NCBI GenBank assembly: GCA_048941285.1
Contig: JBHLNS010000041.1
Span: 1-29,064 of the forward strand
From: Promethearchaeota archaeon
Lineage (GTDB): Archaea > Asgardarchaeota > Lokiarchaeia > Sigyniarchaeales > SOKP01
Direction of reading: 5' to 3'
Length of the DNA stretch: 29,064 nt
The position numbers and the translations under genes were made by a program. The notes beneath the pieces were generated by a model that made no database searches, was not told the origin of the DNA, and worked only from the letters and a program-made list of their open reading frames with translations. Positions 1 to 29,064 of the stretch are shown piece after piece; positions within the stretch are counted from its first letter, which is position 1, and each line of letters opens with the position of its first letter.

Positions 1-529
1 TGAGAGCATCATCGGCATTGATTTCTGAGCCTAAATACATTAACTGTTTTGCTCTTCCCTCTCCAATAATTCTTGGTAAAAGCTGTGTAGAAGCATTTGA
101 GAAGAATAAACCTACTCCTAGTTCTGGGAGCATTATACGAGTGTTACTAGCAGCAATTCTTAAGTCACAAAATAATAATTGCTCAAATCCCCCGCCTATA
201 ACCCAACCATGAAGACCAACAATTATAATACCCGGATGGATCATCATACTTCTTGTTAAATTTTGGAATGATTCTAAAAATTCTACAGCCTCACTCATGC
301 GAGTTTTATCAGTAAGAAGATTATATCCATATTTTAAATCAGCACCGACTGTAAAATCTTTCCCGTTTGCTTTATAAATAACACAAATATCATTATTCTC
401 AGCACTCTTATTAAAAGCGTCAATTAACTTTTTAAGAGTCTCTAAATCTATTGCGTTTCTTTTTTCTGGATTATTTAAAGTAATTTTTCCAATATCCCCT
501 TCTTTTTCATATGTTACAATATCTTCCAT
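1..529 (-). CDS. Enoyl-CoA hydratase/isomerase (crotonase) family protein, 3'-truncated by window edge
   Basis: Not in ORF track. Manual translation from ATG at 529: MEDIVTYEKEGDIGKITLNNPEKRNAIDLETL...DFTVGADL...GLHGWVIGGGFEQLLFCDLRIAA...IMLPELGVG. Crotonase motifs present (F-x-x-G-x-D-L, GGG-x-E, PE-x-x-x-G). GAGGT RBS-like site upstream. Confidence 0.93.
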   Translation of the reverse strand, partial: MEDIVTYEKEGDIGKITLNNPEKRNAIDLETLKKLIDAFNKSAENNDICVIYKANGKDFTVGADLKYGYNLLTDKTRMSEAVEFLESFQNLTRSMMIHPGIIIVGLHGWVIGGGFEQLLFCDLRIAASNTRIMLPELGVGLFFSNASTQLLPRIIGEGRAKQLMYLGSEINADDAL

Positions 530-574
530 ATTAAAACCTCAATTTACGAATATATAAAATTCTAATAATACAAT

Positions 575-1477
575 TTAAATCAAAATATAACCATTTCCTT
601 TTTGTTCAATATTCTTATTTTTTATGAATTTATCGATATGTTTTTGTATCATTATCATTTCAGCGATAATTTCATATTCCTTGAACTGACTATAATATTT
701 ATAAATAAGATTTCTTTCTTTTAAATCTAATATGCTTTTCGGAATACTTTCAGAGAAATGGGATAAAATTCGTTCATCTCGTTTACAAATTATATTTTTA
801 TATTTAATCAATTCCTCTTTTATTATTTTTTCACCTTCTATTACTCCTCTATGACCTGTAACAGCTGTTCTTATATTAAGTGTATTTAATTTTTCAATTG
901 ATTCCTCAAAATCCATTAAATTTGAATCAATTCCTGCATAAAAAATGAAGTTGGTTAAATCGATATCAGCTAAAAATGCAATTCTGGAGTTTAATTCTAA
1001 AAAAACACAATGACCAGCTGTATGACCTGGTGTATGGATAACTTTGACATTGAAATCGTTTCCAACCTTAATCATTTGATTATCCTCCAGATGATTTTCG
1101 ATCTTCGTATTTTCAAGTTTTAATCCTTCCATAAGCCATTCAAATTCTTCTTCTGCTGATAAATTATTGATTCCATAAAATTCACTAAATTTATTGACAT
1201 TTTCAATCAAAAATTTATCTTTTAAATGTATATAGAATTTAGCATTTGGTAATAATCTATTACCTGATGTATGATCTTCATGCCAATGAGAAATTAATAC
1301 ATTATTTATTGGGTAAAGTCTTTTAAGTTTTCTTAAAAGTCTACTGGAAATACCTGTATCTATTAAATAATCTCCTATTAATAGTGAATGCGAATATGGA
1401 TATTTACCATCTCTCGCTCCCCTTATAAAAACTAAATCTTTATAATCTTCTGAAATAGGTTGTATAAAATCATTCAT
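575..1477 (-). CDS. Metallo-beta-lactamase fold hydrolase
   Basis: IDTG, HWHEDH (HxHxDH), HTPGHT, a downstream Asp and TGHRG motifs; co-oriented upstream of the crotonase. Confidence 0.9.
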   Translation of the reverse strand: MNDFIQPISEDYKDLVFIRGARDGKYPYSHSLLIGDYLIDTGISSRLLRKLKRLYPINNVLISHWHEDHTSGNRLLPNAKFYIHLKDKFLIENVNKFSEFYGINNLSAEEEFEWLMEGLKLENTKIENHLEDNQMIKVGNDFNVKVIHTPGHTAGHCVFLELNSRIAFLADIDLTNFIFYAGIDSNLMDFEESIEKLNTLNIRTAVTGHRGVIEGEKIIKEELIKYKNIICKRDERILSHFSESIPKSILDLKERNLIYKYYSQFKEYEIIAEMIMIQKHIDKFIKNKNIEQKGNGYILI

Positions 1478-1566
1478 TACAATCTAAATAAAATTATAGT
1501 ACTTTTTAATGATTTTTAAAAACTTTAAAATAAGATAATAATAATTTGAATCGAAGGGTTTAAAAA

Positions 1567-1731
1567 ATGTATTATTATTGTCCTAAATGTGCTTCAATGA
1601 AAATACCAAAAGTCTTAAATTATTTTCCCCCTAAAACAGTAAAATGTTTTAATTGCGGTTATATTAATGCAGAAATTAAATTTATAAAAGAACACCAGCA
1701 AAAATCTCTTCCACTTAATTATTCTCATTGA
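1567..1731 (+). CDS. Small zinc-ribbon protein (54 aa)
   Basis: Not in ORF track. MYYYCPKCASMKIPKVLNYFPPKTVKCFNCGYINAEIKFIKEHQQKSLPLNYSH*; two CxxC pairs (CPKC, CFNCG); fills the intergenic gap. Confidence 0.7.
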   Translation: MYYYCPKCASMKIPKVLNYFPPKTVKCFNCGYINAEIKFIKEHQQKSLPLNYSH

Positions 1732-1824
1732 AGCCCTTCTATTTTATTTTTTTTAAATATTCCTCCAAAAATTTTATTCTAACAGTTTTAAATAGGATAT
1801 AATTAAAAAAAAGGTATATTTTTA

Positions 1825-2001
1825 TTATTTTAATGCATAATAACAACGTTTGGGCGAAAAAACTTTTCCTTCTTCACGTAATTCTTTTATAATTTTCGAT
1901 ACTTCCTTAGATTCTATACCTGTTTGTTCTGCTATTTCACCAGGGCGCAATGGCTTTTCATTACTTTTAAAAGCACTTATAACTTTATCTTTAGATGACA
2001 T
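1825..2001 (-). CDS. Small winged-helix (HTH) protein (58 aa)
   Basis: Not in ORF track. MSSKDKVISAFKSNEKPLRPGEIAEQTGIESKEVSKIIKELREEGKVFSPKRCYYALK*; wHTH pattern (EIAEQTG, V-x-x-x-I-x-x-L-x-x-x-G-x-V) ending in SPKRCYY, as in small MarR-like proteins of anaerobes. Confidence 0.82.
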   Translation of the reverse strand: MSSKDKVISAFKSNEKPLRPGEIAEQTGIESKEVSKIIKELREEGKVFSPKRCYYALK

Positions 2002-2081
2002 AATACATCACTGATAAAAATAAGAATTAGCAATTAAAATAGTTATCAATTATAGAAAAATCAAACTTATAGAGATTATTT

Positions 2082-3557
2082 CTAATAACTCTTTGCTATA
2101 TATACCGTACAACCAGCAGGCTTTCCACAAATTAAGCATGTGGCGAATTCATGTTTTTCTTCATCAACTCTTTTACCACGAACAAATCCACCGATTTCTT
2201 TTTCAACAACTTCGGCACAATGATATGCATCCATATCAATTGAGCAAAAACCACAACAAACTATTTTTCCATTGTTGATCGCTTCGAATGCTGCATCTAT
2301 TTCATAAACACACTCAATTTGAGACTCAAAATCAATTAAAGATTTCTCCTTAATTTCATTAGTGTAATTCTGAGCAATTTCTTCGATTTTATCTGTTAAT
2401 TTTTCTTCCTTTATCTGGAACTTCTTGCCATCATGTCTCTTTACTATAATTACTTGATGCTTTTCAATATCTTTTGGCCCAATTTCTATTCTAATAGGTA
2501 CGCCCTTCAGTTCCCAATGATAATATTTATTCCCAACTGATTCGTCAGAATCATCAATTTTAATTGTATATTTATTTCTGAACAGGTTATATATTTCATT
2601 TGCCTTATCTAGTACTAATTTTTCTTTTCCTTTATAAAATATAGGGATGATAATAATCTGAATTGGCGCTAAATCAAATGGTAAGACTAACCCTTTATCA
2701 TCGCCCAAATATGCAATCATCGCACCATAGTTCCTACTCTGAGCAGGACCATAACAAGTCTGATAACCATATTCCTCTTTTCCATCCTTATCTACAAATT
2801 TAACTTCAAATGGTTTTGAAAATATTTGACCTAATAAGTGTGTGGAAGGTAGTTGTAATACTTTTCCAGATCCCATTAACGCATCAGCAGCATAAGTATG
2901 AATGGCTCCCGGAAATTTATCCCATTCTGGTCTTTGGAAAAAAATAATAGGAATACAGCATTCGTCTTGAAGAATTTGATAGGTTGTTTCCATATCCTCC
3001 TTAACTTGTTTCATTGCATCTTCCATTGTAGCAAATACATTATGTGATTCGATCCAATGAAATTCTCTAGCTCTAAAGAATGGCCTTGTCATTTTTCCTT
3101 CATATCTCCATACTTGACAGGATAAATATCTTTTAAATGGTAGATCCTTATAACTTCTTATCCATAGGGCATACATTGGATAAAGAGCAGTTTCACTTGT
3201 AGGGCGCAATGCTAAGCGTTCCGATAATTTACCAGAACTCCCCGCTTCTGTAACCCAAAATACTTCAGCAGCAAAACCCTCAACATGTTGAGTTTCTAAT
3301 AAAAGATTTGATTCAGGAATAAGAGAAGGCATTGTTAGTGGGAGATGACCCTTTTTATCTAGCAAATCTTCAGTCTTTTTATACATTTTTCTAATCGTCA
3401 TTGTTGCCCATTCTCTGTATACAATAAAACCCTTAATATTATATCTAATGTCAGCTAACTCTGCTTTGTTGATTAATTCCGTGTACCAACCAGAAAAATC
3501 TTCTTCTTTTGACACGGTAATTCCTGTTATGGGTGCTTCTTTCTTCTTTTTAGCCAT
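2082..3557 (-). CDS. proS: Proline--tRNA ligase (archaeal/eukaryotic type)
   Basis: DFSGWY, LALRPTSET, WIRSYKDLP, WRYE...PFFRAREFHWIESH, WELKGVPIRIEIGPKD; C-terminal CxxC and terminal AKSY. Confidence 0.98.
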   Translation of the reverse strand: MAKKKKEAPITGITVSKEEDFSGWYTELINKAELADIRYNIKGFIVYREWATMTIRKMYKKTEDLLDKKGHLPLTMPSLIPESNLLLETQHVEGFAAEVFWVTEAGSSGKLSERLALRPTSETALYPMYALWIRSYKDLPFKRYLSCQVWRYEGKMTRPFFRAREFHWIESHNVFATMEDAMKQVKEDMETTYQILQDECCIPIIFFQRPEWDKFPGAIHTYAADALMGSGKVLQLPSTHLLGQIFSKPFEVKFVDKDGKEEYGYQTCYGPAQSRNYGAMIAYLGDDKGLVLPFDLAPIQIIIIPIFYKGKEKLVLDKANEIYNLFRNKYTIKIDDSDESVGNKYYHWELKGVPIRIEIGPKDIEKHQVIIVKRHDGKKFQIKEEKLTDKIEEIAQNYTNEIKEKSLIDFESQIECVYEIDAAFEAINNGKIVCCGFCSIDMDAYHCAEVVEKEIGGFVRGKRVDEEKHEFATCLICGKPAGCTVYIAKSY

Positions 3558-3655
3558 AGAAAATCATCAAAATAAATAATTCAAACGTTAAATATTTTAT
3601 GGGGAGGTAAATAATTAAGTTTTGCGGATATATTTTAAATAAAAATAAATTTTGG

Positions 3656-4396
3656 TCAATCTGGAAGTAGTTTAGCATCTGTAATGATTGTATCATTCTT
3701 AAGCAGACACTTATATTTTTTGCCCTCTAAAAAATTCATTATTTCTCCACCAATTTTATTCAATTCAATAAAATTAGAAGGTTCTTCACTATCAAAAATA
3801 ATTAAGGATTGGGCAGTCTCCAATTCTTCCTTGCTCAGCTCATCGGCGACTCTGATGTTAATAGACTTAGCACCTGCTAATCTGGCAATTTTCTTTATTT
3901 CTTCCTCTAAAGAACCAAAAGTAAAATAGTGCCTAATTTTACCCTCAATTTTTTCAATGAGAATTTTCTCTAATGCATCTCTTGAATTTTGGTCATAGAA
4001 AGCAGTTAATTCTTTGGTACTGATATTTTTATACTTTCCCGAAATTAGGTTATCTTTATCATTTATAAATTCTATTAAATTATCATAATACTCTTGATCG
4101 ATCTTCTGAAAATTTTCAATATTTTTAACTAAATCCGTCAATTTAAAGATTAAATCATAATAAAAAGTTAAAGTTGATTTAATCTCGAGTTTATCCTTCA
4201 TTTCTTTTATCTCAGGATAGTATTTCTTTAGAATAATATTGATATTATGGTTAAATTCAGCACATAGCTTAGCGACTTCATTAATATTTTTTACAGATTT
4301 TTTGCTTAGCTCATTTAGTAAAGAATTATCTAAGATCGATAAATTGTCAAATATTTCTTTGATGTTATTATAATATTTTTTCTCTATATAGCTCAT
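3656..4396 (-). CDS. Hypothetical protein (helical N-terminus, small alpha/beta C-terminus)
   Basis: 246-aa ORF, co-oriented with neighbours, no recognised motif. Confidence 0.7.
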   Translation of the reverse strand: MSYIEKKYYNNIKEIFDNLSILDNSLLNELSKKSVKNINEVAKLCAEFNHNINIILKKYYPEIKEMKDKLEIKSTLTFYYDLIFKLTDLVKNIENFQKIDQEYYDNLIEFINDKDNLISGKYKNISTKELTAFYDQNSRDALEKILIEKIEGKIRHYFTFGSLEEEIKKIARLAGAKSINIRVADELSKEELETAQSLIIFDSEEPSNFIELNKIGGEIMNFLEGKKYKCLLKNDTIITDAKLLPD

Positions 4397-4522
4397 ACCC
4401 TAATTAAAAAGATAAAAATTCATCTATATAATCTTATTTTAAAGTAAAAGAGTAAATCTCATTTTTCTAAAAAATTAAAAATATAAAAAAAAAGATACAA
4501 TTACGTATCTAATCTTTATTTA

Positions 4523-5737
4523 TTATAATCCTAAGAATATTTTTACTGTGGTCATAACAGCCCCGCTAATTATTGGAACTGTAAAATTATCATTTATCCC
4601 TATAGGTAGTAACTCGATTAACGGAGCTGCGATCCCTCCCGAAATAAGCAATAGTAGATGAATATCTAATGATGTATTTAGAATATATCCTAGAATAATA
4701 ACAGCCCCAATATAGGCTAAAGTCCCTTCAAGTGTTTTTTCAAATATCTTGTGACGCCCATATGCTAATCCAAATATTTTTGCAAACATGTCTCCAAAGA
4801 CAAGAAAAGATAAAGCAGTTATTGCAATCTCAATCTGAAACTGTGTAAAAAAAAGCACTGTTAAAAATGTAGACATAAGAAAAAGAGTCATTGTCGAAAA
4901 TCTTTTCTCCTCACCTTTTCTAAAAATTGCTTTAATTTTTTCTGTTAACAATACATTTGTTCGTTTGTGAAGAAATCGAAAGATATCCAGCGAAATAAAA
5001 CATAGACACACAATTCCTATAACATAAAGACCAAGTTGAACGTCAATTAAAACAAATATTAGAAATAATAACGATACTGGTCTTATTGCTACTCTCCACC
5101 AGCTTGAAATGAAAGTTTTATCTGTAATTACTAGCTTTTTTTCTGTGATTACTTTGTACATCCCAACAGCAGCTATATGAATAAGAAGCAATACAAAAAA
5201 TAGATTAAATCCACTTGTAGGGTAGATTATAAATACAGAGTATCCAAGTAAAGGAAATAAGATCATCGGTAAAAGGGTTCCCGCTTTAGATATATATGTA
5301 AATATAATAACAAGCACTAGCAATAATAACAAAATGTAAAACAATTCAAAACTAATGTTAAGGTAAGTCACTAGATAAAAAAGAAGTAATCCAGTGGCAG
5401 TGGCTTGCCCTTGACCTCCTCGAAATTTTAAATAAAATGGAAAAACGTGCCCCACTATAGCCATTAATCCACTAATCTGCCAAAAGATAAGATTTGCACC
5501 TAAGCTAAATGCAACTAACATCGCCAATAAACCCTTCAACGTGTCATATAAAGCTGTAAGAATGGCATATGGAAGCCCTAAGACCTTAAATGCATTTGTA
5601 GTTCCTGGGTTTTTTGTTCCTTCCTCTCTTACATCTATTCCTTTCAATTTTCCAAAAAGAAATGCCGGTAATATAGCGCCTAATAGGTAACCAATAATTA
5701 TACTCAAAATACTTAGAAATAACTCAATTAAATCCAT
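4523..5737 (-). CDS. plsY: PlsY-like glycerol-3-phosphate acyltransferase fused to a CTP-dependent lipid kinase-like domain (DGK1/VTE5/SEC59 type)
   Basis: N-half: GYLLGAILPA, DVREEGTKNPGTTNA, DTLKG, GHVFPFYLKFRGGQG. C-half: FGDMFAKIFGLAYGRHK...KTLEGT and IELLPIGINDNFTVP. Many TM helices. Confidence 0.85.
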   Translation of the reverse strand: MDLIELFLSILSIIIGYLLGAILPAFLFGKLKGIDVREEGTKNPGTTNAFKVLGLPYAILTALYDTLKGLLAMLVAFSLGANLIFWQISGLMAIVGHVFPFYLKFRGGQGQATATGLLLFYLVTYLNISFELFYILLLLLVLVIIFTYISKAGTLLPMILFPLLGYSVFIIYPTSGFNLFFVLLLIHIAAVGMYKVITEKKLVITDKTFISSWWRVAIRPVSLLFLIFVLIDVQLGLYVIGIVCLCFISLDIFRFLHKRTNVLLTEKIKAIFRKGEEKRFSTMTLFLMSTFLTVLFFTQFQIEIAITALSFLVFGDMFAKIFGLAYGRHKIFEKTLEGTLAYIGAVIILGYILNTSLDIHLLLLISGGIAAPLIELLPIGINDNFTVPIISGAVMTTVKIFLGL

Positions 5738-6013
5738 TTTTATTCACTATAAATACTAATATTTGAAATTATTTTATATTAGTACTTTTTTATATGTTAA
5801 TTTTTTTTTATTTTGAGTATCAAACAAGTAAAGCGTTATTAGTATAAGTAGTGCTAATGATCTTGAATTCCTTAATAATTCTTCAAGTAAAATGACACTG
5901 TCCTTGGATTGACTATTGAAATATTATGTCAGCCATATGAATATTTGCTAACTTTTTTATACTTAATTTCTATGATTAGATTAGAAACCCACTTATTATT
6001 TTGGTAGTAAAAT

Positions 6014-6340
6014 TTGACAAAAAAAAAATATTTCGAAATTGGTATGCTCTGTTTGATAATTGGATCTTGTTTAGGGGTTATCTTATTGTCATTTAAATTT
6101 GAGCAAAAATATAACTATTTATATGGAGCAGGAGAAATTGAATTTTATACAATTGAGGACGGGATCTATGCTATTATATCCAATGATGGAGCACAATATG
6201 AACCAATAAATTTACCAGATGAATTTAAAGTTGATGGTTTAAAGGTTGAATTCATCCTTAAATTGCCAAATGATGTGACAAGTTATCATTTATGGTTAAG
6301 AATTGTAGAAATTCATTGGATGAAAGAAACAGCTAAATAA
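6014..6340 (+). CDS. Hypothetical protein with N-terminal membrane anchor and small beta-rich domain
   Basis: TTG start; one TM/signal segment then GEIEFYTIEDGIYAII...YEPINLPDEFKVDGLKVEF. Confidence 0.7.
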   Translation: MTKKKYFEIGMLCLIIGSCLGVILLSFKFEQKYNYLYGAGEIEFYTIEDGIYAIISNDGAQYEPINLPDEFKVDGLKVEFILKLPNDVTSYHLWLRIVEIHWMKETAK

Positions 6341-6504
6341 AACTTCATAAATTAGTACCAATTTTTAATTAAGGTAAAAATACTTTTTCTATTACTTAAT
6401 TTGGTATAAATTCATTATTGAATCTAGTTCTCAAAAAGTAAAATAAAAAATTAAAAAAAGAAATAAAAAAAAATTATTCCATTGCTCTGAATTCGAAAAT
6501 CTCT

Positions 6505-7437
6505 TTATTGCAGCTTGCTTTTTATTTGTTTGGAGCGACTTCGTAAAGTCACTTCAGTAACTTTTGCTATTTCAGAGACTTCTGCTTGTGTCTTTCTATG
6601 ATTTCCCGCTTTTGCAGCCATGTAAATAACACTTGCGGCTAATCCTTTTGGATCTTTACCAGTTCGTAATAATCCGTTTTTTGATGCTTCAACTAGCATG
6701 TTAATTGCTTTCTTCTGTGTTTCCATAGGCAAACCGAGATCATTCCCAAATCGGAATACTAATTGTTCAGCAGTAATTGGCTTATATTTTAAATTCAACT
6801 CAGGAAGTACTTCTTTCACAACCATACCTAAAGAACGGTGTACCGTTCTTCTTGGAGTCATAGACGCTTCACATACCTCTTCGAGTAGTCTTGGGAATTC
6901 ATGTACTCTTATTGCAGCATATAACGAAGCTGCAATAAACCCATCAATTGATCTACCCATTGTTAGCTTTTTCTTAGCTACGACTGAATAAATCTTCCAT
7001 GCGGTTTCTTTAATATATTCAGGAATATTCATCTTGCTAGAAAGCATTTTAAGTTTGGGTTTAGCCTCCCAAAAATTGCGTTCAATGCTTGAAATCAATG
7101 AATTTTGAATTTTTGATAATCTTGAGAATAATGTCTTCCCTCTGGCATTTATTAATCTTCCCTTTGAATCAACTTTAGATGCTGGAAGCATAGTACGCGG
7201 GCCGAATTCTCTCCAACGAGGCTCAGTTCTCCTCCGTTTATTTACTTCTTCAACAGTGTAAGCTCTTCGTTCATTTCCTACTAAATTGCGTTCAATGACC
7301 ATACCACAATTTAAGCATACATTATCTCCATCCCGCGATTCAATGCAAGGATTACCACAACATTGAGCATCTGGACTACAGCTTAGTTCACTCTCTGAAC
7401 CAGTTTTTGTTGAACGTAATCTATCTCTATAGCTCAT
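6505..7437 (-). CDS. tfb: Transcription initiation factor IIB (TFB)
   Basis: N-terminal Zn ribbon (VCLNCGMVI), B-reader-like region, two cyclin repeats (GRSI...AASLYAAIR; GKDPKGLAASVIY; TQAEVSEIAKVTEVTLRSR). Confidence 0.97.
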   Translation of the reverse strand: MSYRDRLRSTKTGSESELSCSPDAQCCGNPCIESRDGDNVCLNCGMVIERNLVGNERRAYTVEEVNKRRRTEPRWREFGPRTMLPASKVDSKGRLINARGKTLFSRLSKIQNSLISSIERNFWEAKPKLKMLSSKMNIPEYIKETAWKIYSVVAKKKLTMGRSIDGFIAASLYAAIRVHEFPRLLEEVCEASMTPRRTVHRSLGMVVKEVLPELNLKYKPITAEQLVFRFGNDLGLPMETQKKAINMLVEASKNGLLRTGKDPKGLAASVIYMAAKAGNHRKTQAEVSEIAKVTEVTLRSRSKQIKSKLQ

Positions 7438-7501
7438 TTCTGTTCACTTTTAATGCATTATTTTTTTTCCGCTGTGAATATATTCGTCAATATTTGTATT
7501 G

Positions 7502-7545
7502 TTTGTATATATTCTGTGATCGTTATGATCAGTTTTGTATATATT
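7502..7545. promoter_or_regulatory. Candidate operator upstream of tfb: direct repeats flanking an inverted repeat
   Basis: TTTGTATATATT at 7502-7513 and 7534-7545 flank TGATC-N5-GATCA (7517-7531), 65-110 bp upstream of the tfb start. Confidence 0.35.
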
Positions 7546-7776
7546 TATATCTACAATAAATTATAATCTTTATAATTTTGTAAAATGTTTTTTTATTGAC
7601 TATGTCTATTTATGTTTTTTCATTATATAAATATTTAACTCTACAAAAATGTGATATGTCTACGAACAGAGAATACACGGGGATTTTAGTGGGATTTATA
7701 ATTTATAAGAATTTTAGGATTTAAAAACAGCTGAAAAAAGAATAAAAGATTTGATTGAATTTTTACAAAAAGAAGC

Positions 7777-9507
7777 TTAATGGTAGAGATACATAAACCT
7801 CTCCATGTAATACAAGAAAATTTGATTATAATAACCTGTGAAATATATATCGGAAGCATGGCCACCAAAGGGCATCCATAATATAGCACAGTTTTTATTG
7901 GCATTAGCACTATATGTTTTTCGAATATTTTCAGCTATACTAAAGTAGTTGATTATGTCATGAGTACCTTGAAATATAAGGCATGGGGGGCTATCGCTTT
8001 CAATAAGTTTTTCTGGATTTTTAAACTCATCACTTCCACTAATTCCAAAAAAATTCATGAGATCATTTGCTGGATAGAAAGGAATCAATCCTTTTATAGT
8101 CATATTAGCACTGAATATATCCGTATAATTTCCACTCGCAATAGCTAATGCAGCAGCACATGTTAGATGACCTCCGGCTGATCCCCCACTAATGAAAACA
8201 GAATCTAAATTTGCTCCATAAATTTCCGCATTATTAGTAATATAATTCGTAAAAGCCCCTATATGGCGCATCATATCATCAATGTTAAAATTTCCTTTAT
8301 TATAATCCGGAGTTAAAGGATCCAAAGCATATAAAAGATTTTCATCAATCCCATATTGAATATCAAACACCCTATATCCTTGAGCAGCAAAATATTTGTT
8401 CATCTGCAACATGTTCATCAAACCTTTATCACCCGAAACCCAAGCTCCTCCATGGATTCTTATAATTGTAGAATTAAATCCAGGAAGCTTTTCATTATTA
8501 AATAGAGGCAAATAAGCATCAAAATATAATTTTATTCCTTCAGCATCATAGAACAGAATATTTTGTTCAATTCTACAATCTTTAGGAGGATTTCCTAAAA
8601 AATAGCTTGTTAAAGAGAAAGGGGTTTCTAAAAAATAATTATTGACTTCGAGAGGTATTTTTTCTCTCCAATCTGAACCAAATGTACTTGAAAAATTACG
8701 TTCAATATTATTTGTTGTATACTGAGTTAAAGCTAATGGCGCCAATAACAATCCAGATACTAAGAACCCACCTAAAGCCGTTCTATAAAATTTCCTAGAA
8801 TTCCACCTATTATGTTTCAACTTTAAAAGAAGAATTGTATTTGCAAAAAATATTAATGAAAAGAAAAGACCAAATTGACCCGAGACTATTGCTATAAATG
8901 TTGTCACTATCTCAAAGGATCCAAATAAAGTGACAATTCCAAAGATAATTCCTATGATAAAAGTACCCCTTGAAATAATAGTAATAACTTTTTTAGATAT
9001 TTTTTTAGTCCTGATAAATCTCAGAGAAAATTCTTTTTCGTAAGGTTTGGTTTCACTCCTTAATTTTACTATTTTATAAGTTTTAATTCCAATAAGAGCA
9101 TAAATAATTCCTATTATCAATGTCCCAAAATAGAAGAAAGTAATTAAAAAATAGGCTAACAAATTATCAACTATTTTATTTGAATAAGTTACAGAAATCA
9201 GTAAATTGCCTAAAATCATACAGACTATCGCAAGAATAATAAAGATTAAATAGAGATAACTAAAAGAGTTCATTTTACAGCAGAATTTATATCTTCCATC
9301 TTCCTTGTTAGAGTTAATAAAGATAAGAATAAGATTTCCAAAAAATGTCATTAATAGAAGAATTCCAAAGACATCCCATAATATTAAATAAGAAGGATTT
9401 AATAAATAAAAGAGTCCCAAAATAATACAAACTGTATTTAAAATAACTGAAGAGAAACAGGCGATTCTAATAGATGGAATTTTCAACCAATTCTTTGCGA
9501 TCTTCAT
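7777..9507 (-). CDS. Membrane-anchored alpha/beta hydrolase (HSL-like esterase/lipase) with multi-TM N-terminus
   Basis: About 7 hydrophobic helices, then IHGGAW (oxyanion hole), GGSAGGH (GxSxG), GTHD (acid) and GGH (His). Confidence 0.9.
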   Translation of the reverse strand: MKIAKNWLKIPSIRIACFSSVILNTVCIILGLFYLLNPSYLILWDVFGILLLMTFFGNLILIFINSNKEDGRYKFCCKMNSFSYLYLIFIILAIVCMILGNLLISVTYSNKIVDNLLAYFLITFFYFGTLIIGIIYALIGIKTYKIVKLRSETKPYEKEFSLRFIRTKKISKKVITIISRGTFIIGIIFGIVTLFGSFEIVTTFIAIVSGQFGLFFSLIFFANTILLLKLKHNRWNSRKFYRTALGGFLVSGLLLAPLALTQYTTNNIERNFSSTFGSDWREKIPLEVNNYFLETPFSLTSYFLGNPPKDCRIEQNILFYDAEGIKLYFDAYLPLFNNEKLPGFNSTIIRIHGGAWVSGDKGLMNMLQMNKYFAAQGYRVFDIQYGIDENLLYALDPLTPDYNKGNFNIDDMMRHIGAFTNYITNNAEIYGANLDSVFISGGSAGGHLTCAAALAIASGNYTDIFSANMTIKGLIPFYPANDLMNFFGISGSDEFKNPEKLIESDSPPCLIFQGTHDIINYFSIAENIRKTYSANANKNCAILWMPFGGHASDIYFTGYYNQIFLYYMERFMYLYH

Positions 9508-9779
9508 CTTGCTCTTATTTTTAAAACTCTCCTTAATCCAATTATTGATATAATCCCAAAATTTCCTGTATTAACTAAAAATTCTTATACCGTGTGATTC
9601 ACATCTGAACCACAATTTAATCTTATTATATTAGTCAAAATTTGAGTATTAAAATTTGTATGAAAGAACAAATTTTTCGTGTGAAAATGTAGAATACAAG
9701 AAATTATTTTCTAAGTTAATAGGGCATTTGATTTATTTTTACGCATCAATCTTGTATGTGATATTAACACGTACTTTTA

Positions 9780-11066
9780 CTAAATTACATCCAATCTTTT
9801 TAAAAATGGCAGCACTGAGGGGCCATTGGGTAAAATTAGTATCGACGCTTTTTGACCATATTTATTTAAGCCAATATCAATAGCTTTTTCGACAGTTTCA
9901 GCGAATTTTAGCCCTATATTACCAATTTGATTCTCAGTTAATTTAGAAATAATAAATACTTCTGCTTTCATTAGAATTCTAGTAAGAATTTGAATTTCCC
10001 ATTGATCTGGTACTATTATCTCTTTATTCAATATTTTTTTGTAAATATCATTTGGTTTCATTCCAGAATATAGCAATTTTTTAAATTCTTTTTGCCCAAT
10101 CCCATCACTACACTCATTTACAGCAATAATCATACCCCCATCCTTCACAGCTATTTCTCCGATTGCCATACTTTTTACTGCTTGATATAAGTTGAGATCA
10201 AGGGGATATCCTCCATTTCCACAAACAACAATGTCATATGGTTTCTTGATTTCTCTGAAAATGTATCTTTTTTGATATTCTACTAATCTCTCATGGGCTT
10301 TAGTAAGATCTCCAGCAGATATTTGAACAATTTCGTGTTGTTCGTTAATACATACATTAATAATAAAGTCTACGCCAACCTTATTAATTATGTCAGAAGC
10401 ATGATTATGTAAAGGGTTATCCTTGTAAATCCCAAATCTAGCATATTTTGAATTGATATTTTCAGCAGAATGATTTTCTAAGATAGTTTCTTTATCAATA
10501 ATTCCAGGAACTATAGATTTACGACCTCCAGAAAACCCAAAAAAGAAATGAGGCTCAACATAACCCGTTAAAAGTTTTAAATCAGCAGCATAATAATATT
10601 TATTGATTAAAATTGGATGATTAACTCTAGAATTTCCTATTTGAATCAAGGAATTTTTATCATTGGGTTGGTGATTAATAACTCTAATCCTGCCTTCTAG
10701 CTTATTACCCAAAACACGTTTTAATTCACCATTATTAGATGGGCGATGTAATCCTGTAGCAATTAGAATAGTAATTTGTCGTTCTTCAATTCCATAATTA
10801 TTTAATTCATCTATTAAAGCTTCAAGAATCAGGTTGGAAGGAACAGGCCTGGTTGCATCACTAGAAACAATACAAACAGTATTTAATTTATTTTTATTCT
10901 TGATTATTTCTTTTAGAGGTAAAGATCCAATAGGATTATTAATTGCTTCTTGGATTTTTTCTTTAGGATTTTTAATAGATTTTTGTTTAGGTGGTCGAAA
11001 AATGGTAGTATTCCATTTAGGCTCTAACTTTATTTCAATACCATCTTTTCCATAATCAAATTTCAT
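9780..11066 (-). CDS. larA: Nickel-pincer-dependent lactate racemase family protein (LarA superfamily)
   Basis: SDATRP, ATGLHR, VEPHFFFGFSGGRKSIVPG, GGYPLDLNLYQAVK, DQWE; overlaps the upstream gene by ATGA. Confidence 0.92.
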   Translation of the reverse strand: MKFDYGKDGIEIKLEPKWNTTIFRPPKQKSIKNPKEKIQEAINNPIGSLPLKEIIKNKNKLNTVCIVSSDATRPVPSNLILEALIDELNNYGIEERQITILIATGLHRPSNNGELKRVLGNKLEGRIRVINHQPNDKNSLIQIGNSRVNHPILINKYYYAADLKLLTGYVEPHFFFGFSGGRKSIVPGIIDKETILENHSAENINSKYARFGIYKDNPLHNHASDIINKVGVDFIINVCINEQHEIVQISAGDLTKAHERLVEYQKRYIFREIKKPYDIVVCGNGGYPLDLNLYQAVKSMAIGEIAVKDGGMIIAVNECSDGIGQKEFKKLLYSGMKPNDIYKKILNKEIIVPDQWEIQILTRILMKAEVFIISKLTENQIGNIGLKFAETVEKAIDIGLNKYGQKASILILPNGPSVLPFLKRLDVI

Positions 11067-12814
11067 GATTTTTTCCTATTTTTATGTATTATTTCTCTTG
11101 CCTTTTCAAAAATTTCAACAGTATTTACACCAGCGGGACATTTGGTTTGACAGAGTCCACATAACGTGCACGTATGAAATACATCTATAATTAAATCGTT
11201 CAATTCCAAATCTCCATGGACTAATCCATTTATTAGACATAAGCGTCCACGTGGACTATACGTTTCTAATACATAATTAATTCTAGAAGGGCAAGAGATA
11301 CAAAATCCACATCGCATACATTTTAATTCCAATATTTTATTAGTTTGATTTTTTAAAGAGCGATTTATATTTGGAGTAGTAAGAGTTCGAAGATCTCCTT
11401 TCCCAATCCCAGGATTTAATATCAAATTAGGGTCAAAGAATTTTTTTATTTGTATCATTAATTCAATTACATCAGAGTTATGTTCTAATTCGATATATGG
11501 GGTTTTAATTTTCCCTATTCCATGTTCACCAGTTATTGATCCTCCTGAAGGGATTATTATTTCTTTATATAGATAATCTAACGCTTTTTCAAAATCTTTT
11601 ACATCCTGTTCATCATTTTCATTAAATAAAAAAGTAGGATGCAAATTTCCTTCCATATGGCATATTATTGCAACTAATAAATTCTTAGCATTAATTTTTT
11701 TGGGAATCTCCTCTATTTTTTTAATAACGTCAGAAAATTCTGAAATTTGAATAGTACAATCTTCAACACAAGTGTTGGGTCTAATTCGAGAAAGAGCCGG
11801 GAGATTTGCTTTTCTTGCTAAAATTAACCTCTCTCTTTCTTCTTCGGTATTTGCAATTTTTTGATAGATTGGATTTTTTTGGATAATAATATCAAACATA
11901 TCAGAAAATGATTCATCTACCTCAATAAGGGAGCTTCCATCAACTTCAGCTAATAAAACATATCCGCTTGGAAAATCATAGAATTCTCCGCCCAAAAAAT
12001 CAGTAACAGCTTCTAAAATAACCTTATCCATAAATTCTAATAAATTGGGGACAATACCTCTTCTTCTTATCTCTAAAACAGCTTCTTTCAAATTGTCAAC
12101 ATTCTCAAAAATAAACAGCCCTAGTTTTCTCGCTTTTGGTAACGGACGAATTTTTAATCCTATCTTTGTAACAATGCCTAATGTTCCTTCAGAACCAATA
12201 ATTAGGTCTTTAATATTATAAGAAGATACAGACTTTAAAACTTTTGAGCCTAAATTCAAAATTTTTCCATTTGATAATACAACTTCCAAATATAAGACAT
12301 AATTTTTAGTAACACCATATTTGAATGCTTGAATACCGCCTGCATTACTGGCGACCATTCCTCCTATAGTCGCAACAGAACTTGAACCAGGATCTGGAGG
12401 AAAAAAATATCCAAATGGTTTTAAAATCTCATTTAAATCATCACAAATAACTCCTGGTTCAACTTCGACTAAATTATTTTCGATGTCTATATTTGCAATC
12501 TCATTCATTTGGCTTAAATCTAAAATAATTCCCCCATACGGACTTAGTGAGCCAGATGATAAACTTGTACCACTTCCTCGAGGTGTTATTGGAATTCTGT
12601 TTTCATTTGCTACTTTTAGAATTTCAGAAATCTGTTTTGTATTTTGCGGTATTAATATTAAATCTGGAACCCAGTCCTTATTGAAAATACTCCCCCCAAA
12701 TGCATATGTGAATCTGATCTCATATTCATCAAAAAAAAACCCCTCTCCTACAATTTCCTGGAATTTTTTTAATAAATGATCAGAAATTTTATTATAAAAA
12801 GGTTCCATATTCAC
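11063..12814 (-). CDS. FAD-linked 2-hydroxyacid dehydrogenase (GlcD/Dld family) with C-terminal 4Fe-4S dicluster domain
   Basis: PRGSGTSLS, FFPPDPGS, TIGGMVASNAGG, KYGVT, GSEGTLG, GNLHP, GEHGIG, DPNLILNPG; C-terminal CMRCGFCISCP and CTLCGLCQTKCP. Start may be ATG at 12808. Confidence 0.93.
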   Translation of the reverse strand: MNMEPFYNKISDHLLKKFQEIVGEGFFFDEYEIRFTYAFGGSIFNKDWVPDLILIPQNTKQISEILKVANENRIPITPRGSGTSLSSGSLSPYGGIILDLSQMNEIANIDIENNLVEVEPGVICDDLNEILKPFGYFFPPDPGSSSVATIGGMVASNAGGIQAFKYGVTKNYVLYLEVVLSNGKILNLGSKVLKSVSSYNIKDLIIGSEGTLGIVTKIGLKIRPLPKARKLGLFIFENVDNLKEAVLEIRRRGIVPNLLEFMDKVILEAVTDFLGGEFYDFPSGYVLLAEVDGSSLIEVDESFSDMFDIIIQKNPIYQKIANTEEERERLILARKANLPALSRIRPNTCVEDCTIQISEFSDVIKKIEEIPKKINAKNLLVAIICHMEGNLHPTFLFNENDEQDVKDFEKALDYLYKEIIIPSGGSITGEHGIGKIKTPYIELEHNSDVIELMIQIKKFFDPNLILNPGIGKGDLRTLTTPNINRSLKNQTNKILELKCMRCGFCISCPSRINYVLETYSPRGRLCLINGLVHGDLELNDLIIDVFHTCTLCGLCQTKCPAGVNTVEIFEKAREIIHKNRKKS

Positions 12815-12969
12815 TACTTTTATATCGAAGCTTAATTATAATTTGGTTAAGGACTAAAGATATATTTTATTCTTACTAAAATAAATAAAAATTTTGTGAT
12901 TCAAAATTTTAATAAGAATAAACTTGTATTTTGCAATTAAAAACATTTAATTTAATTGTCGTGAATTAT

Positions 12970-13359
12970 TTGGCAAAAATTATAAGAGATTTATGGATAT
13001 TAACTGAAAGTGGACTGACATTATTTAGTCGAGTGATTGATCCAAAAATGGGACCACAAGTTTTTGGAGGATTAATGATTGCATTAAATACATATGCAGA
13101 AAGTCTTACAGAAGGAGGAATTTCAAATTTTGAATTAAGTAGTATTCGATTTACAATAGTAAAGAATAATAATTTCCTTTTTGTTGCAAGCTCACCTAAC
13201 GATATCAAGACTAAAAAGGTTTTGAATGAACTGAAAAAAATATCTCAGAAATTTTTTGAAGTATATCCGGAAAATATCTTAAATAATTTTAGCTCCAATA
13301 TACGTGTCTTTAGCGAATTTAAGAACCATATAACAGATTCGTTAGAAGAAATTGATTAA
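12970..13359 (+). CDS. Stand-alone longin-like domain protein
   Basis: LWILTESGLTLFSR...QVFGGLMIALNTYAESL...FTIVKNNNFLFVASS...LKKISQKFFEVY fits the bbabbbaa longin pattern of Lokiarchaeal proteins. Start moved to TTG at 12970 after a GTGA RBS-like site (ORF track gives 12931). Confidence 0.78.
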   Translation: MAKIIRDLWILTESGLTLFSRVIDPKMGPQVFGGLMIALNTYAESLTEGGISNFELSSIRFTIVKNNNFLFVASSPNDIKTKKVLNELKKISQKFFEVYPENILNNFSSNIRVFSEFKNHITDSLEEID

Positions 13360-13380
13360 AAAGTTGAAAACCTTAATATG

Positions 13381-13441
13381 TGATTTGAAATCATATGATT
13401 TTTTTTCTATAATAGAAAAAAATTTAAGACCGATATGATTT
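13381..13441. promoter_or_regulatory. Cluster of overlapping palindromes (candidate operator or terminator)
   Basis: TGATTT-G-AAATCA (13381-13393), perfect 14-bp palindrome AAATCATATGATTT (13388-13401), 11-bp arms at 13400-13422, second ATATGATTT at 13433-13441. Confidence 0.4.
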
Positions 13442-13480
13442 TCTTTTAATGAAAAACAATAATTACTTGGAATAATAAAA

Positions 13481-13801
13481 ATGAAATTAACTGATAATAA
13501 AGAATCTGCAGATGAAGTAGATTTTAGAGAACTTCCATCTTTTAATAAGAAAAAACAATTATATTCAAATTATTTAGATAATATTATTAAAAGTTTATCA
13601 GCTCCCAAATTTTTGGGGTCAATTCATATGAAAAGGACAACTTCTCCTAATAACTCAATCGAGAATTTAGTCGAAAGCGAATTACAATTAAAAACTGCAA
13701 AAGCGCTAAAAAATACCTTATTCAATCCAGTAACAAAAATTTTAATAATATTAGCGATTGTTTTTAACCTTGTCTGGTTTCTTTTAGCTGCTATTTTTTA
13801 G
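13481..13801 (+). CDS. Small tail-anchored membrane protein, unknown function
   Basis: Hydrophilic N-terminal ~85 aa; single C-terminal TM (ILIILAIVFNLVWFLLAAIF) ending at the stop codon. Confidence 0.75.
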   Translation: MKLTDNKESADEVDFRELPSFNKKKQLYSNYLDNIIKSLSAPKFLGSIHMKRTTSPNNSIENLVESELQLKTAKALKNTLFNPVTKILIILAIVFNLVWFLLAAIF

Positions 13802-13930
13802 AGAAACAATATTATATCCAACTAATTTTTCTTTAACAAATTTAAAAGGTATTTATGTTTTTTATAATTAGATTTTAATATCTGTTTTTAATATTATCAC
13901 AAAAAAATTATTTTAAAGGTCTGTTGTCAC

Positions 13931-15400
13931 GTGATTTATGATGTTATTATTATTGGAGGCGGTGTTACTGGTTGTTGCATCGCTCGTACTCTTTCAAAAT
14001 ATGATCTCAAAGTATGTTTATTAGAAAAGGAAGCAGAAATTGCTGCTGGAACCACCAAAGCTAATTCAGGTGTGATACACGCAGGTTATGCTTCTTCTAG
14101 GGAATATATTAAGCGATATTTATGCATTAAAGGAAACAAATTATACACTCAAGCAGCAACGGAATTAAATTTCCCTTTCAAACGAATTGGTTCCTTTGTA
14201 GTTGCCTTAGAGGATAATCAGATTAAACAGCTAGAAGAAGAAAGAAAAAGAGGAATTGAAGATGGTATTCCCGGGTTGCAAGTCATATTAGATAAAAAGG
14301 AAATTATGCAAATGGAACCAAATTTAACTGATGATGTCGTTGGAGTGTTGCATGCTCCAACAGCTGGACTTGCTAGCCCATATGAATTAACTTTCGCATT
14401 AGCTGAGAATGCGGTAATGAATGGTGTAAAATTTTTCAGAAATCATGAGTGTGTTAAAATTAAGCATCAAGATTATATTTTCACAGTTAGAACATATAAG
14501 GGTGAATTTCAGGGACGGAATGTAATCAATGCTGCTGGATTGTATGCTGGAAAAATTTCGAATATGCTAGGTTTAGATTATTTTAATATAATGCCAAGAA
14601 AAGGAGAATATATTCTTTTTGATCGTAATGCTCTTCAATTAAACAAAATATTATTTCCTATGGCAACAAAAGTATCAAAAGGAATATTGGTTTGTCCAAC
14701 ATTACATGGGAATACTTTTGTTGGACCCAATGCTCAAAACTTAACTGATTTTGAGGATATTTCAACTACAACTGCCGGATTAAAAGAAATTTTAGAAGGT
14801 GGAATGAAATTAGTTCCAAATCTCCCCGTTAGAAGTTCAATTAGAAATTTTGCTGGATTAAGAGCAGTTCCAGATTCTTATGACTTTATTATTGATAACA
14901 CTGACGTTTATGGATTTATCAATGTTGCTGGTATCTTATCACCTGGTTTGACAGCGACATTTGCCATAGCGGAAAAAGTAATTGAATTTCTTGAACTATT
15001 AGGTGTTGAATTAAAAGAAAAGGAAGATTATAATCCTTTACGACCTAAACCCGAAAGATTTAAGGATTTTAGCAAAAAAGAACTTGACAAAAAGATTAAG
15101 GAAGACCCTAGTTGGGGTAGAATCATATGTCGTTGTGAAACCATTCCAGAAAAAGAAATAATTGATGCTATCCATGCTCCAGTAGGAGCTAACACAATAG
15201 ATGGTGTAAAATTTAGATGCAGACCTGGTATGGGTAGATGCCAAGGCGGATTCTGCAGACCTCGGGTGATAGAAATCTTATCAAGAGAATTAAATAAAGA
15301 TTATAAGGAAATTACTAAGAAAGGAGAAGATACGAATATTTTAATAGGAAAAACTAAAGATTTTTTCTTAAAAGGTAAAAATGGAGGCGTTAGTGAATGA
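13931..15400 (+). CDS. glpA: FAD-dependent oxidoreductase, GlpA/L2HGDH-like, with C-terminal BFD-like [2Fe-2S] domain (probable glycerol-3-phosphate dehydrogenase catalytic subunit)
   Basis: DVIIIGGGVTG, TTKANSGVIHAG, INAAGLYA, PRKGEY, FAGLR, SPGLT; CRCE...GMGRCQGGFC. GTG start. Confidence 0.85.
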   Translation: MIYDVIIIGGGVTGCCIARTLSKYDLKVCLLEKEAEIAAGTTKANSGVIHAGYASSREYIKRYLCIKGNKLYTQAATELNFPFKRIGSFVVALEDNQIKQLEEERKRGIEDGIPGLQVILDKKEIMQMEPNLTDDVVGVLHAPTAGLASPYELTFALAENAVMNGVKFFRNHECVKIKHQDYIFTVRTYKGEFQGRNVINAAGLYAGKISNMLGLDYFNIMPRKGEYILFDRNALQLNKILFPMATKVSKGILVCPTLHGNTFVGPNAQNLTDFEDISTTTAGLKEILEGGMKLVPNLPVRSSIRNFAGLRAVPDSYDFIIDNTDVYGFINVAGILSPGLTATFAIAEKVIEFLELLGVELKEKEDYNPLRPKPERFKDFSKKELDKKIKEDPSWGRIICRCETIPEKEIIDAIHAPVGANTIDGVKFRCRPGMGRCQGGFCRPRVIEILSRELNKDYKEITKKGEDTNILIGKTKDFFLKGKNGGVSE

Positions 15401-16695
15401 AGAGATACCAAGTTGATGTTGCTGTTATCGGTGGGGGATCTGCAGGGTTAGCTGCTGCGATAGTTGTTAAAAAAGCTGAATTAAATGTTTTAATATTAGA
15501 AAGGGATCGTGAATTAGGTGGAATCACTCTTCAATGTATACATAATGGATTTGGATTACATGAGTTTAAAGAGGAATTAACGGGACCTGAATATGTTCAA
15601 CGGTTTATTAATCAAGTGAAAGAACTAAATATCCCTTATAAGTTAGATACAATGGTAATCGAACTTACTCCTGATAAAACTATTTATGCAGTGAATAACA
15701 AAGAGGGATTAATTGAAATAAAGGCTAAAGCAATTATCCTAGCGATGGGGTGCCGAGAAAGAACTAGGGGTGCAATTAACATTCCTGGGTTTAGACCTGC
15801 AGGAATATATACTGCAGGGCAAGCCCAAAGGTTTGTAAACATGGAGGGTTATTTACCAGGAAGGACATTTGTCATATTAGGTAGTGGTGATATTGGTATG
15901 ATTATGGCGCGAAGATTAACTTGGGAGGGGTGTCAAGTGAAAGCTGTGGTGGAAATTCAACCTTACGTAAGTGGTTTATTAAGAAATGAAGTCCAGTGTT
16001 TAGAAGATTATGGAATTCCTTTAATCACTAGTTATACTGTAACAAAAATCCATGGAAAAGATAGAATTCAAGGTGTTACAATTTCGAAAGTAGACCGTAA
16101 TTTTGATAGAGTTATTGGCTCAGACAAATTTATTGAATGTGACACACTTTTGTTATCAGTTGGTTTAATTCCTGAAAATGAGTTAACTAGAGAAGCAGGA
16201 GCAGAAATCTCCCATATGGGCGGTCCTGTGGTTGATAATAATTTAGAAACCACAATTAATGGTATATTTGCATGCGGTAATGTTTTACAGGTCCACGATT
16301 TAGTTGATCTAGTTTCAGCGGAGGGAAAGCGGGCAGGATTAAGTGCCATTCAATTCATTAAAGAAAGATATGGCAAAAAAATTGAAAAAAGAGACCAAAT
16401 TGTCTGTAAACCTGGTGAAAACATCAATTATATAAAACCAGATCTGATTAATCGAGCTGATTTATCAAAAGATGTTATTTTTACATTTAGAGTTAAACGA
16501 CCTGATAGACGACTTTTAATTCAAATTAAAGATGAAAAAAATAAGATTATTTATAAAAGAAAAAGACTATATGTTATCCCTAGTGAAATGATTGAAATAA
16601 AATTAAATCTAAGTGAAGAACAATTAGATCCTGAATGTGAAGCCCTGGAAATTGAAGTGATTCCTAGACCCGAGGTTTTAATTGAGGAGGATTGA
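15397..16695 (+). CDS. NAD(P)/FAD-dependent pyridine nucleotide-disulfide oxidoreductase (GlpA-like operon subunit)
   Basis: IGGGSAGLAAA, LQCIHNGFGLH, ELTGPEY, AMGCRER, ILGSGDIG, FACGNVLQVHDLVD; ATGA overlap with the previous gene. Confidence 0.9.
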   Translation: MKRYQVDVAVIGGGSAGLAAAIVVKKAELNVLILERDRELGGITLQCIHNGFGLHEFKEELTGPEYVQRFINQVKELNIPYKLDTMVIELTPDKTIYAVNNKEGLIEIKAKAIILAMGCRERTRGAINIPGFRPAGIYTAGQAQRFVNMEGYLPGRTFVILGSGDIGMIMARRLTWEGCQVKAVVEIQPYVSGLLRNEVQCLEDYGIPLITSYTVTKIHGKDRIQGVTISKVDRNFDRVIGSDKFIECDTLLLSVGLIPENELTREAGAEISHMGGPVVDNNLETTINGIFACGNVLQVHDLVDLVSAEGKRAGLSAIQFIKERYGKKIEKRDQIVCKPGENINYIKPDLINRADLSKDVIFTFRVKRPDRRLLIQIKDEKNKIIYKRKRLYVIPSEMIEIKLNLSEEQLDPECEALEIEVIPRPEVLIEED

Positions 16696-16716
16696 TCAAT
16701 AAAAAGGTGATTAGAA

Positions 16717-17112
16717 TTGTCAACAAAAACTAATGAAGTAAATTTACCTGACGGATCTAAAGACATAAGATGCATTATTTGCCCTACTGGATGTTTAGTT
16801 CATGTTGAAAATGTGAACGGAGAATTAATAATAGAAGGACATTCTTGTAAGAGAGGGGAAGAATATGCAAGAGAAGAATTCGTTTCTCCGAAAAGAATTC
16901 TTACCACCACCATGCAAGTGGAAAACGGATTTTTACCTTTAGTACCTGTGAGATCAGAATTGCCGCTTCCAAAAGATAGATTGGAAGAAACACTTCAAGA
17001 AATTGCGAAAGTAAAAATTAAAGCTCCTATAAAAATGGGGGATATTCTTATAAAAGATATTCTTGGGCTCAATATCAATATTATTGCAAGCAGGGATTTA
17101 ATTGAAGGATGA
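16717..17112 (+). CDS. DUF1667 family small Cys-motif protein (third gene of GlpA-like operon)
   Basis: CIICPTGC...GHSCKRGEEYA..E...PKRILTTT...PIKMGD; TTG start with AGGTGA RBS upstream. Confidence 0.9.
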   Translation: MSTKTNEVNLPDGSKDIRCIICPTGCLVHVENVNGELIIEGHSCKRGEEYAREEFVSPKRILTTTMQVENGFLPLVPVRSELPLPKDRLEETLQEIAKVKIKAPIKMGDILIKDILGLNINIIASRDLIEG

Positions 17113-17221
17113 AAATTTATATTTTCTTTTAAACTTCTTAATTTCTCTTTTTAATAAAGTTTTATAAACACAATCATCTAGATGTATTTTTCCAGATTTT
17201 GCATTTTACTAAAATATATAA

Positions 17222-17236
17222 AATCTAACTTAGATT
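17222..17236. promoter_or_regulatory. Short inverted repeat upstream of the zinc-ribbon gene
   Basis: AATCTAA-C-TTAGATT about 50 bp upstream of ATG 17284; AT-rich, so chance is possible. Confidence 0.25.
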
Positions 17237-17283
17237 AGATTTTTAAATACAATATTTTTAAAATTATTCAGAGGAGACTATTT

Positions 17284-17628
17284 ATGTCAGAATTCGAAGA
17301 AAAAGTTTTGAAATTACTCGAAGAAATTAATACTAAATTAGATAAAGTATTGAAAGCTGAGCCCAAATCTGTAAGTTCAGCTCCAATGGCATCAACAATT
17401 TCTACTCCCACTGCCACAACAGTTAAACCTTCAGCTGTAGTCGATAGGCAAGAGGAAGAAGCACGATTAGAAGAAAAGCCAGTTTTAGACGGGAGAAGGA
17501 TATGTCCAGAATGTGGAAGTACTGCTTTTGCCACCCACGAGGATAAAAACCAAGTTTTACACCAAATGGGCGGCGTGAAGATTTATGCCAAGAAATATAT
17601 ATGCAAGAATTGCGGGTATGAATATTAA
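17284..17628 (+). CDS. Small protein: short coiled coil + S/T/A/P linker + C-terminal zinc ribbon
   Basis: GAGGAG RBS at 17271-17276; MSEFEEKVLKLLEEINTKLDKV coil; C-terminal RRICPECG...YAKKYICKNCGYEY. Confidence 0.88.
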   Translation: MSEFEEKVLKLLEEINTKLDKVLKAEPKSVSSAPMASTISTPTATTVKPSAVVDRQEEEARLEEKPVLDGRRICPECGSTAFATHEDKNQVLHQMGGVKIYAKKYICKNCGYEY

Positions 17629-17852
17629 ATCACTATTTATCTTTTAAATGTTAATTTTTTTGAATTTTAGGTTTGGTAATAGATACCGCATTTTTATCCT
17701 TATTTTTTTTTATTCTTTCAATAATAGCGCAAGTAATTTTTATAAAAAAGCCCATTATTAAACCTTTAAGTTAGATTTTTAATTTCTATTTACTTAAAAT
17801 TCTTAATTAGAAACGCAATTAGGAACGTGCGGTGCTGAATTAAATTCCTCAA

Positions 17853-18929
17853 ATGAGAGTTAATAAATGGATTCAATACATTAAAAGCTTTATATTGAAT
17901 AATTTCCTTAATAGAAAAATTCCTTATTCTGCACAAATAGAATTAACTCTACGTTGCAATGGAAAATGTCCATTTTGTTCCATTCATTCTTTACCTGAAT
18001 CTATTCTGGGCGAGGATATGAGCACTGAGCAAATAAAACTTTTAATTGATCAAATAGCTGAATTAGGTATTCTCTCTCTTTCTTTTACGGGTGGTGAACC
18101 TACACTACGAAAAGATTTACCAGAATTGATTTATTACACAGGGGTAATCCATGATTTTATGAATGGCATCGCCACTAATGGGTACTTATTGCCTAAATTA
18201 TTTAAAGAACATAAAATAGAAGGTTTAGATTATATTTTACTCTCATTAGATTATCCTACTGCGGAATTACATAATAAGATGCGAGGCATAAAAGCGTTTG
18301 ATAGGGTAATCGAATCTATAAAATTAGCTAAGAAAAATGATATTAAGCCTATTATCAGCACAGTGGTTATGAAAGATAATATCCATCTTCTAGATGATAT
18401 TTGTCAATTAACTGAGCGTTTAGGATGTTCAATTGAATTATATCCCTGTGAAGATATAATAAGAGATTTTACAAACCAAACATACCAAATCAATGATATT
18501 AACGAAATGATTCCAGAGGTATCTGCATGGGCTAAATTAATTCGCTCATTAAGAAAAAAATATCACAATATTTTAACTGATCTAATAAGTGTTGAGGTTG
18601 TAGAGAATGGTGGTTTTGGTGGATACCCTAATTATCATCAAAAAATTTTACGTTGTCATGTTGCTGAAGCATATTTATTTGTTAGTCACGATGGATATAT
18701 TCATTATCCTTGTAAGATTCATCCAATTGTTAGTTATAATTCGTTAAAATATCCAATATCCAGCATTTATAACTCATCTAAAGTAAAAAAAATAATGAAG
18801 ACACATGATAATTATGAATTCTGTAATAATTGTCGTTTGGGATGTGCAATTGTATCCTCGATCCCAACTCGTTGGAAAACAGTTTATTCTAAATTTATTA
18901 AAGGATTTTTGGAAGGTAAGCTAAGATAA
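17853..18929 (+). CDS. Radical SAM protein with C-terminal SPASM/twitch-like Cys motif
   Basis: CNGKCPFC (CxxxCxxC), FTGGEPTLR, TNG, LSLD; later RCHVA...YPC...FCNNCRLGC. Confidence 0.92.
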   Translation: MRVNKWIQYIKSFILNNFLNRKIPYSAQIELTLRCNGKCPFCSIHSLPESILGEDMSTEQIKLLIDQIAELGILSLSFTGGEPTLRKDLPELIYYTGVIHDFMNGIATNGYLLPKLFKEHKIEGLDYILLSLDYPTAELHNKMRGIKAFDRVIESIKLAKKNDIKPIISTVVMKDNIHLLDDICQLTERLGCSIELYPCEDIIRDFTNQTYQINDINEMIPEVSAWAKLIRSLRKKYHNILTDLISVEVVENGGFGGYPNYHQKILRCHVAEAYLFVSHDGYIHYPCKIHPIVSYNSLKYPISSIYNSSKVKKIMKTHDNYEFCNNCRLGCAIVSSIPTRWKTVYSKFIKGFLEGKLR

Positions 18930-19036
18930 TAGAATTAATTATTCAATATCAAATTTTTTCAATGATTTATTTAAGAAAAATAATAATTCAAAAAATTTAA
19001 TTTGAAATATTGTTTTCCTAATATAGTGATAAAATA

Positions 19037-19609
19037 ATGTCAGAAGTAATAGTTATTATTCAAATCGTATTCATTACTTTAGGAATGATTGCCCTAGGAA
19101 TGATTCTTAATCGTTTTTTGGGATTATCAAAAGAAGTAATACAAGATATGAGAAAAAAGGCTCTAAATCTCCGAGAACGGATGAAAAATGCGCAATTTAT
19201 TGGGGATTATCAACAATTAGCACAAATTCAGCGGGAATCCACCCAATTTATGAAGATAATGATGAGAAAACAGATGATTCCGTTATGTTTGAGATGTATT
19301 ATTTTTATCGGGATTTTTATGGTTTTAGGCCTTATTTATGCTGATTATGAAAGTGGTTTGCTACCATTTCCCATTCTAATTTTTGGTAGTGGATGGGTTG
19401 CTATTTACTTAATCTTTTCACTATACTTTTCTTTATTTATTTGGGGAATCAAAAGACTTACGGGAATGGGTGGAAAGACGCAAAGTTCGTTGAAAGAAAT
19501 CATGGGGTTAGTATCCCCTCAACAACAAACAGGACTCTCTTCATATGCGGCTTCAAATATAACGGATATTCCTAGAAAGGATTCATGGAAAGATCGCATT
19601 GAAGAATAG
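19037..19609 (+). CDS. EMC3/TMCO1/DUF106-like (Oxa1 superfamily) membrane insertase
   Basis: TM1, then a helical hairpin with M/Q-rich end (LAQIQRESTQFMKIMMRKQMIP), TM2, a LPFP loop, and GWVAIYLIFS TM3. Confidence 0.8.
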   Translation: MSEVIVIIQIVFITLGMIALGMILNRFLGLSKEVIQDMRKKALNLRERMKNAQFIGDYQQLAQIQRESTQFMKIMMRKQMIPLCLRCIIFIGIFMVLGLIYADYESGLLPFPILIFGSGWVAIYLIFSLYFSLFIWGIKRLTGMGGKTQSSLKEIMGLVSPQQQTGLSSYAASNITDIPRKDSWKDRIEE

Positions 19610-19657
19610 GGAACTAATATAATTAACTTTTTAATTTCTTATAAGTTAAAAAATACA

Positions 19658-19951
19658 ATGAAGCGAAACCTTGTATTAAACATAATTTTTATCGCTTTAT
19701 TTATACTTTTTTTAGTTTTATCTTTGATACTCAATTCATTTTTCTTTATTCACATTATCTGCTTCTTACCCTTCTCTTTTAGCTCATTTAAAAGAAATAG
19801 AACATATTATGAAGAGAAATCAACTCAACCTTCATCCCAGACAGTCTCTAAAAACTTGGAAATAAGATATTGCCAGAGATGTGGTGGAGAAATAACAGAA
19901 TCCCTAGCAGTATATTGTTATCATTGTGGAGAAAAATTAAATAATAAATAA
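19658..19951 (+). CDS. Membrane hairpin protein with C-terminal zinc ribbon
   Basis: N-terminal hydrophobic ~40 aa; YCQRCG...YCYHCGEKL. Confidence 0.82.
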   Translation: MKRNLVLNIIFIALFILFLVLSLILNSFFFIHIICFLPFSFSSFKRNRTYYEEKSTQPSSQTVSKNLEIRYCQRCGGEITESLAVYCYHCGEKLNNK

Positions 19952-19964
19952 CATGTGGTAGATT

Positions 19965-20456
19965 ATGGTTGAAAATAACGATATTAAAAGACAAATGACT
20001 CTCTACTTTATATTTGCAGCAGCTATGATTGGACTCAATTATTTAATTCAAAAGTTTAATGAGTTAGTAGTTGCACCATTTATTTGCAGTAATTTTGGGT
20101 CTATTGAATTTTTTTATGTATTTTATTGTTCAACGGAAACAATTGATATGCCAGAACTGATTGGATCTATTGTAGCAGTTGGAATTACATACATTATTAA
20201 ATTCTTCATAGACAAATACATTGTTTTTAAAAGAACTGGTACTGGATCAAAACAAACCTCAATAGAATTCACTAAATATCTTGGTTTTGCTATATTAACT
20301 ACAATTGAAAATATTGGAATTCAATTTTTACTATCCAACTTTCTTAATTCACCACTAGAAATAAGCTTTATAATCGCACTTTCGATAGGATATCTCACAA
20401 AATTTTTCTTGGATAAAAGATATGTATTTAATATTAGAGAAGAAAAATTAGAATAA
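19965..20456 (+). CDS. GtrA-like membrane protein
   Basis: Four TM helices in two internal repeats ending KFFIDKYIVF and KFFLDKRYVF. Confidence 0.85.
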   Translation: MVENNDIKRQMTLYFIFAAAMIGLNYLIQKFNELVVAPFICSNFGSIEFFYVFYCSTETIDMPELIGSIVAVGITYIIKFFIDKYIVFKRTGTGSKQTSIEFTKYLGFAILTTIENIGIQFLLSNFLNSPLEISFIIALSIGYLTKFFLDKRYVFNIREEKLE

Positions 20457-20494
20457 TAAAAAAATTTAATAAGTCACTAGGTGATTTTAAATAT

Positions 20495-21589
20495 ATGGCT
20501 GAGGAAGATCGTGAGGGAAATAACGATAAATCTATTGTAGAGGCCTTAGGTCAGCTCGGTTGGGTAGAAGAAGAGGAAGAAGAAGAAAAACCTTTTGAAA
20601 GTGAAGATAATCTCAGAGAGCAACTTCATTTCTTTATGGAAGAAAATAAAAGATTAATAAGGGAAATTACTGATAAAGATGAAAAAATACAAAATTTAGA
20701 ACAAGCAGCTCAAGAATTATCTCAAAAAGCAGAAGACAATGCAACTCAGAGTCAAGCTGTTCAAAAATTATATGAAACAATTGAAAGCAAAAATGATGTA
20801 ATTGAAAATTTAACTTATACTCTCGAGGAACAATCATCAAAATCTAATACAACTATTACTGAACAAGATGAAAAAATTAAAGAATTAAATACCCAAATTG
20901 AACACTTTCAATCAGAACAAGCTAAAAATCAAGATTTACAAAAAAAATTAGACGATAAAGAAACTCTTATAAAAGAATTAAAAGAACAATTAGAATACCT
21001 TGAAAATGATTCAATTCAAAAATCTAAATTTGATAAACTTGAAGTTCTTTTAGAAAAAAAAGATGAGATAATCACTGAAAAAGAGAAATCTATTTTTACT
21101 CTGGAAAATGAATTGAACACATCTAATCAAAAAATCCATGATCTTCAACAACAACTAGAAACGTTCAATTTAGTAAAAAAAGATCTTGAAAAAAAAGTAG
21201 AACGAAATAAGACTTTAGTTGTTGAAATTGAAGAATTGAAGCAAAAAAACATGACAAATCTAGAATTGGTTGAGCGTTATGAAGAAAAGCTAGAAGAAGC
21301 TCATAAAAAAGCAGGAAATTTAACTGGTAAATTTGAATTAGAGTTAGCAAATATGAGAAGTATGCTTGACGACAAATCACATGAGGTAAAAGGATTGAGG
21401 GAACAGTTAAAGGAATTACAAAGTACGACCGGTGATACTATACAAAAAGAGGATAACCTTTTGAATGATCTCCAGCAAATTAAAGATGATAAAGTAAAAT
21501 TAGAATCAGAAATCCAAGAAAAAAATGATGAAATAGTTGAATTAAAGAAGAAAATTAAACTAATGCGAAGAGAACTACAAAAATCTTAA
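20495..21589 (+). CDS. Long coiled-coil protein without enzymatic domain
   Basis: E/K/Q/L-rich heptad-like sequence over ~320 aa with no Pro in the rod; acidic N-terminal head; AGGTGA RBS upstream. Confidence 0.88.
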   Translation: MAEEDREGNNDKSIVEALGQLGWVEEEEEEEKPFESEDNLREQLHFFMEENKRLIREITDKDEKIQNLEQAAQELSQKAEDNATQSQAVQKLYETIESKNDVIENLTYTLEEQSSKSNTTITEQDEKIKELNTQIEHFQSEQAKNQDLQKKLDDKETLIKELKEQLEYLENDSIQKSKFDKLEVLLEKKDEIITEKEKSIFTLENELNTSNQKIHDLQQQLETFNLVKKDLEKKVERNKTLVVEIEELKQKNMTNLELVERYEEKLEEAHKKAGNLTGKFELELANMRSMLDDKSHEVKGLREQLKELQSTTGDTIQKEDNLLNDLQQIKDDKVKLESEIQEKNDEIVELKKKIKLMRRELQKS

Positions 21590-21659
21590 TTAAAAATTAG
21601 TTTACATTGTTTACCATTAAAACCATTAAAAAAAGAGAAAAAATAAAATATTTAAAACC

Positions 21660-22670
21660 TTATTTTTCGCGCCACTCAACTCCACATTGGCCGCATTTAT
21701 ACTTTTTTCCATATACTCTTGGATAATCAAGAATAATATTAGATTTATCAACGCTCTCATGAATCATGTGAGGGTCATCGGTTCTGCATTCTGGGCAACT
21801 CCTTCTTGTTCCATCCATTTTCTCAACAGTTCTAATAGAAGTATCTGTTCTACCAGGTATTCCTGGTGCAGCCCCGGAAGCCTTCACCTCAGAAATCTCT
21901 GCTTGTATTTGTTCTGGAGAAACGTCTCTAACTTCTGATTTAAATTCTGGTTTAATGGCTCCTGCAATTCTATCATCTTCATCTTCTCCTTCTAATACTG
22001 ATTCTGCTTTTAATTGCACCGCATCAGATTCTTTATAATCTACTCCTCTTTCTAACGCTGCCTTAAATTCTGCATCATCCCCTTCTTCAAAGATAAATTC
22101 TTTTTGCAAACCAGCTCTATCAGCATCTATTGCGCGTGCCCACTGACCAGCTTTTACACGTTCAGTCACAGTACAAGCATTTCCTTGCCAAATATAGACT
22201 TTGTTACCTAAATCAGCAACATAACAATCTTCGGATTCTAATGATTCCTGTTTGTACGGTACTTGAATCATTTTCATCGCATTAATATCTTCGAATTCTT
22301 CCGACGAGACTCTATAAAGGACGTTTTTCCATTCTGTAAATCCCGCCCAATCACCTGTTGTTACATCTTTAAGCAGTGTTTTAGCAATATTTTTTTCAAC
22401 AATTTTCATTGCTCCCATTATACTAATCGTTTTCATAAATTCTTTTGATTCTTGGCCCTGATCTACCGTAATAATTTTAGCAGCACCACCACGTTGTTGG
22501 TCAAGCGTTCTTGCTTGAGCTGCACCTGCAGTCTTTTCATCTACTGAACACTTATTACCTATCCAGACATAAATAGTCTTTTCATCGTCTAAAAGGTAAA
22601 CATCCCCGCTGGAGAAGATTGGTTTATTGACTTCTTTTAAATTACCTTGTTCAATAATAAAAAGTTTCAT
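21660..22670 (-). CDS. Two-domain gelsolin-like protein with acidic linker and C-terminal zinc ribbon
   Basis: Repeat 1: FSSGDVYLLDDEKTIYVWIG..CSVDEK...VDQGQESKEF. Repeat 2: LESEDCYVADLGNKVYIWQG..CTVTER...FEEGDDAEF. Both are gelsolin-domain signatures. C-terminal CPEC...CGQCG. Confidence 0.92.
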   Translation of the reverse strand: MKLFIIEQGNLKEVNKPIFSSGDVYLLDDEKTIYVWIGNKCSVDEKTAGAAQARTLDQQRGGAAKIITVDQGQESKEFMKTISIMGAMKIVEKNIAKTLLKDVTTGDWAGFTEWKNVLYRVSSEEFEDINAMKMIQVPYKQESLESEDCYVADLGNKVYIWQGNACTVTERVKAGQWARAIDADRAGLQKEFIFEEGDDAEFKAALERGVDYKESDAVQLKAESVLEGEDEDDRIAGAIKPEFKSEVRDVSPEQIQAEISEVKASGAAPGIPGRTDTSIRTVEKMDGTRRSCPECRTDDPHMIHESVDKSNIILDYPRVYGKKYKCGQCGVEWREK

Positions 22671-22802
22671 GTTTAATTTTCACTTTTTTAGTTACATTAA
22701 ATTATTTTTTTAATAACATTATAAAAATAAGTTTATAAAAATTTTGATAAAAATAAAGATATTATTATTATATTATTTTTTTTTAGAAAGCGTCAAATAA
22801 AC

Positions 22803-24182
22803 CTAATAAAAGTCATTTAAAGCTAAATTAATTCTTTTAATCAATTCTGGGATCCTACTTTGATCTACAGAAGAATATGCAATTCGAATTCCATTTACAT
22901 TTTCGTCCAATCTCTCAATGGGGATTATACCTACTTTATAATATTTTAATAAGTGATCTGCGAACTCTTTTGCTTTAATTTTATCAGGATTTAAATTTAA
23001 AAAAACAAAAAATCCACCTGAATTAGGATCAACTGATATATTTGGATTATTTAGTTTTTTCAGCTCGGAATTAATACAATTATATCTTTCTTTGAGCAAA
23101 TTGTGCACTTCTTTTCTTGATTTCATGATTTGCTCCATTCCCTTGTCTTGGAATAATTTATAAACAAGTACTTGGTAGAAACTATTACAATTTGATATAG
23201 TTGCGCGAATAAAACCTTCTAATTTATTATGTATTTCATCCTTTAACATTTGTAATTCTTCATCGTTTTCTACCCAGTTTGGTTTTAACCCTATAGTGAT
23301 AAAACCAATCCGGCCTCCATAAATTAGAAGTTCCTTAGTAATTCCGTCTAGTTTAATGGGAATGATATTTTCTTCCAACTGGTGAAGATCATAGAATATT
23401 GACCTATTTAACACATTATCCTTAAACACATATGGCTCATACGCATCATCCACTAATATTATTATAGGTTTCCTATAATTTAATTGGCTTTCTTTTAGCA
23501 TCTCAACAAGTGAAGAACTTTCTTCTAATGTAGGGACATATCCCGTTGGATTATTAGGAAAATTTAACAATATCACTATTTTATCCTGTAACTTTGCAAC
23601 TTCCCTAATTGCTGTCCTTAGAGCGTCTATATTTATTGCATTGTTTTTAAAAAATTCAAATGATTTACATTTCGCCCCAATGAATTTGGTAACAATATTA
23701 TCATAATTTCCCCATCTTTTGTTTGGCAAGATAATTGTATCACTGGGCTTAAGAAAAAGGGCACAAGCTTGAAAAATCCCATTAGTCACTCCTCCTGTAA
23801 TTACTGGAGTCGTTATATATTTATTTAACCGGGAATGTAAGAGATCTTCGTTATTTCCATATAACGCCTTTTGTATAATCCATTTCTTCCAAAATTCCCT
23901 TGTATCCAACAAGCCCCCAATAGAGGTATAAGGAACGATTTCTTTAACACTAAGATTTGAATACTCTTTGATCTCTTTTAAATAACAAGGTAACCAATCA
24001 TTTTTTCCTCCTTCAATAAAATCTTTTTCAAATCCATAAGCCGCTCCTAGTGTGCCTATCAGTTCTGCTTCTTCTTTAGCTCTTTTAGCCCAATAAAAAA
24101 TCCCATCTGGAAGGAAAATTCTTTTTCCAATGTCTGAAAAGGCATTGTATAATGGTGTTTTTTGTATAATGCTAAAGTTCAT
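22803..24182 (-). CDS. PLP-dependent aminotransferase class I/II
   Basis: LNFPNNPTGY, DDAY, KLDGITKE (PLP Lys), GGRIGF, NSGGFF, IRIAYS. Confidence 0.93.
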   Translation of the reverse strand: MNFSIIQKTPLYNAFSDIGKRIFLPDGIFYWAKRAKEEAELIGTLGAAYGFEKDFIEGGKNDWLPCYLKEIKEYSNLSVKEIVPYTSIGGLLDTREFWKKWIIQKALYGNNEDLLHSRLNKYITTPVITGGVTNGIFQACALFLKPSDTIILPNKRWGNYDNIVTKFIGAKCKSFEFFKNNAINIDALRTAIREVAKLQDKIVILLNFPNNPTGYVPTLEESSSLVEMLKESQLNYRKPIIILVDDAYEPYVFKDNVLNRSIFYDLHQLEENIIPIKLDGITKELLIYGGRIGFITIGLKPNWVENDEELQMLKDEIHNKLEGFIRATISNCNSFYQVLVYKLFQDKGMEQIMKSRKEVHNLLKERYNCINSELKKLNNPNISVDPNSGGFFVFLNLNPDKIKAKEFADHLLKYYKVGIIPIERLDENVNGIRIAYSSVDQSRIPELIKRINLALNDFY

Positions 24183-24299
24183 AATAAATACATCTATTTT
24201 TAAAAATTATAAAAAGTCTTATCTAGGAATAAATAATTTTAGAAAGTAATTGAAATTTATTTGCTGAATTTAAATATTAAAATTAATTAACACAAAATT

Positions 24300-24761
24300 A
24301 TGAATAATAAAAATAATTTAGAACCTTCTGAAAAAGAAAAGGTATCTGAAAAGCCCTTTCAAAAAGGTTGGCAAAACTTCATGGATGGTATGAAAGATGG
24401 TTTTGAAAAATTTAAAAATTCTTTAGAAGAACAAACAAAGAAAAATGCAGAATTATGGGAGGCAAATACTGAAAAAGTCAATAAATTCTTTAATGGTGTT
24501 AAGCAAGATTGGGATACAAAGGTTCAAAAGTGGACTGAAGAAATGGAGCAACGAAGGCTAGAGACGAAGGAACAGTGGGATGCTCATAAGACAAAGATTA
24601 GTCAAGATATTAAAAATTGGCAAGAAAAGACACAAGAAAAATGGGAAGATGGGCTAAAAGTATTTAGGAAGGGATTTTTTCGAGCATATCTATGGCTATT
24701 ATTGTTGATAATTCCTATAATTGTAATTCTAGTTGTTGTAATTCGGTTGATAGGTATTTAA
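24300..24761 (+). CDS. Tail-anchored, Trp-rich amphipathic helical protein
   Basis: Charged helical body with hydrophobic residues every 11 positions; single C-terminal TM (YLWLLLLIIPIIVILVVVI). Confidence 0.85.
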   Translation: MNNKNNLEPSEKEKVSEKPFQKGWQNFMDGMKDGFEKFKNSLEEQTKKNAELWEANTEKVNKFFNGVKQDWDTKVQKWTEEMEQRRLETKEQWDAHKTKISQDIKNWQEKTQEKWEDGLKVFRKGFFRAYLWLLLLIIPIIVILVVVIRLIGI

Positions 24762-25418
24762 ATGATTGAAATCTTTATTATATCCTTTATGTTTGCTCTT
24801 ACTGGTGCTTTAGCTCCTGGGCCGGTATTGACATTTACAATTTATAAATCATTCAAGAGTAAAAACCCATTCACAGGATTTTTTATTGTTTTGGGCCACG
24901 CTCTTTTAGAATTTTCTTTAATAGTATTATTGTTATTAGGAGTTTCCTTTCTTTTCCAAAATCTTATATTTCTAACGATAATTGGATTAATTGGAGGGAT
25001 CTGTTTAATAATTTTTGGGTTTCTTCCAATACGAGAAGTATACAAGAATCGATATGAAATAAAATTTAATATAGAGCAAGAAGATATGAAAGCATTTAAG
25101 GGGAATAGTTTTCTGGGAGGGATTTTTTACTCAATTACTAATCCTTATTGGACTTTTTGGTGGTCTTTTTTTGGAATGACTCTTATGGTTAATTTAAATG
25201 TATCATTTCAAAACCCAATAGGGCTATTATTGTTCTTTATAGGGCATGAATTAGGAGATTTTGTTTGGTATGTACCAATTTCTCTTTTTGTTTATTATGG
25301 AGGAAAATCTATGAATAAAAGGATTTATAAGTATGTTTTAATTGTCTGTGGAGGTTTTATGATAGTCTACGGTATTTATTTAATTCTTAAAGTATTCATT
25401 ATTCCTCCAGGGGTATGA
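24762..25418 (+). CDS. LysE family transporter
   Basis: ALAPGPV, LGHALLE, FLGG...NPYWTFWW, about 6 TMs; start directly abuts the upstream stop (TAA-ATG). Confidence 0.92.
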   Translation: MIEIFIISFMFALTGALAPGPVLTFTIYKSFKSKNPFTGFFIVLGHALLEFSLIVLLLLGVSFLFQNLIFLTIIGLIGGICLIIFGFLPIREVYKNRYEIKFNIEQEDMKAFKGNSFLGGIFYSITNPYWTFWWSFFGMTLMVNLNVSFQNPIGLLLFFIGHELGDFVWYVPISLFVYYGGKSMNKRIYKYVLIVCGGFMIVYGIYLILKVFIIPPGV

Positions 25419-25575
25419 TTTAATACTCAGATAAATGGGAATTCCTAACTAAAAGTAGCATTTTAGAGAAGATTTTAATGTAAGTTTACTACGAATTAAT
25501 CTCTTTCTAACTCAAGGTATTTTGTAAATAAGTATGGCTAGACTCATTATTACTTAATAGATATATAAAATTTCT

Positions 25576-27627
25576 CTAATATCTTTCTAATCCTTGATCT
25601 TCTTCACTTTCAAATAATCCTGAATGAGGCTCAAGAAAATGATTTTGACACATGGGACAAGAATTATATTTTGAAAGCCAAAAAGCAACGCATAAATAAT
25701 GATATGTGCTCCCACAGAAAGGGCATGTTATTACTTTATCTTTGGCAAAATTAATGAATTTATGACAGACAGTGCATTGAACTTCTGAAGCAGAAATTCC
25801 TTTTCTTACTTTAACTCTATTAGATAAGATTGTCTCCAATTTTGCTAATTCTACTTGATATAGTCCCAAGGAATTATTCAATTGATTTACTTTCGACTTT
25901 ATCTCAGAAATTCTTTCCTTTAACTCCTCTTCTGATAATTTTTCTGCTAAGAATGATGATAGTGCAAAATTTAAAGGTAAACCTTCAAAATTTTCTGTTT
26001 GTTCAGTGATTTCAGTAATGGTAGCAAATAGAATTCCTTCTTTTTCAATTAGATCTTTAAAATTTTTAAATATCTTATTGAGAAGCAACGACATGAGAAA
26101 AGTTAATTGCTGTCTTTTTCTATTTAGGCCATCTTCCCAATATTTTATTACTTGATAAATATCTACATCATTTGTCTTAACAGATTCCAATTTCTTATAA
26201 ACCGAATCTTTAATTTTTTGGATTTTATGACTATAATCATTTAATATTTCTCTAATCCTTTTTAATTGAGGAAATTCTTCTTTTAATATGATCGATGCCT
26301 CATCCTCATAAACCCTAATTAAATCATTCACTTCGGAGATTTTATCTGAAATAAACTTTCTTATTTCGACTCTTAGTTCTTCATCCTCAACGGTCTTAAT
26401 AAAACTCAAATATTCATTTTTCCTACGAAAAATTTCAGAAGAAACATTCGAAAATATTTTTCTTAACGAAATTGTAATATTTTCATACGGATTTAAGAAA
26501 TTTTCTATATTTAGTATCCAATCTTCAATCTCATTGATCTTTGCAGAAAAATCTTCAATTTTATTATAATAAAATTGAGCAATTTCTTCAAATTTTTCCG
26601 CTTCAATTACATCATGGATTTTTTCTTGGAAACTTTTTTCCAAACCCATAATGTAGTTGTCAACTATTTTTGGTAAAAAGACACTAATTTTTTGTTCTTT
26701 AAAAGCTCCTAAATTAACACTTTCATCCTTTTCCTTTAAATCAAAATCTTCGATTTCAACAATTATATCATGTAGTTTTTCTCCAATTAATTCTCTAAGC
26801 AATGGACTGATATACTGTTTAAGATTTTTAACAGCTTCCTTCCTTTCAAGGATATTAATAAATTCTTCTCCTTGAAATATCTCAAATACGTTATTTGAAT
26901 ATAACAGATATATTAAATCAGAATAAAACTTGATCTTATTTTCATCTCTCAAGGAGAAGAATTGAAAAATTTCTTCAAAATGAAAGGTTAAAATTCTCTC
27001 TTTTTTATCTTTTTTCCTTTTAATCAGTAGAACATCATTTAAACTTATTATGAAATCGACTAATTCTTTAATGTCTTCCCAATTTTTTATCGAAAGAGGT
27101 ATTTCATTGAGTTTAAAATTTAAATTCTTAATTCTATTAATTTCTGTCCAAATAGTTGTTGAATCCTCAAAAACAGATTTTATCTCTCTAATTGATTGCT
27201 GGATTTCAGAGCCTAGACGAATACTTTCTTTAAGAAGCTCTTCTATATCCATTAAATATTTGTCTAATAGAGATAATTTTTTTGTTATCCGTTTTACGTT
27301 CCTAATATTAGAACTAAGATTTTGTAAATTGTTTGAAATAATTTGTAATTCTGCTAATACTTCACTTTTTAAATAAAAATAATCTGAATTTCTGGTAGAC
27401 AATAAATACCTATCAGAAAAATTTTTTAGATAATTTATATAATTCGAATAATTCTCATAAATTCCCGTAGCAAGATGAAGTTTTGATTTTAAATAATCTT
27501 CTATATTAAAAAACTCAGAGTCTCCAGATTTAGGTTTTGCAACCATTTCCTTGATTTCAAGAATCTCATCTTTAGTGAATCCATGAATATCTCTTAAATC
27601 ATTAAAAGAATTATTGGAAAAATTCAA
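25576..27627 (-). CDS. Long helical/coiled-coil protein with C-terminal C4HC3 RING finger (putative E3 ligase)
   Basis: CTVC-x13-CPFC-x4-HYLC-x3-W-x6-CPMC at aa 618-660; preceding ~600 aa look helical; TTG start. Confidence 0.85.
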   Translation of the reverse strand: MNFSNNSFNDLRDIHGFTKDEILEIKEMVAKPKSGDSEFFNIEDYLKSKLHLATGIYENYSNYINYLKNFSDRYLLSTRNSDYFYLKSEVLAELQIISNNLQNLSSNIRNVKRITKKLSLLDKYLMDIEELLKESIRLGSEIQQSIREIKSVFEDSTTIWTEINRIKNLNFKLNEIPLSIKNWEDIKELVDFIISLNDVLLIKRKKDKKERILTFHFEEIFQFFSLRDENKIKFYSDLIYLLYSNNVFEIFQGEEFINILERKEAVKNLKQYISPLLRELIGEKLHDIIVEIEDFDLKEKDESVNLGAFKEQKISVFLPKIVDNYIMGLEKSFQEKIHDVIEAEKFEEIAQFYYNKIEDFSAKINEIEDWILNIENFLNPYENITISLRKIFSNVSSEIFRRKNEYLSFIKTVEDEELRVEIRKFISDKISEVNDLIRVYEDEASIILKEEFPQLKRIREILNDYSHKIQKIKDSVYKKLESVKTNDVDIYQVIKYWEDGLNRKRQQLTFLMSLLLNKIFKNFKDLIEKEGILFATITEITEQTENFEGLPLNFALSSFLAEKLSEEELKERISEIKSKVNQLNNSLGLYQVELAKLETILSNRVKVRKGISASEVQCTVCHKFINFAKDKVITCPFCGSTYHYLCVAFWLSKYNSCPMCQNHFLEPHSGLFESEEDQGLERY

Positions 27628-27744
27628 CTTGATTTTACCCGTTCTTAGTACATGAGAATCTAATAATTAGTAAATTATCATTAAATAAATTCTTAATGGT
27701 AAAAAGCAGAATATTTTAAATATATAAATATAGGGTATAGGAAA

Positions 27745-28365
27745 TTATTCTCCTAATTCTTTAATCTCTAAATATTTTTCTTTGGATCCATCCTTCGTGA
27801 TTGTCAAAATATCAATTCCATTACCAGTCATGGCATCACGACTGATTGAATTTCTAATTGCTTTTTCTACTAACTTCTCACCAGCAGCGATAGTCATATC
27901 TTTTTTAAACTCAGCTTCTAGTATACCTATCGAAAGTAACATACCTGTTCCGGCAGCTCCATAATCATCTTCCATAAGTGAACCAAGAGCATCAAGTGTA
28001 TATAATTTTGGTCCATCTTCATCCATTCCCGCTATAACTAGATTCGTATATAAAGGAGCCATTTTCCTCGAATATAAATAGTTGGACACTAATTTTCCCA
28101 TACTTCTCGTAGAAATTCTCTCACCTGTATCTAATTCATACAAGTTAGCTTGTGCACGAAGAATCCGAACTAGTATCTGAAAATCCCCAATTAGCCCATA
28201 ACAAGTTAATCCGATATAATCGGTTATCTTAAAGACTTTCTGGGTTGACTTATTAGTAACTGTATAACCCCAGGTCGCCCTACGGTCATTTCCGAGTACT
28301 ACACCATCTTTACATTTAATTGCTACACCAACAGCGCCGGGTACCATAATCTGCTGTTCTGACAT
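27745..28365 (-). CDS. psmB: 20S proteasome beta subunit, probably non-catalytic
   Basis: GVAIKCKDGVVLGNDRRAT, KVFKITDYIG, GLIGDFQ, LYTLDALGS, AAGTG, SRDAMTGNGID; Thr1 position occupied by Ala. Confidence 0.96.
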   Translation of the reverse strand: MSEQQIMVPGAVGVAIKCKDGVVLGNDRRATWGYTVTNKSTQKVFKITDYIGLTCYGLIGDFQILVRILRAQANLYELDTGERISTRSMGKLVSNYLYSRKMAPLYTNLVIAGMDEDGPKLYTLDALGSLMEDDYGAAGTGMLLSIGILEAEFKKDMTIAAGEKLVEKAIRNSISRDAMTGNGIDILTITKDGSKEKYLEIKELGE

Positions 28366-29064
28366 TTTAATCCTCTTAGAATCTCATTAAAGAATTATTA
28401 AGTTATATTTTGATATTATAAATAATCAGATTTAATTAAAATTTTTGTTTTAAATTATAAACTTTTACCATTAAACTCTAAAGATCAATGTTGTTTATTC
28501 CTAGGATAAATTTATTCTTTTTTAATATTTCAATTATTTCAATATTCTCTAGATTGTAATTAAATTTTCTTTCTTAATTTGATCATGACTAAATTGATAT
28601 GATCAGATAATTAATATTAAGTCATCTAATGAGGATTATTTTTTTCAATAAGAAATTTTATACTTCGTCATTACATCTCAATAAATCCTATCTTATGGAA
28701 GGTTTATACAAATTCAATATTAGAATAATTTTCATTCTATGAAAATTACTTCATCTTTTTCGAATGGTTGACCATTATATGATCACCTAAATGATGACAT
28801 CAACATTTATTGCGGATCACTTTTATCAACTATATAATTATTAATTCGCCACTAAGTCATAGCGAAACTAAGATAAAAGGCAAATTCATCAAATTTAATA
28901 TTTGTATAATGGTGATAATAACAAAAACATTTCATATCTTCACTTTGATCAACAGTACTATGATCATAGATGATGACCATTTTTTTGTAACAAAAATTTT
29001 TTGTCGTAAATTTTTTTTCATTTAACTCATGAGACTCTTCTGATTTGCCATAACATTTAAATAA

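Follow-up and report, generated by a model that had tools for sequence, protein, structure and literature searches.

A PlsY-like domain fused to a CTP-type kinase-like domain in one family of Asgard archaea and in bacteria

Known acyl-phosphate transferases and CTP-dependent lipid enzymes

In the PlsX/PlsY and FakAB/PlsY routes, one activity makes a phosphorylated donor and the PlsY-fold protein uses it. PlsX and FakAB are soluble or peripheral proteins, unrelated in fold, which work with acyl-ACP or ATP. For PlsY itself, structures from Aquifex aeolicus serve as reference (5XJ5-5XJ9; PF02660). In the PlsY study PMC5700162, the phosphate of glycerol-3-phosphate (G3P) is held by a clamp of S35, R45, K104 and N180, with H177 for the 2-OH group; R45K loses more than 90% of the activity, S35T keeps 17% residual activity and H177 cannot be replaced by any substitution. 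The protein described here would follow the logic of these routes, as proposed below, but with an integral-membrane domain of the CTP type as candidate activator and probably with something other than G3P as acceptor.

The CTP_transf_1 superfamily includes both kinase and cytidylyltransferase chemistries. CdsA (TmCdsA, 4Q2E/4Q2G; PF01148) and CarS (5GUF; PF01864) transfer CMP, while SEC59/DOLK, VTE5, FOLK, PfPolK and DGK1 are CTP-dependent kinases. With the latter, the C-half of the fusion shares a small multi-helix membrane domain and a predicted use of CTP. Literature searches turned up no CTP-dependent prenol, dolichol, phytol or DAG kinase fused to a PlsY-fold domain.

The fusion gene and its conservation

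The open reading frame (P0001) occupies positions 4523..5737 on the minus strand of the window, i.e., the whole stretch of 29,064 nucleotides that was analysed. It starts with ATG and encodes 404 amino acids plus a stop. Residues 1-195 (5153..5737, minus strand) form a PlsY-fold domain, as assigned by PF02660 and by the Foldseek match to aaPlsY 5xj6. Residues 196-404 (4526..5152, minus strand) comprise a linker and a C-half that its relatives and its predicted fold assign to the CTP_transf_1 superfamily, as a polyprenol/DAG-kinase-like domain. The other genes of the window, which encode TFIIB, gelsolin, longin-like and proteasome proteins, and the names of the closest database relatives both agree with the archaeal setting that had been assumed for the gene.

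The protein has 547 database relatives at E<=0.001. An AlphaFold2 model of the whole fusion, built with 63 homologues, reaches a pLDDT of 94.6 and a pTM of 0.89. The mean column identity among 24 Asgard homologues is 72%, and core residues of both halves are kept in 63 fusions with identities as low as 31%. Both halves are thus under strong constraint as one protein. An assembly artefact or chimera was rejected, since this domain arrangement recurs in other sequences, namely 79 distinct ORFs from Asgards, 17 from bacteria and 56 unnamed representatives.

The PlsY-like N-half

PF02660 matches residues 15-186 with an E of 3.7e-33 and 115.4 bits, where 24.1 is the gathering cut-off, covering profile positions 1-149 of 164. 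The aaPlsY sequence of PDB entry 5xj5 matches the N-half at E 4.3e-17, and Foldseek aligns the whole model to 5xj6/5xj5 (E 3e-5, prob 1.0, TM(target) 0.63-0.64). Identity to PlsY is about 27-30%, and motifs 1 and 2 are recognisable. The preliminary description had called an N-terminal PlsY domain, which the Pfam score and the fold bear out. Its label of 'bacterial-type PlsY' stands in so far as it refers to PF02660 and the fold; the PlsY equivalog model of NCBIfam, TIGR00023, scores only 100.6 bits, under its cut-off of 137.2.

The acyl-phosphate site is well represented. The motif-1 loop, E39-G-T-K-N-P-G-T-T-N48 (5594..5623, minus strand), was located in the aaPlsY alignment, in which T41 corresponds to S35, T47 to T41 and N48 to N42; K51, just past the loop, corresponds to R45. 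Motif 2, or loop 3, reads G96-H97-VFPFYLKFRGG-Q109-G-QAT (5399..5452, minus strand; aaPlsY alignment and column counts). The phosphate-hole residues are present as H97 (H92 in PlsY), G107-G108-x-G110 (the GGxG loop) and N48. The equivalent of H92 is kept in 79/79 Asgard, 16/17 bacterial and 52/56 unnamed fusions. N48 is kept in 78 of the 79 Asgard fusions, and the acyl-phosphate-site residues overall in 78-79 of them. D35/R37 and D65/K68/G69 are likewise kept across the fusions, down to 31% identity.

The G3P clamp looks different. At the positions of S35, R45 and K104 the protein has T41, K51 and Q109, and motif 3, which holds H177 and N180 (pattern H..N[ILVMF].[RK]), is found in 0/79 Asgard, 0/17 bacterial and 0/56 unnamed fusions, i.e., in none of 152. 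Stand-alone PlsYs have this motif in 5/6 bacterial and 5/10 Asgard cases. Loss of the clamp is not uniform. The K104 position is Q in 55/79 Asgard and 16/17 bacterial fusions, but 8 of the 79 Asgard fusions have K there and 12 have R, and the R45 position varies among the 79 as well (K in 32, R in 23, H in 12, and others). As these clamp residues are partly retained in some Asgard fusions, those copies may still bind a phosphorylated acceptor. Judged by its residues, then, the domain appears to have kept the acyl-phosphate site and not the G3P site. With most of the G3P-binding residues changed or missing, the earlier suggestion of a working bacterial G3P acyltransferase that bears on the lipid divide finds no support.

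The kinase-like C-half

Foldseek with the whole model returned PlsY only, and the C-half was therefore folded alone (AlphaFold2, pLDDT 91.2). Among 48,161 chains, VIA-align ranks 4q2e_A (TmCdsA) first, with a Z of 10.7 over 179 residues at an rmsd of 7.5 A, and 5guf_A (CarS) second, with a Z of 7.6 over 103 residues at an rmsd of 3.4; the next chain is unrelated, at Z 7.0, and values below about 13 can reflect a generic arrangement in helical bundles. The top Foldseek match of the C-half is 4q2g (prob 0.94, E 0.2). A search with the C-half collects 2038 representatives at E<=0.001, and a profile of the stand-alone relatives aligns the GD..A...G...K(S/T)LEG block to that of TmCdsA 4q2e at E 0.013. 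The placement in the CdsA/CarS fold follows from the only two family members occupying ranks 1 and 2, together with this motif alignment. The preliminary description had staked its kinase-like domain on whether the C-half would model onto the CDS fold, and it does so here. In the ESM Atlas the best scores for the C-half are 0.88, below the 0.9 level, and PF01148 is annotated on 14% of one cluster's members, which amounts to a lead and no more.

Family models give less. By itself the C-half has no Pfam or NCBIfam match at E<=10. PF01148 finds no match in the protein at E<=10, nor in six frames at E<=1. In the stand-alone relatives it matches weakly in 15/43 (best E 3.3e-5), with the score of P0156 below the cut-off, and NCBIfam yields only scattered chance matches across the same 43.

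The C-half thus resembles CdsA and CarS in its fold and in the D-x-x-A-x-x-x-G...K-S/T-x-E-G block, and is set apart from them by an identity of only 15-18%, by the high rmsd to CdsA and by the missing Pfam match. Its chemistry is probably different too, i.e., that of a kinase instead of CMP transfer. Sequence relatives and predicted fold suggest a member of the CTP_transf_1 superfamily that is closest to small prokaryotic kinase-like proteins. One of these, the stand-alone relative P0141, carries the JGI name 'dolichol kinase' (36% identity, E 1.4e-13).

Three motifs had been read from the sequence beforehand. Two of them are as described, GD-x-x-A-x-x-x-G (G315..G323) and K-T-L-E-G (K334..G338); the spacing of the acidic motif has to be corrected, from E-x6 to E-x7-D-N-x3-P. 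The core CTP_transf_1-type motif, G315-D316-MFA-KIF-G323-LAYGRHKIFE-K334-TL-E337-G338, lies at 4724..4795 (minus strand) and was defined by the profile alignment to TmCdsA 4q2e. The acidic motif near the C-terminus, E375-LLPIGIN-D383-N384-FTV-P388 (4574..4615, minus strand), was read from the translation and column counts. Yeast DGK1 requires D177 and G184, and the D-x6-G spacing of these two is that of D316 and G323 here. The columns were scored over 79 Asgard, 17 bacterial and 56 unnamed fusions, five kinase-like proteins of split pairs, 45 stand-alone relatives and six paralogues from the host genome. D316, G323, K334, E337, G338, E375, D383 and N384 are near-invariant in the fusions, the split-pair proteins and the stand-alone relatives, and their presence is not a matter of chance. 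The six host paralogues all keep D383 and N384, but only one of them has E375. As the motif residues match those of the stand-alone relatives, the C-half is probably catalytically competent.

A conserved basic pair marks the start of the C-half (W213-W-R215-V-A-I-R219-P220; 5078..5101, minus strand; column counts). R215 is kept in 79/79 Asgard and 17/17 bacterial fusions, and R219 in 79/79 and 16/17. The consensus of the stand-alone relatives at this place is RKxxR/H. For the prenol kinase PfPolK, PMC10849223 describes a modelled R-K-x-x-H 'charged clamp', of which R215/R219 may be the counterpart, a possibility suggested by resemblance and not by an alignment. The likeness to the kinase branch as a whole is drawn from the source label of P0141 and from this published PfPolK motif.

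Distribution and origin

Of 40 further genomes sampled from the Asgard family to which the window belongs, 20 contain the fusion, while none of the other Asgard families in the sample has it. WOR-3, Caldithrix and Cytophagia bacteria carry the fusion as well. In 5/5 genomes of bacterial fusion hosts there is a separate, stand-alone canonical PlsY, scoring 150-181 bits against 62-123 for the fusion, and PlsX is present in 5/5 too. This distribution does not fit an Asgard-specific invention.

In a tree of the N-half, the N-domains of the fusions, 82 in number, group together without exception (SH-aLRT 99), separate from the canonical PlsYs. The Asgard fusions and four unnamed representatives make up a single clade, at an SH-aLRT of 90 for the N-half and 93 for the C-half, values that come from quick searches with SH-aLRT as the only support measure and leave the clade unstarred. 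In both domain trees, which include 46 (N-half) and 26 (C-half) fusion rows of unlabelled taxon, the Asgard clade is nested among the WOR-3/Caldithrix/Cytophagia fusions, and the six further kinase-like paralogues of the host fall elsewhere in the C-half tree. This nesting and the position of the host paralogues suggest that one Asgard family probably acquired the gene from bacteria, already fused.

The two families have been linked a second time. Five WOR-3 genomes contain adjacent or overlapping gene pairs on the same strand, with a PlsY-like gene followed by a kinase-like one, and neither gene of a pair falls within the fusion clade of its tree, be it that of the N-half or of the C-half. 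Complex prediction for such a PlsY-like and kinase-like pair gave a score of 0.00, which is no verdict either way. One protein, P0275, has its domains in reversed order. It was considered as an independent fusion event and rejected, since its C-domain falls inside the fusion clade, as sister to P0251 (SH-aLRT 96); it is thus a rearrangement.

Possible functions of the fusion

Because all five bacterial hosts possess a stand-alone PlsY and PlsX, and the fusion N-domains form a clade of their own, the fusion is best regarded as a paralogue. It probably serves as an accessory membrane enzyme with two domains and not as the housekeeping acyl-phosphate:glycerol-3-phosphate acyltransferase. That it is an accessory paralogue of bacterial affinity, different from the canonical G3P enzyme, is likely.

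The host genome, which is 94% complete, contains 0 matches to PlsX (PF02504) and 0 to DegV/FakB (PF02645). The absence of PlsX from the matches suits the idea, raised in the preliminary description, that the donor might come from the kinase half, bypassing PlsX. G1PDH was not found in the host, where NF002022 reaches 32.3 bits at best and its cut-off is 413, and the three Fe-ADH ORFs scanned look like alcohol dehydrogenases. A PlsC-type protein is encoded (TIGR00530, 158.2 bits, above the cut-off of 102.95). For GpsA, PF01210 gives weak Rossmann-type matches (best 40.6 bits), with a model that matches all 14 control genomes.

The proposed explanation builds on what has been shown above for both folds, for the pattern of residues, for where the fusion occurs and for its affinity to bacteria. 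The C-half, as a member of the CdsA/CarS fold superfamily, would act as a lipid kinase with CTP and phosphorylate a membrane lipid at the cytoplasmic face. Its likeliest substrate may be a free fatty acid, giving acyl-phosphate, as the host has no recognised PlsX or Fak to make that compound; otherwise it may be a lipid alcohol. The N-half, with its phosphate hole and lipid groove retained, would accept the phosphorylated lipid and then pass its lipid group on to an acceptor that is not G3P, with release of phosphate. We know of no member of the CTP_transf_1 kinase branch that phosphorylates a carboxylate, so acyl-phosphate formation by the C-half would be new chemistry for this family. The activate-and-transfer mechanism as a whole, in which the coupling of the two catalytic steps, their substrates and the acceptor are deduced, is put forward tentatively. 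A wider claim is doubtful, namely that the fusion represents an undescribed route, common to WOR-3/FCB-type bacteria and one Asgard family via gene transfer, in which acyl-phosphate or another phosphorylated lipid, made by an integral-membrane kinase that is driven by CTP, passes straight to a rewired transferase of the PlsY fold that acylates a non-G3P acceptor.

Other readings fit part of the evidence. The protein could be a CTP-dependent kinase of the polyprenol/dolichol type, with a PlsY-fold half that is only structural or lipid-presenting and catalyses no transfer. In dolichol kinases, according to PMC11542857, the catalytic C-domain is conserved, whereas the N-domains, which raise the activity, are variable and not homologous to one another; the six kinase-like paralogues of the host carry N-terminal membrane extensions of 35-208 residues, and decay of the G3P site is seen in the PlsY half. 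A purely structural domain would not, however, be expected to conserve H97, GGxG, N48, D35/R37 and D65/K68/G69 down to 31% identity, and PlsY-like and kinase-like proteins are also found as separate gene pairs, which makes this reading unlikely.

A true G3P/G1P acyltransferase, with a fused kinase that uses CTP to turn fatty acid into acyl-phosphate, bypasses PlsX and so leads to lysophosphatidic acid for ester or chimeric lipids, is quite improbable. The PF02660 match, the PlsY fold and the intact phosphate hole agree with it, and so do the lack of PlsX and FakB matches in the host, its PlsC-type protein and a G3P-oxidase/GlpA-like cluster located 8 kb from the fusion gene. Bacterial PlsY moreover takes both glycerol-phosphate stereoforms, as stated in PMC13400652. 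Against this stand the missing motif 3, the changes at K104, R45 and S35, and the losses that R45K, S35T and H177 mutants suffer in PlsY (PMC5700162), as well as the TIGR00023 score and the full PlsX/PlsY pair kept by bacterial fusion hosts.

The order of events could also be reversed, with the PlsY-like half using acyl-phosphate to acylate an unphosphorylated acceptor, such as a lipid alcohol or glycerol, before the kinase half phosphorylates the product with CTP, like DGK1. An acceptor without phosphate suits the lost cationic clamp, and in bacterial hosts PlsX can supply acyl-phosphate, but the Asgard host has no recognised source of it, and we hold this scheme to be very improbable. Least probable is a CdsA/CarS-like cytidylyltransferase that makes a CDP-activated lipid from a phospholipid which the PlsY-like half binds or produces: CdsA and CarS are the only solved structures that resemble the C-half, and the superfamily has both chemistries, but the closest relatives are stand-alone proteins of about 190-205 amino acids, one of which (P0141) is labelled a dolichol kinase and the others unlabelled, while PF01148 matches are weak and the CarS model touches 1/43 relatives.

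Asgard PlsY homologues have been cited as a sign of possible bacterial-type or chimeric lipids in the closest archaeal relatives of eukaryotes (PMC6737245, PMC6431249 and PMC13400652). In the present lineage, the gene cited as 'PlsY' is a different protein, i.e., a fusion without the G3P clamp, with no PlsX alongside and apparently of bacterial origin. Given the loss of the clamp, the missing PlsX and the apparent acquisition in fused form, arguments on the lipid divide that are based on gene presence should set these fusions apart from the canonical-looking stand-alone PlsYs of other Asgard families (5/10 examined). If activate-and-transfer is indeed how the fusion works, it would be a new way to make or use phosphorylated lipid donors.

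Gene neighbourhoods and expression

Neighbourhoods give no clue to a lipid pathway at either the bacterial or the Asgard loci. The conserved neighbours at Asgard fusion loci are TFIIB, ProRS and a hypothetical protein without a family. No recurring lipid genes are seen near the fusion at eight bacterial loci, where TonB receptors, SerRS, an aldolase and radical SAM proteins are found instead. At one bacterial fusion locus a PAP2 gene lies several genes off, on the opposite strand. When the ORF was checked against metatranscriptomes, one sediment run contained 0.10 of the sampled words.

Domain architecture of the fusion protein

The fusion gene is located at positions 4523-5737 of the window, on the minus strand, and encodes a protein of 404 aa from an ATG start. 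A preliminary description of this DNA had recognized a PlsY-type domain and a second domain in one open reading frame, and this observation is confirmed. Residues 15-186 match the PlsY family in Pfam (PF02660; E 3.7e-33, 115.4 bits) and align in sequence to the solved PlsY of Aquifex aeolicus, aaPlsY (5xj5; E 4.3e-17). The score against the PlsY equivalog of NCBIfam, TIGR00023, is 100.6 bits, below the cut-off of 137.2. In an AlphaFold model of the full-length protein, built from 63 homologues (pLDDT 94.6, pTM 0.89), the N-terminal half aligns structurally with aaPlsY (Foldseek E 3e-5, prob 1.0, TM(target) 0.64). The neighboring genes encode TFIIB, ProRS, gelsolin, a longin-like protein and a proteasome subunit and fit an Asgard archaeal setting, as do the organisms named for the nearest homologues.

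Donor and acceptor sites of the PlsY-like half

According to the available text of the aaPlsY structural study, acyl-phosphate is bound by H92, T41 and the backbone of loop 3, while glycerol-3-phosphate (G3P) is held by a phosphate clamp of S35, R45, K104 and N180, in addition to S142 and H177. The same source reports that activity falls by more than 90% in R45K, that S35T keeps 17% and that no substitution can replace H177 (PMC5700162). These positions were mapped in 152 fusions, i.e., 79 distinct Asgard proteins, 17 bacterial ones and 56 representatives without a taxon label. The equivalent of H92 is kept in all 79 Asgard fusions, in 16 of the 17 bacterial and in 52 of the 56 unlabelled ones, and conservation of the GGxG glycines and of N42 is nearly complete. 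At the position of K104, the Asgard fusions have Q (55/79), R (12), K (8) or E (4), and 16 of the 17 bacterial fusions have Q; the presence of K or R in some copies argues against a uniform loss of the G3P clamp. The position of R45 is occupied in the 79 Asgard proteins by K (32), R (23), H (12) or other residues. The pattern of motif 3, which holds H177 and N180 (H..N[ILVMF].[RK]), is found in none of the 152 fusions, compared to five of six stand-alone PlsYs encoded alongside the bacterial fusions and five of ten from other Asgard families. The fusion in the window carries T41, K51 and Q109 at clamp positions and has no motif 3. Judged by its residues, the PlsY-like half retains the donor site but not the G3P site, and a role as a canonical PlsY, as initially proposed, is not supported.

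One copy, in a Cytophagia MAG (L077:3998-5191), looks degraded: several positions that are invariant elsewhere carry unusual residues (e.g., GSQG instead of GGQG and AQ instead of the GH pair), and it forms a long branch in both domain trees.

Identity of the C-terminal half

Residues 196-404 have no match in Pfam or NCBIfam scans, even at E<=10. All three motifs that had been read by eye in this half are present in the translation (GDMFAKIFG at 315-323, KTLEG at 334-338 and E375-x7-DN-x3-P388), the last one with a spacing of seven residues rather than the six first given. A phmmer search with the C-half alone against 1.84 billion representatives yields 2038 relatives at E<=0.001; 523 of them reach E<=1e-10 and 30 reach E<=1e-30. 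Among the best 150 of these 2038, half-specific HMMs find both halves in 60 and the C-type domain alone in 90, many of the latter being stand-alone proteins of ~190-205 aa. One relative bears the JGI name 'dolichol kinase', and 15 of 43 stand-alone relatives match PF01148 (CTP_transf_1) weakly, with a best E of 3.3e-5. In a profile of these 43 proteins, the D-x2-A-x3-G...K-S/T-x-E-G block aligns to the CDP-DAG synthase TmCdsA at E 0.013; two rows scoring better are designed helical repeat proteins, in which no stretch passes alone.

Folded alone with its relatives, the C-half gives a pLDDT of 91.2 (AlphaFold2). The top Foldseek match of this model is TmCdsA (4q2g), with a prob of 0.94, although the E-value is 0.2 and the TM score 0.35. 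An independent structure search against 48,161 chains gives TmCdsA the top rank, with Z 10.7 over 179 residues (rmsd 7.5), followed by CarS, the CDP-archaeol synthase of archaea, with Z 7.6 over 103 residues (rmsd 3.4); unrelated chains start at Z 7.0, and values of this size can be generic for helical bundles. Since the only two solved members of the family rank first and the sequence evidence agrees, the model and the motifs identify the C-half as a CDS-fold domain, a candidate kinase or cytidylyltransferase. The DGK1/CDS fold put forward in the preliminary description thus stands.

Ten residues (R254, E276, D316, G323, K334, E337, G338, E375, D383 and N384) are near-invariant in fusions, stand-alone relatives and the split pairs of WOR-3, in which the two domains are encoded by adjacent separate genes. 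This conservation argues for a working active site, which is apparently competent. The motif residues are mostly shared with six paralogues in the host genome, with the exception of E375, which is present in one of the six.

Distribution and origin

In a collection of 5.8 billion proteins, the whole fusion has 547 relatives at E<=0.001. The best 120 of these are 327-414 aa long and 60-89% identical; their precomputed annotation holds only PF02660, and those with a name are called PlsY. A scan of species-representative genomes gives 68 loci, of which 60 are in archaeal MAGs (labelled Promethearchaeota and similar) and eight are bacterial (three WOR-3, one Caldithrix, one Cytophagia and three 'uncultured bacterium'). 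Over nearly its full length, the window protein shares 36-48% identity with these bacterial fusions. Within the phylum of the window, 48 of 201 sampled genomes have some match at E<=1e-10, and the full-length fusion is confined to the window's own GTDB family (20 of 40 other genomes); in the other Asgard families sampled, matches are limited to stand-alone PlsY-like ORFs (~215-250 aa) or kinase-like ORFs. Of 101 genomes sampled from the WOR-3 phylum, at least 23 encode the full-length fusion, with 33-61% identity to the window protein among the matches listed. Two related Asgard genomes carry arrays on one strand, with four fusion genes in ~7 kb (G176:C6:56192-62993) and three in ~4 kb (G088:C106:4910-8811), the copies being 43-55% identical to the window protein.

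All five bacterial genomes that hold the fusion and were inspected for lipid genes also encode PlsX and a separate PlsY of ~202-219 aa, which scores 150-181 bits against PF02660 versus 62-123 bits for the fusion. Quick IQ-TREE searches with SH-aLRT support only were run on 103 PlsY-type domains and on 102 rows of the C-half, including 46 and 26 fusion rows of no known taxon. All 82 fusion N-domains form one clade (support 99), which excludes the canonical PlsYs of bacteria, the stand-alone PlsYs of Asgards and the PlsY-like proteins of the split pairs. Nested in it is a clade with support 97 that contains fusions from WOR-3, Caldithrix and Cytophagia and, as one group (support 90), the 20 Asgard fusions with four unlabelled representatives. 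The C-half tree agrees, as its Asgard clade (support 93) is sister to a WOR-3 group and nested among bacterial fusions; five of the six host paralogues fall in a distant clade and the sixth among stand-alone proteins. The agreement of the two trees indicates that both halves arrived together: the Asgard fusion appears to have been acquired from bacteria already fused and with motif 3 already lost, the Asgard clade having a support below 95.

The split pairs occur in five WOR-3 genomes (L112-L116), where a PlsY-like gene (192-207 aa) is followed by an adjacent or overlapping kinase-like gene (190-195 aa) on the same strand. Both members lie outside the fusion clades in the two trees, so the two families are associated here a second time. 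In the split PlsY-like proteins, R45 and mostly also K104 are retained, and H177 and N180 are missing. All five genomes encode one more PlsY, of canonical type and with a higher score (170-178 bits); WOR-3 genomes have two to seven PlsY-family loci each. In another protein, P0275, the domains stand in reversed order; an independent fusion was rejected here, as its C-domain nests within the fusion clade and points to a rearrangement.

Lipid genes of the host and proposed mechanism

The host genome (3.55 Mb, 101 contigs, 94% complete) has a single PF02660 locus, the fusion gene, and neither PlsX nor DegV/FakB was found in it. Three matches to PlsC-type acyltransferase domains include a protein of 558 aa with two tandem domains (L002, G000:C82:689-2365, minus strand; TIGR00530 158.2 bits, cut-off 102.95). 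GGGPS is present over its cut-off, and no G1PDH passes its own (best 32.3 bits versus 413). For GpsA, PF01210 yields weak matches of Rossmann type with at most 40.6 bits, and the same model also responds in all 14 control genomes. The six paralogues of the C-half, on contigs C98, C24 (two in tandem), C52, C32 and C1, are 249-384 aa long, each with an N-terminal membrane extension; the one at C52:35546-36295 shares its strand with the GGGPS gene, ~1.5 kb away.

The most likely mechanism is one of activation and transfer. The C-half, as a candidate kinase, would use CTP to phosphorylate a membrane lipid; the most plausible substrate is a fatty acid, which would yield acyl-phosphate. The PlsY-like half, as a candidate transferase, would then pass the lipid group on to some acceptor that is not G3P. 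Several observations favor this proposal: the donor site is retained and the G3P site has decayed, the CTP-type domain looks competent, the two domains are linked repeatedly in genomes, and the host genes found include no other source of acyl-phosphate. To our knowledge, this kinase family is not known to act on a carboxylate, which would be a new substrate for it. The chief alternative is a prenol-type kinase in which the PlsY fold serves only as a supporting N-domain, for which dolichol kinases offer a precedent in the available text of PMC11542857. It is ranked lower, because the phosphate-hole residues are kept across fusions down to 31% identity, which is unexpected for a purely structural domain.

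The domain calls of the preliminary description hold; neither a canonical PlsY function nor a bearing on the lipid divide is supported. The main import of the fusion is a correction to arguments from gene presence. The available text of three papers treats Asgard PlsY as a PlsY homologue and mentions no fusion (PMC6737245, PMC6431249, PMC13400652), one PlsY tree being based on 104 alignment positions (PMC6431249). A full-text search of a literature collection with few subscription journals found nothing linking PlsY to dolichol or phytol kinases; an earlier mention is possible.

Genomic neighborhood

The most conserved neighbor is a Lys/Glu-rich, soluble hypothetical protein of 246 aa directly downstream (3656-4396, minus strand), found at 48 of 69 loci, all archaeal, and matching no Pfam or NCBIfam family. 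Two genes upstream, a membrane esterase-type protein of 576 aa (7777-9507, minus strand) combines a long multi-helix membrane part with a C-terminal alpha/beta-hydrolase domain (BD-FAE / Abhydrolase_3). At 26 of 69 loci, a homologue is encoded no more than 4 kb from the fusion; the protein could release fatty acids from ester lipids, or the proximity may be mere synteny. A three-gene cluster 8 kb from the fusion (13931-17112, plus strand) encodes a DAO + BFD-[2Fe-2S] protein, a Pyr_redox_2 flavoprotein and a DUF1667 protein. The first resembles type 2 glycerol-3-phosphate oxidase and GlpA, below both cut-offs (293.5 versus 460 and 154.1 versus 552.8), and a role of the cluster in G3P metabolism is possible. 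Lastly, the window encodes proteins of eukaryote-signature type, i.e., a longin-like protein (12931-13359; weak match), an EMC3/TMCO1-like protein (19037-19609), a protein with gelsolin repeats (21660-22670) and a RING-finger protein of 683 aa (25576-27627).

Follow-up and report, generated by a model that had tools for sequence, protein, structure and literature searches.

Among prokaryotes, a regulated actin cytoskeleton is to our knowledge confined to the Asgard archaea. In villin, a core of gelsolin repeats is joined by a linker to the headpiece, a small terminal module. The Lokiarchaeal gelsolin Loki2DGel (MKD1-2DGel; PDB 7WHG) consists of two gelsolin domains, a "Link" of about 70 amino acids and a (CxxC)2 "Zn domain" (PMC9433394, Akil et al. 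2022, Commun Biol 5:890). As set out in the passages of that report that deal with it, the Zn domain occurs in the Loki 2DGels and in unrelated multidomain Loki proteins, exclusively at the C-terminus, as well as in the form of a discrete small protein, and is not consistently found beyond Loki. Its zinc binding is called "potential"; the domain is described as having an extended loop with a tyrosine and as probably binding a cellular feature. According to the main text, no association, co-sedimentation or bundling of F-actin by the Zn domain was detected with rabbit actin. A sequence-only reading of the DNA analyzed here knew of no described function for this domain, which holds for the function itself; PMC9433394 already describes the domain, both as a portable unit and in its stand-alone form, and puts forward the idea of docking. 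Relative to what is presented there on the domain, the new elements are a census of its carriers, which are mostly coiled coils, the division into two subgroups and a group of small proteins that lack the loop tyrosine.

The window, a stretch of 29,064 nucleotides of Lokiarchaeial DNA, is itself mostly ordinary, containing an orthologue of the published protein and one further carrier of the domain. The relevant features are as follows.

21660..22670, minus strand: P0002, two-domain gelsolin with Link and Zn domain, 336 amino acids (Pfam Gelsolin; PDB 7WHG chain G)
22056..22670, minus strand: D1-D2, the gelsolin domains, residues 1-205 (62 orthologues, mean identity 0.82)
21825..22055, minus strand: Link, residues 206-282, acidic, less conserved (mean identity 0.69, minimum 0.31)
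21663..21824, minus strand: Zn domain, residues 283-336, "G-type", loop LDYPR (HMM E 2.6e-23)
21663..21812, minus strand: gelsolin tail as first delimited, residues 287-336
17284..17628, plus strand: P0001 or p114, 114 amino acids, with an N-terminal helix, a disordered P/S/T linker, an acidic stretch and a C-terminal zinc ribbon
17290..17355, plus strand: conserved amphipathic helix of p114, SEFEQKVLKLLEEINxKLDKLL, residues 3-24 (AlphaFold2 pLDDT 86-91)
17491..17625, plus strand: zinc ribbon of p114, residues 70-114, "A-type", loop HQMGG (HMM E 1.5e-22)
20495..21589, plus strand: P0003, 364-amino-acid coiled-coil protein without a zinc ribbon, tail-to-tail neighbor of the gelsolin gene

P0002 contains two stretches of the Pfam Gelsolin family (PF00626; E 4.9e-28, 97.2 bits against a cut-off of 21) and aligns over residues 1-336, Zn domain included, with chain G of PDB 7WHG, "Lokiarchaeota gelsolin (2DGel)", at an E-value of 1.2e-173. 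A profile of 21 tails compared with the PDB had the same chain as its sole specific match (residues 283-333, E 5.3e-15). Judged by these alignments, P0002 is an orthologue of Loki2DGel and has the same architecture, its residues 206-282 being the counterpart of the published 69-residue Link (PMC9433394), and the tail that it shares with p114 is the Zn domain already described for the Lokiarchaeal two-domain gelsolin. Its loop LDYPR carries a tyrosine at the tip of a predicted hairpin, as is typical of the family.

That the gelsolin and the 114-residue protein share a tail, as had been proposed, is confirmed by a BLASTP comparison of the whole proteins (E 8e-10, 33% identity over 96 columns), in which only the tails and part of the linkers are aligned; the two CxxC...CxxC ribbons are homologous. 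The tails taken separately are 41% identical, including RR-CPEC, HE and Y-KKY-C-CG-E, and the (Cys-X-X-Cys)2 signature is present in both as CPEC and C..C. The linker that precedes the ribbon is poorly conserved in both proteins, and the ribbon lies at the very end of the chain, p114 stopping at the ribbon and P0002 three residues past it. Mean identity of orthologues to the window proteins is 0.69 for the linker versus 0.75 for the ribbon in the gelsolin, and 0.42 versus 0.80 in p114. Neither these tails nor seven stand-alone relatives reached the gathering cut-off of any curated zinc-ribbon family (Pfam Zn_Ribbon_1, Zn_Ribbon_TF, DUF7340, Lar; NCBIfam), the best curated match of p114 being Zn_Ribbon_1 with 20.9 bits against a cut-off of 25.

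The claim that the similarity exceeds that of generic CxxC motifs was borne out by an HMM built from nine tails of the window's genome. In a scan of the 10,773 ORFs of at least 40 amino acids, the nine tails scored E ≤ 1.8e-22 and one 42-residue fragment 1.2e-8, followed by the next ORF at 0.0025. This genome thus encodes nine full carriers and one fragment; the nine comprise six coiled-coil proteins (p114 counted), one gelsolin, one protein of unknown type and one stand-alone ribbon. Instead of generic zinc ribbons, a search of 1.84 billion representatives returned a specific family of 579 matches at E ≤ 1e-3. The ribbon lies at most 12 residues from the C-terminus in 319 of the 325 proteins retrieved, which supports the earlier description of it as a portable module at the C-terminus. 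Among the matches listed, the 150 carriers of at least 150 amino acids include three with Gelsolin and two with DUF11 models, every other family match being to a coiled-coil model; they show no bias toward recognizable actin proteins. An alignment of 21 tails, from this genome and 12 others, retains C-P-x-C ... D-K ... Y-x-K ... C-x-x-C with all four cysteines invariant and 23-27 residues between the knuckles, a spacer that has its own conserved DK...Y...P.Y.KK motif. The mean column identity of carrier ribbons is 74% in alignment A4 and 71% in A5, as opposed to variable linkers.

Copy number was surveyed across 400 genomes of the phylum, counts being matches, with 16 candidates scored per genome. 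The window's own family had 3-16 matches (134/134 genomes), other families of the Loki order 4-9 (19/19) and other families of the Loki class 1-3 (7/7). Elsewhere in the phylum there was usually exactly one (families f13, f18 and f27, in 30/31, 12/12 and 4/4 genomes, respectively), and families f16 (0/22 genomes) and f19 (0/19) had none. Seven of eight single-copy genes examined outside the Loki class encode stand-alone proteins of 47-66 amino acids; the eighth, of 103, has a P/E-rich C-terminal extension. Whereas PMC9433394 did not consistently find the domain beyond Loki, the present profile detects it as a single stand-alone copy in many Asgard families outside Loki. On this sequence evidence, the domain, about 45 residues long, is a zinc ribbon restricted to Asgard archaea; it descends from a single small protein found across Asgard lineages and has multiplied approximately tenfold in the Loki order, where nearly every copy is the last domain of its protein, behind a flexible linker, and the carriers are mostly coiled coils and, in one case, the gelsolin. 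Descent from a single protein, expansion in the Loki order and the near-exclusive coiled-coil carriers provide concrete handles for the search for a partner.

The AlphaFold2 model of the gelsolin Zn domain (pLDDT 78.7) displays a long β-hairpin, residues 23-34 and 39-46, with the tip DYPR, placed between the two CxxC knuckles. In p114 the corresponding hairpin spans residues 82-95 and 98-107 (pLDDT 83-89). The four cysteines of the two knuckles would, according to the models, bind zinc. The best matches in a fold search were weak, namely NrdR (Z 4.3, rmsd 2.7 Å over 41 residues) and TFIIS (Z 3.2-3.5), with Dof, TFS4 and Rpb9 also found, and all Z scores were below 5, a range that the tool itself calls common. 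The N-terminal ribbon of NrdR, domain III of TFIIS, Rpb9/TFS and Pfam Zn_Ribbon share with the Zn domain two CxxC knuckles and a three-stranded sheet; this family differs in falling below the curated cut-offs and in its own inter-knuckle motif. A domain tree separates two subgroups, the A-type that includes p114 (support 82/97) and the G-type that includes the gelsolin tail. A loop tyrosine occupies profile positions 31/32 in 284 of 337 domains, and glutamine is found in that column in 16. The tips read DYPR in gelsolin, SY.G in most coiled-coil carriers and HQMGG in p114, which suggests that the subgroups have diverged in target or affinity. The lysines beside the second knuckle are conserved as well. 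Because many conserved residues (the cysteines, the proline, the tyrosine before the second knuckle and the final aromatic residue) answer to the needs of the fold, conservation alone is no proof of a binding surface.

The special tie between the gelsolin and p114 that the sequence-only reading envisaged was not found. The gelsolin tail is closer to a 64-residue stand-alone protein encoded on another contig, its closest paralogue in this genome (67-68% identity), whereas p114 falls in the other subgroup, without the loop tyrosine; by the domain tree, its ribbon is not the nearest relative of the gelsolin tail. By its sequence relationships, p114 is one paralogue among the ribbon carriers, with a conserved orthologous group of its own. 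Orthologues of 92-125 amino acids (E 1e-31 to 1e-61) are present in 35 of 48 related loci, and a match was found in 48 of 54 genomes of the genus. The loop HQMGG is shared by the window protein and 22 of 27 orthologues, and none has a tyrosine. Orthologues share with the window protein a mean identity of 0.74 in the helix, against 0.42 in the linker, and residues 28-44 are modeled with pLDDT below 50. The characterization of p114 as a small coiled-coil protein is upheld to the extent of one confident AlphaFold2 helix, residues 3-24, which checks the coiled coil only in part.

Of the 48 related loci that extend as far as the radical-SAM gene, 35 preserve, within the family, the co-location of the p114 and gelsolin genes, which are separated by five unrelated genes. 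The family matches of P0003 are exclusively of the coiled-coil type and all sub-threshold. In 58 of 67 related loci a homologue of it adjoins the gelsolin gene; none was found at that position in three genomes of another family. In that other family, a stand-alone ribbon gene of 61-66 codons lies 0.15-4.3 kb from the gelsolin gene in convergent orientation (3/3 complete genomes). In the domain tree, the small ribbons encoded near the gelsolin gene in one family are not orthologues of those in the other, so the co-location could stem from local duplication instead of reflecting function. The neighbors of the single-copy ribbon gene differ in all eight genomes examined, and the ribbon carriers of the window's genome are surrounded by unrelated metabolic and transport genes; neither setting offers a functional hint.

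As to function, we infer that the ribbon is a C-terminal docking module that tethers its carriers to a conserved component already bound by the ancestral stand-alone protein, a reading to which we assign a probability of roughly one half. The ancestral protein would have bound this component, probably not F-actin itself, and the ribbon would tether to it whatever is fused; p114, other small carriers and the stand-alone copies could fill docking sites or compete for them. The absence of the loop tyrosine from p114 weakens the idea of competition at one shared receptor. The docking hypothesis in the Discussion of PMC9433394 agrees with this reading, although it is not independent evidence. Of the portable docking or oligomerization tag initially envisaged, portability is supported and docking is the reading preferred here, while oligomerization is retained as a rival. 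Ribbon-ribbon contacts would, on that account, co-assemble gelsolin, p114, stand-alone copies and coiled-coil carriers, for which the many ribbon paralogues in one cell, the small ribbon genes near the gelsolin gene in two families and the exposed β-hairpins of the models, which might pair edge to edge, could all be invoked. An ancestral single stand-alone copy per genome, however, is no less compatible with a heterologous partner than with self-association, and the passages of PMC9433394 on the domain make no mention of Loki2DGel self-association, so we regard oligomerization as unlikely. Nucleic acid binding, with the coiled-coil carriers as chromosome or RNP tethers, appears comparably improbable: although the nearest folds are nucleic-acid-associated zinc ribbons, lysines are conserved beside the second knuckle and the published pI is basic (8.8, PMC9433394), the fold scores are in the common range, there is no obvious logic in tethering a gelsolin to DNA or RNA, and a GFP-Loki tail fusion was reported to spread uniformly in human cells, with no nuclear concentration (PMC9433394).

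The same uniform distribution speaks against an anchor in the membrane or envelope, even though archaeal lipids differ from those of human cells. In such a scheme a basic, aromatic-tipped hairpin would dock at the archaeal membrane or insert into it and hold gelsolin and coiled coils at the cortex and in protrusions. The succession of long coiled coil, flexible linker and small terminal anchor would suit it, as would an expansion that coincides with the Loki order and the fact that most members have an aromatic residue where the hairpin turns at its tip. Since p114 lacks the tip tyrosine and neither the two tails nor the seven stand-alone relatives match a lipid-binding family in Pfam or NCBIfam, we hold this scheme to be unlikely. 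Least credible to us, and very improbable, is the view that the ribbon is a second actin-binding site resembling the villin headpiece, binding Lokiactin filaments and making of its carriers a set of actin adaptors or cross-linkers; a candidate actin-cytoskeleton adaptor system was what the sequence-only reading had proposed. By possible analogy, both are small modules linked to gelsolin repeats, which might suggest a second binding activity; coiled-coil carriers could cross-link, and the published assay employed rabbit actin, not Lokiactin (PMC9433394). The two folds are nevertheless unrelated, the headpiece being helical and the Zn domain a zinc ribbon, the gelsolin domains of the Loki protein are active on the very rabbit actin with which the Zn domain was negative for association and bundling (PMC9433394, main text), and only 3 of the 150 longer carriers contain a gelsolin domain, with no other actin-related family. 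An actin-specific adaptor system is not supported. A more elaborate form of the docking reading, speculative and in our estimate unlikely, would treat the ribbon as an address tag for a scaffold, cortical or cytoskeletal, of Lokiarchaeia: the ancestral stand-alone protein would bind a conserved Asgard structure, and the tag would have been copied in the Loki order onto about ten structural coiled-coil proteins and a calcium-regulated gelsolin, so that actin severing and coiled-coil scaffolds are co-sited; p114 and the near-gelsolin stand-alone proteins would act as competitors or regulators, and a bulge-helix-bulge (BHB) mini-intron located exactly in front of the second knuckle would decide whether some strains make a complete ribbon.

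In other genomes, p114 orthologues contain predicted BHB-like mini-introns of 29-32 nucleotides. Seven of ten distinct insertions (L031, L032, L048, L036/L172, L174, L177 and L186) combine a 4-bp central helix and two 3-nucleotide bulges with one or more flanking helices, and their predicted excision would restore the gene, although chance often produces BHB-like motifs in DNA as AT-rich as this (several of 14-60 nucleotides per 400 nucleotides). For L038, L040 and L057, the register with all four central pairs corresponds to 28 nucleotides and breaks the frame, and only the register with three of four, at 30 nucleotides, restores it. In the C52 gene, intron 1 would likewise qualify as BHB, and intron 2 has three of four central pairs in register with a 9-bp hairpin. 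BHB introns in archaeal protein-coding genes are known from cbf5 of Crenarchaeota (PMC2738675). The putative introns predicted here would resemble them in a 4-bp central helix, 3-nucleotide bulges and an adjacent hairpin, and cutting at the predicted sites gives back the conserved protein; they differ in residing in small zinc-ribbon genes of Lokiarchaeial genomes, in their length of 29-32 nucleotides and in being known from DNA alone. If RNA data confirm them, Asgard archaea would join the lineages whose protein-coding genes undergo endonuclease-type splicing.

Both C-terminal tails lie exactly where the sequence-only reading had placed them, in agreement with the two open reading frames, and the likeness that it had seen between them is one of homology (BLASTP E-value 8e-10; 41% identity between the tails). 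In the window annotation, the span from the 114-residue protein (p114, P0001) to the gelsolin (P0002) comprises seven genes:

17284-17628, + strand: p114
17853-18929, + strand: radical-SAM/SPASM protein
19037-19609, + strand: EMC3/TMCO1-like membrane protein of 190 residues (Pfam 28.8 bits, barely over the cut-off of 27.1)
19658-19951, + strand: membrane protein of 97 residues (N-terminal stretch hydrophobic; short motif CQRCG...CYHCG)
19965-20456, + strand: GtrA-like protein
20495-21589, + strand: coiled-coil protein of 364 residues
21660-22670, - strand: protein of 336 residues with two gelsolin repeats, convergent to the + strand genes

Genes for DAO, Pyr_redox_2 and DUF1667 proteins lie upstream of p114, also on the + strand. 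The five genes between p114 and gelsolin have unrelated predicted functions; the 190-residue product is possibly a homologue of the Oxa1-superfamily insertases.

A family HMM was built from nine tails of the source genome, G000 (3.55 Mb, 101 contigs, 94% complete), in which the window is contig C72. When run against all open reading frames of that genome, it recovered nine full domains with E-values of 1.5e-26 to 1.8e-22 and one fragment of 42 residues (1.2e-8), the next best open reading frame standing at 0.0025. The nine domains, the two tails among them, and the fragment are thus set apart from all other open reading frames of the genome, and the assertion that they share more than generic CxxC similarity is borne out. 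The CQRCG...CYHCG motif of the 97-residue protein, to which the HMM gives no match, is a zinc ribbon of another kind, unrelated to the tails. The ribbon carriers of G000 are the gelsolin, p114, a stand-alone protein of 64 residues encoded on contig C59, coiled-coil proteins of 143, 149, 159, 281 and 304 residues, and a protein of 274 residues without a family match. On the non-ribbon parts of these carriers Pfam gives coiled-coil-type matches only; the match of the 149-residue protein (G000:C101:11655-12104) to Cnn_1N, the Centrosomin N-terminal motif 1 (30.5 bits against a cut-off of 28.5), is probably a coiled-coil artefact. For the ribbon itself, every curated Pfam and NCBIfam family stayed below its cut-off when the tails and their stand-alone relatives were scanned, and in the ESM Atlas the 64-residue protein matched its own cluster (0.98) and otherwise only unnamed clusters (0.86). 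No neighbour gene recurs at the eight further ribbon loci of G000.

A tree of 32 domains, taken from G000 and from three complete genomes that belong to another family, is poorly resolved over its 59 columns and contains two groups (support 82/97). The gelsolin tails cluster with the 64-residue stand-alone protein, which is closest to the gelsolin tail of the window (67-68% identity), and p114 clusters with the ribbons of most coiled-coil carriers; we refer to these subgroups as G-type and A-type, respectively. The ribbon is under purifying selection. The p114 orthologues form a group of their own, with a match in 48 of the genus's 54 genomes. Within this group, conservation is seen in the N-terminal helix (identity 0.74) and in the ribbon (0.80), and the linker varies (0.42). 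At the hairpin loop, the window protein and 22 of 27 orthologues have HQMGG and the remaining orthologues have close variants of it; DYPR occupies this place in the gelsolin tail. Across the family, 284 of 337 domains have tyrosine at profile positions 31/32, and 16 have glutamine, the p114 state, at position 32.

AlphaFold2 models the gelsolin tail (a piece of 56 residues, 21-sequence alignment, mean pLDDT 78.7) as a long β-hairpin, residues 23-34 and 39-46 with DYPR at the tip, placed between the two CxxC knuckles, with an additional short third strand. The model of P0001 (mean pLDDT 71.9) has a confident helix at residues 3-24, a disordered segment at 28-44, a low-confidence helix at 49-61 and the same hairpin at 82-107. 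No match among 48,161 PDB representatives reached a Z-score of 5, and the top ones are zinc ribbons: NrdR (Z 4.3, rmsd 2.7 Å over 41 residues), TFIIS, Dof, TFS4 and Rpb9. As modelled, the tail folds as an ordinary zinc ribbon whose hairpin is unusually long; the fold implies no function.

The profile of nine tails was then run on 400 genomes of the phylum, of which 241 gave a match. Some public phylum labels are doubtful, since metagenome-assembled genomes named Hermod-, Hod-, Thor- and Odinarchaeota (loci L031-L097) encode gelsolins up to 88% identical to that of the window, in the same gene order; the tallies by family are independent of organism names.

Genomes with a match to the ribbon profile, by numbered Asgard family (f); with 16 candidates scored per genome, figures per genome are matches, not copy numbers
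Window's own family: 134/134 genomes, 3-16 matches each
Other families of the order: 19/19 genomes, 4-9 matches each
Other families of the class: 7/7 genomes, 1-3 matches each
Outside the class, exactly one match: f9 3/3, f11 4/4, f13 30/31, f18 12/12, f20 5/5, f21 5/6, f26 3/3, f27 4/4, f28 4/5
Outside the class, none or few: f16 0/22, f19 0/19, f24 0/7, f25 0/5, f15 2/12, three unlisted families 3/89

The family has thus expanded within the order. Eight single-match genomes that lie beyond the Loki class were examined: seven have a stand-alone protein of 47-66 residues as their only match and the eighth has one of 103 residues with a P/E-rich tail, and no neighbour of the gene recurs among them. 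In G126 and G128, two class relatives, the matching domains belong to coiled-coil fusions; these, like the single-copy proteins, can be aligned across the entire domain. A library of 1.84 billion representatives yielded 579 proteins at E ≤ 1e-3 and 287 at 1e-10, and in a search of short proteins all 15 rows with an organism name were Asgard (Jord-, Frey-, Odin-, Heimdall-, Thor- and Loki/Promethearchaeota); both wider searches support a narrow range of the family.

Among 325 domain-bearing proteins that were fetched, the domain lies within 12 residues of the C-terminus in 319; 66 carriers have 80 residues or fewer, and 12 have more than one copy. In a Pfam scan (E ≤ 1e-5) of the 150 carriers of at least 150 residues, the globular families were Gelsolin (three proteins) and DUF11 (two), with no others, the remaining listed families being coiled-coil models (SlyX 20, ATG16 18, crescentin rod 15, and others). 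Gelsolin is therefore the sole recognizable actin-related partner of the ribbon. "Coiled coil" cannot be equated with "cytoskeletal", and the proposed actin-cytoskeleton adaptor system is not supported. PF24161, frequent in precomputed lists for the carriers, was absent from the direct Pfam scans. Two ribbon copies each are present in six proteins of 484-586 residues (P0125, P0127, P0129, P0130, P0132 and P0134), with no Pfam family on the first ~330 residues; in P0125 and P0134 a Pfam ribbon match marks both, the second being C-terminal and the first ~150 residues ahead of it. DUF11 β-sandwich repeats are present in P0212 and P0254 (~700 residues), the latter with a sub-threshold match to an adaptor-complex medium subunit (28.8 against 31.6 bits). 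Coiled-coil carriers of 281-342 residues from G000 (G000:C43:28867-29712) and two other families of the class (L017, L019) have the N-terminal motif ..W.K.E.KP.K..KV.G.YLLD... in common, so this group is conserved across the class; the motif is possibly a second binding site.

The best-supported reading is that the ribbon is a docking module, for which we infer both binding and a target. Such a module would have originated as a small stand-alone Asgard protein, copies of which would have been joined to structural proteins within the Loki order. Much of this idea is in print. P0002 matches chain G of PDB 7WHG, "Lokiarchaeota gelsolin (2DGel)" of 335 residues, over its full length (E-value 1.2e-173), and the available excerpts of Akil et al. 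2022 (PMC9433394) describe Loki2DGel (KKK44901.1) as having a 69-residue Link and a potential zinc-binding domain, mention small proteins made of the Zn domain alone, and note that an extended loop, tipped by a tyrosine, is common to the Zn domain sequences; beyond Loki the domain was not consistently detected by those authors. P0002 is the orthologue of this gelsolin, and the central inference of the sequence-only reading, a portable docking tag, is thus not new. Apart from that paper, our literature searches on the zinc domain of Asgard or Loki gelsolins returned none on it, and the zinc ribbons in the available part of an ESCRT survey (PMC10936438) are others, in different domain arrangements. 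Rivals to the docking module are a ribbon that associates with itself, one that binds nucleic acid, one that binds a membrane and one that binds Lokiactin. The last has published evidence against it, as the same excerpts report no F-actin association of the Zn domain, although this was obtained with rabbit actin.

Co-location of the genes was compared in 67 loci with gelsolin relatives (61-90% identity in the best aligned segment). A coiled-coil gene adjoins the gelsolin gene in 58, and 48 extend to the radical-SAM gene, beyond which a separate p114 orthologue follows in 35, sometimes with extra DNA between; this conserved order is weak evidence, because the compared genomes are close kin. Beside the gelsolin gene of three complete genomes from a second family, no gene was found that corresponds to those intervening in the window, but in each of them the gelsolin-ribbon gene has a stand-alone ribbon gene of 61-66 codons convergent to it, at distances of 0.15, 2.4 and 4.3 kb (L098:7401-8794, L099:7612-11252, L100:7075-12558). 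These stand-alone ribbons are G-type in the domain tree, which, though weakly resolved, rejects p114 as their positional orthologue. A small ribbon gene close to the gelsolin gene therefore recurs in two families; that of the second family may be the source of the gelsolin tail, and the proximity is equally well explained as the trace of a local duplication that gave gelsolin its tail.

In 10 of the 48 p114-positive genomes of the genus the match is broken off or contains a stop. Ten distinct records were inspected, and in each the zinc-ribbon coding region is split by an insertion of 28-32 nt that contains a hairpin together with either a stop or a shift of frame. The insertion lies between ..IYAK and KYVC.. 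(site A, six records) or inside ..VCK|QCG.. (site B, four records). Downstream of the insertion the second knuckle is still encoded, up to the normal stop, and most of the codon differences that carriers show in this part are synonymous (63 vs 29 for site A, 14 vs 7 for site B). With the bulge-helix-bulge (BHB) definition in the available part of bioRxiv 10.64898/2026.10.13.758758, cutting after the second bulge nucleotide, seven insertions show a central helix with 4 of 4 pairs, bulges of 3 nt and, next to these, a helix of 5-11 bp. Removing the seven (two of 29 nt, four of 30 nt and one of 32 nt) yields exactly ..GGVKIYAKKY[VI]C..CG...; for the remaining three, the frame is lost in the 4-of-4 register (28 nt) and regained in a 3-of-4 register (30 nt). 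Minimum-free-energy folds contain the helix, bulge and hairpin in five of eight cases. This pattern makes the insertions candidates for mini-introns spliced by an endonuclease, here in a protein-coding gene of Lokiarchaeia. G000 encodes two EndA-family proteins. Against this reading, BHB-like motifs are common by chance in AT-rich DNA, and a scan of G000 for BHB-flanked segments (18-45 nt) that, once removed, would connect two open reading frames of at least 100 codons gave no convincing case: 18 candidates were found, the same number as with a shifted cut, which leaves introns in long genes unsupported, and several look like adjacent genes, the second frame starting at or next to a methionine. 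Our literature searches found Asgard introns in tRNA genes only, none in protein-coding genes. Spliceosomal GT-AG removal, tried by hand, leaves a stop or breaks the frame. Repeated elements were also rejected, as G000 and the 67 gelsolin loci contain only chance AT-rich look-alikes at up to four mismatches, one of them intergenic on contig C8.

The p114 gene of the window has no insertion; split orthologues occur in other genomes of the genus (L031, L032, L036, L038, L040, L048, L057, L172, L174, L177, L182, L185 and L186). Elsewhere in G000, a small zinc-ribbon gene (G000:C52:66510-66750; L111:6011-6250) is broken by insertions of 29 and 30 nt. Predicted removal of the first (4 of 4 pairs) makes the junction codon AUG and restores ..LYYSMQGTPVY.., of which YYSMQGTPVY is present in two of three intact orthologues from another family; the second has 3 of 4 central pairs in the register that includes the 9-bp hairpin. 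Both fold no better than shuffled sequences (z -0.41 and -0.03), and a search for RNA runs containing the gene listed none. The gene, which is also broken in G189, a genome of the same genus, is either intron-bearing or decaying.
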